Origin: an uncultured Verrucomicrobiae bacterium
Lineage (GTDB): Bacteria; Verrucomicrobiota; Verrucomicrobiia; Limisphaerales; Palsa-1400
Reading direction: 5' to 3'
DNA length: 64,000 bases
Assembly (NCBI GenBank): GCA_963707025.1
Contig: CAVPOM010000014.1
Coordinates: forward strand, 1 to 64,000
Shown here: one piece after another, positions 1-64,000 of the stretch
How the letters are laid out: every line of letters begins with the position of its first letter
How positions within the stretch are numbered: position 1 is the first letter of the stretch
Translations under genes and position numbers: made by a program
Notes under the pieces: generated by a model
Seen by the model: the letters and a program-made list of their open reading frames with translations, nothing else
What the model was told of the DNA's origin: nothing
Database searches by the model: none

Positions 1-13
1 CCCCTCTCCGCCA
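1..13 (+). tRNA. 3' end of a tRNA, probably tRNA-Ser (rest lies outside the window); forms attL of the island
   Basis: Window begins CCCCTCTCCGCCA, i.e. acceptor strand CCTCTCC, discriminator G and CCA, typical of tRNA-Ser. Only 13 nt are visible. Confidence 0.6.
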
Positions 14-1501
14 GTTTGAGATTTCGGGATTTTCGCCGCAAGCGGCGATGTTTGACAGCGAGGCGGAATTGAATTCCGCCACGATTTTCCAAGGGTTTTT
101 CAACTCGACCGACAACCGTTTCTCCGCCAACTGAAAGTTCGAACCGATTTTTCTGAGAAAATCGCGCTTTTTCTCCGGGTTTCCTTCCGCGAGCAAAATA
201 GTGGCGTCTTTAGCCTCCTTTACGAACGCAATAGCCGGTTCGAACCGATTGCGGCGGTTGTCTTCAAACGCTGCCAAACTGCCCTTCAATTCGGCCTTGC
301 GGTTGAGCAGGATGTGTTTCTTTGAAACATACTCCTGCTCCCCGATCTGCTCGGAGAGGCGCATATCGAGGAGAATATCTATCTTCTTCTCGCATTGCGC
401 CAAGTCCGCCTTCGTCCGCTCAATGGCCGCTGCCTGTGCCGTGGCGGCCTCTTGCCGCGTCTTTTCAAGTTCGGCCACCATCAAATCGGCAATGGCGGCT
501 TCCAGGGCCACCTTGCCGATTTCCCGGTCAACCTGCTCGGCGATGGTTTCCTCCCGCACGTATCTTTGCGTGCAGGCGGAAACCCGCTTGGTGCAGCGGA
601 GATAGTTGTGGCCTTTTTGGGTCTCGGTCGTGATGAAACAGCCGCACTCGCCGCATGTGAAGACCCCGCGATACAGATACGGCTTCAAGGTGCTCGTTTT
701 GGGCTTGCTCTTCCGCTCCATGACCGCCTGGACCTCGTCAAACAGGCGCTTGGAAATGATGGGGTCGTGCTTGCCCTCGTAAAGCTCGCCGTTAAAAAAC
801 ATCAGGCCGCAGAAAAAAGGATTCTTGAACGTGTGCTGGAAATTGGATGTGGACATGATCTTGTCGCTGCATGAAAGAAGACCGAGCCCGTTTATCCTCC
901 GGCGCACTTCATGCAGGGGATATTGGCCGGTCGCATACAACTCGAACGCCTTGCGGACAAGCGGGGCCTTCCTGGGGTCAACCACGATTGACCGGGTGTT
1001 GCGGTCGTTCACGTATCCGACCGGCGGGCGGTTCGGCCAAATGCCGTTCCTGAGTTTTTGGCGCAGACCCCGGCGGATGTTCTCGGAGAGATTGTCCACG
1101 TAGTATTTGCTCTGACAAAAGGCGATATTCAGCATGAATTTGCCGTGCGCCGTCGCCTCAAAATGGAACGTGGGGAAGCGCAAGTCCTGGATTTTGCCGA
1201 TGTCCACCAGATACACGATTCTGCCACCGTCAACGCTGTTCCGGGCCAGCCGGTCGGGGTGCCACGCGAGAATCCCCTGGGCCTTGCCTTTTTCAATCTC
1301 GGCGAGCATCAAATTGAATTGCGGCCGCCCTGGGCTTTTGGCCGTGCGGCTCTCCTCGAAGACCTTGAGCACGGTCAAACCCTCGCGTTTGGCGTATTCG
1401 TGCAACTCGAAAAGCTGCGCCTGAATCGAGAGAATCTGCCGGTCGCTCTCGTCGGTGGATTTGCGGACATATATGAAAAATGGTTTGGATTGCGTTGTCA
1501 T
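1..1501 (-). CDS. Large serine recombinase/integrase (resolvase, recombinase, Zn-ribbon and coiled-coil domains); 3' end runs off the window into the antisense of the tRNA
   Basis: Translated by hand (absent from the ORF track because there is no stop in the window): MTTQSKPFFIYVRKSTDESDRQILSIQAQ...PGRPQF...DRLARN...CGECGC...YLRC...ISNWRRG. Catalytic YxRxS and DRLAR motifs are present. Confidence 0.95.
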   Translation of the reverse strand, partial: MTTQSKPFFIYVRKSTDESDRQILSIQAQLFELHEYAKREGLTVLKVFEESRTAKSPGRPQFNLMLAEIEKGKAQGILAWHPDRLARNSVDGGRIVYLVDIGKIQDLRFPTFHFEATAHGKFMLNIAFCQSKYYVDNLSENIRRGLRQKLRNGIWPNRPPVGYVNDRNTRSIVVDPRKAPLVRKAFELYATGQYPLHEVRRRINGLGLLSCSDKIMSTSNFQHTFKNPFFCGLMFFNGELYEGKHDPIISKRLFDEVQAVMERKSKPKTSTLKPYLYRGVFTCGECGCFITTETQKGHNYLRCTKRVSACTQRYVREETIAEQVDREIGKVALEAAIADLMVAELEKTRQEAATAQAAAIERTKADLAQCEKKIDILLDMRLSEQIGEQEYVSKKHILLNRKAELKGSLAAFEDNRRNRFEPAIAFVKEAKDATILLAEGNPEKKRDFLRKIGSNFQLAEKRLSVELKNPWKIVAEFNSASLSNIAACGENPEISNWRRG

Positions 1502-1535
1502 AGAAATATCATATCACCAATACATGAGCGGTCAA
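1502..1535 (-). promoter_or_regulatory. Sigma70-like, probably leaderless promoter of the integrase
   Basis: Minus strand reads TTGACC-N16-TATGAT-N6-ATG, with TG one base upstream of the -10 (extended -10). An inverted repeat ATCACCAA (1513-1520) / TTGGTGAT (1543-1550) overlaps it. Confidence 0.6.
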
Positions 1536-1629
1536 GAAACTTTTGGTGATTCATGTGATTTCCCTAAAATGCCGTGTCGCGTCCATGAAATACTTGAACT
1601 TTCGAAAGGTAACGGATATGGTTTGCGAT

Positions 1630-2829
1630 ATGCCAAACGGAGCAATAGCGACATCGGCAAAGTGCTCGATTCGAGTTTTTGTGAGTCATGCGGAAAGCGA
1701 TGGTGATCTCGTGGATTCATTTGTGGAACTCCTCCGTTCTGCGATGGACATACGCCATGAAGAAATTCGCTGCACCAGCGTAGATGGCTATCGGCTTCCG
1801 ACCGGCACAGAAATTGACCCTCAATTGAGAGATGAAATCGTGGGCGCGAAGGTATTTGCCGCGCTTTTGACGCCCACAAGCCTTCAATCAGAATATGTCT
1901 GGTTTGAGTTGGGGGCACGATGGGGCCACGGGGCAAGCCTCCTGTCGTTGCTGGCAATGGGCGCAGAACCATCCTCGTTATGCGGTCCACTGAAAGGATT
2001 CGCAGCTAGAAAATCAGCGTCAGGGGAGATATACCAATTCCTTGGTGACGTTGCGCGTGAATTGGGTCTGCAATTGCACGATCCCCATGTATATCAAAAG
2101 CAATTTAAAGTTTTTGAGGCAGCGGCCAATCCCGACGTAGCTACACATAAAAGGAGCAATGCAGCTTTGTCCGACTATACGGCACGCGACATCTGTTTGG
2201 AACTTCGAGAAGCTCCTCCGTTAGAAAGAACGATGCGGGCAAAGCGATTCATCGGGTGCCATGTTGACTGGGATGTCCATTTTCGGAATGCGCACTTGGA
2301 AAAGGAGATGAACCCGACGGTTTCAGCTTCATTCATACCCTGGGAGGACGAGGGATTTGATACCGCAATCGAGTGCGATCTCAATTTAAAATTATACCCC
2401 GAGTTGAAAACAGCAAACGAGGGTGCGCTCTTCCGACTAACAGGTTACATCGAATCGGCCACAGATTGGATCATCAAATTGGTTTCTGTAAAACTATTTC
2501 CAATCAAGGACATTGGAGGAACACGAGTCCGATGCTTGCTTCAAGCGGTTTCGCGCGAATTGGGGGACCCGCTTTGTAACTCCGTTTCTAATCGGGCGAT
2601 TGAAGCAAGCATTCGAGCGCAATTAAATAGCGGCAGAGTCGAAGGCCTAACACTCACTGATGACAAGACTATACATCCGAGGATTGATCCTAAATCAAAG
2701 CACTACAAACTTTTGGTGCTAAAAACATGTAAGCATCTTATCGAGTCAAATCCCGCTGTCGCCCAAAATGTGAGCGCCAAATTGGCTTCGCTAGAAATTG
2801 AGATATACAATTTGGATAATTACGATTGA
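1630..2829 (+). CDS. TIR-domain protein with a possible central OB-fold-like region and an unknown C-terminus (candidate defence protein)
   Basis: IRVFVSHAESD...LLTPTSLQSEYVWFELGARWG is a TIR_2-like motif with the catalytic Glu. The ATG at 1630 is preferred over the TTG at 1543. Confidence 0.8.
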   Translation: MPNGAIATSAKCSIRVFVSHAESDGDLVDSFVELLRSAMDIRHEEIRCTSVDGYRLPTGTEIDPQLRDEIVGAKVFAALLTPTSLQSEYVWFELGARWGHGASLLSLLAMGAEPSSLCGPLKGFAARKSASGEIYQFLGDVARELGLQLHDPHVYQKQFKVFEAAANPDVATHKRSNAALSDYTARDICLELREAPPLERTMRAKRFIGCHVDWDVHFRNAHLEKEMNPTVSASFIPWEDEGFDTAIECDLNLKLYPELKTANEGALFRLTGYIESATDWIIKLVSVKLFPIKDIGGTRVRCLLQAVSRELGDPLCNSVSNRAIEASIRAQLNSGRVEGLTLTDDKTIHPRIDPKSKHYKLLVLKTCKHLIESNPAVAQNVSAKLASLEIEIYNLDNYD

Positions 2830-2871
2830 ACTCGAAAGCATAATGCCCAATGTGGAATGATTGGTTCAGCA

Positions 2872-3045
2872 TTATCTTGACCTTTTCCGCCGTGCTAGGA
2901 CTGCGTCCCGTGCGATTTGTGAACGGCGTTCAGGGGACAGCTTCGCTGCCCGCGCCCTGCCGCCTTTCAAACCACCCAGCCTTCCCAGGGCCACCGCTGC
3001 CGGATTTTTCCCCTTAACCGTTTTCTTTGATGATTTTTTAGGCAT
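2872..3045 (-). CDS. Small basic protein of the KNPAAVALGRLGGLKGG family
   Basis: MPKKSSKKTVKGKNPAAVALGRLGGLKGGRARAAKLSPERRSQIAR; I recall this motif from mobile-element-associated small proteins. Confidence 0.7.
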   Translation of the reverse strand: MPKKSSKKTVKGKNPAAVALGRLGGLKGGRARAAKLSPERRSQIARDAVLARRKRSR

Positions 3046-3147
3046 GACTGAATGCTGCCATTGTACCACGGGATTGCGAGCGGAAATTATTGGTCAAAAC
3101 TATGTGTGACAGCCGGTGAGGCTGACGAATATGTGAATATAAACGTG

Positions 3148-3544
3148 CTTTCAGTTGGCGGAGAAACGGTTGTCGGTCGAGTTGAAAAACCCTTGGAAAA
3201 TCGTGGCGGAATTCAATTCCGCCTCGCTGTCAAACATCGCCGCTTGCGGCGAAAATCCCGAAATCTCAAACTGGCGGTGTCTTTTAATCAAAGTTCGACA
3301 ATTCTTTGATCAAAATCCCGCTGTGTAGGGTATCCCCACACCTATCCCCGCAGCGGGGATACCCCCTGCTGGCGCAAACCCCTTGCTGAACAAGGGTTTT
3401 GTCGGTGTTCGGTCGTCTGGCGACCCTCCCGACTTCGGTCGGTTTACGCCTGCTCACGCAGGCTTCGGCTGCGCGCGGCCTCGGAGGCCGTGCTCGCCGA
3501 AAACCTCCCTCATCGCTCACGCGAAACACGGGTTCACCGACGGA
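3148..3544 (-). repeat. Internal inverted copy of the island's attP junction (397 bp)
   Basis: 3148-3277 is the reverse complement of 8-137 (130 bp) and 3272-3544 is the reverse complement of 5555-5827 (273 bp). The two overlap at the TGGCGG core. I saw no mismatches by eye. Confidence 0.95.
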
Positions 3545-3667
3545 ACTGTTAAGAATTTGGTGTCAACAATGCTTCTTCTATACATCCGCCATGCGGCGGA
3601 TGAATGCGTTTTCCGATCAACACCCCCTTTGGAAGTTTGTGCAGGGACATAATATACTTGTCAGCAA

Positions 3668-3925
3668 ATGCTTAGGGCAATTCGTAAAAATGATGGTGAG
3701 ACGGTGGAGGCGTGGAGCCAGAGAGAATCCTCCGGGCCTTTTGCGTGTCCCTGCTGTGGGGGCGAAGTCATCCTGCGCGGCGGGAGACGCCGCCTTGACC
3801 ATTTCGCGCATGTGGCGGAAATGAAATGCCCGCATGACCTCGGCGAAAGCGAGAATCACCGCCGCTGCAAGGCGGAGATTTGGGTCTGTCTTGCGGATGC
3901 CCCGCATGATAATCGAAGCCTTTGA
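3668..3925 (+). pseudogene. Truncated CoiA-like protein (N-terminal Zn-binding part only)
   Basis: FACPCCGGEVILRGG...HFAH...GESENH motif; ends after 85 aa with no nuclease domain. Confidence 0.65.
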
Positions 3926-4126
3926 CTATTCGGCCTCGGCGGGGAAGCTGCCTTTTCGGCGGCTTTTTCCGTCTCGGATGACCTGCGTGCCTTTCTGGCC
4001 GGCTTTGATGCCGTTGCGGTAGCTCTCCAAGACTTTCTCGGAAACCCAGCGGACGATGTCCTCGCCGGTTTCGCTGCTTGTGAGCTTTCGGGCAAGCTCT
4101 TGCTCGAATTCGCTGATGTAGCTCAT
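3926..4126 (-). CDS. Small hypothetical protein (66 aa)
   Basis: MSYISEFEQELARKLTSSETGEDIVRWVSEKVLESYRNGIKAGQKG; helical, protein-like composition; lies downstream of a long hairpin. Confidence 0.7.
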   Translation of the reverse strand: MSYISEFEQELARKLTSSETGEDIVRWVSEKVLESYRNGIKAGQKGTQVIRDGKSRRKGSFPAEAE

Positions 4127-4175
4127 GTGAGTTTGATGTTGGCTGATAATGCTCGACCGTGCGTGGCGGCCCGGA

Positions 4176-4309
4176 GCCGCCTCGCCCTCTCGGAATGGCC
4201 GTCCGAAGTCAAGGCGTAGTTCGAGCGCGGTGGAACGACTTCGACCGGGGAGCGAAGCGGGGGCTGGAACGACCTTGACCGGACGGTACAATGAAGAGAG
4301 GGCGGCGGC
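4176..4309 (-). promoter_or_regulatory. Long imperfect hairpin resembling an Frpo/ssi-type single-stranded-DNA promoter
   Basis: Nested arms: GCCGCCTCGCCCTCTC / GAGAGGGCGGCGGC and CCGTCCG-AA-GTCAAGG / CCTTGAC-CGGACGG. A TTGAC (-35-like) motif lies inside the stem. Confidence 0.5.
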
Positions 4310-4425
4310 GAACGTGCCTGGAAAGGGGGGGCGGCCAGGGGAGTATGAGGCTTTTGTGGATTTGAACGCTTGCATTCTTGCGGTTTGCGGATACCCTGCT
4401 TCGGGTTTGGCGTATTCTCGCGCAC

Positions 4426-5010
4426 ATGAATCCTGAGCGCTTCATCTACATAGATGCTCCCGGTATTGCGTCCCTCTATGCCCAGATCAACGGGCAAGAC
4501 GTGGTTGAGACACTTCTCACTATGGAGGACAGTAGGACTTCAGGTTGGAAGATGGCTTTGAGCGCTTTCCTCGGAGGTTCGGGCGAGTCGAACAAAGCGA
4601 TCAAGGAGGTGAAAGCCACAAAGATTCTCCTGAGGCCAGAAAATATGGTCCGTGAAATTGTAATGAATCTGCGCGCCGTCGGCACCCTCCATTTCTCAGT
4701 CGCGGATGCAATCGCGAGGACATCCAGCACGCACGAGCCTGCGTGGTTCGAGGCGCGACATCCTTTCTCGGTGCCGCCGCAGTTAGACCAGTTCGAGAAG
4801 ATGGGCGCGGTTGTTTTCGTCTCCAGTTCGCAGATTTCTATGTGGGCGAGCATTCATAATTTTCCGACCGCGCAGGGTGGGCAGATACCAATTCACGATG
4901 TTGAGCTTTTCCGCCGACTGGCAGGTCGCCCCTGTTCGTATTTGGTATTCGGGTCTATTTATTCAAACGGCGATGGATTCCAAGTTAAGCCTTTTGCCAT
5001 CCATCTTTAG
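4426..5010 (+). CDS. Hypothetical protein (N-terminus loosely DUF6414-like)
   Basis: MNPERFIYIDAPGIASLYAQING; 194-aa ORF with TATTCT 7 nt upstream of the ATG. Confidence 0.65.
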   Translation: MNPERFIYIDAPGIASLYAQINGQDVVETLLTMEDSRTSGWKMALSAFLGGSGESNKAIKEVKATKILLRPENMVREIVMNLRAVGTLHFSVADAIARTSSTHEPAWFEARHPFSVPPQLDQFEKMGAVVFVSSSQISMWASIHNFPTAQGGQIPIHDVELFRRLAGRPCSYLVFGSIYSNGDGFQVKPFAIHL

Positions 5011-5133
5011 TGTTACACCCGCCGGTACAAGCGCAACCACTCCGTTAGCCGTTCGCCTTGCATAAGCCCGTCCGAGGGCGGGAGGTGAGTGGCGGCACAC
5101 CTGCCGGCAGTGTCCGCCCGCCAGAAGTCAAAA

Positions 5134-5468
5134 GCCGGCCAAAGTCTTCGGGTTTTGAGACGGAGGGCGCCGGGATAGGGGTGCGCCCGTAGGCCAAAAG
5201 CTCGCAAGTCTTTGGATCGGCAACCCGTTGAAACCCGTCTCCCAAAACCCGTGTCAACGCCTGCCGCAGTCTCCGATGTTGTGAATCGGAAGGCGCCGGG
5301 GGCAAGGGGGTGTGCCTGGAGCAAACAAGCTCGGAGTCTGCGGCAGGACGTGTTTCCCCGCGACAAAGTCTTGGGATGCTGTGAGCCGGAAGGGGGTCCC
5401 GACGAACGGGTTAAAAGGGGGTGAGGAGGGACTTCGCACGGCGAACAAGCTCTCAAGTCTTTGGCGCT
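5134..5468. ncRNA. Candidate structured ncRNA or ssDNA element: three tandem long hairpins with a shared motif
   Basis: Modules at about 5134-5221, 5258-5350 and 5359-5467. Each reads AGTCT...TGANNCGGARGG...AAGCTC..AGTCT, with different but complementary stems. No credible ORF in the region. Confidence 0.55.
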
Positions 5469-5554
5469 CCCGCGATAGCGGGTCCCATACCCGTTTAACC
5501 TGTTCAAACCCGTGTTCACCCAAAAGGACAATGATGTCCTTTATCGTAAACCCG

Positions 5555-5827
5555 TCCGTCGGTGAACCCGTGTTTCGCGTGAGCGATGAGGGAGGTTTTC
5601 GGCGAGCACGGCCTCCGAGGCCGCGCGCAGCCGAAGCCTGCGTGAGCAGGCGTAAACCGACCGAAGTCGGGAGGGTCGCCAGACGACCGAACACCGACAA
5701 AACCCTTGTTCAGCAAGGGGTTTGCGCCAGCAGGGGGTATCCCCGCTGCGGGGATAGGTGTGGGGATACCCTACACAGCGGGATTTTGATCAAAGAATTG
5801 TCGAACTTTGATTAAAAGACACCGCCA
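5555..5827 (+). repeat. Right arm/attR of the island, hairpin-rich, duplicated in inverted orientation at 3272-3544
   Basis: Direct sequence comparison; ends AAAAGACA-CCGCCA, followed by host sequence ACCCTGCC. Confidence 0.9.
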
Positions 5828-5845
5828 ACCCTGCCGCCGCCCTGT

Positions 5846-6595
5846 TCAGCGGCCTTCGACATTGAGGAGCTTGGTGTGCTTCTTCAGGCCCCGCAAGACG
5901 GCGAAGATGAGGAAGCCTGCGATGAAAACAGCAAACCAGGCCCATTTTCCGGCATCCATCTGCCAGTTGTTTTCGGCGATGGAGTCCCCGATGAGGTCAA
6001 ATAGAAAAAACACTGAAATAATCAGAAAGAAGGCGTTGTATTCGCGTTGCGCCACCGTCCGCCAGCAGAAAGCGACGGGCGAGGGCTTCCAGCCGTGGAG
6101 TCTGGGAATGAAGGCGGGAGTTGCGGCGGCCCATTTTTCAAAAGTATCGCCGAAGCGCTCGCGCAAAAAGGCCTCTTCGGCCAGCATGATCCGCTCGTAA
6201 TAAAGCGCGTAGAAACAGGTCGTCAGAACCATCAGCCACCAGGTATGCGGCCACAGGGCGAAACCGCTCACGATGAGGTAATTGCCCAGATAGAGGGGAT
6301 GGCGCACGACGGAATAAATCCCGGTGGTGTTCAACGTATTGGCCACCTGTTGGCGCGTGTTCCGCCCGGAGGTGCCAATCGGGGCGCGTCCCACCGTGAT
6401 GATGCGCACCGCCAGCCCCAGGAAGGAGATGCCCAGGCAAACGCCCTGCCAGATTTCGTTGAGGCAATGGCTTTGCCCCAGGTAGGTGAAGGTGCAGAGG
6501 CAGGGCAGAAAAACCGCGAGAAGCGCCAGGGGCAGATAGCTGCGATGGCGGAAAAGCCACGCTCCGGATTGTTCCAGCTCAGTGCGCAAAGACAT
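5846..6595 (-). CDS. Isoprenylcysteine/phospholipid methyltransferase family protein, similar to lipid A phosphate methyltransferase (LmtA-like)
   Basis: WLFRHRSYLPL...TSGRNTRQQVANTLNTTGIYSVVRHPLYLGN...EEAFLRERFG; multiple transmembrane helices. Confidence 0.8.
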   Translation of the reverse strand: MSLRTELEQSGAWLFRHRSYLPLALLAVFLPCLCTFTYLGQSHCLNEIWQGVCLGISFLGLAVRIITVGRAPIGTSGRNTRQQVANTLNTTGIYSVVRHPLYLGNYLIVSGFALWPHTWWLMVLTTCFYALYYERIMLAEEAFLRERFGDTFEKWAAATPAFIPRLHGWKPSPVAFCWRTVAQREYNAFFLIISVFFLFDLIGDSIAENNWQMDAGKWAWFAVFIAGFLIFAVLRGLKKHTKLLNVEGR

Positions 6596-6695
6596 CGCCA
6601 CGAGGATAATTGCTTTGTGCCCGACCGACAAGCGGCTTATGCGATTCCCCATTTTCCGGCGTGCCAGGGCGCGCGCCGGCGCGTAAGTTAAGCCG

Positions 6696-8129
6696 ATGAA
6701 TTTCGTGCCGCCAGAACTGGACCGCATTCTCCGCCAGACGCCGGAGTTGGGCCAAGCCTGGCTGGTGGGCGGTTGTGTGCGGGATGGCTTGCTCGGTTGT
6801 CCCGGCATGGATTTCGACGTGGAGGTCTTCGGGATCGGCTGCGAAACGCTGGCGCGGGCCCTGGCGCGCTGGGGAAAAGTGGATCTGGTCGGGCAGTCCT
6901 TTGGGGTGGTCAAACTGACGACGGACGGGGAGCACCGCTATGATTTCACCGTTCCGCGAAGGGACTCGAAAAGGGCGGCCGGCCACAAAGGCTTCGCGGT
7001 GGAATTGGACCCGGCCATCACGCCCGCGCAGGCGGCGGCGCGGCGCGATTTCACCATCAATTCGCTCATGTTCGATCCGCGCACGGGGGAGCTGCTGGAC
7101 TTTTTTGGCGGCGCGGCGGATTTGCAGGCAAGAATACTGCGCCACACCAGCCCGGCTTTTGTGGAGGACCCGTTGCGCGTGCTGCGCGGCATGCAGTTGG
7201 CCGCGCGTTTCAATCTGCAACCCGCCGGCGAAACGGTCGAACTGTGCCGCCGGATCAAAGGCGGTTTCAGCGAACTGGCCGGCCAGCGCGTGCGCGATGA
7301 GTGGTTTAAGTGGGCGGAAAAAAGCGCGGCGCCGTCCGCCGGATTGAAGTTTCTGGCCGCCACCGGATGGGTGGAGCACTTCCCGGAAATCCAGGCCTTG
7401 CTCGGCACGGCGCAGGACCCGGAATGGCATCCGGAAGGCGATGTCTTCGTCCACACCGGCCACTGTTGCGACGCCATGGCCCGGCTGCCGGAGTGGCAGT
7501 CGGCCACTCCGGAGGCGCGCGCGGTCTATATGCTGGCGATTCTGGCCCACGACTTTGGCAAGCCGGCCACCACGCACGCCGCGGTGAAGGATGGCCGGAG
7601 CCGGATTGTTTCGCCGGGGCACGACGCGCTGGGCGGGAAGCTGGCGCAAAAGTTTCTGGAGCGGATTCACGCGCCCCCGGCCATCCAGGCCAGGGTCGTG
7701 CCCTTGGTGGTCAACCATATTATCCACTTTCCGAGCATGACCGACCGCGCCCTGCGCCGGCTGGCCAAACGGCTGGAACCGGAGAACATCCAGGGTTTGT
7801 GCCTGGTGATGACCGCCGACGCCATGGGCCGCCCGCCGCGGCCGGTGGCGGAGCCGGAGAACGTGCCGCGGCTGCTGGCGCGGGCTCGCGCATTGCAGGT
7901 CCAGGAAAAGCCGCCCGCACCCATCCTCATGGGGCGGCATTTGCTGGAGCTGGGACTGTCCCCCGGCAGAGACTTCGGCGTGATTCTGCATCGCGCTTAC
8001 GAAGCGCAATTGGAAGGGCTGTTTTTCGATTTGACGCACGCCTGGGCATGGCTGCGGCAGCAGGGCGATCTGCCGCTGAGCCTGGGCGTCCGGCGGGAGT
8101 TGGAAGTGCGCGCCCGCCGGGAAGGGTAG
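6696..8129 (+). CDS. cca: CCA-adding tRNA nucleotidyltransferase with HD domain
   Basis: LVGGCVRD, DFDVEV, RRDFTINS, EDPLRVLR, WHPEGDVFVHT and AHDFGK motifs. Confidence 0.88.
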   Translation: MNFVPPELDRILRQTPELGQAWLVGGCVRDGLLGCPGMDFDVEVFGIGCETLARALARWGKVDLVGQSFGVVKLTTDGEHRYDFTVPRRDSKRAAGHKGFAVELDPAITPAQAAARRDFTINSLMFDPRTGELLDFFGGAADLQARILRHTSPAFVEDPLRVLRGMQLAARFNLQPAGETVELCRRIKGGFSELAGQRVRDEWFKWAEKSAAPSAGLKFLAATGWVEHFPEIQALLGTAQDPEWHPEGDVFVHTGHCCDAMARLPEWQSATPEARAVYMLAILAHDFGKPATTHAAVKDGRSRIVSPGHDALGGKLAQKFLERIHAPPAIQARVVPLVVNHIIHFPSMTDRALRRLAKRLEPENIQGLCLVMTADAMGRPPRPVAEPENVPRLLARARALQVQEKPPAPILMGRHLLELGLSPGRDFGVILHRAYEAQLEGLFFDLTHAWAWLRQQGDLPLSLGVRRELEVRARREG

Positions 8130-8133
8130 GGGA

Positions 8134-8592
8134 TCACTTGGGGAAAATCCGCTCAAAAACCTGGTAGTGCGTCTCGTTCAGCCCGAGCCGGTGATAGACT
8201 TCCCGCGCCGGATGGTTTTCCCTTTCCATGTACAACCGCAATCCGCAAACATCTTTTTGCGCGGCGGCCTGGGCGGCGGCCTGGCCGAAGAGCGCCTTGA
8301 AAATGCCGCGCCCGCGAAACTCCTTTTGCACATAGACGCTTTGCAGCCACCAAAAATTCCCGTTGCGCCAGTCGCTCCACTCATACGTAATGAGGACCTG
8401 GCCAAGGACCGCGCCCTGGCTTTCGGCCACAAAATAGATGCCCCGGGCTGGATCGCGCAGAACCGCCTCCACCCCCGGTCGCACGACCGCAGGATCCAGC
8501 CGGAGATTCTCGGTCTCCAGCGCCAGCGCGACGTTGAACGCGGCGATCACGTCGCGGTCAGCGAGCCTGGATTGGCGGATGAGAAATTCGAT
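8134..8592 (-). CDS. GNAT family N-acetyltransferase (start codon reads ATC)
   Basis: TYEWSDWRNGNFWWLQSVYVQKEFRGRGIFKAL...LRLYMERENHPA. Confidence 0.85.
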   Translation of the reverse strand: MEFLIRQSRLADRDVIAAFNVALALETENLRLDPAVVRPGVEAVLRDPARGIYFVAESQGAVLGQVLITYEWSDWRNGNFWWLQSVYVQKEFRGRGIFKALFGQAAAQAAAQKDVCGLRLYMERENHPAREVYHRLGLNETHYQVFERIFPK

Positions 8593-8785
8593 GCGCGGAT
8601 TGTAACCAGCCGCCCCGCCGTTGGTAAATCGCAAATTGAGGGCGGTGCGGAAATGAGAAGCGCAAAATGCAAGTTGGAAAATTCGGCACTTTTTCGCCGG
8701 CCGGCTGCGCTTCGCCGGGAGCCGGGAGAAGGGGACAATTGACAAACCGGTCATGGGGACTACCCTGCCTTGCCTGAAAAACCCC

Positions 8786-8980
8786 ATGAATGTCGGCAAA
8801 TACAAATTAGTGGTCGCTCCGCGGGATGAAATCGAGGACCAGGTGAACGCCCTCATCCAGGCCGGCTGGCAGCCCTTCGGCGCCCCGTTTCTTTTACCAG
8901 CCAAGGGCGACGACCTGACGTTGCAGGAGAACATGATCTATCAGGCCATGGTCCGTCCGGCCCAGGCTGATGTCCCATAA
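8786..8980 (+). CDS. DUF1737-like small protein
   Basis: VNALIQAGWQPFG...IYQAMV motif. Confidence 0.7.
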   Translation: MNVGKYKLVVAPRDEIEDQVNALIQAGWQPFGAPFLLPAKGDDLTLQENMIYQAMVRPAQADVP

Positions 8981-9107
8981 TTCCATTCCCTCATGGGCCG
9001 GAAAAATGGGGAGGCGGGCGGCTCTGCCCCGAGTCCCATTTGCTTTTGGCGCAGGGCGCGTCACAAAAGCCTTGCGCTGGAACAGTCCGTCCGGCATGAT
9101 TGGCGCC

Positions 9108-10577
9108 ATGACCTCGACCTACTCATCCGATTCGTCCCGCGCCGGATTATCCCGCCGCACCTTCATTTTTTTGTCCGCCATGGCGGCCGGCGGTCTGGCC
9201 GCGGGCGGGTGCGCCTCTCCCCGGCCCCGGCCCCGCCTGGTCTCCGCCAACGCCAAGCTCAACATTGCCATCGTCGGCTACGGCGGCAAGGGCGCGGGCG
9301 ACGCCGCCTGCTGTTCGGGCGAAAACATTGTCGCCCTCTGCGACGCCGATGAGAAGATCGGGGACCGCGTGCGCGCCGCGCACCCCAAGGCGGCCTACTA
9401 CCAGGACTTCCGGCAAATGCTGGACAAGGAGAAGTCCCTGGATGCCCTCGACATCGCCACGCCCGACCATTTGCATGCCTGTATCGCCGCGGCGGCCATG
9501 AACCTGGGCAAACACGTCTATGTCCAGAAACCGCTGACCCACTCCGTTTACGAGGCCCGGCTGCTGCGCAAGCTGGCCGCCAAAAACAAAGTGGCCACGC
9601 AAATGGGCAATCAGGGCAGTGCCGAGAACGGCTTGCGCCGCGCCGTGGAAGTCATTCAAGCCGGCCTCATCGGCCAAGTCCATGATGTCCATGTCTGGAC
9701 CAACCGCCCCATTTGGCCGCAGGGCCTGGAACGGCCCGAAGGCTCGGATCCTGTGCCGGCCGGCTTGAATTGGGATGTGTGGCTCGGCCCCGCCCCCGTG
9801 CGGCCCTTCAAAGGCAACCGGACCTATCACACCTTCAATTGGCGCGGACGGATTGATTTCGGCACCGGCGCCCTGGGCGACATGGCCTGCCACACCTGCA
9901 ACCTGCCCTTCCGCGCCCTCAAACTGGGCTACCCCTCCGAAATCGAAGCCGAAACGGTGGATCTGACCAAGGACTGCTACCCGATCAAATCCAAAATCCG
10001 ATTCCAATTCCCGGCGCGGGAAGGCTTGGCGCCGGTCACCTTCCGCTGGTACGACGGAGGCAACCGCACCCAGAACGCCAGACGCGGCGGAGGATCTCAC
10101 GACGGCAACAACAAACCTCCCACCGAGGCCACGGCCGACATCTTGACCATCCCCATCTTTGACCAGATTCCCAACAGCGGCTGTTTAATGCTGGGCGACA
10201 AGGGCCAAATCTTTTCGCCCGACGACTACGGGACCACGTTCTACCTCAAGTTAAAGGATGAGAACAAATTCAGCCGGGGAGCAACCCATCCGGCCGTCAA
10301 AGCGGTCGCACAAACCATTCCACGCAACCCTTTCATGGCCGACAACAACAGTGATGCGGCGCAACATCTGGAGTGGATCGCCGCCTGCAAAGGAGGCAAG
10401 CCGGGGTATTCCAATTTCGACATCGCCGCCTATCTCACCGAGATCATGCTCCTGGGGTGCGTCGCCATGCGCGCCGGCAAGAAACTCGAATGGGACGGGC
10501 CCAACATGCGCGCCAAGAACGCCCCCGCAGCCTCCCAATTCGTCCACCCGGCCTTCCGCAAAGGATGGCTGATTTGA
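9108..10577 (+). CDS. Tat-exported Gfo/Idh/MocA oxidoreductase
   Basis: SRRTF signal; IATPDHLH, HVYVQKPLTH and GALGDMACH motifs. Confidence 0.92.
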   Translation: MTSTYSSDSSRAGLSRRTFIFLSAMAAGGLAAGGCASPRPRPRLVSANAKLNIAIVGYGGKGAGDAACCSGENIVALCDADEKIGDRVRAAHPKAAYYQDFRQMLDKEKSLDALDIATPDHLHACIAAAAMNLGKHVYVQKPLTHSVYEARLLRKLAAKNKVATQMGNQGSAENGLRRAVEVIQAGLIGQVHDVHVWTNRPIWPQGLERPEGSDPVPAGLNWDVWLGPAPVRPFKGNRTYHTFNWRGRIDFGTGALGDMACHTCNLPFRALKLGYPSEIEAETVDLTKDCYPIKSKIRFQFPAREGLAPVTFRWYDGGNRTQNARRGGGSHDGNNKPPTEATADILTIPIFDQIPNSGCLMLGDKGQIFSPDDYGTTFYLKLKDENKFSRGATHPAVKAVAQTIPRNPFMADNNSDAAQHLEWIAACKGGKPGYSNFDIAAYLTEIMLLGCVAMRAGKKLEWDGPNMRAKNAPAASQFVHPAFRKGWLI

Positions 10578-10606
10578 CAACCCACAAACCACACCAAGAA
10601 AAGAAT

Positions 10607-11458
10607 ATGTCTCCGTTCACCAGACGCGAATTCATCGGCGCCGCCACCGTCGGCGCCGCCGCCCTCATGGCCGGACCCGCCAACCTCCTCGCCGCGGCGC
10701 GCAAGAAATTGCCCGTCGGGGTCCAGCTTTACTCCGTGCGCAACGACTTTTCCAAAGACGTGCCCGGCGTCCTGGCCGGGATCAAAAAAATCGGCTACGA
10801 GGGCGTTGAGTTTGCCGGTTACGCCAATTACGGCAACAATGCCGCCGGCTTGCGAAAACTGCTGGACGACAATGGCCTCAAAGCCGCCGGCTCCCACATC
10901 CAGGGTGGTCTGCCCACCCTCCAGGGAGACGGCTTCGCCCGGGAGACCGAATTCAACAAAGTCCTGGGCAACGACCGGCTCATCATCGCCAGCGGCAACG
11001 CCAGGACGATTGATGACTGGACCCGGTTTGCCGACAGCTTCAGCGCGCTCGCCGAAAAACTCAAGCCCCTCCACATGCGCATCGGCTATCACAACCACAC
11101 CGGCGAGTTCACCCCGGTGGACGGCCAGATTCCCGAATTCATTTTCTTTGACAAGGCCAGCCCCGACGTTTTCGTCCAGCTTGACATCGGCCACTGCGCC
11201 CACGGGGGCGGCGATCCCGTCGCTGTCATCAACAAATACAGCAGCCGCCTGGTCAGCGTCCATGTCAAGGATTGGGAACCCGCCACCCGCGGCGACATCG
11301 TGGGCGAAGGCATCGTCAAATGGCCCGAAGTGCTGGCGGCCTGCGCCGGCGCGCCCAACCTGCAGTGGTACAATATCGAAGAGGAAAGCGGCAAGTTCCC
11401 CGGCTTGGAAGGCATTGACAAGGACTTCAAGAACTTCACCAAAATGTTCGAAGCCTGA
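10607..11458 (+). CDS. Tat-exported sugar phosphate isomerase/epimerase (xylose isomerase-like TIM barrel)
   Basis: TRREF signal; GVQLYSVR, GYHNH, QLDIGH and HVKD motifs. Confidence 0.9.
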   Translation: MSPFTRREFIGAATVGAAALMAGPANLLAAARKKLPVGVQLYSVRNDFSKDVPGVLAGIKKIGYEGVEFAGYANYGNNAAGLRKLLDDNGLKAAGSHIQGGLPTLQGDGFARETEFNKVLGNDRLIIASGNARTIDDWTRFADSFSALAEKLKPLHMRIGYHNHTGEFTPVDGQIPEFIFFDKASPDVFVQLDIGHCAHGGGDPVAVINKYSSRLVSVHVKDWEPATRGDIVGEGIVKWPEVLAACAGAPNLQWYNIEEESGKFPGLEGIDKDFKNFTKMFEA

Positions 11459-11478
11459 ATCCTGTCCAGAACACAGGC

Positions 11479-13497
11479 GTGATTTTCGAAAGCCGGCCAA
11501 CGCCCCGGCCAAAGGATTGGCTGTGGGGCCTGCTTTTGCTGGCCGCCACCCTCCTGGCCTATCAGCCTGTCTGGCGCGCCGGCTTCATCTGGGATGATGA
11601 CGCCCATCTGACCAGCCCGGCGCTCCGTTCCTGGAGCGGCTTGGAGCAAATCTGGACAAAACTTGGGGCCACCCCGCAGTACTATCCGCTGGTTCACACT
11701 GTTTTTTGGATCGAGCACCGGTTTTGGGGCGAGGCCCCGCTGGGGTATCATTTGCTCAACGTTCTGCTCCATTTCTTTTCGGCGCTGTTGCTGGCGCGGG
11801 TGCTCCGGCGATTGGAGCTGCCCGGCGCCTGGCTGGCCGCGGCCCTCTTTGCCCTCCATCCCGTGCAGGTCGAATCGGTGGCATGGATCACCGAATTGAA
11901 GAACACGCTCTCGGGCCTTTGCTGCCTGGCTAGCGCCCTGGCCTACCTGCGCTTTGACCGGGAGAGGAAGCGGCTCTTTTACCTGCTCTCGCTGGGGCTG
12001 TTCGCGGCGGGACTGTTCGCCAAAACGGTCATCGCCACCATGCCGGCCGCCTTGCTCCTGCTGTTTTGCTGGCGGCGGAAAAAGTTGCGCTGGAAGGAGG
12101 AGGTGGCACCGCTGGCCCCGTTTTTCATCGCCGGCATTGCCCTGGGGTTGTTGACCGCATGGGTGGAGCGAACTCAGGTCATTCTCACCGCGGCATCCGC
12201 GTCGCACTTGTCCTTCATGCAACGCTGTCTGCTCCCCGGTCGCGCCCTCTGGTTTTACCTGGCAAAGCTGATTTGGCCGCACCCGCTGATTTTTATCTAT
12301 CCGCGCTGGGAGGTCAGCGGGGCCGTCTGGTGGCAGTTTCTCTTTCCGGCGGCGGCGCTGGCGCTGGCGGCGGCGCTCTGGCGCTGGAGGCGCGCTCTGG
12401 GCGGCGGGCCCCTGGTCGCGCTGCTCTTTTTCGCCGGGACCCTCTTTCCGGCGCTGGGGTTTTTTGATGTCTATCCCTTTCGCTATTCTTTTGTGGCCGA
12501 CCATTTTCAATACCTGGCCTGCCTCGGGCCGCTGGCGCTGGCGGCGGCCGGCCTGGAGCGCGGGTTGGGCTGGTTGACAAAACAAGTTCCTGTGCTGCAG
12601 GCCGTCTTTTGCGCCGCGTTGCTGACGGCGCTCGGCGCCTTGACCTGGCATCAATGCGGGATGTATGCCGGCCCGGAAACACTCTGGCGCGCCACCATCG
12701 CCCGCAATCCGGGCTGCTGGCTGGCCCACAACAACCTGGGCGCGCTCTGCGTCCAAAAAGGGGAGGTGGCGCAAGGCGTGGCGCAATTCCGGCAGGCTCT
12801 GGCCATCAAGCCCGGCGAGGCAGAAGCGCACTTCAATCTCGCCATGGCCCTGGCCATAAAGGGAGACGCGGAGGAAGCCATCGCCCAATTCCGCCAGGCC
12901 CTGGCCATCAAGCCCGGCTCTGCCGAAGCCCGCTATAATCTGGGCCTTGTTCTGGCGCGCAAGGGAGAATTGAAGGAAGCCATCGCCCAATACCGCCAGG
13001 CCCTGGCCATCAAGCCCGCTTTTGCCGAAGCGCACTACGACTTGGGCCTCGCTTTGGCCCGGAGCGGCAAGCTCGACGACGCCATTGCCCAATACCGCGG
13101 CGCTTTGCAATTCAAGCCTGATTATGTCGAAGCCCTCAACAACCTGGGCATTGCGCTCGTCCAGAAAAAAGACTTGGAGGAAGCCGTCGCCCAATTCCGG
13201 CAGGCCCTTGCCCTTCAGCCGGGCCAGGCCCAAGCCCACTACAATCTGGGCACCGCTCTGGCACTGAAGGGAGAAGAGGGGGAAGCCGTCGCCCAATTCC
13301 AGCAAGCGGTTGCCATCAAGCCCGACTATGCCGAAGCCCACTTCAACCTGGGCGTCGCCCTGGCTTCGATGGGTCAAACGGACCAAGCCATCGCCCAATA
13401 CCGCCGGGCCTTGGAGATCAAGCCCGACTACGAGGAAGCCCGCCGGCGCCTTGCTGCATTGCCTTCAAGTCCAACAGCGCGGCCATCAAAGCAATAA
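11479..13497 (+). CDS. TMTC-like membrane glycosyltransferase with C-terminal TPR repeats
   Basis: FIWDD, LFALHPVQVESVAWITE and VADHFQY in a multi-TM N-terminus, followed by 34-aa TPRs (AHNNLG, AHFNLG). Confidence 0.88.
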   Translation: MIFESRPTPRPKDWLWGLLLLAATLLAYQPVWRAGFIWDDDAHLTSPALRSWSGLEQIWTKLGATPQYYPLVHTVFWIEHRFWGEAPLGYHLLNVLLHFFSALLLARVLRRLELPGAWLAAALFALHPVQVESVAWITELKNTLSGLCCLASALAYLRFDRERKRLFYLLSLGLFAAGLFAKTVIATMPAALLLLFCWRRKKLRWKEEVAPLAPFFIAGIALGLLTAWVERTQVILTAASASHLSFMQRCLLPGRALWFYLAKLIWPHPLIFIYPRWEVSGAVWWQFLFPAAALALAAALWRWRRALGGGPLVALLFFAGTLFPALGFFDVYPFRYSFVADHFQYLACLGPLALAAAGLERGLGWLTKQVPVLQAVFCAALLTALGALTWHQCGMYAGPETLWRATIARNPGCWLAHNNLGALCVQKGEVAQGVAQFRQALAIKPGEAEAHFNLAMALAIKGDAEEAIAQFRQALAIKPGSAEARYNLGLVLARKGELKEAIAQYRQALAIKPAFAEAHYDLGLALARSGKLDDAIAQYRGALQFKPDYVEALNNLGIALVQKKDLEEAVAQFRQALALQPGQAQAHYNLGTALALKGEEGEAVAQFQQAVAIKPDYAEAHFNLGVALASMGQTDQAIAQYRRALEIKPDYEEARRRLAALPSSPTARPSKQ

Positions 13498-13591
13498 CGG
13501 GTGATTTGTTGTACTGTTGAGCTTGTGGCTCGAAATCGGCGCGCCGCGCCGAGACTACAACATTCAAATTAGCCCCCGCCCAATAACCACT

Positions 13592-14140
13592 CTAATCTCC
13601 TTGCTGCCGACTCCTTGCGAGCTGATGCGGTAGTAGCGGCCGGAATTGCCCGACCGGTTGTTTTCGCTTCAAGGGTGGTGTTGGAGCCAGGTACTCGCGG
13701 AAAGAACGCAGCCGGGGAAGGGATTCACGGTCCTTTTGCCGGTTCGTCGCCGCCTTGCTCGCAATGATGTCGTCAATGTGGCAGACGGGGAAACCTTCCA
13801 CATCCACCCGGCGCCTCCACGCGTCCTCAAATCGCTCGATCCCGTCCGGCGCGAAGATCAAATCCAAATCAAAAGGGCCGTTCTTCAACTGCACGAAGTC
13901 CTTGCCCCGGTTGATTTCGCCCGCTTGCGCCTCCGTCAGCGCGAAACCCAACTGGCGCAAGGCCTGCACCAGCGCTTCCCCGTTCTTGGGGGAACGCTCC
14001 ACGAAAAGAACCGCATCCTGCGTGGTGTCGGGGAAACCCAGCAGAATCGCTCCGGACTTGCCGAGGAAAAGATAACGCACCTGATGCGAGCGGAAAACGT
14101 CGCGGATTTCCCTGGCCTGGCGGTAATCAAACGCGCCCAT
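13592..14140 (-). CDS. Nucleotidyltransferase-like protein
   Basis: YLFLGKSGAILLGFPDTTQD...DIIASKAATNRQKDRESLP. Confidence 0.75.
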   Translation of the reverse strand: MGAFDYRQAREIRDVFRSHQVRYLFLGKSGAILLGFPDTTQDAVLFVERSPKNGEALVQALRQLGFALTEAQAGEINRGKDFVQLKNGPFDLDLIFAPDGIERFEDAWRRRVDVEGFPVCHIDDIIASKAATNRQKDRESLPRLRSFREYLAPTPPLKRKQPVGQFRPLLPHQLARSRQQGD

Positions 14141-14351
14141 ATCCCAGCCACTCCGGCAGATTGGTTTCGCACCAGCGGCGATATTCCTCCATGCTGGCAA
14201 AGGCCCGAAAAGGCTCGTCGTCCATCACCGGTTTGTAAGTCTTGATGAAGGCGTAGCGCAAGCGCGTTTCCAGCGGCCGGCGCGCCGCCGCCTCGAACTC
14301 CTCCAACCATTCGGGCGGAATGGCCGGATTCTCCTGGGATGCGCTTTCCAT
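14127..14351 (-). CDS. Small acidic protein overlapping the nucleotidyltransferase start (possible antitoxin or partner)
   Basis: 74-aa ORF overlapping the downstream gene by 14 nt. Confidence 0.65.
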   Translation of the reverse strand: MESASQENPAIPPEWLEEFEAAARRPLETRLRYAFIKTYKPVMDDEPFRAFASMEEYRRWCETNLPEWLGYGRV

Positions 14352-14574
14352 GGCCTCTCAATCTGCAAATTCCAGCCGGAATTGCAAGCCCGCGCGTAAG
14401 GCGTCAGTCTTGGTTGGCAGGGCGGGTCCCGAATTATCCGGACCGGCCGCAGGCCGGCCGTGCGGCGTTGTTTCCTCTGGCAATGCCCGTCCTGCCCGGC
14501 CCGCGCAGACTTGACCGGCGGCGGCCAAAAAGTTTAAACTTTAATCCGCGAGCGGCCAATCGTATAACGTCGGC

Positions 14575-15222
14575 ATGTTGCCTAGTTTTTTGTCCGAGGG
14601 CGGGTGGATGATTTGGCTGATTATGGCCACCAGCGCCGTGGCGGTGGCCGTCTTCCTGGAACGCTTGCTCCAATACCATCGCGAACAAATCAATTCCGGC
14701 GAGTTCCTCAACGGCGTCCGCAATGTCCTCAAACGCGAGAATGTGGTGGAGGCTTTGGCCATCTGCGACGCCACGCCGGGTCCGGTGGCGCGGCTGGTCA
14801 AGGTGGCCATTCTCAACCGGGAACGCGGGCGCTTCGCCGTGCAGGAGGCCCTGGAGGACGCCGGGGCCTGGGAGGTGCCCCGCCTGGAAGAGAAGCTCAA
14901 TCTGCTGGCCACCATCGCGCAAATCGCTCCCCTCATGGGCTTGCTCGGCACCGTCCTGGGGTTTATGAAGATGTTCCGCCAAATCGAGGACGCCGGCCTG
15001 AGCGCTCATGTCAGCCTGCTTTCCGGCGGCATCTGGCAGGCCCTCATCTGCACGGCGGCGGGGCTGGCCGTGGCCATTCCCTGCTACGCCGGCTATAATT
15101 ATCTGGTCGCCCGCATCAACGCCATCGTGCTGGACATGGAACAGGTCTCCAGCGAAATCTTGAACATCGTCACCCCGGCCCCGGCCGGCGAGCCGCCGCC
15201 GGGGTTGGCCGTCGCCAAATGA
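14575..15222 (+). CDS. exbB: MotA/TolQ/ExbB proton channel protein
   Basis: IAPLMGLLGTVLG...GIWQALICTAAGLAVAIP. Confidence 0.9.
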   Translation: MLPSFLSEGGWMIWLIMATSAVAVAVFLERLLQYHREQINSGEFLNGVRNVLKRENVVEALAICDATPGPVARLVKVAILNRERGRFAVQEALEDAGAWEVPRLEEKLNLLATIAQIAPLMGLLGTVLGFMKMFRQIEDAGLSAHVSLLSGGIWQALICTAAGLAVAIPCYAGYNYLVARINAIVLDMEQVSSEILNIVTPAPAGEPPPGLAVAK

Positions 15223-15878
15223 GATTTCCGCGCCAGGCAAAAATTTTTCGCGGCCAATTGGACGCGGCTCCCGTGGCCGGGTTGGTGTTTTTGCTCCTGA
15301 TGTTTATGCAGCTCAGCTCGTTGCTCTACACCCCGGGGGTGCTGGTGCGTCTGCAGAATCCGGCGGCCACCCTGCGCATCGGCAAGAGCGGCTTGATTCA
15401 GTTCGGCACCAATTTTTTCACCGACGCCGAGACCAACCAGTTGCGCGCCGCTTTGCAGAATTCCCCGGCGGGGCCGCCCTTTGACCTCCAGGTGGACCCG
15501 GCCACGCCGCCCAAGGCGGCCGCGCGCGCCGCCAATGCTGTCAACCAGATTTTTCTCGTCCATCTGCCCGCCGGCCGGCGGAACCTGATCGGCACGGACA
15601 ACCCCACCATCATGGTCGCGGTCAATTTCTTGGGGCAGTATTTTTATGACAACCAAATCGTGGGCGAGCAGGAGTTGAAGGCCGGATTCACCAACGCGCT
15701 CCAGGCGGCCGCCCGCCAATCCCGGCAGTTGACCTTGACCATCGCGGGCGACGAGCAGGTCAAGTGGGACGCCCTGACCCGCCTGGCGCAGTGGGCGCGC
15801 GAGGCCGGCATTAAAGAAACGATTCTGGCGGAGTGGCTCGACCAGCCCGCCGCGGCCGCCGCCAAGCCGGTGCCATGA
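15219..15878 (+). CDS. exbD: ExbD/TolR family protein
   Basis: N-terminal TM (LDAAPVAGLVFLLLMF) and C-terminal IAGDEQVKW; ATGA overlap with exbB. Confidence 0.8.
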   Translation: MRFPRQAKIFRGQLDAAPVAGLVFLLLMFMQLSSLLYTPGVLVRLQNPAATLRIGKSGLIQFGTNFFTDAETNQLRAALQNSPAGPPFDLQVDPATPPKAAARAANAVNQIFLVHLPAGRRNLIGTDNPTIMVAVNFLGQYFYDNQIVGEQELKAGFTNALQAAARQSRQLTLTIAGDEQVKWDALTRLAQWAREAGIKETILAEWLDQPAAAAAKPVP

Positions 15879-15944
15879 GCGCGTTTCCACCATTTCCCTC
15901 CTGCTCCTGATCTTAATCCCAATCCTCATCTCCCCGCCGGTTCC

Positions 15945-16703
15945 ATGAATGCCCCCAAACCAATTCCGCCCCGCTGGTCGCGCGGGCGCTTTTGGCTGAT
16001 GGTCGCGGTCTTGTTTGCCGGACAAGCTGGCTGGGTTATGCTCCTGGGGGAGCGCCCGCGTCCCGCGCCCGTTCCCGCGCCGCCCCGCTTGGGGCTGCGC
16101 CTGTTGGACACCCCTTTGGACAACGAGAGGTGGACGAAACATGTTTTCGCCGGAGATCCCACGGTGTTCCCGTCCTCCGCTCCCTACGGATTCGCCGATC
16201 AGGCCTGGCGGCGCCTGCGCACCAATGATTACGCCGCTCCTCTGGAGGAACCTGCGCCGGTTTTTTTGGACTTTGCCGCCCCATGGTCCGGCGCAGACCT
16301 CAATCCCTCAAGCCTGGAGCCGCACCCGACTCCCTTCCCGTTGGCCGGACTGGCCAACTCGTCCCCCTCCGGCCGTCCCCCTTTTGGGACGGAGCAAGCC
16401 AGCCTCCCGGAATCCTTTCTCCGCATGGAAGGCGCGTTGGCGGAACGCCTGCTGGGTCCGCCGGTGGTTTTGCCGTCCTGGACCACTAATTTTTTAGTGA
16501 CCAATTCGGTGGTTCGCTTTGCCGTTAATCGCGCCGGTCAGGTCGTTTCGGCGGTCTTGCTGGCCGGTTCCGGCCTCAAGACGGCGGACGATTCCGCCCT
16601 GGCGGCCGTCAATGTCCTGCGCTTTCGCCCGGTGGGGAAAAGCGCCCCGGAACGGGCCTGGGACACGGCCGTCTTTTACTGGAAAACCATCCCGCCGCCA
16701 TGA
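15945..16703 (+). CDS. TonB C-terminal domain protein
   Basis: TM anchor, Pro-rich linker, VRFAVNRAGQV...GSGLKTADDSAL; lies in the exbBD operon. Confidence 0.75.
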   Translation: MNAPKPIPPRWSRGRFWLMVAVLFAGQAGWVMLLGERPRPAPVPAPPRLGLRLLDTPLDNERWTKHVFAGDPTVFPSSAPYGFADQAWRRLRTNDYAAPLEEPAPVFLDFAAPWSGADLNPSSLEPHPTPFPLAGLANSSPSGRPPFGTEQASLPESFLRMEGALAERLLGPPVVLPSWTTNFLVTNSVVRFAVNRAGQVVSAVLLAGSGLKTADDSALAAVNVLRFRPVGKSAPERAWDTAVFYWKTIPPP

Positions 16704-16770
16704 CCGGGATTTTTCATTATGCCGCGTGAAATAAGACCGCCCAACCTCGCGCCAGCCGCGCTGGCCTGAT

Positions 16771-16995
16771 ATGTCCGCCGAGACGCTCATCCGCGCTTAT
16801 GTGCTTTCTTTGCTTGCGGCCCTTTCGCTGCTGGCCATATATTCGGACATTCGCAGCCGGCGCTTTCGCCCGGCGCGGGAAAAGGACCGGATCTTCCGCT
16901 GCGAGCGTTGCGGATTGGTTTATACGGACGATGCGGATGTGGACCGGTCCCGCTGCTCGCAGTGCGGAACCTTGAACGAGCCGATTCAATTTTGA
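16771..16995 (+). CDS. Small membrane-anchored Zn-ribbon protein
   Basis: TM helix followed by CERC...CSQC. Confidence 0.7.
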   Translation: MSAETLIRAYVLSLLAALSLLAIYSDIRSRRFRPAREKDRIFRCERCGLVYTDDADVDRSRCSQCGTLNEPIQF

Positions 16996-17031
16996 ATCCC
17001 TCGGCCTGGACCTTTAAGCAAACTGACACTT

Positions 17032-18210
17032 ATGGGAATGTGGATTGGACGAAATAGAAAAGCGCGCGTCACCTATGGTTTTGACGAAATCGCCCTCGTG
17101 CCCGGCGCCGTCACCATCAACCCCAACGAGGTGGACACCAGCTTCAACATCCCGCGCAACGACGGCAGCAGCATCACCCTCAAAATCCCCGTCATCGCCA
17201 GCGCCATGGACGGCGTGACCGATGTGCGCTTCTGCATCGAGATGGGCAAACTCGGCGGCCTGGGCGTGATCAACCTGGAAGGCGTGCAGACCCGCTACGC
17301 CAACCCCTCCGAAGTCCTGGCGCAAATTGTCAAGGCCGGCCGGGACGAGGTCACCGCCCTTATCCAGAAAGTTTATCTCGAGCCGATCAAGGAGGAGCTC
17401 ATCGCCCAGCGCGTCCAGGAACTCAAGCGGGCCGGCGTCCTGGCCGCCGTCAGTTCCATCCCGCAAAAGGCCGAGCGTTTTGGCGCCATCGCCCAGGAGG
17501 CCGGCGCCGATCTGTTTGTCGTCCAATCCACCGTTTCCACCGTCAAACATCTGTCCACCGAATATAAATCCCTCGAACTGGCCGAGTTTTGCCGCAAGTT
17601 GAAAATCCCCGTCCTCATCGGCAACGCTGTCACCTATAACGTCACCCTGCAATTGCTGGCCTGCGGCGTGGCCGGCGTCCTCATCGGCGTCGGGCCGGGC
17701 GCCGCCTGCACCAGCCGCGGCGTCTTGGGCCTGGGCGTGCCCCAGGTCACCGCCACCGTGGATTGCGCCGCGGCGCGCGATTACCATCACAAGCTGACCG
17801 GCCGCTACCTGCCCATCATCACCGATGGCGGCATGAGCAAGGGCGGCGATGTCTGCAAGGCCCTGGCCTGCGGCGCCGATGCCGTCATGGTGGGCAGCGC
17901 CTTTGCCCGCGCCGAAGAAGCCCCGGGCAAGGGCAATCACTGGGGCATGGCCACCCCGCACGCCAATTTGCCCCGCGGCACCCGCATCAAAGTCGGTCTC
18001 TCCGGCTCGCTCAAACAAATCCTCTACGGCCCGGCCACCGTGGATGACGGTTCGCAGAATCTGGTCGGGGCCATCACCACCTGCATGGGCAGCGTCGGCG
18101 CCGCCACCATCCGCCAATTCCAGGAAACCGAAATCATCATCGCCCCCAGCATCAAAACCGAGGGCAAGCTCTTCCAAACCGTCCAAAGCGTCGGCATGGG
18201 CGCCCGCTAA
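17032..18210 (+). CDS. GuaB3-family IMP dehydrogenase-related protein
   Basis: YGFDEIALVPG, GVGPGAACTSR and IITDGGM; no CBS domains. Confidence 0.9.
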   Translation: MGMWIGRNRKARVTYGFDEIALVPGAVTINPNEVDTSFNIPRNDGSSITLKIPVIASAMDGVTDVRFCIEMGKLGGLGVINLEGVQTRYANPSEVLAQIVKAGRDEVTALIQKVYLEPIKEELIAQRVQELKRAGVLAAVSSIPQKAERFGAIAQEAGADLFVVQSTVSTVKHLSTEYKSLELAEFCRKLKIPVLIGNAVTYNVTLQLLACGVAGVLIGVGPGAACTSRGVLGLGVPQVTATVDCAAARDYHHKLTGRYLPIITDGGMSKGGDVCKALACGADAVMVGSAFARAEEAPGKGNHWGMATPHANLPRGTRIKVGLSGSLKQILYGPATVDDGSQNLVGAITTCMGSVGAATIRQFQETEIIIAPSIKTEGKLFQTVQSVGMGAR

Positions 18211-19178
18211 TCCCCATACCCGTGCGGATGGGCCAGATGCCAGCGCCAGGCGTCGGCGATGATCTGTTCCAGTTTGGGATATTGCGGCTTCCAACCCAGT
18301 TCCCGCATCGCTTTCTCCGCCGACGCCACCAGTCGCGGCGGATCCCCCGCGCGCCGCGGTTTTTCCACGAAACTGATCGGCTGGTGGGTGACTTTCTCGC
18401 ACGCCGCGATCACTTGCTTGACGGAATAGCCGTCGCCGTTGCCCAGGTTGTAAAAGCCGCATTTCCCCGGTTCCAGCGCCAGGATGTGCGCCTGCGCCAA
18501 ATCCACAATGTGAATGTAATCGCGGATGCATGTCCCGTCCGGCGTCGGGTAATCCGTGCCGTAAATGTCGCAACTGGCCTTCTGCCCCAGCGCCACCTTC
18601 AACACGTTGGGAATCAAATGCGTTTCCAGGCGGTGATCTTCCCCGAACTGCGCGCTGGCCCCCGCCGCGTTGAAATAGCGCAACGCCACATATTCCAGCC
18701 CGTGAATCTGCCCGAACCAATACAACATTCTCTCGAACATCAGCTTGGATTCCCCGTAAGGGTTGATCGGCCGCTGCGCCAGCTCTTCGGTCATCGGCAC
18801 CCGCTCCGGCGGGCCGTAGGTGGCGCAACTGGAACTGAAAACAAATTTCTTCACCCCGGCGGCCAACGACGCCTCCAGCAGATTCAGCCCGTTGCAGACA
18901 TTGTTGCGGAAATACTTGGCCGGGTTGGTCATGGATTCGCCCACCAGCGCGTTGGCGGCGAAGTGCAGCACCGCCGCCGGTTTGGCGTCCCGCAACGCTC
19001 CCGCGATGCTGTCGTAATCGCTTAAGCGGGCCTGGATGAAAACGGCCCGGTCGTCCACCGCCCCGCGATGGCCCTCCGACAGATTATCATACACCGTGAC
19101 ATCGTGGCCCGCGTTGAGCAATTCCTCCGCGCAAATCGAACCGATATAACCCGCCCCGCCAGTGACAAATACATTCAT
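18207..19178 (-). CDS. galE: UDP-glucose 4-epimerase
   Basis: VTGGAGYIGS, PYGESK, LRYFNAAGA and DGTCIRDYIH motifs. Confidence 0.95.
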   Translation of the reverse strand: MNVFVTGGAGYIGSICAEELLNAGHDVTVYDNLSEGHRGAVDDRAVFIQARLSDYDSIAGALRDAKPAAVLHFAANALVGESMTNPAKYFRNNVCNGLNLLEASLAAGVKKFVFSSSCATYGPPERVPMTEELAQRPINPYGESKLMFERMLYWFGQIHGLEYVALRYFNAAGASAQFGEDHRLETHLIPNVLKVALGQKASCDIYGTDYPTPDGTCIRDYIHIVDLAQAHILALEPGKCGFYNLGNGDGYSVKQVIAACEKVTHQPISFVEKPRRAGDPPRLVASAEKAMRELGWKPQYPKLEQIIADAWRWHLAHPHGYGD

Positions 19179-19309
19179 GCCCGCAAGCTTAGGCCGGGGA
19201 AAGGTTTGCCTCAACACGAAAACACAGAGACCATCCGCCCGGCGCCCCTGCGTCCCCCCCGGCTGAAAAAGCTCGTAAATCCCAAGGCCGCCGCCATAAA
19301 CATATCCCG

Positions 19310-20269
19310 TTGTTAGAGATCGCCAATTTGCAAATTGATTTCGCCTCCGCCGGCCGCCGCCTCCGCGCTGTGGACGGCGTTTCCTTTTCCATCGCCGCGG
19401 GGGAAACCTTTTGCCTGGTCGGCGAAAGCGGCTGCGGCAAGAGCGCCACCGCCCTGTCCATCGCCCGCCTGCTGCCGTCGCCGCCGGCCCATTACGCCGG
19501 CGGCACAATTTTGCTTGACGGAGTGGATGTCCTGCGCGCCGGCCGGCGCCAGTTGCGCCAAATCCGCGGCGGCGTGGTCGGTTACGTCTTCCAGGAGCCG
19601 GGCGCTTCGCTCAATCCGGTTCACCGCGTCGGCGCGCAAATCAAGGAGATGCTCCAACTCCACCGTCCCGCCGCCGCCACCGGGGCCGAAGTGCTGCGCC
19701 TGCTCAAACTGGTCGGCATCCCCGCGCCGGAATCGCGCCTGAAAAATTACCCCCACGAAATGTCCGGCGGCATGCAGCAGCGCGTCCTCATCGCCATGGC
19801 CCTGGCCGCCCAGCCCAAGCTCCTGGTCGCCGACGAACCCACCACCGCCCTGGATGTCACCATTCAGGCGCAAATTCTCGATTTGCTGCAAAACCTCAAG
19901 CAAAGCCTTGGCATGAGCCTGCTCCTCATCACCCACAACCTGGGCATTGTCGGTGAAATCGCCGACCGCGTCGCCGTCATGTATGCCGGCCAAATCGTCG
20001 AAATCGCCCCCGCCCGCCTGTTGTTGACGCGCCCCTTGCATCCTTACACCCGGGCCTTGATCGCCTCCGTCCCAAAGCTCGGCGCGCCGGACGAACGCCT
20101 GCGCTCCATCCCGGGAAACGTGCCCGCGCTCGACGCCATGCCCGCCGGCTGCCGTTTCCATCCCCGCTGTGCGGAGGCGCGGCCTGATTGCCAGATGAAA
20201 AAACCCGAACTCATCGAAGTCGAACCCGCCCGCTGGGTGCGCTGTCCATACTGGGGTTGTGTTGTCTGA
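19310..20269 (+). CDS. oppD: Oligo/dipeptide ABC transporter ATP-binding subunit (OppD/DppD)
   Basis: [24 protein letters not shown] and a Cys-rich C-terminus. Confidence 0.9.
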
Positions 20270-20291
20270 CCGGTTATGTCAACTTGGACAC

Positions 20292-20513
20292 ATGAATGAG
20301 ATCACATTCCAGGTCGAACCTTGCCGGGAAACCGGCGGCTTCGTGGCGCGATGGGACGCGCCGGGAGGCGGAGGCATCACAACGCAGGGAGATTCCTTGA
20401 CAGAACTCCACGCCATGATTTCCGACGCCGTCGGTGGCTATTTCGAAGCCAACCAACGCCCTCATTTTATCCGCCTCCATTTTGTAGAAGACCTGGTATT
20501 CGCCTTCTCGTGA
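20292..20513 (+). CDS. hicB: Short HicB-like antitoxin
   Basis: GGFVARW...ITTQGDSLTELHAMISDAV; GTGA overlap with the HicA-like gene. Confidence 0.75.
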   Translation: MNEITFQVEPCRETGGFVARWDAPGGGGITTQGDSLTELHAMISDAVGGYFEANQRPHFIRLHFVEDLVFAFS

Positions 20514-20725
20514 AGATGCCTCGCGATGTGACCGGGCGCGAAGCCGCCCGCGCTTTGCAGCGTTTGGGTTTTGTTCAGATCCGCCAAACCGGTTCCCACC
20601 TGATCATGCGGAAAGAAAGTCGAACCGTGGTTGTCCCCCAGCACAAGCCGATCAAACCGGGCACGCTCAAGGGCCTCATCGAACAAGCAGGCCTTACTCG
20701 CGATGAATTTGCGGCAGAATTGTAA
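20510..20725 (+). CDS. hicA: HicA family toxin
   Basis: LQRLGFVQIRQTGSHLIM...VVVPQHKPIKPGTL. Confidence 0.88.
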   Translation: MKMPRDVTGREAARALQRLGFVQIRQTGSHLIMRKESRTVVVPQHKPIKPGTLKGLIEQAGLTRDEFAAEL

Positions 20726-20737
20726 CGCTGCGTTGGC

Positions 20738-21724
20738 ATGAACCCCCTCCCCGCCGCCAATCCCCTTCTCGAAGTGCGCGACCTCCAAGTCCGCTTCCCG
20801 GTCCGGCGCGGCCTCTTCACCCGCGCGCGCGCCTTCGTCAAAGCCGTGGACCGGGTCAGCTTCACCATCCAGCCGGGCGAAACCCTGGGACTCGTCGGCG
20901 AAAGCGGCTGCGGCAAGACCACCCTGGCCCGCGCCATCGTCCGCCTCATTAAACCGGCCGCCGGCAGCATCTGGCTGGCGGGCGAGGACATCGCCGCCCT
21001 GAGCGCCGCGCAAATGCGCGCCCGCCGCCGGATTTGCCAGATGATTTTCCAGGACCCCTTCGGCTCGCTCGATCCGCGCCTGACCATCGGCCAGATCATC
21101 GGCGAAGCGCTGGAAATTCATCGTCTGGGCGCAACCGCCGCCGAGCGCGCCCGCAGAATCGCCCAACTCCTCACCGATGTCGGCCTGGATCCCGCCCAGG
21201 CGCAGCGTTACCCCCACGAATTCAGCGGCGGTCAGCGCCAGCGCATTGGCATCGCCCGCGCCCTGGCCGTCGAACCCAAACTCATCGTCTGCGACGAACC
21301 CGTCAGCGCCCTCGACGTTTCCGTGCAGGCGCAAATCATCAATTTGCTGCAAGACCTCCAGCGCCGGCGCGCCGTGGCCTATTTATTTGTGGCCCACGAT
21401 CTGGCCGTGATCGAGCACATCAGCCGCCGCGTCATGGTGATGTATCTGGGCAAAATAGTTGAAACCGGCCCTGTCCAGTCCGTCGTGCAAACCCCCAATC
21501 ACCCCTATACAAAAGCCCTGATCTCCGCCGTCCCGCAAATTGACCCCGCAACCCGCCGTCCGCGCCTCATTCTGCCCGGCGAAATCCCGTCCCCGATAGA
21601 TCCGCCGCCAGGCTGTCCCTTCCATCCCCGCTGTCCGATTGCCGAACCCCGTTGCCGGACCGAGCCGCCCGTCTTGCGCGAGATTGCCCCCGCCCATTGG
21701 GCCTCCTGCCATCTCGCCAAGTAG
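20738..21724 (+). CDS. oppF: Oligo/dipeptide ABC transporter ATP-binding subunit (OppF/DppF)
   Basis: GESGCGKT, YPHEFSGGQRQR and DEPVSALD motifs. Confidence 0.9.
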   Translation: MNPLPAANPLLEVRDLQVRFPVRRGLFTRARAFVKAVDRVSFTIQPGETLGLVGESGCGKTTLARAIVRLIKPAAGSIWLAGEDIAALSAAQMRARRRICQMIFQDPFGSLDPRLTIGQIIGEALEIHRLGATAAERARRIAQLLTDVGLDPAQAQRYPHEFSGGQRQRIGIARALAVEPKLIVCDEPVSALDVSVQAQIINLLQDLQRRRAVAYLFVAHDLAVIEHISRRVMVMYLGKIVETGPVQSVVQTPNHPYTKALISAVPQIDPATRRPRLILPGEIPSPIDPPPGCPFHPRCPIAEPRCRTEPPVLREIAPAHWASCHLAK

Positions 21725-21924
21725 CGCAGGGCAGGGGACTCTCATTCTTAATCTTAATCCTAATCTTAATCCTAATCTCTGAATTCAGGCACGGCAGGGC
21801 AAGGGGATACACTACAACCCTCCTGTCAACACGGGCCAATACGAAGCAGTGGACACACGCACGGCGCAAGCCTCTACGTAAATCGCCGCTTGCCGCCAGG
21901 CGGGTGCAGGATTAAATTCACGGC

Positions 21925-22155
21925 ATGAGTTATCGGACCGTTGAAGTCGAAATTGACCATGGACACGTTCTGGCCAAAGGGGCGGAGAGCCTGCCCGAGA
22001 AAGCCACCGGCCTGCTCACCATTTTCCCATCGGCTGCGGCGAACCACGCCGCCCTCTCCCCGTTGCAGGCCTTGGAATTACTGCAAAACCATCTCCACCT
22101 CGATTCCACCAAGGCGGCCAAATGGATGACGTCCGTGCGCGAAGCCAGACGTTGA
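21925..22155 (+). CDS. Small antitoxin-like hypothetical protein
   Basis: 76-aa ORF with TAAATT 6 nt upstream of the ATG; beta-rich N-terminus and helical C-terminus. Confidence 0.55.
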   Translation: MSYRTVEVEIDHGHVLAKGAESLPEKATGLLTIFPSAAANHAALSPLQALELLQNHLHLDSTKAAKWMTSVREARR

Positions 22156-22296
22156 TGCCCGCATGGTCCAGCACGATTCACTAGGTGGCCATTCGCTGCG
22201 GTGCGAAACTGGCGACCAGCAACACTGCTGATTTTCAACCATTCCTGGCCCACAGCTTGATTTTGGCCTGAATCCCGTAAAATTATTGTGCCGAAT

Positions 22297-22895
22297 CTTT
22301 GCGCCTTTGCGTTAAAATGCGCTTTTTTGGCAACCCACTCCAGCACTCCAACACTCCGTTTGCTCAACATCAGTCTCCTTTGGCAGGCAAAACCGCCTTT
22401 CCCACAAACTATTTTCACTTTTGCAAATCCACTTGTTTGGGGGCAAAACCACTTTGACCGGGTGTTTATAAGGCTTTTATTGGGGTCGAAGACCCCGTTT
22501 TTCGGCATGCATTTTGTACCCACGGTGGGCAGTCGCTTTTTCAAATCCGTGGTTTAATAGTCCCATGAACCCTAAATTAACATTAGTCGAGCCGGAACAT
22601 GCCAGCCACGGCACCGATGGGGCAGGGGATGCCACCCCGCGACCAAGCCCTGCGCGTCTCCCAAATTGAGAAACAGCGACGAATCGGGCGCGCCGCCAGC
22701 CCCAAATTTCAGTTATTTTCACCTAGTTTCACCTAATTTCACTTGTTTTCAGCTAGTTTCAGTTCCGCAGGCCAGGGGGGCAGGGAAGGGGAGACAACTT
22801 CCCGCCGCCAAAAGCGCCGCCTGAATCCGTCCCATAAATTCCATAAGTCCCATCCGGTCCGCATTCACTATTCACTATTCAAAATTCACCATTCC
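22297..22895. repeat. Intergenic patchwork of short tandem repeats (7-10-mers)
   Basis: CACTCCA(G/A) x3, TTTCACCTAG-like x5, CCCATAA-like and ATTCACT-like runs. Confidence 0.7.
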
Positions 22896-22914
22896 CCTTA
22901 ATCTTGCACCGCAA

Positions 22915-24713
22915 ATGGACGCCGCGCACATTAGAAATTTCAGCATTATTGCTCACATTGATCACGGGAAGACCACCCTCTCCGACCGCCTCCTCCACCG
23001 CACCGGCACCATCGCCACCCGCGAAATGGAGGAGCAATTGCTCGATTCCATGGACTTGGAGCGCGAGCGGGGCATCACCATCAAGGCCCATCCCGTCACC
23101 ATGCGCTACACGGCCAAAAATGGCGAAACTTACGAGCTGAACCTCATTGACACCCCCGGCCACGTGGATTTTTCCTACGAAGTCTCCCGCAGCCTCAGCG
23201 CCTGCGAAGGGGCGTTGCTGGTCATTGACGCCGCCCAGGGCGTCGAGGCCCAGACGGTGGCCAATGTCCACCTGGCCATGAAACAAAATCTCACCATCAT
23301 CCCCATCATCAATAAAATTGACCTGCCCCACGCCGACATCCCCCAGACCAAAATCGCAGATGGAAGACATCCTGGCCATTCCGGGCGACACCGCCATTCT
23401 GGCCAGCGCCAAGGAGGGGATCGGCATTGACGAAATTCTCGAGGCCATCGTCGCGCGCATTCCGCCGCCCAAACCCACCGGCGCGCCTTCCGTGCAGGCC
23501 CTCGGCTTCGATTCCTACTTCGACACCTACAAAGGCGTCGTCACCCATGTCCGCATCTTCAACGGCGAATTGCAGCCGGGCATGCACGTCAAACTGCTGC
23601 ACTCCGGCAAAACCGTCGAAGTCAAGGAAGTCGGCAGCTTCAATCCCAAACCCTACGTCCGCGAGAAATTGGAGACCGGCGAAACCGGCTACATGACCGC
23701 CAACATCAAGAGCCCCAAGGAAGTCAAGATGGGCGACACCATCACCGACGCCAGAAACCCGTCGCCCGTCCTGGCCGGGTTCAAGGAACTCCATCCCGAT
23801 GGTTTTCAGCGGCCTGTATCCCGATCAACACCGCCGACTACGAACACCTCAAGGCCAATCTGGCCAAGCTCCAGCTCAACGACTCCGCCTTCGTCTATCA
23901 GCCGGAAAGTTCCGTCGCTCTGGGCTTCGGCTTCCGCTGCGGCTTCCTCGGCCTGCTCCATCTGGAAATCGTCCAGGAACGCCTCCGGCGCGAATACGGC
24001 ATGGACATCATCGCCACCTACCCCAGCGTCGTCTATCGCGTCACCATGACCGACGGCGCCGTCAAGGAGGTGGACAACCCCGCCTTCCTGCCCGAAGCCG
24101 AACTATATTGAGAAGATTGACGGAGCCGATGGTCAAGGTCCTTCGTCATCTGCCCCAACGAGTACATCGGCGACATGATGGCCCTCATTGCCGAGAAACG
24201 CGGCGCTGGTGGACCACACCGAGACCCTCGACCCCCGCCGCGTCATGCTGACCAGCACGCTGCCGCTTGAACGAAATTCTCATTGACTTCCACGACCGCA
24301 TCAAAAGCATCACCCGCGGCTTCGGCTCCATGGATTACGAGCACGCCGGCTACCAGCAGTCCGACATGGTCAAGTTGGACATGCTGGTCAACGGCGAGTC
24401 GGTGGACGCCTTTTCCTGCATCGTCCATCGTGCCAAGGCGGAGGGCAGGGGACGCGCCCTGGCCGCCAAACTCAAGGAAGTCATCCCGCGCCAGCAATAC
24501 CAGGTCGCCATCCAGGCCGCCATCGGCGGCAAAATTGTCGCCCGCGAAACCGTCAGCGCCCTGCGCAAGGACGTCACCGCCAAATGCTACGGCGGCGATA
24601 TCACCCGCAAACGCAAGCTCCTGGAAAAGCAAAAAGAGGGCAAGAAACGCATGAAATCCTTCGGCTCCGTCAACATCCCTCAGGAAGCCTTCATCGAGGT
24701 CCTCAAAGCATGA
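22915..24713 (+). CDS. lepA: Translation elongation factor 4, split by several frameshifts (probably sequencing errors)
   Basis: [24 protein letters not shown] and DTPGH; C-terminal [25 protein letters not shown]. Confidence 0.95.
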
Positions 24714-25903
24714 AGCTGCGCTGGATTCTCTCCCGCCAGTTCCGCCATGCCTCCGATCTGTGCGGCCACCTCCGCAAACTCCGCCGCGCCCAATGCGACC
24801 TCCTCGCCCCGCAAGACCTCCAACTCCTCGAGGCCGCCTTGCAGGAGACCCAAGCCGCCCTCAATGCCCGCGCCGACGACCAAACCCTGGCCGCCCGCGC
24901 CGCCGATTTGGAAAACGCCGCCCAACAATGCCTCCGCCCGTATCCGCACCCCGAATGGCGCGACAACGTGGAAGTCCTCCTCGTCGCCATCGCCATCGCC
25001 ATGAGCATCCGCACCTTTTTCGCCCAGCCCTTCAAAATCCCCACCGGCTCCATGCAGCCGACCCTGTATGGCGTCCAGGTCCGGGACTGCCGCGCCGATC
25101 CCCATTTTGTCATGCCGGGACTGTTGCGGCGCGTTTATGAATTTGCCGTGCATGGCGCCATCTACCATCAAGTCATTGCCCAGGCCGACGGCGAATTCGA
25201 TCATGCCGGCCCCTTGCAACATGCTTTCGGCCTGGTCAACAAACAAACATTTTGGGTGCGCGACCGCACCGGCGCGCTCCGGCCCATCACGGTGTGGGGC
25301 GGCCCGGACGAAAGCCAGTTTGACTCCACCGAACGCCGCCTGGGTCTGGTGGACGACGTTCACATGCCCAACCGTTTCCACAAAGGCGGCGCCATCCTCC
25401 AATTCATCGAATACACCGGCGACCATTTGTTCGTGGACCGCCTGACCTATAATTTTCGCCGGCCGAAACGCGGAGAAATTATTGTTTTCAAAACCAAGGG
25501 CATTCCCATTCCCGGCCAAACCGCCGACCAGTTTTACATCAAGCGCCTGATTGGCCTGCCAGGGGAGAGCATCAGTATTGGCGATGACCGCCATGTCCGC
25601 GTCAACGGAGTTCGTTTGGACGCCTCCACGCCGCACTTCGCAAACGTCTATGGATTTGATCCGAATACCAAGGCGCGCGAAAGCCACTACAGCGGCCACG
25701 TCCTGCACCCCGGCAGCCAACTCAAGACCAGCGCCGACAAGCTGATCGTCAAGGAAAAGCACTATGCCGTGTTTGGCGACAACACCATGAACAGCGCCGA
25801 TTCGCGCTACTGGGGTGGTTTCTGGCAACAAAACATCGTGGGCCGGGCCTGGCTTGTCTATTGGCCATATTCCGCCCGTTTCGGCTTCGCCCTCAACCGA
25901 TGA
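24710..25903 (+). CDS. lepB: Signal peptidase I
   Basis: [20 protein letters not shown] and [14 protein letters not shown]; follows lepA. Confidence 0.93.
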
Positions 25904-25950
25904 AAACCAGCCCAACAGCCTCCATTCACCGAATTCGACCCGCTCACTTT

Positions 25951-25978
25951 ACTTCGCACAATGTTTGTTATATTCACT
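25951..25978 (+). other. dif-like XerC/XerD site
   Basis: ACTTCGCACAA-TGTTTG-TTATATTCACT: 11-6-11 layout resembling the dif consensus; intergenic. Confidence 0.6.
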
Positions 25979-26117
25979 TTAATTTACCGCCAACGGCCCC
26001 TGGCCAAATGAGCCTATCGCCCTCTTTGACAAGTTATTATGGCTTCACCACCCTTCTTGGGCGGGCCGTCGCGTTGCCAAACCTACCCGCCCACGTCACG
26101 ATTCCTGGGAGCCTGTT

Positions 26118-27992
26118 TTGAAAATAACGGATACTGACTTTCTGCCGGTCGTCCAGCGGGAATTGCGCGAAGGCGCGCGGCGCCCGTTCAATTACTGGTT
26201 GCGCGTGGCCGGCGCGACCGCGGCCGTCTTGCTGCTCTATTTCATCAACCAAAGCGCCGGCGGCAATCAAGCGGCGGAGGGGCTTCGCCTTTTCACCGGT
26301 CTGCACGAAATGTTGCTGGTGCTGATTTGCGCCATGGTCCCCGCCATGAGCGCCGACTGCATCGCCCGCGAAACCCGCGAGGGCACGCTCGGCTTGCTTT
26401 TCCTGACGCCGCTGACCGCGATGGGCATTGTGGTGGGCAAAGGACTGGTGCAGGCCTTTCGCGCGTTTACCCTTTGGCTGGCCGTCCTGCCGGTCATCAT
26501 CATTCCGTTCCTGTCGGGAGGCGTCACCGGCGGCGATGTTGCCAGCGCCATCACCATCGAATTCTGTGTCACCTTGCTCTGTCTGGCGGCGGGCATCCTC
26601 GCCTCGTCCCTGGCCAGGGCGCGCAGCACCGCCTTCCTTCTGGCGGCCGGCTTTGCCGTGTGGTTCGTCTGTCTTTTTGGCGGAGTGCTTGGCTTGGGCT
26701 GGTTTTGGCAGCTTCGCGGACTGGGTCAACCTGTACAGTTGACACAAATTACGAGCTTGGGCCAATCCCTCATCACAGGACAATCCGGTGGCAACCGGGT
26801 GATCGGCCAGCAGATGGCGCGCCCCTTTGCCGCATCGGGCCGTCTCTATCCTTCCTCCACGCCTGCTTACACCGGCATCTGGAATGGCCCCAACGGCCCA
26901 ATTGTGGTGTCATATTCAATGGTTTCATATTCGCCGTCCCTGGTGCAATCGCCCTCCGGCTGGAGCGCCTATCTCTCCGCCCCCGCGACCCGCCTCGTCT
27001 GGCGCTCGCTCCTGCTGGAATGCTGGCTGGCCGTTCCCCTGCTCTTTTACCTGGTCCTCCGATTCGCCGCGCTTCGCATCGCCCGTTCCTGGCATGACCA
27101 ACCCCCTTCCCTCCGGCGCGAAGCCTGGATCAAAACCTGGTGCGTGCCCCTGGCGCGGCGGCGTTTCGCCCGCAAAATGCAGCGGACCCTGGACTGGAAT
27201 CCCATCGCCTGGCTGCAACAGTATTCCTGGAAAGCGCGCCTCAGCAAATGGGGGCTTTGCCTGGCATTTGTGGCGCTCGAATGCGCTGTCACCACCGGGT
27301 GTCCTTCCGAAATGCTGGACGCCCAATCCATTATGCTGCTCATTTTGGCAGCGGCCTTCACTTTTGTCGGCGTCAACAGTTTCTTGACAGAGAAAAAGTC
27401 CGGGGCGCTGGAATTGCTTCTCGTCACCCCCGTCTCACCCGATCAAATCATCTTCGGCCGCGTCTGGGGATTGTGGAAACAATTCCTGCCGGCGGCGGTG
27501 ACTCTCCTGCTGATCTGGCTGGAGGCGGAAAACCTGGCCTCCATTTCCTTCAATGCGGGTTGGCCTCCATGGCAGCGTCCTGGAAATGGCGGACTCCTTT
27601 GGAGCCTCCTGACCTCGCCGCTGAGTCCGGGCAATCTGCGCATCTATACAATCGGCGGCGGATTTTATTACTCGAATATCTTCAATCGGACCGCGGATCC
27701 GATCTTCCAGGCATTCGTCACCGCCATCGGATTTCTCACCCTGCCGGTCTTTGCCACCTATTTCGCCCTTCGTGTCAAGAATATCATTGTGGCCGCGGTC
27801 CTGACCTGGCTCGCCCTGTTCCTCTGCCCCTTCTTTGCCTTCTCCGTCCTTGGCTTCCTCTCCGGTTTCTTCGGCGTCCGCTTGACGCCGGCGTCGCTCT
27901 ACGCGGGAGTATTTCTGGCGAACGCGGCCTTCGCCCTCCTCGCCTGCTTCCTCCTCCGCCACAGCCTTTCCCGGCGCATTTATTCTTTTTGA
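26118..27992 (+). CDS. ABC-2 type permease with two permease-like halves
   Basis: IARETREGTLGLLFLTPL and FLTEKKSGALELLLVTPV motifs; many TM helices. Confidence 0.8.
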   Translation: MKITDTDFLPVVQRELREGARRPFNYWLRVAGATAAVLLLYFINQSAGGNQAAEGLRLFTGLHEMLLVLICAMVPAMSADCIARETREGTLGLLFLTPLTAMGIVVGKGLVQAFRAFTLWLAVLPVIIIPFLSGGVTGGDVASAITIEFCVTLLCLAAGILASSLARARSTAFLLAAGFAVWFVCLFGGVLGLGWFWQLRGLGQPVQLTQITSLGQSLITGQSGGNRVIGQQMARPFAASGRLYPSSTPAYTGIWNGPNGPIVVSYSMVSYSPSLVQSPSGWSAYLSAPATRLVWRSLLLECWLAVPLLFYLVLRFAALRIARSWHDQPPSLRREAWIKTWCVPLARRRFARKMQRTLDWNPIAWLQQYSWKARLSKWGLCLAFVALECAVTTGCPSEMLDAQSIMLLILAAAFTFVGVNSFLTEKKSGALELLLVTPVSPDQIIFGRVWGLWKQFLPAAVTLLLIWLEAENLASISFNAGWPPWQRPGNGGLLWSLLTSPLSPGNLRIYTIGGGFYYSNIFNRTADPIFQAFVTAIGFLTLPVFATYFALRVKNIIVAAVLTWLALFLCPFFAFSVLGFLSGFFGVRLTPASLYAGVFLANAAFALLACFLLRHSLSRRIYSF

Positions 27993-28006
27993 CTCTTGCG
28001 GCGGGA

Positions 28007-28081
28007 TGGTGGGCGATGAGGGATTCGAACCCCCGACCAACAGCGTGTAAAGCTGCTGCGCTACCACTGCGCTAATCGCCC
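28007..28081 (-). tRNA. tRNA-Val (anticodon TAC)
   Basis: GGGCGATTAGCGCAGTGGTAGCGCA-GCAGC-TTTACAC-GCTGT...GGTTCGAATCC...CGCCCACCA; 75-nt cloverleaf. Confidence 0.97.
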
Positions 28082-28142
28082 CGGACCCCACTCTACATTT
28101 TATCCCCTGCCCGTGACGAGTCTAATCCGCGCCCCGGAACAT

Positions 28143-28613
28143 TCACTGCCGGACTTCGCCGGCGAAGCCCTGCTGCCGCAGCGCCTCGTAAAGAACCAGG
28201 GCCACGCAATTGGACAAATTGAGCGAGCGCACCCGCCCATGAAACATCGGGATGCGCAGCCAGCCGTCCCGGTAACGGTCAAGTATTGCTTTGGGCAGTC
28301 CGGCCGTTTCCCGTCCAAAAACCAGGCAGTCGTCCGCGGCGTATTTCACGCCGGCATAATTCTTCGGCCCGTTGGATTCAATCAGCCAGAGGCGGGCCTG
28401 CGGCGGAAGCTGTTTTTCAAACTCGCTCCAGCCGGCCCACCGATGCCAGTCCAGGTGCGGCCAGTAATCCAGGCCCGCGCGTTTGAGTTCCTTGTCCTCC
28501 AGCGCAAAGCCGAACGGTTCGATCAAATGCAGCGTCGTTCCCGTGGCGGCGCACAGCCGCGCCACGTTCCCGGTGTTCGGCGGAATCTCCGGCTCAACCA
28601 AAACGACATTCAT
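28143..28613 (-). CDS. trmL: tRNA (cytidine/uridine-34 2'-O)-methyltransferase
   Basis: VLVEPEIPPNTGN, FGRETAGLP and RSLNLSN motifs. Confidence 0.95.
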   Translation of the reverse strand: MNVVLVEPEIPPNTGNVARLCAATGTTLHLIEPFGFALEDKELKRAGLDYWPHLDWHRWAGWSEFEKQLPPQARLWLIESNGPKNYAGVKYAADDCLVFGRETAGLPKAILDRYRDGWLRIPMFHGRVRSLNLSNCVALVLYEALRQQGFAGEVRQ

Positions 28614-28626
28614 CGGGATAAATCCA

Positions 28627-28690
28627 ACGGAGTGATGGAGTGATGGAGTGTTGGGTTCGAACACATCACTCCAACACTCCATCACTCCGT
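28627..28690. repeat. Inverted pair of GGAGTGAT octamer arrays (hairpin)
   Basis: Three GGAGTGAT-type units facing three ATCACTCC-type units; the same unit occurs at 22336, 42543 and 49627. Confidence 0.85.
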
Positions 28691-29439
28691 TTGCTTCCGT
28701 ACCTCACTTTCCACAACACCAAGCCATGCGCCGGCGCCGTCATGCCGGCGGCCCGGCGGTCTTTGCGCCGCAGAATTCCCGCGATGCCGTCCGGGGCGAT
28801 CTTCCCCTGCCCTGCCTGCACCAGCGTTCCCACAATGCCCCGGCACATCTTGTAGAGAAATCCGTCCCCCTCCATGATGAACGTCAGCAGCGGGCCGCGC
28901 CGTTTGATCTCGCACCGCCGCAAAGTGCGCACGGTGGATTTCATTTCATAACTCCGCGCGCCGGCGAGCGATTTAAAATCGTGCCGGCCCGGAAAAAATT
29001 TCGCCGCCGCGCGCATCGCGGCCAGATCCAGCGGACGGGCCACATGCCAGGCCTGCGCGCGCAGCAGCGGATTCATCGCCGCGGCGTTCCACACCAAATA
29101 ACGGTATTCCTTTCCCAGGGCGTCGAAGCGCGCGTCGAAATCCGCCCGGCAGCGCGCCGCCGCCATGATGCGCACATCGGCGGGAAGATGCGCGTTGAGG
29201 GCCAGCGCCAGTTTGGAGGCCGGCATCCGGCAGCCCGGCATTTGCACCTGCGCCACCAAGCCCAGCGCATGAACCCCGGCGTCGGTGCGGCTGGAACTGT
29301 GCAGGCGGCTGATGGCCGCTCCGGGAAAAATCCTGGACAGCGCCTCCTCGATCCGTTGCTGCACGCCCACGCCGGTTTTCTGCGCCTGCCACCCGGCGTA
29401 ATGCGTGCCGTCGAAAGCGATGGTCAATTTGAATTTCAC
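28666..29439 (-). CDS. truA: tRNA pseudouridine(38-40) synthase
   Basis: FDGTHYAGWQ, SRTDAGVHA, FLYKMCR and TAPAHGL motifs. Confidence 0.95.
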   Translation of the reverse strand: MKFKLTIAFDGTHYAGWQAQKTGVGVQQRIEEALSRIFPGAAISRLHSSSRTDAGVHALGLVAQVQMPGCRMPASKLALALNAHLPADVRIMAAARCRADFDARFDALGKEYRYLVWNAAAMNPLLRAQAWHVARPLDLAAMRAAAKFFPGRHDFKSLAGARSYEMKSTVRTLRRCEIKRRGPLLTFIMEGDGFLYKMCRGIVGTLVQAGQGKIAPDGIAGILRRKDRRAAGMTAPAHGLVLWKVRYGSKRSDGVLE

Positions 29440-29445
29440 GGCCCG

Positions 29446-29886
29446 TCATTCCTCCGAATTGTCAGAACGGACCGCGCCGGCCTCCAGATAACTCTGCAAC
29501 AAAATAGCCGCCGCGCTTTGGTCCACTCTTGTTTTGCGCTGTTCGCGGCTCAGGCCGGCTTGGATCAAAAAACGGTTCGCCTGCACCGTCGTCAGCCGCT
29601 CGTCCCAGGTTTTGACCGGAATACCCAGCGCCTCCTTCAGTGTGGCGGCAAACTGCCGCGCCGATTCCGCCGCCGGTCCGTAGGTCCCGTTCATATTGCG
29701 CGGCAAACCGACCAGAATTTCCCGCACCTGCCGTTCTTTGACGATCTCCTCGATCCGCTCCAAAGCTTTCGCGAACGGCTCCGCCGGGATGAACTCCAGC
29801 GGCTGCGCGAGGCTGGCCGTCTCATCGCTCAGCGCCACCCCGATCCGTTTCGTCCCATGATCCAAGGCCAGAATTCTCGTATTCAA
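29446..29886 (-). CDS. ruvX: YqgF/RuvX family nuclease
   Basis: ILALDHGTKRIGVALSD, WDERLTT and DQSAAAILLQSYL motifs. Confidence 0.93.
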   Translation of the reverse strand: MNTRILALDHGTKRIGVALSDETASLAQPLEFIPAEPFAKALERIEEIVKERQVREILVGLPRNMNGTYGPAAESARQFAATLKEALGIPVKTWDERLTTVQANRFLIQAGLSREQRKTRVDQSAAAILLQSYLEAGAVRSDNSEE

Positions 29887-30156
29887 AGAAATAATTGGCC
29901 GATGGTTTTCATTGGCAAGAAAAGTCGTCCGTATGCCGCGATCTTCACGCGGAGACGATCTTTAAGCAACGGTGGGCGGCAGCTCTGAGACGCCTGTTTG
30001 GCTTTGGTGGTGCCAGCAACGCCCTGGCAAATCTATGCGAATCAGGTCCGCTGAGCCGTCTGACTCTCAACTGGCGCCTCTCTGGGATTGGGTTTGTTTT
30101 CATGCCCGGATTATCCGCAATTTTCTGGAGAAGTTATCGAAAGCAAGCCGCGGCAA

Positions 30157-30405
30157 CTACTTGGAGCCTTTGTTCCTGCCTTGACCATTGCGGGAGGAAG
30201 GTGCGGTATGAAAGCCGATGACAAGCATAAAATCCACAAAATCACACGAGTCATCCTCATGCCAGACAGTCAACATTTTGTAATTCGGCGAAGGAGAAAT
30301 GAAATCACGATGGGGAACTTTCAGTTCCCGACCGTCTGCCAAGTTCACTGAGAACGGCTGGAATGGAGTCGCTTCAATCAAACGGCGCAAGGTTTCAGCT
30401 TTCAT
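30157..30405 (-). CDS. Small hypothetical protein (PFxPF family)
   Basis: LIEATPFQPFSVNLADGRELKVPHRD; similar to 58932-59159. Confidence 0.7.
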   Translation of the reverse strand: MKAETLRRLIEATPFQPFSVNLADGRELKVPHRDFISPSPNYKMLTVWHEDDSCDFVDFMLVIGFHTAPSSRNGQGRNKGSK

Positions 30406-30474
30406 GACGCCGACAATATACGCCATGCAATGTCGCTCTGGCAAGATTTCCCAGTTCCGAATTCGCCGCGCCCC

Positions 30475-31767
30475 TTAAAGTGTCGCGAGCGCCTTTCTTG
30501 CTGCCATCACCGTTTTTTCGATGTCCGCCGGCGTGTGCGCCAGCGAAAGGAAACCCGCTTCAAATTGCGACGGCGCAAGATAAATCCCCTCCTCCAGCAT
30601 CGCGTGAAAATACTTGGCAAACCGCGCCCGGTCGCTGCGCAGGGCGTCCGCCAGATTATGAACCGGCTGATCGGTGAAATAGCCGCAGAACATCGAGCCG
30701 AGGCGGTTGAACCGCACCGCTATTTTCGCGCTCCGGGCCGCTTCTTTCATGCCGGCTTCCAGCGCCGCGCCGGCTTCCTCAAGTTTGGCATAAACATTCC
30801 CCGCCGCAAGCTCCTCCAGCGCCGCCAGGCCCGCCGCCATGGCCAGCGGATTGCCGCTCAGCGTGCCGCCCTGATACACCGGGCCGCACGGCGCCAGGCA
30901 ATCCATGATTTCCGCCCGCCCGCCAAACGCGCCCACCGGCAAACCGCCGCCGATGATTTTTCCAAAACAACTTAAATCGGGCTTGAGGCCGAAGCGTTCC
31001 TGCGCGCCGCCCAACGCCAGGCGAAAGCCCGTCATCACCTCGTCGAAAATCAGCAGCGCGCCTTGTGCCGCGGTGATCTCGCGCAGAAATTCCAGGTAGC
31101 CCGGTTTGGGCAAATACAAACCCGCGTTGCCCGGAACCGGCTCCACAATAATTCCCGCGATCTGCTTTGAATTCGCCGCGAACGCCGCCCGCACCGCCTC
31201 GCTCTCGTTGTAGGGCAGAACAATGGTGTGTTGCGTAAAAGCCGCCGGCACCCCGGCGCTGTCCGGGTTCCCAAAGGTCAGCGCGCCCGATCCCGCTTTG
31301 ACCAGCAGCGAATCGGCATGGCCGTGATAACAGCCCTCAAACTTGATGATTTTGTCGCGCCCCGTAAAACCGCGCGCCAGCCGGATGGCCGACATGCACG
31401 CCTCCGTTCCCGAATTGCACATCCGCACCTTTTCCACGCTGGGCAGGGCCGTGCAGATGAACCGCGCCATCCGGACCTCCAGCGGATTGGGGATGCCGAA
31501 ACTGGTCCCCTGCCCTGCCGCGTCTTGCACCGCCGCAATAATTTTCGGATGCGCATGACCCAAAATGGCCGGTCCCCACGTCCCCACATAATCCACGTAA
31601 TCATTTCCATCCACGTCGAAGACGTGCGCGCCCTGTGCCCGGTTGACGAAGAACGGCTGGCCTCCCACCGCGCGAAAAGCCCGCACCGGCGAATTCACCC
31701 CGCCCGGAATATAGCGCAGCGCCTCGGCAAAAAGCGCTGTGGATTTGGTTCTAGATGGCATCATCAT
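30475..31767 (-). CDS. hemL: Glutamate-1-semialdehyde 2,1-aminomutase
   Basis: [21 protein letters not shown] and [10 protein letters not shown] motifs. Confidence 0.96.
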
Positions 31768-33401
31768 CCCTCCCGGTATCGTTGCGCGATCGGGATACGC
31801 CGGCCCACCCCGAAAGCTTTGGTCGTCACTTTTAATCCCGGCGCGGCCTGGCGGCGTTTGTACTCGTTGAGTTCGATCAGGCGAACCACCCGCCGCACGT
31901 CCGCCTCGTTGAATCCCAGCGCCACGATTTCGGCCAGCGACTTGTTTTCCACTACGGAACGTTCCAGGATCGCGTCCAGAATCTCGTATGGCGGCAACGA
32001 GTCCTGGTCGGTCTGGTTGGGGCGCAATTCCGCCGACGGCGGTTTGGTCAGGGACGACGTTGGGATGAGTTCGCGCTGGCGGTTGATCCATCGGGCCAGC
32101 CGATACACCATCGTTTTGGGAACGTCGCTGATCACCGCCAGCCCGCCGCACATGTCGCCGTAGAGCGTGCAATAACCCACCGCCAGTTCGCTTTTATTGC
32201 CGGTTGTCAACACCAGGGAGCCAAACTTGTTGGACAGCGCCATTAAAATCAAGCCGCGCAACCGCGCCTGGATGTTCTCCTCCGTGGTGTCTTCCGCCAG
32301 CCCGCGGAACACCGGCTGCAATTGTTGGCGCACCGAGGCGAACGGCGGCTCGATCGGGATGACATCGTAGGCGATGCCCAGCCGTCCGGCCAGGAGGCGC
32401 GCGTCATCCAGGCTGCCCTGCGACGAATACTGCGAGGGCATCGAGACGACCCGCACATTCTTCGCCCCCAGCGCCTCCACCGCCAGGCAGGCCACCAGCG
32501 CCGAATCAATCCCCCCGCTCAATCCCAGCACCGCCGATTTGAACCCGCATTTCCGCATGTAATCCCTCAGCCCCAGCACCAGCGCGTTGTAAATGTTCTC
32601 CTCCTCCGCTACCGCCGGCGCCGGGATGACGGGGCTGTTCGCCGTGTCCACCACCACGAAGTCCTCCTCGAACGACTTGGCCCGCGCGATCAGCTCTCCC
32701 GCCGCGTTGAAGGCCATGCTGCTGCCGTCAAATATAAGTTCATCGTTTCCGCCCGCCATGTTGCACAGCAGCACCGGCCGCCGCGACTTGTGCGCCAGGC
32801 TGGCCAGCATCTCCTGCCGCAATTTCTCCTTGCCCACGTTCCAGGGCGACGCCGAGATGTTCAACAGGATTTCCGCCCCGGCGGATACCAGCCCGGCGAT
32901 GGGATTGGCGCGATATAGCCTGTGCGGCCAAAAATCCTCGTCGTTCCAGATGTCCTCGCAGATGCTCAGTCCGCACGGGTGCCCGTTCACCGCCACGGGC
33001 GCATTGTCTTTTCCCGGCTCAAAATAACGGTCTTCATCAAAAACATCGTAGGTGGGCAGCAATGTTTTCAGGCGCGTGGCCGCGATTTTTCCCCCTTGCA
33101 ACAGGGCCGCTTCATTGGTGCAGGGTCGGCCGGGCGCGGTTTTATTCTCTCCCGCGTAGCCGACCAGGAGGGCGGTTTTGCCGCTGGCGGCCGCCAGGCG
33201 CTGGAGCGCCTCCAGGTTTTTGGCGATGAAATCCTTTTTCAGCAAAAGATCGCGCGGCGGATAGCCGGGGATGCTCAATTCGGGAAACACCACCAGGTCG
33301 AGCAACTCCGCCTCGCCTCGCCGGGCCGCCTGCAGGATTTTGGCTTCGTTGCCGGCCAGGTCGCCGACGGTGGGGTTGATCTGGGCAAGGGCTATTCTCA
33401 T
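31764..33401 (-). CDS. nadE: Glutamine-dependent NAD+ synthetase
   Basis: Nitrilase domain (VFPEL, ICEDIW) plus [15 protein letters not shown] and KRRQAAPG. Confidence 0.96.
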
Positions 33402-33419
33402 TATTGTGGTTGGCCAAAT

Positions 33420-33989
33420 TTATCGGGCAGGACCACGTTTGGGCGTGAAGGTTTCTGCAAAACTCCCGTGCTCGGTGCGCACCAGCGTCCCCACGCCAAT
33501 ATGATGCTGCTCAAACCAGCCGTGGCTGGTTTCCAGCACATATTGCACATTGCTGGCGGTGGCAGCGACCAGGTTGGTGCTGTCGGGCTGAAAATCGTGC
33601 AGTTCCAAAATAATCCCGGACGGGTCAATGTAAGCGCCGGAAAGAGCCAGCGGGCAATTCTTCGTCCAGAGGGTGGGCTGCGTCGGCCGCCCCAGGACAA
33701 ACAACATCCCGCCGTTCTCCTCGATATTGGTTCGATACATCATCCCGGCAATGAGCTGTTCCGTCGTTACCGCCAGCTCGGCCGTCATTTCTTCTGTCCC
33801 CAGCCACACTTTCATCGTGCGCAATTTCGGCAGCGCCTGGGTCGGCAACTGCCGCAGGACCGCGCGTGGAAACGCGACGGCGGACGCTGGCGCGGGAGCG
33901 GGCGGAGGCGGCGCCGGGGCAGCCTCTTTCCGGCAAGCCCCGGCCATCAATCCCGCTCCGGCCATTGCTGTAACCACACCCCAGTTCAT
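33420..33989 (-). CDS. DUF192 family lipoprotein
   Basis: GMMYRTNI...GMLFV...YVLETSHGWF; lipobox-like AGAC. Confidence 0.85.
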   Translation of the reverse strand: MNWGVVTAMAGAGLMAGACRKEAAPAPPPPAPAPASAVAFPRAVLRQLPTQALPKLRTMKVWLGTEEMTAELAVTTEQLIAGMMYRTNIEENGGMLFVLGRPTQPTLWTKNCPLALSGAYIDPSGIILELHDFQPDSTNLVAATASNVQYVLETSHGWFEQHHIGVGTLVRTEHGSFAETFTPKRGPAR

Positions 33990-34067
33990 AAACGCACAGG
34001 ATGCTGGCGGCGCCGCCGGATTTCAATCAAACAGTGCAATGCTTCCGTGACGGCGGCAGGCGCCGTC

Positions 34068-34180
34068 GGAGCGCGCCCGTCTCCGGGCACAGCAACGTCC
34101 AGCCTCCCGCGCCACCCGGCAAATACGGACGCTGCCGATTCTCCGGGAAAAGCTGCGCCGGGGGACGGGCGCGCGCCTCC
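34068..34180. repeat. REP/REPIN-like intergenic inverted repeat
   Basis: GGAGCGCGCCCGTC...GACGGGCGCGCGCCTCC arms. Confidence 0.6.
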
Positions 34181-34236
34181 TCCGACACCTTGCGGAAAGG
34201 CTGGACTTTCTCCCTCGTTCCGCCAATCAATGGAGC

Positions 34237-36790
34237 ATGCTGAACCACCTTTGCACTCTGGGCCTGGCCCTGCTCGTGACGGTCGCGTCCAGCGCCCGGG
34301 CCGGCGACAGCGGCCTGAATGTCATCGTCGTCGTCAACCAAAACAGCAGCAATTCCGTCCAGCTTGGCAACGATTATTGCGAACAGCGCGGGGTGCCGCC
34401 GCAAAACCTCTTTCGCATGACCGATTGGACGGGCGGTGCGATCAATTGGCAGCAGGGCGATTTTGAAAGTTATCTGCTCAATCCGCTGCTGGCCATGCTG
34501 TCCAGCCGCGGCCTGACCAATCAAGCCGGGATCGTCCTGCTCTCAATGGACATCCCCTACCGCGTTATAAACGACGACAGCCAGAACGGCACCACTTCGG
34601 CGCTCTTTTACGGATTCAAAACCAACACCGCGCCGCCGCCGGGCATGGGCCTGCCAGACAGTTGCTCCCTGCCCGTTGATTCGACCAACAGCTACGCCTA
34701 CAGCGAATTGCCCTTCGCCCTGGCGGAGCCGGCCACCGCCGCCACCAACGCCTTCCTGGCCGTGATGCTGACGGACACCAATCTGGCCCAGGCGGAGGCC
34801 ACCCTGGCGCGGGGCGTGGCCAGCGACAGCTCCTTTCCGCCGGAGACGGTCTGGCTGGAGAAAACCTCGGACACGGCGCGCAACGTGCGATTCATTTTGT
34901 TTGACAACGCCATTCAAGAGTGCCGCGCGCGGAACAACAACGCCGTGCGGCGAACCAACTCCGATTCCACCGCGTTGACGGACGCGCTGGGACTGGACAC
35001 CGGCCTGACCGATTTCTCGCTGCCGGCCGACGCCTTCCTCCCGGGTGCGGTGGCGGACAACTTGACGTCCTTTGGCGGGTATATTTTGGAGAACTCGGGC
35101 CAGACGCCGCTGCTGGCCTTCCTGGAGGCGGGCGCCTGCGGCAGTTACGGCACGGTGGTCGAGCCGTGCAACTACACCTACAAGTTTCCGGACCCGATGG
35201 TGTACTTCTACCGGAACCGCGGCTTTTGCCTGGCGGAAGCCTATTACCAAAGTCTGCCCAACCCGTACGAGGGCTTGATGGTTGGCGAACCGTTGTCGGC
35301 GCCTTTTGCCTGGCCCGGCTCGGCCGTCTGGATATCCCCGGCCGAGGGCAGCGTGCTCAGTGGTTTGGCCACCTTCAATCTCTCCTTCTCCGCCGCCTCC
35401 ACCAACCTGCCGCTGGCGCAGGTGGACTTGTTTGTGGATGGCGGCTTCGTCCAGACCGTGACCAACCTGACGCCCGGCGCCGGCAACATTCTTTCCGTGA
35501 CCATCGCCGGCGTCACGGCCAGTTACACGGTGGCTGGCGGCGATTCGCTCGCTTCCGCCGCCAGCGGGCTGGCGTCCGCCCTGGCGGCGCAGCAAACCAA
35601 CACCGGCGTGCAGGCGGGTGCCGTGGGTGACCCGCTTGGTGCTGCGGTCACAGAATGTGGCCACGCTGGGCGGCCAGATCACGCTGCAAGCCGGCGCGGC
35701 CATTGGCACGGCGGCGGCCCTGACCTCGTTCGCCACGCCGGCGCAGCCAACATTTCTGGATAGCACCGCCTACGGCTACCACTTGGTGCAGGCCAGCAAT
35801 AATCCGAGCACGAATGACTGGCTGCAACTGACCTTCATTCTAACCAACGGCACGCCGGTGACGGTCGCCGTCACTAACACCCAATCCGGCACGACTATCA
35901 CCGCGTTCCTCCAGGCCCTGATGAACCAAATCAATGCCAATCCCGCCCTGCACGCCGTCGGCGGCGCCAACGCTTCCGACCTGCTGGAGTGGGGCAACGG
36001 CTCCTACGGCTTCCTGGTCAACGCCGCCTCTCCCGGCTGGCCGGCCGCGCAAATCCAGACTGTCTTCACCGGCTCAACCGACTTGGGCATAACGCCCCCC
36101 GCCACCAACACGCTCGACGACAATGCCGCCGACTTGCAACCCCGCGCCCATGTCTATCTCAGTTCCGGGACTGCGTCACTGCCGGTGAGCTTTACAGTGG
36201 ACACCACGCAGTTCGCCGACGGATTCCACGACTTGACTGCGGTGGCGTACGAGGGCACCAGCGTCCGCACGCAGACCCGGGTGGAGCGGATGGTGCAATT
36301 CCGCAACACGGCGCTCTCCGCCACCTTCGCCGCGCTTTCGCCCGCCGCCAACGGAGATCTTCAGTTTGCCATCGCCGCCAGCGCCACCAATATCGCCCGG
36401 ATCGAGTTATTTAGCACGGGCGGCTCGGTTGCCGTGGCGGCCAGCCAGGCGGCGGCGGATCTGGCGGCCCCGGCGGCAATCTTGGGTGCCGGCCTGCATC
36501 CTTTCCATGCCGTCGTGACGGACACCAACGGCCATCAGTATCAGACGCCAACGGTCTGGGAACAAGTGCCGGCGTTGCAACTGAGCGTCAGCGGGCCGCC
36601 GCTGGCGCTGAACTGGCCGGCGATCGCGGGTCGGCAGTACAGCATTTTGGCCGCGACCAGCCTCGGCGGTGCCTTTGAGCCGGCCGGCACCATCCTCGCC
36701 ACCAACGCGCGGGCGCAATGGACGATTGCCGCTCCGCCCGCCGGCGCGGTTTTTTACCGGGTGTCCGTGGCGCCCCAGGGAAAATATTGA
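34237..36790 (+). CDS. TIGR03790-like secreted protein with Ig-like domains (frameshift near 35630)
   Basis: Signal peptide, NVIVVVNQNSSNS, ADNLTSFGG, GSYGTVVEP and LAEAYYQS; continues in ORF 35618-36790. Confidence 0.75.
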
Positions 36791-36834
36791 CAGGGTGCCC
36801 GGCCCGCATCAGCATGGCTTGCGCCCTGGCCACT

Positions 36835-39563
36835 ATGAAAGAAGCAAAACAACGGGCTTGCACCCTGGTATTGGCGGCAACATTCGTCTTGACTGGAGGT
36901 CGCTTCCCGGGAGGAGCCACCGCCCTGATGGCCCAGGACAATCCCTCCTCCGCGCCAGCGCCGGCCAATGGGGCCAGCCGGCTCGTCGGGGAGTTGGGCG
37001 GCCCGGAGCGGCTGGTTTTTGAAGGTCTCCACACCTTCACGGCCGACGCCGTGCGCGCCGGCCTGCTCAATAATATTGATTTCCTCGTGGACTCCCACTT
37101 GGAGGCCCCGCTCGACAACTACCTTCAGACGCTGCGCGGCAAAGTGCAGGCCGGTTACCTGGCCGCCCGGCTTTCCAGACGTGCAGGTCAGCACGAGTCT
37201 GGATTCGGAAGGAAGCAGAATTTTGGTCAAGGTCAGCGAAGGACCCCGCTGCCTGCAGGCTGGGATTCGGGTCACCGGGGCCGGGACAATTCCCGTCGGG
37301 TTACTGCGGCGGCGCCTCACCCAAATCCCTCCTTCCGCCAATCCAACCAACCAATCCATCTCCGAGCGTTTGCAGGCCCTCCAGTCCAATCAGCCGAAGA
37401 CCTCAAACCAAGTCCCTTCCATCTCCTTCGATTCTCCTGCTTGGGAACCCGGCCAGCCGGCGTCTTTTGCCCCGTCATCCCTGGACGCCCTCTCCCAGGG
37501 CATAGACGGGGCCCTGCGGGAATTGGGTTATTTCTTCACCCGGACGGAGGTGAAAATTGTTCCGGATACAAACCACGGCACCGCCGATCTCCTCATCGCC
37601 GTCCTGGATGAAGGTTCTTCGGGTGTGATTGACCAAATCAACCTGTCGGGCCTGCGGCGCAACCGCCGCGCCGATGTGCTCAAATACCTGGCCTTGAAAC
37701 CTGGCCTGCCGGTGAACCGGCCACTGTTGATTCGGACCGAGAATTTGCTCTGGCGCTCGGCCCGCTTTCTGGACTTCACGGTCACTCCCGAAATCGTGCC
37801 GGAGCGCAACCACATCAATCTGAAAATCGCCTTGACAGAATATGATCCCATGCCCCCGCTCCAGCAAGACTTGTCCCGCGAGGCCAAGGCGCTCTTGCGG
37901 TTCTGCGACTGGCTGTCGGACCAGCCATCCTCGGGGCAGGACATCGTGGTTGCGGTAGGGACCCTCGAACAGCCCCTCCCTTGGCCCGGCCTGAGGACGG
38001 CCCGGGTCATTTTGTCGCCGCGCGGTCTGCTCATCACGGCCGGGGAGGACGCCGGGGGTGAAGCCGCGCCCCCGCTCTACGCGGCGCTTGCGGCGCGCGA
38101 CACGGTGGGGTTGTTTGATCTGGCGCGCCACTCCAAGCTGGCCATGGCCCTTACCAATTCGCGCTTTCAATCCACGGCCTTCCTCAACATTCTGCCCAAT
38201 CCGGACCCGGCAGCCGAGTCACCTTTCTCCATGACCTTTGGCGGGGGCGTCATAGGTGTGTACGACAAGACTGACCCGGCTCGAACAAATTCCGCGCCGT
38301 CCTTTCGCATGCAGCGGTTGCTTGCGCCCCTGGTTTTTGCCGCTCATGCCTATGAGCACAAGCAAGACATCCATTTCAGTTTTAGCAAGGGTCTGATGAC
38401 CCTGACCAACAAGGACTGGCGCCTCACCACCGAAGAGAAGTCGGGCAAAATGGTCGAACTCGAGCATGCTGGCCAAGGACAAAAAAACCGCCGTTCATGC
38501 TTCCATTCAAAGCCAGGCCTTTGACAGGGCTTGGGCGCAAATCAACCGGCTTTCCGCCGCCGATCACAATCAGGCTGACGCCAAAACCCCGATTGATTCC
38601 ATTCTCGCCTTCTTGCTGGAGGAGGCCGTTCGCGTCAATCCTCTGAGCTCCGCGCTTGCCACCGACCCTGCCGATGAACAACTCCGCCGCAGGACAGCCG
38701 CCCTCGAAAAAATCCTCGAGCGCCATCCCTTTGCTCCTCTGGATGCCATGATTGCCCGCCATCTCTCTCCAAAAGATTCCGAATCCTTTACCGTGCCGCT
38801 CACACGCGGGCCCCCGGCCCAAGGGACCGTCATATCCGTCCTGGCCCCGTTCGTCTTCCGTTTTGGCAACGATCTGTTGCCCCAAGGCTCGTGGCCTTGG
38901 CTGGTCCTGCGCGAGGCCGCTCTCTGCCTTGCCAACAAAGGACAATATGCCGACGTCGTGCTCCACGATGTTTATGAATCCGACCACACCGGGCCGGTCG
39001 GATACGAGGCCATCGCCAGACTGTTGGACTTGGCCAATTCCCCGGCCAGGGGTTTCTTTGCCAGCCGGGGTCTAACCCGGCTTTCCGCCGGAGATTTCCG
39101 CCACGATTACGAGTTGCTGCTCGACAGCAACTGCGTGTCGCGGCAGTGCCTTGTCAATTTGGCCCTGGGATTGGCGGGCTTGGACGACGGGGAGCTTGAG
39201 GCCCTGGCGGGACTTTTCTCACCGGACAACGCCGCCCTCCTGCGCCGGTCCGTCCAGTTATTGCGTCAAAATACCAGCCAGACCCTTGCGGAGACTCTTT
39301 CCCCTGTTCTGAATGAGGTTTGGGATAAGCGCCTCAAACAGATGATCGAAACCGATCTGCTCAAGCTGGCCAAGCCACCTGCCACCAACGCGCCATCCGT
39401 TCCCGCTCCCCCGGCCCATGATGTTCTTCCTGCCCCCCGACCCCGGCGCGTTGCTGCCCCCCGATCCTGGGCGGCTTGTTCGGCAGCGCGACCGTCTCCG
39501 CCGCAGCCGCCGGCGTCCCGCCGACGGGGTCTTTCGTCCGAAACTGGCCCGCCTGCCGGGTGA
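36835..39563 (+). CDS. Large secreted protein with POTRA-like N-terminal segments (two frameshifts)
   Basis: Signal peptide; LVFEGLHTFT...GY...GFPDVQV and LRELGYFFTR...INLSGLRRN patterns across three overlapping ORFs. Confidence 0.55.
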
Positions 39564-39659
39564 GTCCGCCAGCCACTTGCCCAGGATTGGGGTGACCGGC
39601 GTTTTCCGGCGTTTTCGTGCTTGACGCCGGGGGCGGGAAGGACTTGCATGGTGGGCGTG

Positions 39660-40056
39660 ATGAAAATTACTAATTTCAAACCTGTTCTGGCCGCGGCGCT
39701 TGCCGGCGTGGCCCTGTTGGTTGCCGGCTGCGTTTCCACCCCCACCGGCGCCAAGGCCGGTGTGCCGTGGGCCCAGGACACGGGTCACCAGCCGCTACCA
39801 GCGCCCCGTGGAACAGTTGGTCGCCGCCACCCGCGCCGTCCTCAAACACAACGGGAGGTTGCTGGTGGACAATTCTGTTGACAACTCCTTCAGGGCCAAA
39901 GTCAACGAGCGCGACGTCTGGGTGAAAATCACCAAGGTGGACGACAAAGTGTCCCAGGTGGTGGTGCTGGTTCGCAACGGCCTGGGGGGCGATATTCATC
40001 TCGCCGCCGAATTGGACAAACAGATCGCCCTGAACCTGCAGGCCGTCACCCCTTAG
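39660..40056 (+). CDS. DUF3568-like lipoprotein (frameshift near 39780)
   Basis: Lipobox LVAGC; continues RYQRPVEQLVAATRAVL in the second frame. Confidence 0.6.
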
Positions 40057-41242
40057 CCTTTTTCAGGCCCAGGTCCTTCTCATAGTGGCCCATGGTCTTG
40101 ACCTGGGTGGTCTGGCCGCGTTTGAGTTCCGCCTGCAACGAGGCCAGCCGCGCCAGCGTCGGCTCGGCCGTGGCGGGGCTGGGGAATTGTTCCAGGATGC
40201 GCCGCAGGGTGGCCTCCGCCCCGGCCAGATCCTTGCCAAAACGAATCTGCAAATCCGCCAGCAGGTTGAGCCACTGCACAATGTGCCGGGGCGTTTCGTT
40301 GGGAAAGGCGATCAATTGTTCCAATTGGTCCGCCGCCAGATCCAGGCGGTGAAAGTGCTCGGCGTAAAGCACCGCCAGCTTTTCCCGCGTGGCCGTGTCG
40401 GCCGGATGCTTCTGCAATTGCTGGACGCACTCCTCCGCCAGCGCGCCCGGGTCCTCGACCACCGCCGCCGGACCCGTATAATCTGGGCGCAAGCCGATAT
40501 TCTTCTCCCCCGGCCGCAGGTCCACGGTGGCGCTCGTCCGCGCCGCCACCAGATGCTCCACCGTGGGCAGATGGGCCAGCCGCTGCGCGGCCTGATGCGC
40601 GAAGGGCGTGTCCGGCAACTCATTGACGATCCTTTCCAGCGCCAGCCGCGCCGCCTCCGGGTCCTGGGCAAATTGGAGATGCCAGTCCGCGATGGCCGTC
40701 AGCGCCGAGGCCCTGCCCTGCGGCGTGGCCGCCGGCCCCTCCATCCAGCGTTCCAGGGTGAGTTGCGCGCCCGGCAAATCATTCATGTCTTCCACCAAAA
40801 TGGAGGCCAGGAGCAGGGCGCCGTGATAGTCGCCCGGGAATTTTTCCAGTTGTTCGCGCACCAGGGCAATCGCCTCCTGCGGATGGCCGTTGCGCCGCTT
40901 GGTTTCGGCAATGGAATAAAAAGGCTGGGCTTCCAGGGGCACATCCCCGCCGTCAATCGCGTCGGTCAGCGGACTGGCCAGCATCGCGCCAAGCCCCGGC
41001 GCCCACATCACGGCCATGGCAATGCCCACTGGAACCATGGCAATCGGCCAAGTCCACTCCGGCATATGCCGCAGGAGCAGGACCGTCCCCACGATGATTC
41101 CAGCCGAGACAATCCATTTGACTACCAGCTTGGCCGGTTCCGCGCTTTTGCGCAGGCACCGCCAGGCGAACGCGATCCCGCCTCCCAACAGCAGCGCCGC
41201 AGTGCCGATGTCCAGGACGATGCGCCATGTGCTCGGGTTCAT
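40046..41242 (-). CDS. Membrane-anchored TPR-like protein
   Basis: Three N-terminal TM helices followed by two repeated helical blocks. Confidence 0.75.
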   Translation of the reverse strand: MNPSTWRIVLDIGTAALLLGGGIAFAWRCLRKSAEPAKLVVKWIVSAGIIVGTVLLLRHMPEWTWPIAMVPVGIAMAVMWAPGLGAMLASPLTDAIDGGDVPLEAQPFYSIAETKRRNGHPQEAIALVREQLEKFPGDYHGALLLASILVEDMNDLPGAQLTLERWMEGPAATPQGRASALTAIADWHLQFAQDPEAARLALERIVNELPDTPFAHQAAQRLAHLPTVEHLVAARTSATVDLRPGEKNIGLRPDYTGPAAVVEDPGALAEECVQQLQKHPADTATREKLAVLYAEHFHRLDLAADQLEQLIAFPNETPRHIVQWLNLLADLQIRFGKDLAGAEATLRRILEQFPSPATAEPTLARLASLQAELKRGQTTQVKTMGHYEKDLGLKKAKG

Positions 41243-42144
41243 TGCTCCTTGGGCATATCAAATTTCAGATCGGTATGCGAGTGAATTTTTAGGTTGTCAA
41301 TTCCCATTTCTTCCAGTTGCCAATGTCCGCGGGCGTCCTTTTTGAAGCTCTTGTGATCCAGGGAAAACTCCTTGATCTCGTGGCCCTCGCTGTCATAAGC
41401 CTCCGCCACCAGCGGCCCCGGCGTCTGTTCATCAATCCAGGATTTGACCCGCACGATGCCGGCTTTCCCGGAATTGGTGCTCTCCAAAACATAACAGGGC
41501 TGGCCCAGCCGTTGCTCGCGGGGCAACAACTCGCATTGTCCCGGCCAGTGCAAAAACTCCAGCCCCAGATCCCCCAGCGAAAAGTCCGAGCCGGCAAAAG
41601 GCGCCTCCGTGGCCTCGGGCAAAACCGGACTCAGTTCGGGAAGCGGCGCGCCCGGATGGGCGGCGCGCGCATAGAGATACCGGTTCGGTCCGTTGGTGGT
41701 GTGGATGATGACCAGCCGCTCGGCCCCCGCCGTGGAGGTCGCCTCCGCCTGATAAATCGTCTCCCAGGATCCCTCCTGCATCTTCACCTGGCAAACGACC
41801 GGAATTTTGCTCTTGGTTTTCCCGGAGTTGATGAGGAGGACGCCGTGAATCTCGGAGTTCGTCTCCGGCACGGCGGATCGGATCAGTTCCGCCAGCCTCT
41901 GGCCGCCAGCCTGGTCCCTCACGGCGGGCGCCGGGAAGGGCAGCCCGCCGGCCAGTGCAGTGTAATTGACTCCAAGGGCCGCCAGCGCGACGGCCAACCA
42001 CCGGCGGACGACACTCAAAAAGCCCTTGCGGCCATTGCCAGCGCACGCTTTGAGGCAGGGCGGGCAGTCCCCTGCCCGCCGCCCACAACGGTCCAGTTCT
42101 GTGAGCGAATCGGCTTTTTCGGGCTGGCTTTTGTCCGGACGCAT
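41239..42144 (-). CDS. Outer membrane lipoprotein-sorting (LolA-like) protein; true start probably downstream of 42144
   Basis: PFAGSDFSLGDL...CYVLES...WIDEQ motifs; the predicted N-terminus overlaps a REP-like palindrome at about 42054-42082. Confidence 0.7.
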   Translation of the reverse strand: MRPDKSQPEKADSLTELDRCGRRAGDCPPCLKACAGNGRKGFLSVVRRWLAVALAALGVNYTALAGGLPFPAPAVRDQAGGQRLAELIRSAVPETNSEIHGVLLINSGKTKSKIPVVCQVKMQEGSWETIYQAEATSTAGAERLVIIHTTNGPNRYLYARAAHPGAPLPELSPVLPEATEAPFAGSDFSLGDLGLEFLHWPGQCELLPREQRLGQPCYVLESTNSGKAGIVRVKSWIDEQTPGPLVAEAYDSEGHEIKEFSLDHKSFKKDARGHWQLEEMGIDNLKIHSHTDLKFDMPKEQ

Positions 42145-42599
42145 GCTTCAGCGAAAAGTTATATTCGGTTAAATCTGGTTGAGTTTACCCAAATTGGGCT
42201 GCGGAGTCGAGTGCTGACTGATCAATGGAAGGAATTCGCGAACTGGCTCCTCCGACGCCAAGCTTATGGAGGACAGGGCGAATTGCGCGAATCCTGAGTG
42301 AAGTAGTGATGCATTGGAGCGATGGCATGAGGGCATGGTGATTTAAAAAAAGTACTTTGATTTAGCGCGATTTGACTTGTTGGTTCCTGATTCTGAAAGC
42401 TCGTTTGGAGTGTAAATGGTTTATGGATAGGGACTTGAGTTGATTTTCTGCGAAAAGGCTCAAAACGCGCAGTAAAAGACGCTGTTGCTGTGCATGCATC
42501 GTAAAGTTTAGTGATTTGGCAAGGTATTGGTGGGACAGAATTGGAGTGATGGAGTGATGGAGTGATGAAGTTATGGGCATGGTCAAGGTTGAAGAAATG

Positions 42600-44557
42600 G
42601 TAGAGTAGGCGAAGTGGAAGGAGGCGGATTGAACTGACCGCAGTTGTCAGTCTCGCGCTGCCACTTCGCCCCTCATCGAACCGAACGGACGGATTTCCCA
42701 TATTCGGCTCTCCGAACTCATTCATCGGGCCGCCTTCCACTTCGCCGTGGTCGGCAGTTCATAGAGTCCATAACGCTGGTGCAACTGCTCGGGAACGTAG
42801 TGTTCCCACAGGCTGCGGCGGCAACCGTGTTTGCGCCACAGCCAGCGCCGAAAGCGGTTTTGGCTGTAGTGTTTCATCCGGTTCATCACCGAGACGCTGT
42901 TGCCGTAGTGGAAGTAGCCCGCCCATCCGCGCAAGACTTGGTTGACCTCTTTGACCACCTCCTGTATCGGACGCCCCTGCGTCCAGTGGTTGAGGATGCC
43001 GCCCAGTTTCTCGCGCAGGGCCCCCCGGCTTTTCTGGCTGGGTTGAACGTGCAGGTAGCCGCGCCCTCCAAAGGACTTGCGCCAGGTCAGGTTGAAGCCC
43101 AGGAAGTTGATCCCTTCCTTGCGAATGTTCACAATTCGGGTTTTGACTTCGTTGAGGGTCAGCCCTTTGGCTCGAAGCCATTTCTTGAGCCGCGCTATCA
43201 GCCCTCCGCCGCACCCCGCCGCGCACGCGATGACAAAGTCATCGGCGTAGCGCACCATGCGGGCTTGGCCGGAGGTTTTCTCGTTCACCCCGTGATCCAG
43301 CGGGTTGAGGTAGAGGTTGGCCAGCAGCGGCGAGATGACCCCGCCTTGCGGCGTGCCGCGCCGGTTGGGGATCACTCGCTTGGTGCCGTCCTGGTCTTCC
43401 TCCGCGACCGGGGCGCGCAGCCAGCTCTTGAGGAGCCGCAGCACGCTGCCGTCGCTGACCCGCCGGGCCACGGCCTTCATCAGTTCCCGGTGCGGAATCG
43501 TGTCGAAATATTTCGTCAGGTCCGCGTCGATGATTTCCACGTAGCCTTGCTGCACTGCTTGTTGGATTTCCGCAATGGCTTGGTGTGCCCGGCGTTTGGG
43601 CCGAAAGCCGTAGGAGCGCGGATGAAAGTCCGCCTCCAAGATCGGCATCAGCACCAGATACACCGCCGTTTGCACCACCCGGTCCTTGACCGTCGGGATG
43701 CCCAACGGCCGTTCCCCTCCGCTGCTCTTGGGAATCATCACCCGCCGCACCGGGCTGGCCCGATACGTCTTGGCTTTGAGTTCTGCTTGCAGGCGGTCGA
43801 GCCATTGCTGGCGCAGGGCCGGGTCGGCGGTGATGGACTCCATACTCTGTCCGTCCACTCCCGCGGCCCCGCCGTTGCGCTGTTGCGCTGCCAAGGCGGT
43901 TTCGAGCACGTCCTTGCGCAGCAATTCCCCATACAGGCTCCAGAACCGATACTTCGGCTCTGCTTTGGCTTTCCGATAGAGCGCGATTTGAAGCTGCCGA
44001 ACTTTCTCCGGGGTTGCTATCCGGGTCGCCCCGGCCATCCCCGCATCCTTCGCTTCGCCTCCACGCATTGAGCAAGTGTTCCCCCTTTGCGTTCGCTCGC
44101 GCAACTCCCGGCGGAAATCCGCCTGGAGCGCAAACAAGTCCACGCTACTATGAGGAACTCCGACTTCTCCGGCAGGGCCGCTCGCCTGACTGGTCTTGCC
44201 AGCTTGCGCGGGCGGTTGGGCTGGCCGCCCGCCGCCGGAGTTCTCCCAGCTTACCTTGGTTGAACTTCCAGACGTGCCGTCCACGCCGACCCCGCCGGAG
44301 CGTTGAGAAGGCTCTGACTGTTGCCCTGCCTCCTCCCTGCGGCCTTCGCCGGTCAAACAGCGGCTCGGCTTGTCTCCGGTTCTAAACTTATCGAGGCTCA
44401 TTGGATGTGGTTCATTTTCATTACGGCCCGTCTGTTCATCTCCCTCAGCTTCCAACCCCGCCTCGCGGCGGCGCTGTTGAGGTCGTGTTCCGTCGTGAAC
44501 AGCCTAATTCGACGGGCGGGACTTTCACCCGCGTTCCAACCAACTTCACTGGCGCAA
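42600..44557 (-). mobile_element. Group II intron, apparently full length
   Basis: 5' end TTGCGCC; domain V GAGAGCCGAATATGGGAAATCCGTCCGTTCGGTTCGATGAGGGG; domain VI ending CTACTCTAC; internal RT ORF; EBS1/IBS1 complementarity. Confidence 0.92.
42722..44038 (-). CDS. ltrA: Group II intron reverse transcriptase/maturase (no endonuclease domain)
   Basis: RPLGIPTVKDR, GTPQGGVISPLLAN, RYADDF, FLGF and LRGWAGYF motifs. Confidence 0.95.
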   Translation of the reverse strand: MAGATRIATPEKVRQLQIALYRKAKAEPKYRFWSLYGELLRKDVLETALAAQQRNGGAAGVDGQSMESITADPALRQQWLDRLQAELKAKTYRASPVRRVMIPKSSGGERPLGIPTVKDRVVQTAVYLVLMPILEADFHPRSYGFRPKRRAHQAIAEIQQAVQQGYVEIIDADLTKYFDTIPHRELMKAVARRVSDGSVLRLLKSWLRAPVAEEDQDGTKRVIPNRRGTPQGGVISPLLANLYLNPLDHGVNEKTSGQARMVRYADDFVIACAAGCGGGLIARLKKWLRAKGLTLNEVKTRIVNIRKEGINFLGFNLTWRKSFGGRGYLHVQPSQKSRGALREKLGGILNHWTQGRPIQEVVKEVNQVLRGWAGYFHYGNSVSVMNRMKHYSQNRFRRWLWRKHGCRRSLWEHYVPEQLHQRYGLYELPTTAKWKAAR

Positions 44558-45320
44558 CGTTTGACTCGGTTTGACCGGGTTTGACCGGCTGGGGGGCAAA
44601 TGCAAAATGCAGAATGCAAAATGGAAGGAATCCACGAATTTCCGCGAATTTGCGCGAATGTGACGGGAAAAGTTGTTGGGTGCATGGCAGGGCCCCCCCT
44701 ATGGCCGGGAAGTGAAAACAGGTGAAACGAGGTGAAAACTTCTGGTGACGCCGCCTTCGCCCAGCTTCCACCTTTGCCGGGCTTTCCAGCTTCGCCGGGC
44801 CTATGGCCGACAAGACGGCGGGCAGGCTGACGCGGACGCCCGCGGACGCCGGGCCGACCGCTGCCAAGAGGGAGGCAGACCTGCACGGAAGGCAACGAAG
44901 CTAGAACTTCGTTGGTTTCTGTTGAATTCTTAACGGCGGGAAACCCGTTTTGGTCCCGCCTCCGTATGATTCCACTGTTGCCGTTTCCCGTCCTCACTAT
45001 GCCAAATTAGCATTTAACCCAGATGCGGTCAAGGGGGAAAGGAAAAATTATAAAGCTATAATATCAAATCGTGTCCTCGGATTCCTCCACCTCGCGATTT
45101 TGTTCCGGGCACGTATGAGGCCGGCACGAAGGAGTTGGTATTTGTATTCGTACGTCCGAAAAAGAGGTTTGGGCAAGCAATAACCTGTTGAATCGCTATT
45201 TAGCTGAGAATTCGACTCCGGAATAGTATCTTACTATTCGTGCGCTTTTCGTCAGCGGCGCCGCAGGGGGTTGTGGGTTTTGGCACTGCCCAGGCAAAGC
45301 TTCGAGTTTCAAAGACTCGT

Positions 45321-45354
45321 CCTCACCCCGGCCCTCTCCTCCGAGGAGAGGGGG
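45321..45354 (+). repeat. REP-like hairpin
   Basis: CCTCACCCCGGCCCTCTCCT-CCG-AGGAGAGGG. Confidence 0.7.
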
Positions 45355-45543
45355 TCTTTTAATGCGCTGCCGCCGCCAGTTTCCCCGCGCCGGTCTGGTT
45401 TTCTACTTCAAGAAAAAGCCTCCCTTGCGCCGCCGGCGCAACGCGACATGGAGATCACCGTTCGCCTCCGCGCGCTTCGGCCGCGATGGCAAAAGGGGCC
45501 GGCCCCTTCCTTTTTCCCGGAGGCCGCCTCGGGCCAAGGGGAC

Positions 45544-46320
45544 CTACTGCTGCTGATAGACGCGCACGTAATCTATCTTCATCGTCTGGGGCAGGACGGC
45601 GTCATCCACCCCGGAGGATTCGGCGGCGATATTGAGGATAAGGTACTGGGGTTTGTCGAAGGGCCATTGCAGCGCGCCCAAGCTGTCATCCTTTTGGAAA
45701 GTGAAATACTTGTTCTCGTCCACGAAGAAGTCCATGTGGTCGGGGAACCATTCGACGGCGTAAACATGGAACTTACGATAGATGTCATCCACCAGGAGGC
45801 TCTTGGCCGGATTGGGCTTGCGGGGGCCCGTGCGCTCCGAGGCGGTATGGATGTGGACGGCCACCACATTGGGCCGGCTGCCCCAGTGCTCCATGATGTC
45901 AATTTCCCCGCCGGCCGGCCAGCCGCCGGTGTTGCCCAGCGTCCAGATGGCGGGCCAGATGCCTCTGCCGCCAGGCAATTGGGCCTTGACCTCGATCCGG
46001 CCATAAGTCCAGGAGGCTTTGCCGCGGGTGGTGACGCTGGCCGAGGAGTAAGGATGCCCCTGGAAGTTGTCCTTGGAAAAGGTGATCACCAGGTTCTGGC
46101 CGTCCACGCGGGCATTCTCCAGGCGGGCCTTGGTATAGAATTGAGGCTCGCGATTGCGCACATAACCCTCTTCATAACCCCATTTGGCCGGGTCGGGCAG
46201 GCCCTTGTAGTTGAATTCATCCGACCAGACCAGCTTCCAGCCGGGCCGGTGCGGCGCGCTGGCGCAGCCCCAACAAGCGCAGGCGAGCAGGATGGCGAGC
46301 GAGGCGAAAATTGAACGCAT
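45544..46320 (-). CDS. Glycoside hydrolase family 16 (laminarinase-like)
   Basis: LVWSDEF, WPAIW and GEIDIME catalytic motif. Confidence 0.93.
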   Translation of the reverse strand: MRSIFASLAILLACACWGCASAPHRPGWKLVWSDEFNYKGLPDPAKWGYEEGYVRNREPQFYTKARLENARVDGQNLVITFSKDNFQGHPYSSASVTTRGKASWTYGRIEVKAQLPGGRGIWPAIWTLGNTGGWPAGGEIDIMEHWGSRPNVVAVHIHTASERTGPRKPNPAKSLLVDDIYRKFHVYAVEWFPDHMDFFVDENKYFTFQKDDSLGALQWPFDKPQYLILNIAAESSGVDDAVLPQTMKIDYVRVYQQQ

Positions 46321-46422
46321 GGGAAATTCCTTTTTGACTGAGTGGTAAATATTCACGTCGTTCCGTTTGACTGGCAGGCAGCATGGAAATGGTATTGACA
46401 TGCCTGGGGAAACCGCCGCGCC

Positions 46423-48831
46423 TCATTTCGGGCGCAAGGCGACGGGGAAGAGTTGGGAAATGTCGTTGACGAAATGGACCTTGATTTTCTGCCGCACTTC
46501 TTCGGGCACCTCCAGCCAGTCGTTGCGGTTTTGCTCCGGCAGGATGACTTCCTTTAATCCGGACCGCGCCGCCGCCAGCACTTTTTCCTTGATGCCGCCG
46601 ACGCGCAGGACGCGGCCGCGCAGGCTGATTTCCCCCGTCATGGCCAGGTCGGAACGGACCCGCCGCTGGGTGAAGAGCGAGGCCAGCGCCGCCACAATGG
46701 TCAGGCCCGCGCTGGGGCCGTCCTTGGGAGTGGCTCCGGCCGGGACATGGATGTGGATGTCGCGCTTGTCATAATCGGAGAGATCAATGTGCAGTTCGGC
46801 GGCGCGGTTGCGCAAAAAGCTCAGCGCCGTCTGCGCGCTTTCCTTCATCACATCCCCCAGCGAGCCGGTCAGGATCAACTGGCCCTTGCCCGGCATGCGG
46901 GTGGCCTCAATAAATAAAATCTCGCCGCCCACCGGCGTCCAGGCCAGCCCGATGGCGATGCCGTTCTGGGCAATCCGCTCGGCGATCTCCGAGGTGAAGG
47001 AGGGCGGCCCCAGGAATTCTGCCAGGGCCTTGGGCGCAATGGTGAGCGGCTCGGCCGGGTTCTTGCCCGCCACAATTTTCCGCGCCGCCTTGCGCGTCAG
47101 CGCCGCAATCTCCCTTTCCAACTGGCGCACGCCCGCTTCGCGGGTGTAGTCCTGGATGACCTGGCGCAGGGTGGCGTCGGGAAAACGCACCAGTTTTTTC
47201 TTCAGGCCGTGTTCTTCCAGTTGGCGCGGCACCAGATGGCGCTTGGCGATCTGCAGCTTCTCCCACGCCGTGTAGCTGGGCAGTTCAATGACCTCCAGCC
47301 GGTCGCGCAAGGCCGGATGAACCGGGTCCAGCCAGTTGGCCGTGGTGATAAAAAGCACACGCGACAAATCGTAGGGCACGTCCAGATAATGGTCGCTAAA
47401 GGAGCTGTTCTGCCCCGGGTCCAGCACCTCCAGGAGGGCGGAGGCGGGATCGCCGCGAAAATCCGACCCGACCTTGTCCAGTTCATCCAGCAAAATGACC
47501 GGGTTGCTGGATTCCGCGCGCCGCAGCGATTGGATGATCCGCCCCGGCAAGGCGCCGACGTAAGTGCGGCGATGCCCGCGAATTTCGGCTTCATCCCTCA
47601 TGCCGCCGAGCGAAATCCGCGCAAATTTCCGCCCCAGGGCCTCCGCCACGCTCTTGCCCAGGGAAGTTTTGCCCACGCCGGGCGGGCCGACCAGGCACAA
47701 AATGGGGCCCTTGAGCTGGTGTTTGAGTTTGATCACCGCCAAAAACTCCAGCAACCGGTCCTTGACCTTGCGCAAGCCGAAATGTTGCTCGTCCAGCAGC
47801 TTCGCCGCGTCCTGCAAATCCAGTTTGTCCTCCGTGAACTTGGACCAGGGCAAATTGATCAGCCAGTCCAGGTAATTGCGCGTCATGGTGTATTCGGCCA
47901 CCGCCGGCGGCATCTGTTGCAGGCGGTCCAGCTCCTTGAGGGCGATTTTTTTCGGCTCCTCGGGCAGATGATTCTGCTCGACCTGCTCGCGCAATTCCTT
48001 GACCTCGGCCGCGGCGCTGTCCACCTCGCCCAATTCGCGCTGGATGGCGCGGATTTGCTCGCGCAGGAAAAAGTCGCGCTGGTTCTTGGACATGGAGGTG
48101 ACGACCTCGTTCTGGATTTTGGAGCCGAGCTGGAGGACTTCCAGCTCGCGCCGCAACAAGGGCAGCAGGCGGGAGAGCCGCACCTTGGCCTCGGGCAATT
48201 CCAGCAAATGCTGGCGCTCCTGCAAACTCAAATTCAAATTGGCCGCGATCAAATCGGCCAGTTGCGCCGGGTCCTGCTCGTTGAGGGCCGCCACCTTGAC
48301 TTCCTCGGCCAGGGTGGGAGACAGCTTGACAATCTCCTGGAATTCCCGCGCCGCGTTGCGCGTCAGGGCCGCCAGTTCCAGCGTGGTGTCCACCACATCC
48401 TTGAGCTTCTCCACCCGCGCCACCAGGTAGGGCGACTCGGCCACAAATTCCTGGATGCGGAAGCGGCGCAGGCCCTCCACCAGAATCCGCACCATGCCGT
48501 CGGGAAATTTCAGCATTTTCCGCACCCGCCCCGCGCAGCCATGCAGCCACAAATCGGCCGGCTTGGGAGTTTCCACTTCCGGGTTGCGTTGCAGCACCAG
48601 CCCGAGGAAGCGGTCCCCCGCCACCACATCATCAATCAGCCGGATGCTCTGCGGCGTTTCCACCAGCAGCGGCGTGAGCGTGCCTGGGAAGACCACGATG
48701 TCCGACAAACCCAGAATGGGCAGGACTTCCGGCAGGGCTTTGGACCAGACTTTCGTGGCCGAAGCGTCCCCCGCCCCCTCCGTCCCTGTCCCCCCCAGGA
48801 TGTTGATAAACTCGGTGTCCGGTGTCGTCAT
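46423..48831 (-). CDS. lon: ATP-dependent protease La
   Basis: GPPGVGKTS and PKDGPSAG motifs; Lon N-domain. Confidence 0.97.
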   Translation of the reverse strand: MTTPDTEFINILGGTGTEGAGDASATKVWSKALPEVLPILGLSDIVVFPGTLTPLLVETPQSIRLIDDVVAGDRFLGLVLQRNPEVETPKPADLWLHGCAGRVRKMLKFPDGMVRILVEGLRRFRIQEFVAESPYLVARVEKLKDVVDTTLELAALTRNAAREFQEIVKLSPTLAEEVKVAALNEQDPAQLADLIAANLNLSLQERQHLLELPEAKVRLSRLLPLLRRELEVLQLGSKIQNEVVTSMSKNQRDFFLREQIRAIQRELGEVDSAAAEVKELREQVEQNHLPEEPKKIALKELDRLQQMPPAVAEYTMTRNYLDWLINLPWSKFTEDKLDLQDAAKLLDEQHFGLRKVKDRLLEFLAVIKLKHQLKGPILCLVGPPGVGKTSLGKSVAEALGRKFARISLGGMRDEAEIRGHRRTYVGALPGRIIQSLRRAESSNPVILLDELDKVGSDFRGDPASALLEVLDPGQNSSFSDHYLDVPYDLSRVLFITTANWLDPVHPALRDRLEVIELPSYTAWEKLQIAKRHLVPRQLEEHGLKKKLVRFPDATLRQVIQDYTREAGVRQLEREIAALTRKAARKIVAGKNPAEPLTIAPKALAEFLGPPSFTSEIAERIAQNGIAIGLAWTPVGGEILFIEATRMPGKGQLILTGSLGDVMKESAQTALSFLRNRAAELHIDLSDYDKRDIHIHVPAGATPKDGPSAGLTIVAALASLFTQRRVRSDLAMTGEISLRGRVLRVGGIKEKVLAAARSGLKEVILPEQNRNDWLEVPEEVRQKIKVHFVNDISQLFPVALRPK

Positions 48832-48876
48832 GCCATGAGAGTAAGGGACGCGGTGTATCGGGCGTCAACAGCAATC

Positions 48877-49260
48877 TCAGGCGTCGGCGGGGGTCAGGGA
48901 ACCGCTGGAGGGAACATCAATGCGCAAGAAGCCGTTTTGATAAGCGGCTTTGGCCTGGTTCAAATCGTAACCGGGCGGCAGTTCGATCAGGCTCTCGAAT
49001 GCCCCGTAATTGATCTCCATCACCAGAAACTTGCAATGCCCGGTGCGGCAGCCGTCGCCCCTCTGTCCGCTGATCTTGAGGCGGTTGCCCTCGATGAGCA
49101 ACTCCAGATTCTCCCGTTGCATCCCGGCCAGCTCCACCTTGATGACCACGCCGGATTCGCAGACATACACATCGGTGTTGGGCACCCAGTGGGTCTCCGG
49201 TTCCCGGGCCAGGGGCTGACGCCGTTTGGAAAAATGAAGGTCAGAACTTATCTTTTGCAT
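48877..49260 (-). CDS. Hsp20/alpha-crystallin small heat shock protein
   Basis: WVPNTDVY...EINYGAFE...AAYQNGFLRI. Confidence 0.9.
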   Translation of the reverse strand: MQKISSDLHFSKRRQPLAREPETHWVPNTDVYVCESGVVIKVELAGMQRENLELLIEGNRLKISGQRGDGCRTGHCKFLVMEINYGAFESLIELPPGYDLNQAKAAYQNGFLRIDVPSSGSLTPADA

Positions 49261-49345
49261 GACTCTTGGACTATCTTATCTCAGTACGCCCGCCCGCGCA
49301 AGTGACTTCGCGCCGGCGGGCGGGGCGAATTCTGGCGCGCCACCC

Positions 49346-49555
49346 TCATTTCATCTTCACAATCACCTGGGCGCGTTCTCCTTTGCGGGCGTGAAACACC
49401 ACCGAATTCTTCGCCCCGGCCTGCCCGGCGCTGCCGCAGCCGCAATGGGTCTCGCGCTCGAAGCTGAACTTGCGGGGGCGCGGCCAGGCCCTGGCCAAAA
49501 ACACTCCCACCGTGCCCGTCACCACTGCCAGCGCCGCGATTGTCTGCCAATCCAT
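49346..49555 (-). CDS. FeoB-associated-like small Cys-rich membrane protein
   Basis: MDWQTIAALAVV TM helix followed by CGCG. Confidence 0.65.
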   Translation of the reverse strand: MDWQTIAALAVVTGTVGVFLARAWPRPRKFSFERETHCGCGSAGQAGAKNSVVFHARKGERAQVIVKMK

Positions 49556-49626
49556 GCCAGTAACATAACGCGTTGCCGCCGACGCGCAAATTGTTTCTGT
49601 CCCTCCGCGGGGCGGAAGGGACCGGC

Positions 49627-49700
49627 GGAGTGATGGAGTGATGGAGTGATGGAGTGATGGAACCGCGCATTTTCCCCATCACTCCATTACTCCATTACTC
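49627..49700. repeat. Inverted pair of GGAGTGAT octamer arrays
   Basis: Four GGAGTGAT units facing three AT(C/T)ACTCC-type units. Confidence 0.85.
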
Positions 49701-49716
49701 TGCTCCCTGCCTTTCC

Positions 49717-50136
49717 TCAGATGTAGTACATCTTCCCTTTTTCGGCGCTGTGTTCCAGCAACTCCTGGAAGGTGATGGCATCGGCGGTTTGGTTGACCGC
49801 CTGGCGCAACCGCCCCCAGGCCTCGCGCAATTCCAGCGGATTCTGTGGATCGTTCAAAGCCGGTGAATCGAAAACTTCCCCGTGGATGCAACGCAACACA
49901 TCCCCAAAGCTGATCTTGGCCGGCGCCCGCGCCAGCAAATAACCGCCCGCCTGGCCGCGCTGGCTTTTGACGATCTGGGCCGACTTCAATTCGAGGAGAA
50001 TCTGCACCAGGTAATTGGGTGGGATCCCTTGCGAGGAAGCCATCTCCTCCACCGTGCGCGCCTTCCCGTCCGGGTAATGGTGCGCCAGCCAGAGCACGGC
50101 GCGCGCCGCATAATCGCTCTTCACCGAGAGTTTCAC
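49717..50136 (-). CDS. Rrf2 family transcriptional regulator (CymR-like, lacks the Fe-S Cys triad)
   Basis: KSDYAARA...YLVQIL...SQRGQAGGYLLAR; ends MYYI. Confidence 0.9.
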   Translation of the reverse strand: MKLSVKSDYAARAVLWLAHHYPDGKARTVEEMASSQGIPPNYLVQILLELKSAQIVKSQRGQAGGYLLARAPAKISFGDVLRCIHGEVFDSPALNDPQNPLELREAWGRLRQAVNQTADAITFQELLEHSAEKGKMYYI

Positions 50137-50268
50137 CCCGGCAGACTAGGCGGACAACTCGGCCCAGACAATCAAAACAATCGGTCCCTTGCCGCATGGG
50201 TGCTTGCGGGCTGCGGGCAGATGAGTTTTTTCCTCGCCAGCCGCGGCAAAAAGACTTTCAATCCAACC

Positions 50269-53091
50269 ATGCCCCGTGAGAACTTCCACTCCGCCCGCCC
50301 CGGCCAAACCCGGCGGCAGTTCCTCAAAAAGACCGGGGCCGGCACGTTGGCAGTCGCCGGCGCAGGCATGTTCCAGCTTCCCTTTTCGACACAAGGTCAT
50401 CAAAGCGAACCGTCCATTGCTCTCGTCCTCGACCCCGCCGATTCCCTCACCCGGACCGCCCCGGTGCAATGGGCCGCCGGACAATTGCGCGATGCCCTCG
50501 CTGCCCGCGGTTTCCCCGTCCAGTCCTATTTGTCCTTGGACGCCGTTTCCTCCTGGCAAACCGCCATTCTCGTCGCCGGCCGGACCTTCCTCGCGGCCCG
50601 CCAGGTGCTCGACGCCGCGCGCATTTCCCTGGCCGACGCTCCCGAATGCCTGGCCCTGGCGCGCGGCAAAGCCCAAAACCACTCCGTCATTTTGGCCGCG
50701 GGCTCCGATGAGCGCGGCCTGGTCTATGCCCTGCTCGAATTGGCCGACCGCGTCAACTTTGCCGACAACCCGCGGCAAATGTTGCAAACCTCGCCGCCGG
50801 TCAGCGAGCGCCCCGCCAACCGCATTCGCGGCATCGCCCGCTCCTTCGTCAGCGATGTGGAGGACAAACCGTGGTTTCAGGACCGCGATTTCTGGCCGCC
50901 CTACCTCACCATGCTGGCGGCCCATCGCTTCAATCGTTTCAATCTCGCCCTGGGGATTGGTTACGATTTCACCACCGGCATCCGCGACTGCTATTTCCAT
51001 TTCGCCTATCCCTTTTTCCTGGCCGTGCCGGGCTACGACGTCCGCGCCATCCCCTCCCCGACGCCGAGCGCGACCGCAACCTGGAAATGCTCCGGTTCAT
51101 CAGCGACGAAACCGCGCGGCGCGGCCTCCACTTCCAATTGGGCCTTTGGACCCATGCTTACCAATGGACGCAAAGCCCCCACGCCAATTACCTCATCGAA
51201 GGACTCAGCCCCGGCCACCCACGCCCTCTATTGCCGCGACGCCCTGCGCGCGCTCCTCACCGCCTGCCCCGCCATCAGCGGCGTCACCTTCCGCATCCAC
51301 GGCGAAAGCGGCGTGCCGGAGGGCAAACTACGACCTTTGGAAAACCATTTTTGACGGCGCGGCGCAGTGCGGGCGCCGCGTGGAGATTGACATGCATGCC
51401 AAGGGCATGGACCAGGGGATGATTGACACGGCCCTGGGCACCGGCCTGCCCGTCAACATCTCGCCCAAATTCTGGGCCGAGCACATGGGCCTGCCCTACA
51501 TGCAGGGCGCCATCCGCCCGCAGGAAATGCCCCCGCCCAACGCCCCGCGCCACCGGCTCTTTCAGCTCAGTTCCGGCGCGCGCTCAGTTCCTCCGCTACG
51601 GCTACGGCGATTTGTTGACCGAAGACCGCCGCTTACGGCGTCCTGCACCGCATCTGGCCGGGCACGCAACGGCTGCTGCTCTGGGGCGATCCCCAGACCG
51701 CCGCCGCTTATGGCCGCGTGTCCGGCTTTTGCGGCAGCCGCGGTCGTCGAACTCTTCGAGCCGCTTTTCTTCAAAGGCCGCAAAGGCTCCGGCCTGCCCG
51801 GCGGACGCGACGCCTATGCCGACCTCACCCTGCGCGCCCCTGGCGGCGATTTTGAAAAATACCGTTACACCTGCCGCCTGTGGGGCCGCTGCCTTTACAA
51901 CCCGGACGGCGACCCCGAGGCCTGGCGCCGTTTGCTCCGCCATCAATTCGGCCACGGCGGGGAGAAAGTCGAACAATCTCTCGCCTCCGCCAGCCACATT
52001 CTGCCGCTGGTAACAACCGCCCATTGTCCCTCCGCCGCCAACAACAACTATTGGCCGGAGATTTATACCCACATGCCCCTGGTCAACGAAAACCGCCCCC
52101 ATCCTTACACGGACACGCCTTCCCCGCGCCGTCTCGGCACCGTCAGCCCGCTCGACCCGGAATTTTTCCTCGGCATAGACGAATTCGCCCAACAACTCCT
52201 CGCCTCGCTGGCCACGCCCAAGCCCGGCGAAAGCGGGTCCACCACCCGCCGTTCAGGAGAATACTCGCCCGCCTGGGTCGCGCAGCAACTCGATGAATTC
52301 GCCGCCAATGCCGCCGCCAATCTCCGCCAAGCCCAGTCAAAAGTCCCCGACTCGCGCGCCGCCGATTTCCGACGTCTTGCCGCGGACATAACACTTCAGG
52401 CCGGCCTGGCCGATTCTTCGCCGCAAAATTTCGTTCCGGCATGCTCCTGGCCCTCTACGTCTCCACCGGCCATCGCCCTGCTCTTAACGCAGCCATCAAA
52501 GCCAGCCGCGCCTCACGCGCCGTCTGGGCCGAACTGGCCCAACAGGCCAGGGAGGTTTACCGGTCCGACCTCACCTTCGGTTACGACAAAAATGTCCGCG
52601 GCCACTGGCTGGATCGTCTCCCCGCCCTGGACCAGGACATCACCGACATGGAAAAGCTCCTGGAAACTTACCCCTCGATGGTTTCGCCAGACCCAAAGAT
52701 AACGGAGAAAGCCATCCGCGAAATGTTGTCGCCACCGCCGCGCCCCGACGCCGCCCGTCTGGCAGGATTTCACACGCCGCCCAATTCCTTCACCCGCAGC
52801 CAACCCTTCGCCGTCATCGCCTCGCTTGCCAGCGTAAAGAAAGCGCCCAAACTCGGGCGCGTCCGCCTCCGCTACCGCCACGTCAACCAGGCCGAAACCT
52901 GGCAATTCATGGAAATGAGTGGCTCCGGCGCCAATTATCGCGCCGAAATTCCAGCCGCCTACGCCGATTCCCCGTACCCGCTCCAATACCATTTCGAGAT
53001 TTGCCCGCTCGCCGGCGCGCCTGAGCTTTATCCCGGCCTCCACCCCGGCTGGCAAGGCCAGCCCTACTTCGTCGTCCGCCAGACCGTCTAA
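50269..53091 (+). CDS. Large Tat-exported glycoside-hydrolase-like protein, split by several frameshifts
   Basis: TRRQFL signal and a GH20/GH67-like N-terminal layout; protein-like segments continue across frames to 53091. Confidence 0.6.
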
Positions 53092-53228
53092 CCACCGCAG
53101 ATGATATGAACACTCCGCCCAATGCACCACTACCAGCGGTTTCGCCGGCATCCAGAGCGAGGGGGCGACATGGAAATCCGTAAAATGACCCTCGAACCGC
53201 GCCCCGGCCCGCCCCGGGGGGAGCTGCC

Positions 53229-55133
53229 ATGAACCCAACAACATTTCCCATGAAAATCCTCAACATTGCAACTCCCGGATTCCTGTCATTTATAATTTAT
53301 AATTTATCATTCATAATTGCCCACGCCGCTCCGGTAAAAGCCGCCTTTGAAGGCGCCGCGACCGAATTCAAGTGGACGCTCCAGGAACTCAACCCCGATC
53401 TTCCCTCCGATTGGTCCGGCTACGAGTTCCTCACCCTGGAACTGCGCTCCTCCACCGCCCAGCGCTTCGAACTGCGCATCCTGGTCACCAACGGCCTGCG
53501 CCATGTTCGCTTGCAGCCTTTCCAGGGCGCCTGGATTCGCGCCGCCGTCCCGCTGGCCTATTTCCGCCGGCCCGACCGCCAGGGGTTCGATCTCGCCTCG
53601 CTCGGCAACAAATCCCGCGCCTCCTATTGGATCAACCTGCTGGGCTCCTATGGCCCACTCAACGCCGTCCAAGCCATCGGCCTGGCCATGCAAAACCCCA
53701 TCGGCTCGCCCGTCATCGAAATCCGCTCCGTCCGCCTGGACAAACAATCCCCCGGCGACGCCGTGCTCGAATCCAAGCCGCTGGTGGACCCATTCGGCCA
53801 ATGGATCGCGCAGGACTGGCCGGGCAAGGCCAAAAGCCTGGACGACCTCAAGTCCGCCTGGGGCGGGGAGGAAAAAGGGTTGCAGCCCGGCGATTTCAAT
53901 GCCGACCAATTTGGCGGTTTCAAAAGCACCCAGGCCAGGGCCACCGGCTTTTTCCGCGTCGAACAAATTGACGGCCACTGGTGGTTCGTGGACCCCGAAG
54001 GGCATTTGTTTTTCTCCACCGGGGCGGACGGCATGGGTCCCTGGATGGGCACCCGCACCGAGGGGCGCGCCGGCGTTTTCACCGCCCTGCCGCCGCCGGA
54101 TTTGCGCCCGCCCAGTTTTCGCGCCAACCAGTCCGGCATGATCTCCTTCTACACCTGGAACCTGCAGCGCCGGTTTGGCGCCGATTGGGCGCAACCGTGG
54201 GTGGACCTGACTTTGCGCCGCATGGACGCCTGGGGCCTTAACACCATCGCCAACTGGTCCGACCCGCGCCTGGCCGCCGCCAAACGCAAACCGTATGTGG
54301 CCACCCTGCGCGGTTGGGGCATCGAAACCGGCTACCTCGGCCTGCCGGACGTCTTCGCCCCCGATTTTGCGCAAAAGGTCAGCGCCGCCGCCACCGAACA
54401 ATGCGCGCCCCACAAGAACGATCCCTGGCTGCTCGGCTATTTCATCGCCAACGAACCGCCCTGGCCCGGGCGCGAAACCGAAATCGTCAGCGCCATCCTC
54501 GAAGCCCCCGCCAGCCCCATCCAGAGTGAAGTCAAGACGTTCCTCGCGGAGGGCGACACTCCGCCGCGCCGCCGCGAATTCGTCAATCGCGCCATCGAAA
54601 AATTTCTTGACACCGTCAACGCCGCCATCCGCCAGCAGGATCCAAATCATCTGAACCTGGGCATTCGCTTCGGCTCGACTCCAAGCGAAGCCATGCTGCG
54701 CGCCTCCCACGGCTTTGATGTTTTCAGCATGAACAGCTACGGCTACGAGGTGAACGCCCGGAACTTGGAAGCCGCTTATCGCGTCACCCAAAAGCCCGTC
54801 CTCATAGGCGAATTCCATTTCGGCACGCCGGGCCGCGGCCTGGCGGCCGGCCTGTTGCAGACCAGGGACCAGGAGGAGCGCGGCGTGGCCTACCGTTATT
54901 ACGTCGAAAATGCCGCGGCCATGCCCGCTCTCATCGGCGTGCATTGGTTCGAATGGGCCGACGAGCCGAACACCGGCCGCAATGACGGCGAGAATTACAA
55001 CATTGGCATGGTGGACGTGACGGACCGCCCCTACGCCGAATTAGTGGAGGCCATGAAAGCCACCCACCAACGCCTCCTGGCCGTTCATTCCGGCAAGGAG
55101 CCGCCCGTCACCCGGCGCGCGCTCGTAAAATGA
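53229..55133 (+). CDS. Agarase-like (GH50-like) glycoside hydrolase
   Basis: WWFVDPEGHLF, GLNTIANWS, GYFIANEP, IGEFHFG and DGENYNIG motifs. Confidence 0.8.
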   Translation: MNPTTFPMKILNIATPGFLSFIIYNLSFIIAHAAPVKAAFEGAATEFKWTLQELNPDLPSDWSGYEFLTLELRSSTAQRFELRILVTNGLRHVRLQPFQGAWIRAAVPLAYFRRPDRQGFDLASLGNKSRASYWINLLGSYGPLNAVQAIGLAMQNPIGSPVIEIRSVRLDKQSPGDAVLESKPLVDPFGQWIAQDWPGKAKSLDDLKSAWGGEEKGLQPGDFNADQFGGFKSTQARATGFFRVEQIDGHWWFVDPEGHLFFSTGADGMGPWMGTRTEGRAGVFTALPPPDLRPPSFRANQSGMISFYTWNLQRRFGADWAQPWVDLTLRRMDAWGLNTIANWSDPRLAAAKRKPYVATLRGWGIETGYLGLPDVFAPDFAQKVSAAATEQCAPHKNDPWLLGYFIANEPPWPGRETEIVSAILEAPASPIQSEVKTFLAEGDTPPRRREFVNRAIEKFLDTVNAAIRQQDPNHLNLGIRFGSTPSEAMLRASHGFDVFSMNSYGYEVNARNLEAAYRVTQKPVLIGEFHFGTPGRGLAAGLLQTRDQEERGVAYRYYVENAAAMPALIGVHWFEWADEPNTGRNDGENYNIGMVDVTDRPYAELVEAMKATHQRLLAVHSGKEPPVTRRALVK

Positions 55134-55238
55134 ACCTGGGCATGACATTTCTCTTAGTCCGATCAGTCGGATCGGTCCGATCGGTCGGATCAGTCCGATC
55201 CTTCATGCCGCCAGTCAACTAAAACCAGCACCCACCTC

Positions 55239-58200
55239 ATGAACACCCTCATGCTTTTGCCCGTTCCCGTAATGCGCGCCATCCTTCCATTTTGCCTTTT
55301 GCATTCTGCCTTTTGCATTTGCCGCGCCGATTCCTCCGTCACCGCCAGCGAGCAGGACCTCGTCATCCCCACCTACCTGGCCGGCGATCCGGAACCAAAT
55401 CCGGTGTTTTACTTCGGCCGCAACTCCCAGGGCGCGGAGGGCCGCGTCTATCCCTACCCCCTTTACGACTCGCTCACCCACGTCAAGACCAATAAAACCT
55501 ACCGCATCGTCTGGCTGGAAAACGAATACCTGCGCATCGGCATCCTGCCCGAAATCGGCGGGCGCCTCTTCGAGGCGGTGGACAAGAGCAACGGCTACAA
55601 CTTCATCTATCGCCAGCACGTCATCAAACCGGCCCTCATCGGCCTCATCGGCGCCTGGATGTCCGGCGGCATCGAGTGGAACATCCCCCATCACCATCGC
55701 GCCAGCACTTTCCTGCCCGTCCAGCACAGCATCGAGACCAACGCCGACGGCGGCCGCACCGTCTGGGTGGGCGAATTAGAACTGCGCCAGCGCATGCGCT
55801 GGGCCGTGGGCTACACCCTCCACCCCAGCAAATCCTACCTGGAATGTTCCGTGCGCATTCTAAACCGCACGCCTTTTCCAAACACCATGCTCTGCTTCGC
55901 CAACGTCGCCGTTAGCGTCAATAATAACTATCAGGTCATCTTCCCGCCCTCCACCCAGTACGTCACCTACCACGGCAAGCGCGAGTTCGCCTCCTGGCCC
56001 ATTGCCACGGGCTATTACAGCGGGGCCAACTTCGGCAGCGGCACCGATGTTAGTTGGTATTCCAACCATGTCTCCGCCAACTCCATGTTCGCCTGGAATT
56101 GCCAGGACGATTTCTTCGCCGGCTACGACCACGGCAAGCAGGCCGGCATCCTCAGCATCGCCGACCACCATTTTGTTCCCGGCAAAAAGTTTTGGACCTG
56201 GGGCAACGGCCCGCGCGGCCGCATGTGGGACAAAATCCTGACCGACGACGACGGCCCCTACATCGAACTGATGGCCGGGGCCTACTCCGACAACCAGCCC
56301 GATTACAGTTGGCTGCAACCTTACGAAACCAAGTCCTTCCAGATGTATTGGTATCCCTTCCGCGACATTGACGGCGTGAAAAACGCCAATCTCGACGCCG
56401 CTGTGAATATGGAAATAGACACCAACAACAACGTGGTCAAAGTCGGCTTCTGCACAACATCCGAGCACCATTCTGCGATGGCCACGATAAGATGCGGCCT
56501 CTACCCCAATTTGTCCCAGGAGAACATCTCGATCAGCCCCGGCAAACCCTATGTCAAACAAGTTGCTTTCCCGCCGCTCGCGAACATATACGACCTGCGT
56601 GCCTCCCTTTCCGTGGATGGCCATGAATTGATTTCCTATTCGCCCGTTCATTTGACACCAATGGAGATGCCCACTCCGGTCAGCCGGCCCGCCACCGCCC
56701 GCGGAAATCAAGACGGTGGAGGAACTTTATCTGGCCGGACAGCGCATCGAACAATTCCACGCGCCCGGCGCGTCGTCGCCGGAGCCGTATTGGGAGGAGG
56801 CCCTGCGCCGCGACCCCGGCGATGCCCGCGTCAACACCGCCCTCGGCATCCGCCAACTCAAGGAGGCCCGTTTCCTAGAGGCGGAGCAGCATTTCCGCAA
56901 AGCAATCGAACGCCTCTCAGCCAACTACACTTCGCCTAAAGACGGAGAACCGTTCTATTACCTCGGCGTCGCCTTAAAAGCGGAAGAACAATTGGATGCC
57001 GGCCCACACACCATCACTAATCAAGGCCCGCCAGAATATGTCTATATTCAGCGCAGCGATCCCATCAAAATCAAGGTCGCCGAAGACGCCTTTGCCAAGG
57101 CGACCTGGAGCGAGGCGTGGCGCGGCCCCGCCTATTTCTCCCTCGCCGAAATCGCCACCGCCCGCGGCGAATTAATCGCCGCGCTCGACAACTTAGACCG
57201 CTCCCTCGACGCCAACGCCTTGAACATCCGCGCTCTGACCCTCAAAGCCGCCGTTCTCCGTCATATCGGACGGACGCACGAAGCACTGGCCGTTCTAGAT
57301 CTCGCCGCGCAAAGGACCGATCCCCTTGATGTGCGCCTGATGACCGAACGCTGGCTGGCTGGCAATCTCCAAGCCGAGCATGATGTGATACAGACCCTTC
57401 GGGACCATCCTGCGACTGGTTTGGAAACCGCCGCCGAATTAGTGGACGCTGGATTGCGTGAGGATGCGCAGGCCATTCTGAAGCTGATGATTCGTTCGCC
57501 AGATGAGGGGAAACACGTATCACCATTGGCCTACTATTGGCTCATCCATTCACAATTCTCGCTCACTAACGCAATGGAGCTTCGCCAGTTTTCGCAGGCT
57601 TTGGCGGGCCAGTCGCCCGACTACGTGTTCCCTTTCCAATGGGAAAGCATTCCGGCTTTGCGCGCGGAAGTTGCGCAAGACGCGCACGCCTCCTATTACC
57701 TGGGCAATCTTTTATTTGACTGGCAGCCGGAGGAGGCGCTGAAATTGTGGGAGCAATCCGCCAAGCTCGCCCCCTCCTTCGCCATCGTCCATCGCAACAT
57801 CGCCACCGCCCTGATCCACCAGAAGCCGGCCGGCGACACCAACCGCGCCATCGCCGAACTGGAGCAGGCCGTCGCCTGCCCTGTCAAGTACGCGATGCAC
57901 TTCACCGAACTGGACGAGCTTTACGCCGCCACCGGCGCTTCCCCGGAAAAACGCCTCGCCTTGCTCGAACAAAACCACGCCACCGTCTTGAAACGCGACG
58001 ACGCCCTCTCGCGCGAAATCGGCCTGAAAGTTTTCGCCGGCAAATATGACGACGCCATTCAACTCATGACCGGCCGCACCTTCTCCGTCTGGGAAGGCGG
58101 CACGCTGGAGGTCGCCAGCCATTGGGTAACCGCCCATCTGGGGCGCGGACGCCAGGAGATTGCGGCGCGCCAATTCCCGGCCGCGCTGGCCGATTTTCAG

Positions 58201-58680
58201 GCCGCCAAAGACATCCCCGACAATCTCCCCAACGACGGCCGCGGCAGCGGCGGCCACGAGGCTGAACTCAATTATTGGATTGGCAACGCTTATGATGGGT
58301 TGGGCGACAAGGCCAAGGCCGCGCAGTCCTGGAAAGCCGTCCAGGCGGCGACCGCCTTCGGAGGAGTCGGTGGCGGACGCCGCGGACGCGGCGGTTCCTT
58401 GGACCGGGAGGCCGCCTCATATTATCAGGCCCTCGCCACAAAGGCTCTCGACCAGTCAGCCGACGCCTACGCCGACCGCGCCTTCCACACCTTGCTGGAC
58501 GCGGCCAACCGCGATCTTGCAGGCGCGTCAGCCCGGGAGGCCGCCTCGGCCCATTACGCCGCCGGCCTGGGCCACCTTGGCCTTGGCGAAAAGGAGCAGG
58601 CCCGCGCGGAATTCGAACTGGCCCTGCGCGCCGTTCCCGATTCTCTCGGGGCAAAAATGGAACTCATCCTGATGCGCTGA
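55239..58680 (+). CDS. DUF5107 domain plus TPR protein (frameshift near 56690)
   Basis: VYPYP...LENEYL...PEIGGR...GGIEWN...GKKFWTWG, followed by TPR helices in ORF 56716-58680. Confidence 0.85.
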
Positions 58681-58742
58681 TCAGTTGCAACAGGGATTGT
58701 AGCGGCGGACGATGTCCGCCGCCAGATTAGTCAAGTATAAAA

Positions 58743-58898
58743 TCAGTGCGACAGGCAGCCGATTTTCGCCACCGCCAGCACAAAACCCACCAGGCCCAAA
58801 GCCAGCAGCCAGAAGCTGCCCTTGACCGCCAGGACCACGCCGGCGATCAGCAGCAGGGCCATCACCAGCCAGACAAACATTAAAAATAACAGCTTCAT
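58743..58898 (-). CDS. Small two-TM membrane protein (51 aa; not in the ORF track)
   Basis: Hand translation: MKLLFLMFVWLVMALLLIAGVVLAVKGSFWLLALGLVGFVLAVAKIGCLSH. Confidence 0.65.
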   Translation of the reverse strand: MKLLFLMFVWLVMALLLIAGVVLAVKGSFWLLALGLVGFVLAVAKIGCLSH

Positions 58899-58931
58899 TC
58901 GCCGCGCAATCTAACCCGTCCCGGCGAATAA

Positions 58932-59159
58932 TCAAGTTCCCTTCTTCGCGGTGCCTTCTTTCTCGATCGCGACAATATGCAGACCGGAAACCGTCACGCT
59001 TCCTTCGTCATCGAACCAGATGAGGACCCGGTTGCCGAGCGGGTTGATTCCAGCGTGATCGGCCGTGGCCACACGGTAGCGACGGCCGCTGCTGGTAACC
59101 ACTTGAAACGGCTCGAACGGACTGGCATGCAAATACTGGCGCACTGCATCAATAATCAT
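58932..59159 (-). CDS. Small hypothetical protein (PFxPF family)
   Basis: YLHASPFEPFQVVTSSGRRYRVATADH; similar to 30157-30405. Confidence 0.7.
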   Translation of the reverse strand: MIIDAVRQYLHASPFEPFQVVTSSGRRYRVATADHAGINPLGNRVLIWFDDEGSVTVSGLHIVAIEKEGTAKKGT

Positions 59160-59229
59160 ATCCGAAATAACTTACCCGGCATGCCTCATGCAGGCAAGCG
59201 GGTTTGCGTTCTCACCCGGCCCGCCCCGG

Positions 59230-60685
59230 TCAAATCTCCCAGCCTTTGCGATAGGAGCGTTTGACCCACTGATTGAGTTCGGGGATGTTGGTGACCTTCA
59301 TGTTGGGCCCGTCCCATTCCACCTTTTTCCCTTCGCCAACGTGCTGGGCCAGATTGCCCAGAATGCCGAACTCCGTCACCCGCGCGCCGTATTCAAAAGG
59401 CACGGCCGTGTCGGTCCGGCCCGCGCGGCAGGCTTCGACAAAGTTGGAGAAGACGGCGGGCGCGTCGCCGCGAAAACGGGGCAAGGTTTCGGGTGGCTTG
59501 GGAGTTTCCATTTTTCCGGAAGGCACGATGTGCATGTTGCTGCCGTAGGTGTCCGTATAAATGACGCCTTTTTCTCCGACGTAAAGGGTGCCGCTGTCTC
59601 CATTGTCCAGCTTTTCCTCCGGATACTGCTGGCGCAATTCGAGCAGCAGCGGCGGGAGGTTGCGCGCGTCGCCGCTGACGGCATGAAGTTGGCCGGAGGG
59701 ACTGGCGGTGGTGGTGGCGTTGAGGCCCTCGTACCAATAGACCTTCAACGGCCCCATGCCTTCGCGCGCCGGTATGTCCCAGCGAATGCGGCTGCCCAGG
59801 GGATAGCGTTCATCGCTGCCGCCCCGGTTGAACTCCACTTCGATGCTGGCGGGGTGCCCGATCTTGAGGGCCCAGAAAACGCCGTCCAAAACGTGGCAGG
59901 CCATGTTGCCGATGGAGCCATTGCCGAAATCGTACCAGCCGTGCCACTCGTGCGGATGCAGGTCGGCGTGGTAGTCGCGGTAAGGCGCCGGGCCAATCCA
60001 ACTCTCCCAAAGCATGCCCGGCGGGCGCGGCCACGTAGGGCGGACGCGGCCCGACGCCGCCGTTGGCGCGGTCGGTCCAACTGTGCGTTTCGGTGACCTG
60101 GCCGATGGCGCCGCTCCAGATCAATTCGCAGAGGGAGCGATAGCCATCCATGCAATGCCCCTGGCTGCCCATTTGCGTGGCGACCGTGCTGTATTTGCGC
60201 GCCGCTTCGCGCAAGAGGCGGGCTTCGCCGATGTCATGGCAGACCGGTTTTTCGCAGTAAACATTTTTTCCGGCCTGCATGGCCATCATGGCGACTTTGG
60301 CGTGGTGATGATTGGGCGTGGCGACAAACACCGCGTCAATATTTTTCCCAATCTTGTCAAACATCACGCGGTAATCGGTGAACACCTGGAGTTTGTCCGG
60401 GTCGCCGTTGTGATTTTTCAGCCAGTTTTTGACGCTGGCGTGTTGTCTCGGATCCGGGTCAACGATGGCGTAAAGGTTCTGGCCGAGCTTGTCAATCACT
60501 GCGTCCAAGTGAGCCGCTCTGCGAATGCCGCAGCCGACCTGGACGCAGTTGAGCTTGTCCAGCGCGCCGGTGGCCGCGAGAAGATTCGGGCCGGAAAATA
60601 ATTTGGCGGTGGACAAGGCCCCGGTGGCCAGCGCGGCGCGCCTGAGGAAGGAACGGCGGTTCAAACCGGATTTGATGGAGCTCAT
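59230..60685 (-). CDS. Tat-exported Gfo/Idh/MocA oxidoreductase (frameshift near 60030)
   Basis: NRRSFL signal; ATPNHHH, VYCEKP and GSIGNMACH motifs. Confidence 0.88.
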
Positions 60686-60694
60686 GGCTTTTGC

Positions 60695-61417
60695 TTAATC
60701 CAAGGGTGTGACTTTGAGGTTGCGGAAGGCCACCGACCCATGGTCGCCTTGCAGATAGATCGGGCCGGTCGGATGTTCCTTGGCGTTGCGGCTCACGTTG
60801 GTGCCGTGGGCGATTTCCACATTGTCCTGCACGACCCGCCTGTTGAGCGTCACCTTGACAAATTTGGTGTTGGCCGTTTTGTTGCCGGCCGCGTCGAAGC
60901 GCGGCGCGCGGAAATCAATCACCAGCTTCTGCCATTCGCCGGGCTTCTTGCAGGCATTGAGCAAGGGCGCGGTCTCGCTGTAAACGGCGCCACAGTCAAT
61001 CTTGCTGAGCTTCTCTCTCTTGCCGTAATTGTCGAAGATCTGGATTTCGTAAATGTTCATCATCTTGACACCGGAATTGGAGTCGGTCTCGTTGTTGGGG
61101 CTGGATTGGCCCACCATGAACTCCACTTCCACACGGCAATCGCCGAAAACGGCCTCAGAGGAGAGATTGACCGTGCGGTTGGTGCTGATCAGGTCCTTGC
61201 CAGGGCCGGCGACTTTCACCCGGGCCGGGGCATCCGTATCCCAGGCGGCCCTGCCGTAGGACCATTTGTTGGCGCCGCTGCCGACCGTTTTCCAACCGGT
61301 CAGGTCTTTGCCGTTGATGAGGGAGATTGTCTTTGGGTTGCCCGTCTGACAGCCAATCGGGCCGGCGGCCACCAAGACGAGGCAGGCGGCGAAGACGGTT
61401 CGAGGATGGCATTTCAT
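60695..61417 (-). CDS. DUF1080 / 3-keto-disaccharide hydrolase family protein
   Basis: LINGKDLTGW, NSGV, YEIQI and LQGDHGSVAFRNL motifs. Confidence 0.9.
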   Translation of the reverse strand: MKCHPRTVFAACLVLVAAGPIGCQTGNPKTISLINGKDLTGWKTVGSGANKWSYGRAAWDTDAPARVKVAGPGKDLISTNRTVNLSSEAVFGDCRVEVEFMVGQSSPNNETDSNSGVKMMNIYEIQIFDNYGKREKLSKIDCGAVYSETAPLLNACKKPGEWQKLVIDFRAPRFDAAGNKTANTKFVKVTLNRRVVQDNVEIAHGTNVSRNAKEHPTGPIYLQGDHGSVAFRNLKVTPLD

Positions 61418-61660
61418 CGCAGGGACAATACGGGCGGAGGTTTGCGGCGTCAACGCCGAAACCTTTCCGGCAGTGTCCTGATATGCCGCGGGATTGAGCC
61501 TGCGGCGAAATCGGCGCACCGCGCCGGCACGCCACCATCAAATCAGAAATGTCGCACAGCGGTGGCGCGGCGGGTCCCGATATTCCGGGACCCGCCCTGC
61601 CCGCGTTGACCAGGGCCAAAAGAGATTGCGGCCCCGCGGCCAAGGGAGTAAGAGAAGGCC

Positions 61661-62531
61661 ATGCATGTTGAAACCAAGGCTTTTCGCGTTCCGCCGGACT
61701 CCAAAGTCAAACTCAAACAGTGGCCGACGCGGATAAAACCCCTTTACAAGTCCAAGCAAAATTATCAGGAAAAACTGGCGGAATGCGTCGCGGAAACGGC
61801 CAGGCTGCGAGCATCTGCTTTATGCCTCCGGCCGCTACGCGCTGCTGTTGGTCTTGCAGGCCATGGACGCCGCGGGCAAGGATGGCGCGATCCAGCACGT
61901 CATGTCCGGCATCAATCCCCAGGGCTGCGCGGTGTCCAGTTTCAAAAAGCCGGGCGCGGTGGAGCTGGCGCACGATTTTCTCTGGCGCAGCAATGTCTGC
62001 CTGCCCGAGCGCGGCAAGATCGGCATCTTCAACCGTTCTTATTATGAGGAGGTGCTGGTGGTGCGGGTGCATCCGGAAATCCTCCAGTCCCAGAACCTTC
62101 CCGGGGAACTGGTGGACAGAAAGAAGATCTGGGGCCAGCGCTATCGCTCCATTCGCCATCTGGAGGAGCATCTCCACCGCAACGGCACCCGCATCGTGAA
62201 ATTCTTCCTGCACCTTTCCAAGGGGGAGCAGCGCCGGCGGTTTCTGCTGCGGATAGACGATCCGGCCAGGAATTGGAAGTTCAGCCAGGCGGATCTTGCG
62301 GAACGGCAGTGCTGGAAGCAATACACCAAGGCGTACGAGGACTGCCTGGGGGCCACCAGCAGCAAGACGGCGCCGTGGTATGTGATTCCAGCCGATGACA
62401 AGGAAAATGCGCGGCTGATCATTTCGCAAATCCTGCTCCAGACCTTGCAGGGCCTGAAAATGGAGTACCCGGAAACCAGCCCGAGCCGGCGCCGGGAACT
62501 CCAGGCCATCCGCAAACAACTGGCCCGATAA
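61661..62531 (+). CDS. ppk2: Polyphosphate kinase 2 family (class III-like), frameshift near 61800
   Basis: [25 protein letters not shown] and [11 protein letters not shown] motifs. Confidence 0.9.
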
Positions 62532-62537
62532 AATTTT

Positions 62538-62891
62538 TTAATCCTGGCGGGCCTCGTCGCCGACTTGCACATCGCCCTCGACAATGTCCGCCGCCGCATT
62601 GTCGTCGGTCTGCCATTTGGCGTCCACTTTGACTTCGGCCACTTTCAGGCCGTTGCGATAGACATGGAGACGCTCCTCGGGCTTGGGCACGTGGCCCGGG
62701 GAAAAACTGAGGATGACAAACCGCCCGTCGAGGTTGACCCTGGCCACTTTGCCGACGGGCCGAAAATCAGGGGTGATGACGGGCTTGTTGGCGGCGGGTT
62801 TTGGCGGCTCGGACTTGGGGGCCGGGGATGGGCGGCTGGCGCAACCGGCGAGCAGCAGGGCGCAGCACAGGATTCCGATGAGCTTTGGCAT
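62538..62891 (-). CDS. Hypothetical lipoprotein
   Basis: Lipobox LLAGC, Pro-rich linker, beta domain. Confidence 0.7.
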   Translation of the reverse strand: MPKLIGILCCALLLAGCASRPSPAPKSEPPKPAANKPVITPDFRPVGKVARVNLDGRFVILSFSPGHVPKPEERLHVYRNGLKVAEVKVDAKWQTDDNAAADIVEGDVQVGDEARQD

Positions 62892-63097
62892 GGAGGCATT
62901 AAAGACGCCCGCGGCCCAATCGTCAAGCCGGGCCGTCCGGCCGGCAGCGGCCCAATTCAATGGTTGTAGTGTCGGCGCCCTGTCCGCCGCAGGCTTCGCG
63001 AAGGGGGAGGTGCGCCGATGTCGAGCCACAGGCTCGACAGGACATCAAATTAGAAGGACAGCACCCGGCAGCGCTCCCTTGGGCGGCGGCCCCGGGG

Positions 63098-63919
63098 TCA
63101 CTGCATCCAGGCGGGAAATTGGATGTTATTGGCGGCATAGCTGGTATCGAATTGGTTGTGCCAATAAAAGTTCCACAAGGCCTTGGCGCGCGCATACCGA
63201 ACGGAGCCGTCAAAGAAAAGAAGGTTCACTCCCTTGTCGTGCCGGGCGATGGCAAAATGATGCATCTCGGCCCCGGCGCCAAGCCATTCCCCGTTGAAGG
63301 CGGGAGGGAGGTCGGTGTAATTGGGGCCGCCGCCGCGCCACATGGAGTCCAAAAACAGAGGGGTGTTGGCCGGCTGGGGCACATCGAATTTTCTCCAATT
63401 CCAGGAGGCGGGCCGGCCCTGAATGTTGGAGACGTTGGCGGGTGGATTAAAGACCCACAAATTCATGCCGTAACTGCTGATAATGGGCAGGTGCGGGTTG
63501 GCCGGATCGGGCAACGGCGAGGCCCAGCAGGTGGTCGGGCCTCCCCAGTCCACGGCATTTGGGCTGTTGACAGGCACAGGCGTCTCCTTGCTGCCGGGAC
63601 CGCGCCGCAGGGTGGCCCTGGGGCAGAAGAGCAAGTCCGGCTTTTTGCCGTAGTAATTGTCCAACGCCACCAGCCATTCCCCCCTGGCCCACAGCACGGT
63701 GGTGCCGGTGCTGAAAGAATTATTATTGTCCTCGACGTAACTGGTCCAGGCGATGGCCCATTGGTGAAGATTGGATTTGCACTGGGTGTCCAGCGCCTTG
63801 AGTTTGGCCTGGCTCAAGACCGGCAGCAACAACGCCGCCAAAATAGCGATGACCGCAATGACCACCAGCAATTCCAGCAAAGTAAAACCAGGCCGTGGCC
63901 GCCTCTGTCTGTCTTTCAT
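63098..63919 (-). CDS. Prepilin-type N-terminal cleavage / H-X9-DG protein
   Basis: [23 protein letters not shown] and [14 protein letters not shown]. Confidence 0.92.
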
Positions 63920-64000
63920 AACGCAGGATGCTTTTCGGGCGCTGGCCGCGTCCGCCGAAATATAAGGGGGAACGCCGCGGAATGGAACCCCTAATTCAGC

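What the first reader, a model, noticed from the sequence alone, without database searches (positions are those of the whole stretch)
8..5827. Serine-integrase island carrying a complete inverted internal copy of its own attP junction
Seen: 3148-3544 is the reverse complement of the island's right end (5555-5827) joined to its left end (8-137) through the CCGCCA core. That is exactly the junction that excision would create. Inference: the excised 5814-bp circle would hold two 397-bp inverted repeats separating unique arms of 3010 bp (integrase, TIR) and 2010 bp (hairpin arrays), a layout like the yeast 2-micron plasmid. It would have two usable attP sites, and in the integrated state each arm would be independently invertible. 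I know of no described LSR element built this way. No Rep or relaxase gene is present, so it may be a satellite.
Basis: partly seen in the sequence, partly recalled or inferred. Interest (0 to 1): 0.88.

Follow-up and report, generated by a model that had tools for sequence, protein, structure and literature searches.

The report
tRNA-inserting element with mirrored docking site
This is a real 5.8-kb mobile element, one of a widespread family I did not find described, that inserts at the tip of tRNA genes and keeps a mirror-image second copy of its own docking site, possibly so that a single DNA strand can fold back into a usable insertion site.

Summary
Observation exact: 3148-3544 is the reverse complement of the joined island ends (397 of 397 nt). 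It is no accident or chimera. The island sits in a tRNA-Ser 3' end, and attP lies inside the 3' end of a canonical large serine integrase gene. 61 of 74 assessable related loci carry the inverted copy, each matching its own element (median 99%) better than its nearest relative (84%; 60 of 66). Free 2-micron-like flipping is poorly supported: 113 integrases face the tRNA against 4 flipped. Family integrase genes hold 1124 long self-complementary stems against 50 expected, nested, with DNA-type hairpin loops. Best reading (0.45): the element travels as a folded single strand in which the two copies pair into one duplex attP. This Verrucomicrobiota copy keeps both repeats but folds only weakly, and 6 of 11 assessable members of its clade lack the copy. 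No activity was shown. The scan found this family before on other DNA (39 findings; folding too); eight paper searches showed no description.

The parts
1..13 (+). 3' end of a tRNA-Ser gene cut by the contig start; attL core at 8-13
   Evidence: relatives abut whole tRNA-Ser/Gln genes at the same place
8..137 (+). Repeat A (one attP arm); on the minus strand it codes the last ~43 integrase codons before the crossover
2..1501 (-). Large serine integrase, 500 aa to the contig end, no stop before the tRNA (integrated-form tail comes from the tRNA antisense)
   Evidence: model of relative L007 matches serine integrase structures
137..250 (.). Two copies (137-149, 238-250) of a palindromic T-loop-like motif 101 bp apart; repeat A ends at the first
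   Evidence: same 101-bp spacing in L004, L006, L008, L009, L011, L017; A ends within 5 nt of the motif start in 45 of 103 elements
1543..2829 (+). Cargo: N-terminal TIR-domain protein, SpbK/ThsB-like, probable anti-phage gene (start codon uncertain)
   Evidence: replaced by 948 other letters in a relative's contig (X2 record 9)
2872..3045 (-). Small basic protein of a large unnamed family, next to the internal attP in this sub-lineage
3148..3544 (-). Internal inverted attP: A' 3148-3277, core 3272-3277, B' 3272-3544
3272..3328 (+). Coding sequence of the attP-form integrase tail (18 codons and stop) inside B'
   Evidence: ORF 3155-3328; L007 ends in the homologous tail; helix 497-510 in the model
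3668..3925 (+). Fragment: CoiA-type N-terminal zinc-finger domain only
   Evidence: PF25164, E 2e-13
3926..4126 (-). Small hypothetical ORF (66 aa from the likely ATG)
   Evidence: no family hit
4140..4340 (.). Long non-coding hairpin
   Evidence: DNA fold z -2.9, 0 of 200 shuffles as good
4378..5010 (+). Hypothetical protein (likely start 4426), weak DUF6414 likeness below cut-off
   Evidence: E 0.04
5040..5554 (.). Hairpin array next to the right end, partly shared with L006 and L188
   Evidence: DNA fold z -4.6
5555..5827 (+). Repeat B (other attP arm, multi-hairpin) with T-loop-like motif at 5801-5805 and attR core at 5822-5827
   Evidence: fold z -6.4, measured on the internal copy; same end and core at the same locus in G405

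Best explanation
A replication-less cargo element (TIR defence gene here; often restriction-modification in relatives) inserted by a canonical large serine integrase at the 3' end of tRNA genes. The enzyme reads the tRNA T-loop as its attB distal motif. attP lies in the integrase gene, so insertion swaps the native tail for a tRNA-antisense tail. The second, inverted attP exists because the mobile form is, or ancestrally was, a folded single DNA strand: the two copies pair into one 250-600 bp duplex that carries a complete attP, with integrase and cargo as loops. Pairing or copying in that form keeps the copies identical. SHOWN: layout, family-wide conservation, homogenisation, att-site geometry, excess nested stems, fixed orientation. 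INFERRED: a single-stranded phase, its entry route (natural transformation is the simplest), integrase action on the folded stem, and resolution by replication. In this copy's clade the single-strand constraint looks relaxed.
For: Inverted copy in 61 of 74 assessable loci, 5 more degenerate, including long-contig and single-contig genomes (L017, L058, G023). Own A/A' median 99% against 84% to the nearest relative, 60 of 66. T-loop-like motif 5 bp further from the core in attP than in attB in 20 of 20 measurable elements, the offset reported for LI integrase (PMC3783163, passages). 1124 perfect inverted matches of 11 nt or more in 142 integrase genes against 49.6 from synonymous-codon shuffles; 71 host ORFs 28 against 20.4. 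Only 100 of 5453 stem pairs cross, and positions recur, one in 77 genes. 27 of 261 consensus pairs show two Watson-Crick types. A repeats hold 81 C(GNA)G/C(TNC)G triloops in 12.2 kb against 41 in 656 kb of host DNA, and no UUCG. No G-T excess on the mRNA strand. Cargo ORFs also show an excess, 90 against 31.4 in 53. Both arms keep one orientation. Saccharibacteria are naturally competent and comEC-dependent (PMC10633639, passages).
Against: No single-stranded or circular form was observed; only assembled contigs could be laid. The window's own integrase has 0 stems of 11 nt and no significant k-mer excess (k=8: 19 against 13.7, 17 of 200 shuffles reach it). Its folding z was -2.5 in the matched test (host genes -1.2 to +0.3), -4.3/-6.4 with 10 shuffles, but -0.8/-1.3 on 900 nt with a shorter span, where one host gene reached -2.8. 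The weak residual excess is the same in clade members with and without the internal copy. One CPR clade keeps the copy with almost no fold (GGIPP group). Six of the 8 loci lacking any copy are in the window's clade, so it is dispensable there. Serine integrases cut both strands (established knowledge), so acting on a dumbbell would cap the chromosome with hairpins and need a further resolution step. Hairpins inside A and B compete with A:A' pairing. Kin are not independent, and the consensus pairs were derived from the same sequences.
Confidence: 0.45

Rival explanations
1. Double-stranded switch. The internal attP is a spare site. attL x internal attP inversion, or insertion through the second attP, gives an integrase with its native tail driven from the tRNA side (on); facing the tRNA with the antisense tail is a stable off state. 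Inversion and gene conversion homogenise the repeats.
For: L118 is a natural flipped form: tRNA, a distinct A variant, leader, integrase, native tail. L038, L103 and L158 have the integrase between two inverted tRNAs. The tail models as a helix at pLDDT about 79. An off-state sink would also give 113 to 4.
Against: Does not explain nested stems across the coding sequence and cargo, DNA-type triloops, or why 100-430 nt of B is duplicated when an att arm needs about 25 bp. The tail's conserved residues coincide with the DNA motif of the attP arm, so they need no protein role. The flipped loci are short-read contigs.
Confidence: 0.25
2. RNA-level control. The leader copy A' and the stems fold the integrase mRNA, or a tRNA read-through RNA, to silence or destabilise it.
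For: A' lies within about 350 nt upstream of the start codon in 102 of 109 loci; leader pieces are complementary to the ribosome-binding region and 5' coding sequence in L013-L015; the B copy in the window has UUCG-type loops by eye.
Against: No G-U preference: G-T 537 against A-C 519 at consensus pairs, and A-C 528 against G-T 301 beside stems on the sense strand, uncorrected for composition. No UUCG/GNRA enrichment in A or B across the family. Cargo genes are affected too. In the window A' is 1647 nt from the start codon and beyond a divergent gene. No Rfam match.
Confidence: 0.12
3. By-product. Each mobilisation regenerates the inverted copy through fold-back synthesis or template switching, with no benefit of its own.
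For: Identity near 100% within elements; variable B length, 101-433 nt; repeated loss in the window's clade; L160 has a 2071-nt terminal inversion.
Against: The A boundary is fixed at one of two positions in 82 of 103 elements, and the leader flanking A' is inherited between relatives. The stems need selection in any case.
Confidence: 0.1
4. One reading: a duplex circle amplifies or diversifies by attP x attP flipping as a satellite of a helper.
For: Same topology. Intramolecular attP x attP recombination is reported for LI, A118 and CcrA/B (PMC3783163, passages). A relative's contig joins the right end to A, as a circle would (X3 record 19).
Against: Orientation of both arms is strongly biased; no origin, Rep, partition or packaging gene; no shared cargo-arm gene in more than 5 of 34 elements; no match in plasmids. 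The X3 junction also fits a single-attP circle or a tandem array.
Confidence: 0.06
5. Assembly chimera or one-off accident.
For: The island starts at a contig end; no run spanned it; short-read assemblers can collapse near-identical repeats and inflate identity.
Against: Same design in dozens of unrelated assemblies with element-specific sequences, in long-contig and single-contig genomes, and an independent peat contig ends 30 nt inside A at both ends of arm 1 (X2 record 9).
Confidence: 0.02

Closest known systems
Large serine integrase elements (A118/LI, phiC31, Bxb1, SPbeta SprA; SCCmec Ccr)
   Same: Domain set and fold; short core; distal motif 5 bp further out in attP than attB (PMC3783163 passages); attL/attR layout.
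   Different: Second inverted attP of 250-600 bp kept identical; attP inside the integrase gene; tRNA T-loop as recognition motif; no directionality factor identified; self-pairing coding strand.
Integron attC cassettes and CTXphi attP (folded single-strand substrates)
   Same: Works-like analogy: a recombination site formed by fold-back of one strand, resolved by replication (integrons: abstract openings of PMC6393395 and PMC4792948 in listing; CTXphi recalled).
   Different: Those use tyrosine recombinases and short hairpins with one strand exchange; here a serine enzyme and two long repeats kilobases apart. The analogy is inferred, not shown.
SSV-type archaeal 'suicidal' integrases
   Same: Attachment site lies within the integrase gene, which is altered on insertion (PMC7253208, abstract opening in listing); tRNA targets (recalled).
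   Different: Tyrosine family; here only about 18 terminal codons are swapped and a spare copy of the end is carried.
Yeast 2-micron plasmid (recalled)
   Same: Circle with two long inverted repeats holding a recombination site and two unique arms.
   Different: No Rep1/Rep2, STB or origin found; integrative; arms not randomised.
Tycheposons and phage satellites (PICI)
   Same: Small tRNA-targeting cargo/defence elements; 27 of 937 tycheposon-type elements use a serine recombinase (bioRxiv 2020.12.28.424599, passages).
   Different: Those are flanked by direct partial-tRNA repeats and many carry replication or packaging genes; none found here; no internal inverted att site in the passages seen.

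Membership tests
Large serine integrase element | Catalytic, recombinase, zinc-ribbon and coiled-coil domains | tested here: met
   PF00239, PF07508, PF13408 above cut-off; invariant S15 and four Cys; model of L007 hits integrase structures, E 6e-18
Large serine integrase element | Short shared core at attL and attR with no long target duplication | tested here: met
   6-nt core here; 4-8 nt in 25 of 27 reconstructed elements; same right junction in G405
Large serine integrase element | Distal motif 5 bp further from the crossover in attP than attB | tested here: met
   20 of 20 measurable among 24 tRNA-linked elements; one arm only, the other arm shows no clear motif
Large serine integrase element | attP x attB recombination; excision needs a directionality factor | not testable with these tools
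2-micron-type plasmid | Two long inverted repeats with recombinase sites | tested here: met
   (in the predicted circle)
2-micron-type plasmid | Both isomers common | tested here: not met
   113 to 4 for arm 1; 26 to 8 for arm 2; integrated copies only
2-micron-type plasmid | Origin and partition genes | tested here: not met
   No such family in island ORFs or 96 cargo ORFs; a cis origin was not tested
Phage satellite / tycheposon | Replication or packaging-hijack genes | tested here: not met
   PHROGs was not searched
Phage satellite / tycheposon | Dependence on a helper | not testable with these tools
   2 relatives in viral contigs, none close in phage or plasmid collections
Integron / CTXphi-type single-strand recombination | Tyrosine recombinase | tested here: not met
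   Serine family; not a member
Integron / CTXphi-type single-strand recombination | Site formed by fold-back of one strand | tested here: inconclusive
   Family-wide sequence signature, weak in this copy; no physical evidence

The most novel reading that the evidence does not exclude
A new class of mobile element that needs no replication, transfer or packaging gene: it moves as naked single-stranded DNA whose sequence, coding regions included, has evolved to fold, and whose two inverted attP copies anneal into the duplex site on which a serine integrase acts. This would be the first serine recombinase system using a fold-back single-strand substrate, and it has spread from Patescibacteria into Elusimicrobiota and Verrucomicrobiota.
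Probability: 0.4. Interest if true: 0.94.

Novelty: new variant of a known kind. Interest (0 to 1): 0.8.

Why it matters
The family is large (at least 599 and 601 relatives in two capped scans) and carries restriction-modification and other defence cargo in Patescibacteria, whose routes of gene exchange are poorly known. It shows a design rule absent from the serine integrase systems I could find. If the fold-back model holds, serine integrases can act on single-stranded donors and an element can spread by transformation alone; that is directly testable and of use in genome engineering, since the enzyme targets a universal tRNA motif. The repeats also explain why many assemblies break just upstream of these genes. 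This copy matters as a natural contrast: same repeats, non-CPR host, weak fold, sister elements without the copy.

Tried and rejected
Rfam on 1-7000: 2 chance-level hits. Raw reads: none offered; best run held 0.23 of the words, no run spans the island, so isomers, circles and empty site of this genome stay untested. G-T versus A-C bias among repeat mismatches: none. Single-sequence structure model: pLDDT 43, unusable. DNA motif scan for B-type ends: 1 genome locus (the G405 end again), 0 viral. Plasmids: no match; phages: 2 records at 26%. Earlier notes on look-alike places: none; two word searches on folding returned no full match. A comEC gene is in G000, but 10 of 14 controls have one, so it says little. 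Tandem insertion plus one chance inversion was my first guess and is rejected by the family survey. Paper searches showed no description in their listings; subscription papers are outside the library, and I read no supplements, where att-site tables of large recombinase surveys could hold members.
Full report
OBSERVATION. The two repeats are exact: 8-137 with 3148-3277 (130 nt) and 3272-3544 with 5555-5827 (273 nt), overlapping in a 6-nt core. The internal 397 nt equal the reverse complement of the joined ends, and the predicted circle is 5814 bp. The window is the start of contig C14 of an 18-contig genome. It begins in a tRNA-Ser 3' end; two other contigs end in tRNA-Ser bodies, and I could not tell which one joins. 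The integrase frame (1501 to the contig start, 500 aa) has no stop before the tRNA. So attP lies within the last codons of the gene. The internal copy encodes the alternative 18-residue tail, which relative L007 has at its natural end.

PARTS. Integrase with Resolvase, Recombinase and zinc-ribbon domains; a model of L007 on a 53-sequence alignment (mean pLDDT 79) matches solved serine integrases. Arm 1 also holds a TIR protein (SpbK/ThsB-like) and a small basic protein of an unnamed family. Arm 2 holds a CoiA N-terminal fragment, two hypothetical ORFs and hairpin regions (DNA fold z -2.9 and -4.6; B itself -6.4). A same-genus genome has a related right end and core beside the same host gene; another has only a degenerate tRNA end there.

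A FAMILY DESIGN. Of 175 loci with the window, 109 have an exact inverted match of 25 nt or more upstream, 33 lack the gene's 3' end, 20 end within 600 nt upstream and 13 have none at that threshold. Among the 74 with the 3' end and at least 600 nt upstream: 61 have the copy, 5 a degenerate one, 8 none. A few loci are the same element in two collections. In 103 non-identical elements A is mostly 120 or 133-134 nt, and 34 also show B (101-433 nt). Nine of 10 more distant loci from the window's phylum have A repeats of 87-506 nt, one in a single-contig genome. Each element's two A copies match each other (median 99%) better than the nearest relative (84%) in 60 of 66 cases (68 elements qualified, 2 near-identical ones dropped). 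Repeat collapse in short-read assemblies may inflate this. Independent peat contigs show arm 1 ending 30 nt inside A at both ends with other cargo, both B junctions, and a right end joined to A; these are contigs of relatives, and none spans the island.

ATT-SITE LOGIC. In 27 reconstructed elements the shared core is mostly C-C/A-G-C at the tRNA end, and the element often supplies the rest of the CCA. A T-loop-like motif sits 5 bp further from the core in attP than the real T-loop in the tRNA in 20 of 20 measurable cases. That is the offset described for the zinc-ribbon motif of LI integrase (PMC3783163, passages). It explains targeting of several tRNAs and of T-arm-like secondary sites, as in tandem arrays. 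It also means the conserved tail residues may reflect the DNA motif.

ORIENTATION. The integrase faces the tRNA in 113 loci, has a tRNA only upstream in 4, lies between two inverted tRNAs in 3, has the native tail without a tRNA in 5, and 50 are undetermined. L118 is a clear flipped form with two different A variants; three of the 4 lack the 3' end. So the leader-side attP can be used, but rarely or unstably. Cargo lies mainly on the tRNA-sense strand in 26 of 34 elements. Freely flipping arms would not give this without selection.

SELF-PAIRING. In 142 integrase genes (A excluded) there are 1124 perfect inverted matches of 11 nt or more against 49.6 from synonymous shuffles; 122 of 142 exceed mean plus 2 sd, against 10 of 71 host ORFs (28 against 20.4). 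The stems are nested (100 of 5453 pairs cross) and recur in position. 27 of 261 consensus pairs show two Watson-Crick types; G-T and A-C mismatches are equal among the 51 best-folded genes. A repeats are rich in C(GNA)G-type triloops and lack UUCG; that GNA triloops mark stable DNA hairpins is recalled, not looked up. Cargo ORFs show a smaller excess (90 against 31.4 in 53; not length-matched to the host control).

AGAINST, FOR THIS COPY. The window's integrase has no stem of 11 nt, pairs at 37% of consensus positions against 26-30% for slid controls, and shows no significant k-mer excess. Energy tests gave z -2.5 (matched; four control genes -1.2 to +0.3), -4.3/-6.4 and -0.8/-1.3 (shorter). 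Its clade, nested among carriers of the copy, has 5 members with the copy and 6 without; 3 cannot be judged. Both groups keep a small excess of stems and local hairpins that 12 host genes lack. Arm 1 here carries cargo, whereas in most relatives it is the integrase alone. The constraint appears relaxed in this host group; higher G+C is a confounder.

MECHANISM. Best reading (0.45): a folded single-stranded mobile form in which the two copies pair into one duplex attP. It accounts together for the length and identity of both repeats, the nested DNA-type stems and the fixed orientation. Entry by natural transformation is plausible in Patescibacteria (PMC10633639, passages) but not shown. The open difficulty is chemical: double-strand exchange on a dumbbell leaves hairpin ends that replication and an attL x attR step must resolve. 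Rivals: a duplex on/off switch with tail swap (0.25), RNA control (0.12), by-product (0.10), 2-micron-like satellite (0.06; attP x attP is possible for some integrases, PMC3783163), artefact (0.02). The first two are not exclusive of the best reading.

KNOWN SYSTEMS. It is a member of the large serine integrase elements by enzyme and site geometry. It is not a 2-micron plasmid, integron or satellite by their defining genes; no Rep or relaxase family hit 96 cargo ORFs, many of which are restriction-modification genes (96 of 100 ORFs were given, the window's 4 having been scanned in part). Eight paper searches listed no description; I read passages of three papers, saw the rest as listings, and read no supplements. 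The scan has 39 earlier notes on the family, mostly from Patescibacteria; they are unchecked notes, and I scored on my own tests.

VERDICT. Real, family-wide and apparently undescribed; mechanism unproven. New variant of a known kind on what is shown, a new kind if the single-strand model holds. Interest 0.8.

Noticed in passing
G000 C9:11615-16530: A second, distant large serine recombinase (22% identity) reads into the antisense of a 42-nt tRNA-Asn repeat; the same small basic protein lies at 16128-16280.
   Followed up: partly
G000 C2:125446-125958: N-terminal piece of a related recombinase (40% identity) on a contig with a tRNA array and long degenerate tandem repeats.
   Followed up: no
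L160:1-2071 and 9496-11566: A 2071-nt terminal inverted repeat with the integrase, native tail inward, at both ends of a cargo arm; a fold-back product or an assembly path through a circle junction.
   Followed up: partly
L055:257-11597 and L126:1-11400: Arrays of two or three such elements, the later ones inserted at T-arm-like sites 170-190 nt past the previous right end; in L055 the 191-nt spacer is duplicated.
   Followed up: partly
L038, L103, L158: Integrase arm between two inverted tRNA genes, as expected if the internal attP recombined with a second tRNA and rearranged the chromosome.
   Followed up: partly
L177, L178, L180, L181, L185: Members from other classes of the phylum with much longer A repeats (315-506 nt) and longer open frames.
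   Followed up: no
G000 contig ends: Many contigs break inside tRNA genes, which suggests further tRNA-linked islands or strain variation.
   Followed up: no
P0001: The closest homologue of the small basic protein lies on a 5780-nt contig, near the predicted circle size; the contig could not be fetched.
   Followed up: no

Follow-up and report, generated by a model that had tools for sequence, protein, structure and literature searches.

Genomic context of the hairpin modules

The window, by which we mean the whole stretch of 64,000 nucleotides that was analysed, opens with a large serine recombinase gene and continues with cargo genes and with a non-coding block that carries three long hairpin modules and ends at host DNA (Table 1). 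The CoiA-like genes that are full length at related loci carry the Pfam domains CoiA_N and CoiA_nuc. The nearest Atlas clusters of orf67 are hypothetical proteins of Verrucomicrobiota, and homologues of orf194 were also located 5' of the first hairpin, H0, in G004/L046, L066, L077 and L086.

Table 1 Features at the island end in the window. RNA fold z-scores are relative to 200 shuffles per module; R1 is the covariance model built from the modules.
Feature	Position	Strand	Evidence and remarks
Large serine recombinase gene, cut by contig start	2..1501	-	Pfam Resolvase, Recombinase and Zn_ribbon_recom; 95% identical to L082 recombinase
TIR-domain protein (defence-type cargo)	1543..2829	+	Pfam TIR_2; PADLOC spbK/ThsB-like
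Inverted, 100% identical copy of 5555-5827 (last 273 nt of block)	3272..3544	-	Adjoins recombinase module
CoiA-like N-terminal fragment, 85 aa	3668..3925	+	tblastn to full-length CoiA-like genes of L065/L072/L078 and L084
orf67, small conserved island protein	3926..4129	- (opposite to array)	Homologues with 63-75% identity at 10 loci
orf194, cargo gene directly upstream of H0	4426..5010	+	ORF; Atlas lead DUF6414/DUF7019-like
H0, G+C-rich 5' hairpin opening the block	5063..5133	+	Homology between loci begins at (A)AACCCGTC; aligned in 8 units from 7 loci; blastn
Module A (first hairpin of the original prediction)	5134..5220	+	RNA fold z = -3.5; R1 78 bits
A-B spacer	5221..5258	+	Three direct AACCCGT motifs; kept at loci holding module A
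Module B (second hairpin)	5259..5347	+	RNA fold z = -6.3; R1 87 bits
Module C (third hairpin)	5358..5468	+	RNA fold z = -5.4; R1 81 bits; module kept beside core at other loci
Tail hairpin, GCGCTCCCGC-GATA-GCGGG	5464..5484	+	Nearly invariant at 16 loci
AAC region	5485..5554	+	Further AACCCGT-type motifs and AAAGGACA/TGTCCTTT hairpin
Core	5521..5775	+	Invariant blocks with small hairpins between; ends in GGTGTGGGGATACCC; kept across class
att-proximal arm	5776..5827	+	T-arm-like hairpin ending ...CACCGCCA; island homology stops, then host DNA

The original prediction had pointed to the neighbourhood of homologous integrases as a place to look for the motif, and large serine recombinases were indeed found near the block at seven loci (the window, L082, L080, L042, L098, L102 and G268). 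The recombinases are 31-36% identical, as against 70-95% for the block. The layout agrees with that of islands bounded on one side by a tmRNA or tRNA gene and on the other by a copy of that gene's 3' end, with the recombinase beside attL. The tmRNA gene is on the same strand and 3.7 kb upstream of the block in L070, 2.5 kb upstream of the core in G268 and 24 kb upstream in G250; in G221, G174 and G235 the tmRNA gene and the core are on different contigs, and in L082 the 3' end of the recombinase gene overlaps a tRNA-Ser. Since the contig starts inside the recombinase gene, the target gene of the island in the window is not visible; the tmRNA gene of this genome sits on contig C4. The 2.8-kb element beside the tmRNA gene in G268 contains only a recombinase, an HTH protein, an inverted att copy and the block. 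In these islands of the tmRNA-gene type, with their defence cargo and large serine recombinase, the block makes up the attR-side end.

A VirD4/TraD-like coupling protein was present in L064, L065 and L070, and many island ORFs had no family assignment. For proteins without a family, NCBIfam, as well as PDB sequence searches with three island proteins, gave no relaxase or RNA-binding identification. In L086, a unit of H0, one module and tail lies between co-directional genes, directly upstream of a gene for a protein with a DUF3631 domain, which we take to be linked to primases, and in G014 such a unit lies directly upstream of a HigA-like gene.

The modules are an optional extension of a conserved block

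The three hairpins had been described as a self-contained array. Comparisons between loci showed that they are the front part of something larger, an optional 5' extension of a conserved non-coding block of roughly 770 bases, which runs from H0 through the modules, the tail hairpin and the AACCCGT repeats to a core of ~300 nt ending ...CACC(A/G)CCA. Upstream of H0 the sequences are unrelated between loci, except for the 3' end of orf194, which is common to the window and L046. Wherever the island end was present, the modules were followed by the tail, the AACCCGT repeats and the core up to the island/host junction, and a full module adjoined the tail in 15 of the 16 distinct loci that hold the tail with the AAC region/core. 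What is conserved across the class is the core, not the modules: core matches were found in 18 of 401 class genomes, and most of these were matches to the core only.

The AACCCGT motif occurs about nine times, always in a single orientation. In distant relatives the tail hairpin has the loop GTAA (GUAA as RNA) on an unchanged stem. The core includes a small invariant hairpin, TCCCC-N-GGGGA, followed by GGTGTGG, a heptamer that is presumably also part of the F-plasmid nick region, and across the class its invariant blocks alternate with hairpins of variable length. The hairpin before the CCGACCGAAGTCGG hairpin has a GUGA or GCGA loop and compensatory stems (CCUGC/GCAGG, CCCGC/GCGGG and CCGC/GCGG). 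A closing helix between GGUGAACCC and GGGGAUACC is proposed. At distant loci the att-proximal arm ends ...GCACCACCA, and in G268 and L070 a terminator-like hairpin lies 3' of the arm, which we infer to be the tmRNA gene's own terminator. The inverted copy of the block end that stands beside the recombinase module in the window was also found there in L084, G268 and G250.

Of 31 genomes from the same family, 7 contained the hairpin modules, which were also found on 25 metagenome contigs. A covariance model, R1, built from 12 modules, matched 61 modules at E <= 1e-5, of which 41 were distinct (in the window, at seven loci in the genomes of six relatives and at 23 of the 25 metagenome loci); since homologous modules recur elsewhere, the repeat of hairpins is more than chance. 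The modules fall into three types, A, B and C, with one to three modules per array and an order that is invariably A-B-C and was inherited as a unit at seven distinct loci. Truncation at the 5' end of the array is common and such shortened arrays persist, which suggests that A, B and H0 are dispensable. Each genome holds one to four copies, confined to one island family. The genome of the window (6.96 Mb) contains the three modules and one partial arm on contig C16, and nothing more; partial or solitary copies away from the core were also seen in G014 (C53 and C43), G019 (C4) and G005.

Pairing is conserved on one strand

In the window, the six arms originally reported (5139-5148/5206-5215, 5260-5276/5331-5347 and 5364-5376/5451-5463) were exact, AGTCT faced AGTCT in all three modules, and the common motifs were present on the left (TGANNCGGARGG) and on the right (GCNAA(C)AAGCTC). 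The modules are 85-110 nt long, about 65% alike and separated by gaps of 38 and 10 nt. Their termini resemble one another, forming imperfect palindromes CCAAAGTCTT...AAGTCTTTGG with variable centres of 20-50 nt and G-rich apical loops, and the internal-loop motifs are kept between the types despite diverged stems.

As RNA, the + strand of modules A, B and C folded better than shuffled sequences (Table 1), with energies of -41.8, -56.5 and -51.9 kcal/mol. The fold was weaker for RNA of the - strand (z = -1.3, -5.6 and -2.8), and folding as DNA gave z = -3.0, -5.2 and -2.6. Across the modules, pairing was kept in 89.8% of 735 stem cells, compared with 82.2% in shuffles and 22-58% with slid partners, and changes on both sides of a pair were found in 63 stem cells, compared with 22.4 in shuffles. 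Double changes occurred in 8 of 18 stem pairs when all types were pooled, most of them separating paralogous types, and compensatory pairs within a type were few (A, 0/18; B, 2/18; C, 2/18). As worded, the proposal of covarying stems was not supported, the covariation amounting to few independent events that are mostly differences between paralogous module types. The modules have the conserved secondary structure with compensatory changes that is expected of a structured RNA gene, with most of the changes separating paralog types. One-sided, pair-breaking changes were present within every module type. The central T.T mismatch, regarded in the original prediction as conserved, is frequent (31 of 41 distinct modules) and not obligatory, being replaced by G/T in 5, T/A in 3, A/T in 1 and T/C in 1.

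Wobbles in the stems were strongly asymmetric, with 88 G.T and 12 A.C, which indicates that the + strand is the folding strand. At five stem positions, one or more of the module types had G.U as the most frequent pair. Model scores were 55-95 bits on the + strand, except in L045 (36.9) and L063 (34.3), and 22-24 bits on the opposite strand. The pairing and wobble counts support that pairing has been conserved on one strand.

Comparison with known motifs

The motif had been called unrecognised, and searches agreed: there was no Rfam match over the array at gathering score, no match in plasmid and phage collections, and no genome-wide repeat pattern, while modules with kept pairing recur at other loci. 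Neither outcome that had been named as refuting the original prediction was thus observed. With Rfam 15 at gathering score, the whole window gave one tRNA and two group II introns, all elsewhere, and 14 related loci gave only a tmRNA and two tRNAs, all outside the block. Six matches at E <= 10 between 4700 and 6100 scored 14-18 bits against gathering scores of 36-100, which is chance level, and included, for example, miRNA precursors. Tandem hairpins are represented in Rfam by motifs such as STAXI. A pattern scan of 185,579 species genomes for the left and right internal-loop motifs gave 29 matches, which we regard as chance because none has AGTCT arms, and a search of viral contigs for the tail-junction pattern gave 0 matches.

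Several known kinds of element were considered and rejected. Type III antitoxin arrays of the ToxI kind consist of near-identical tandem repeats, each about 36 nt long, and stand immediately before the gene for an endoribonuclease toxin; the modules here are 85-110 nt long and about 65% alike, they are followed by a non-coding core and host DNA and no gene, and PADLOC found no ToxN/AbiE-type match among 19 ORFs scanned. Integron attC sites, 60-140 nt long, are also imperfect palindromes that fold on a single strand 3' of cargo genes, and they share with the modules an internal loop, a conserved base left unpaired and a variable apex. Unlike attC, the modules stand head to tail without cassettes, RYYYAAC/GTTRRRY boxes are absent from their ends, and only serine recombinases and no tyrosine IntI were seen among the ORFs scanned. 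REP, BIME and ERIC elements are likewise strand-specific imperfect palindromes of 35-130 nt, of few types with linkers and often located after genes, but they number tens to hundreds per genome, whereas the modules number one to four, belong to one island family, keep a fixed order and are joined to a conserved core.

The T-arm-like hairpin and the CCA-like end recall a divergent tmRNA- or tRNA-like gene; this was rejected because neither Rfam nor ARAGORN found such a gene over the block and an acceptor stem formed with the 3' end could draw on no more than four bases near the 5' side of the core. A promoter in a hairpin, as in Frpo, is improbable, no -35/-10-like hexamers with usable spacing having been seen in either arm, although promoter rules in this host may differ. 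The GGA expected of a CsrA-type sponge is present in the conserved CGGARGG, yet in a stem or internal-loop context.

Transcription and possible functions of the block

The hairpin block is a solid new non-coding motif. Its working form is likely a folded single strand, and most probably RNA. Metatranscriptome contigs in 4 of 4 runs, with 85-99% likeness, cover parts of 5211-5787, and one contig of 259 nt runs from module B through C, the tail and the AAC region into the core; this evidence is weak, coming from assembled contigs without strand in runs chosen for containing the stretch, and DNA carry-over is possible. Their depth over the block was not above that over a neighbouring PEMT-like gene. 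The segment 4374-5187, which includes H0 and module A, had no metatranscriptome cover and is not conserved in the relatives in those runs. The nearest upstream genes are co-directional with the block in the window, L064, L070, L075, L086 and L087. No conserved promoter was found 5' of the block, homology beginning exactly at H0, and a search of 5000-5830 gave no promoter-like site, with the proviso that host promoter rules may differ. No intrinsic + strand terminator was found inside the block, where the one conserved hairpin that resembles a terminator and has a U tract belongs to the - strand (5719-5703).

The best explanation, which we propose tentatively, is that the block, made of paralogous modules and a core, is specific to the + strand, likely transcribed and likely acting as a structured RNA. 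Because no conserved promoter precedes the block, its + strand would probably be transcribed by read-through from the co-directional cargo genes. The RNA would fold as a row of long hairpins. One protein, or the transcribing polymerase, would bind it repeatedly, at the conserved internal loops (UGAG-N-CGGARGG opposite AAMAAGCUC) and at AACCCGU linkers that stay single-stranded. Such binding would govern the fate of island transcripts that cross att, by insulation, anti-termination or stabilisation, and the modules would supply further copies of the binding unit, with the core as the essential part of the RNA. The specific roles of insulator, anti-terminator or protein sponge are candidates, as are the protein-binding array, the processed small RNAs, the decoy and the packaging or transfer signal of the original prediction. 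The pairing, the + strand wobble bias, the better + strand fold, the GUGA, GCGA and GUAA loops, the hints of transcription and the persistence of the block in the minimal G268 element speak for an RNA. The missing promoter and + strand terminator, the non-enriched contigs, the few covariation events, the dispensable A, B and H0, and the G-rich apical loops, unusual for stable RNAs, speak against it. The assignment to RNA is tentative.

The main rival is a single-stranded DNA signal, which would fit the strand-specific structure and would need no promoter. The excised island would be nicked and then transferred or replicated as the + strand, with modules acting as redundant origin or priming signals of the sso, ssi or Frpo type and a core holding an oriT-like hairpin and nick region. 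The position at the end of a mobile element is consistent with such a role, as are the redundant and variable copy number, the unit upstream of the DUF3631 protein in L086, and the core hairpin with its following heptamer. Several loci carry genes for the VirD4/TraD-like coupling protein, RadC and CoiA-like proteins, and these backbone genes are oriented such that the + strand would serve as their template. A parallel in structure is sso1 of ICEBs1, described as having three predicted stem-loops, as orientation-specific and as redundant with another region (PMC4595007). As with sso1 and the sso of rolling-circle plasmids, the block is a non-coding, orientation- and strand-specific and apparently redundant part of a mobile element with several stem-loops in which stem changes are tolerated if pairing is kept (PMC4595007). 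No sequence similarity to them was found, and the stems here are much longer (about 30 pairs) and rich in G.T. A role on single-stranded DNA is a candidate one. An element with a single-stranded stage would be expected to encode a relaxase or rolling-circle Rep; scans of ORFs with Pfam or NCBIfam gave neither domain, but many ORFs have no family assignment. The coupling protein is missing from the minimal G268 element, and a search with the L064 protein found no homologue in the window's own genome, which is 88% complete. Conserved G.T pairs weaken DNA stems, the DNA z-scores are weaker than the RNA z-scores, no promoter-like hexamers were seen in the stems or predicted in the array, and 72,556 plasmid records gave no match. 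We consider this reading less probable than an RNA.

The constant position at the att junction, the recombinases at seven loci, the inverted copies of the block end and the one-way AACCCGT repeats could also reflect a double-stranded att region, in which palindromes and repeats bind the recombinase, a directionality factor or an island protein and shape integration, excision or inversion. The excess of G.T over A.C would be meaningless for duplex DNA, however, palindromes of 85-110 bp with variable centres are atypical of dimer sites, an att site of ~50 bp is enough for large serine recombinases, and the block is far better conserved than the recombinases beside it, all of which make this reading improbable. 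Equally improbable are palindromic repeats of a MITE-, REP- or ERIC-like kind, selfish or in decay, that have gathered at the island end and at most stabilise upstream mRNA. Their imperfect palindromes with similar termini, the partial and solitary copies away from the core, the one-sided changes and the 5' truncations would fit, but the low copy number within one island family, the fixed order inherited together at seven loci and the internal-loop motifs conserved across diverged stems would not, and no target-site duplications were visible around the modules in the window.

A variant of the structured RNA would make it the partner of large serine recombinases that target tmRNA genes, gating or joining in recombination or target choice, or a mimic of the tmRNA 3' end that engages a host factor. 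It draws on the recombinases differing by about 65% in protein sequence while the RNA stays 70-95% identical. The RNA would be encoded right beside att and would have a T-arm-like hairpin and ...CACCACCA as its end. IS110 recombinases, which use bridge RNAs, offer a comparison. We regard this variant as very improbable.

Relation to other mobile elements

Structured non-coding elements borne by mobile elements, such as GOLLD, ROOL, HEARO/omega RNAs, bridge RNAs, sso and Frpo signals, form a small but growing class. The block is a useful object among them, being sharply delimited, conserved across a class of (probably) Verrucomicrobiota, tied to the att end of defence islands, and modular, with one to three hairpins and a constant core. 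As an RNA, it would make a new family for curation and could offer a handle on transcription control across the joint or on recombination. As a single-stranded DNA signal, it would be the first one described in the phylum, and it would mean that islands apparently devoid of a relaxase go through a single-stranded stage. In both cases the block is of practical use as a marker for island ends in metagenomes.

Tn916, which uses a tyrosine recombinase, is comparable by description. Its terminator T1 and antiterminator canT are cis-acting RNA elements that control read-through at ICE ends (PMC11658703). Like these, the block is an orientation-specific non-coding element near one end that is proposed to act on transcripts crossing the joint (PMC11658703); unlike in Tn916, no termination or antitermination was seen here, and the host belongs to another phylum.

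The islands themselves resemble the ssrA-GIs of Dehalococcoides, tmRNA-gene islands with a large serine recombinase beside attL (PMC3146451). Shared features are a recombinase on the reverse strand adjoining a tmRNA or tRNA gene (here in G268 and L082), a copy of the target's 3' end at the far end, and a small and variable size with cargo and signs of accretion (PMC3146451). The main text of that article, in which 'hairpin' and 'non-coding' have no occurrence, describes no structured non-coding block on the attR side (PMC3146451). In the islands studied here, by contrast, the far end consists of a conserved block of ~300-770 nt, with an inverted partial copy of it inside the island.

The hairpin array is a modular extension of a conserved non-coding element

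The three imperfect palindromes of the original prediction, here modules A, B and C, lie at exactly the coordinates proposed for them, with AGTCT opposite AGTCT in every module and with the shared internal motifs TGANNCGGARGG on the left and GCNAA(C)AAGCTC on the right. Each module was predicted to fold into one long hairpin, with + strand RNA folding energies of -41.8, -56.5 and -51.9 kcal/mol for A, B and C and z-scores of -3.5, -6.3 and -5.4 relative to 200 dinucleotide-shuffled sequences. DNA parameters gave z-scores of -3.0, -5.2 and -2.6, and the - strand folded more poorly than the + strand in all three modules under both parameter sets. The T.T mismatch within AGTCT/AGTCT, present in all three modules of the window, did not hold as an invariant feature: among 41 distinct modules the central position was T/T in 31, G/T in 5, T/A in 3, A/T in 1 and T/C in 1, and T.T is therefore favoured, not required. 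The motif had been called unrecognised, and Rfam 15 indeed gave no match for the array and no curated family that explains it. At the gathering score, the whole window matched only one tRNA and two group II intron pieces, all elsewhere, and at E <= 10 the region gave six matches of 14-18 bits, which is chance level.

The array proved not to be self-contained. Homology between loci starts exactly at H0, a G+C-rich hairpin whose 5' edge reads (A)AACCCGTC, and in eight aligned units the sequence upstream of H0 was unrelated, except for units that share a preceding cargo gene. The tail hairpin is followed by more AACCCGT motifs and a AAAGGACA/TGTCCTTT hairpin, and then by a core of invariant blocks with small hairpins between them. 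Class-wide BLAST found block matches in 18 of 401 genomes; beyond the window's family these covered the core alone, with module C additionally kept only in two genomes (G007 and G235). In the distant loci the conserved unit extends via a T-arm-like hairpin to ...GCACCACCA, where similarity ends. Since the distant loci keep the core part, the modules are an addition, specific to one family, at the 5' side of a conserved ~300-nt core, and another family carries a different 5' extension, a G-rich hairpin with a U tract plus a GAACCCG/CGGGTTC hairpin. The array is genuine; a better description of it is a modular add-on to a larger non-coding element that is conserved class-wide and lies at the att end of defence islands with a serine recombinase.

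AACCCGT and close variants occur in about nine copies, all in one orientation, between and after the hairpins; a protein may bind them, or they may pair with the G-rich loops. In the window, module C carries the exact complement of AACCCGT, ACGGGTT, within its apical loop, and in some distant relatives the motif itself sits in a GAACCCG/CGGGTTC hairpin. The invariant TGTCCTTTATCGT may form a local hairpin with AAAGGACA or pair with the invariant downstream GAGCGATGAGGGAGG (12 pairs, 4 of them G.U); these predicted pairings, which show no covariation, can form only as mutually exclusive structures.

Positions in the window of the block, the adjoining island and further features
Feature	Position	Strand	Remark
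Recombinase gene	2-1501	-	cut by contig start
Inverted copy	3272-3544		100% identical to the block's last 273 nt
Copy of terminator-like hairpin	3380-3396	+
H0	5063-5133
Modules A, B and C	5134-5468	+
AACCCGT-type copies	about 5065; 5222-5255; 5490-5575		first at 5' edge of H0
ACGGGTT within apical loop of module C	5405-5411
Tail hairpin	5464-5484		after module C; almost invariant
TGTCCTTTATCGT	5540-5552
Block copy of inverted repeat	5555-5827
GAGCGATGAGGGAGG	5577-5594
Terminator-like hairpin	5703-5719	-	CCCTTG-CTGAA-CAAGGG, then TTTTGTCGG
GGTGTGGGGATACCC	5775		end of core blocks
...CACCGCCA	5827		counterpart of distant-locus end
Group II intron RNA domains	42600-44525	-	Rfam RF02005, RF00029; far from array

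Recurrence and module types

The only full modules in the window's own genome were the three described here. One partial copy was found on another contig, a solitary left arm of module B (G000 C16:177494-177533, or 1501-1540 of locus L003; 85% identical), which sits directly past a gene's stop codon and is without a matching right arm. BLAST of 41 relatives found homologous stretches in eight genomes, including the window's own, all from one family. A covariance model, a check proposed with the original prediction and here built from 12 modules, detected modules in 7 of 31 genomes of this family, where they were patchily distributed (4 of 10 genera). A search pattern spanning the last module's junction with the following hairpin matched 25 metagenome contigs and no viral contig. 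Across 33 sources (the window, seven loci of six relatives' genomes and 25 metagenome loci), the model found 61 modules at E <= 1e-5, of which 41 were distinct, in 31 sources, so that homologues keeping the motif do exist elsewhere. All three types, A, B and C, correspond to the three hairpins first predicted, and their order never varies. Seven distinct arrays were A-B-C, six B-C and three C only; a further three had the 5' hairpin and one A-like or hybrid module, and two were partial.

Covariation and strand

Of 735 stem cells in the alignment fitted to the model, 89.8% were pairing, against 82.2 +/- 0.7% in shuffles, pairing fell to 22-58% when the 3' partners were slid by 1-3 columns, and both sides had changed in 63 cells against 22.4 in shuffles, figures that lean towards structure because the alignment was fitted to it and the sequences are related. 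With all module types pooled, 8 of 18 pairs showed both-side changes. Within types, compensatory pairs numbered 0 of 18 in A (10 modules), 2 of 18 in B (14) and 2 of 18 in C (17), and the sole well-populated change was U-A to C-G in four B modules. The predicted covariation of the stems is therefore real but amounts to few events, about five or six, mostly old between-type (paralog) differences.

The strand signal was clearer than the covariation signal. Stem wobbles were G.T in 88 cases and A.C in 12, and at five positions G.T made up the majority in one or more module types, A.C at none. The covariance model scored 55-95 bits for all + strand matches except two, and 22-24 bits at most on the opposite strand.

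The block lies at the end of tmRNA-gene islands

In locus L070, 3.7 kb separate an intact tmRNA gene from B-C-tail-core, which lies on the strand of the tmRNA gene and has a terminator-like hairpin after it. This interval contains a truncated VirD4-like gene, a GNAT/ASCH gene, a homologue of the window's 67-aa orf67 and one further ORF. In genome G268, CCTCCACCA forms the end of the tmRNA gene. After it come the 3' end of a reverse-strand large serine recombinase gene, an HTH gene and an inverted copy of the core's last ~70 nt, this copy being joined to the island's left-end flank; the block lies 2.5 kb from the tmRNA gene and ends in GGCACCACCA, followed by a terminator-like hairpin. In G250 core and tmRNA gene share a strand, the core 24 kb downstream, and an inverted partial copy lies 2.3 kb from the core; in G221, G174 and G235 core and tmRNA gene are on separate contigs. 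The window has the same layout: after the recombinase gene come a TIR gene and the inverted copy, then cargo over 2 kb, the + strand block and finally host genes, among them a PEMT-like gene and one for a CCA-adding enzyme.

Recurrence near homologous integrases, where the original prediction had proposed to search, was borne out by large serine recombinases that lie no more than 2 kb from either the block or its copy; they were found in the window, L082, L080, L042/G021, L098, L102 and G268. The L082 protein is 95% identical to the window's, and the L080 and L042 proteins share only 31-36% identity with it, while the block is 70-95% identical. Cargo from backbone to block includes PD-Lambda-5, AbiJ-like, TIR/ThsB-like and DUF6941 proteins, and these are therefore defence islands. 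The cargo at L074 650-3108 is the PD-Lambda-5 pair A and B, B being a D12 methyltransferase. At L092 (G021:C12) 998-5096, a tandem pair of large serine recombinase genes adjoins the block, with an HTH transposase-like ORF and a ParE-type toxin gene in the vicinity. The nearest Atlas clusters of orf67 come from Verrucomicrobiota taxa; judged only from these, the carrier host is probably a member of Verrucomicrobiota.

The general island design is already known from Dehalococcoides, whose tmRNA-gene island has a reverse-strand serine recombinase beside attL and shows signs of accretion; in the main text of that paper 'hairpin' and 'non-coding' have 0 occurrences each (PMC3146451).

A perfect 273-bp inverted repeat encloses a 2,010-bp segment that contains a CoiA-like fragment, orf67, the cargo gene orf194 and the hairpin array, and its left copy adjoins the recombinase module. 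Inverted internal copies of the island's own att junction were also found in L084, G268 and G250, so that the layout characterises the family and does not stem from misassembly. The enclosed segment may invert. The - strand terminator-like hairpin and its U-rich tail are conserved across the class, and this predicted hairpin may halt transcription that runs into the island from host DNA.

RNA or single-stranded DNA

We tentatively read the block as a + strand RNA, at a little less than an even chance. This reading is favoured by the many conserved G.U pairs, by GUGA/GCGA-loop hairpins with compensatory stem changes, by a GUAA tail hairpin loop in distant relatives and by the riboswitch-like alternation of invariant blocks with variable hairpins. 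The cargo genes directly upstream are co-directional in six loci. Contigs from all four of four metatranscriptome runs cover parts of 5211-5787, one of 259 nt spanning modules B and C, tail and core, although these contigs are unstranded, their depth is not above that of the neighbouring gene and the runs were selected for containing the stretch. Against it, no conserved promoter was found upstream of H0 in the eight aligned units, and the block is without a + strand terminator, having instead the conserved hairpin and U tract on the - strand. A single-stranded DNA signal, the main rival, which we consider less likely, would fit the location at a mobile element's end, the VirD4/TraD-like gene in three loci, the redundancy of the modules and a + strand that would serve as template for the backbone genes, and it has a precedent in the orientation-specific single-strand origin of ICEBs1 with its three stem-loops (PMC4595007). 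However, none of the scanned ORFs held a relaxase or Rep domain, the query used found no coupling protein in the window's genome, the minimal element of G268 is without one, the modules fold more weakly as DNA, and no match was found among plasmids. That the block consists of duplex protein-binding sites is improbable, and functionless palindromic repeats seem equally so.

If the block acts as a + strand RNA, its transcription would run from the cargo side in the direction of att, with the transcript folding into H0, its one to three modules, the tail and the core. The internal loops common to the module types and the AACCCGU linkers may then be repeated contact sites for one factor, which would set the fate of transcripts exiting the island, through insulation, through anti-termination where the excised circle is joined, or by stabilising the 3' ends of cargo mRNAs. 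The nearest described logic for such exit-transcript control is the terminator and canT pair of Tn916 (PMC11658703). The 2.8-kb element of G268 consists of the core, a recombinase and an HTH gene and otherwise nothing, and the persistence of the core there leaves room for a bolder reading, that the RNA would serve recombination itself.
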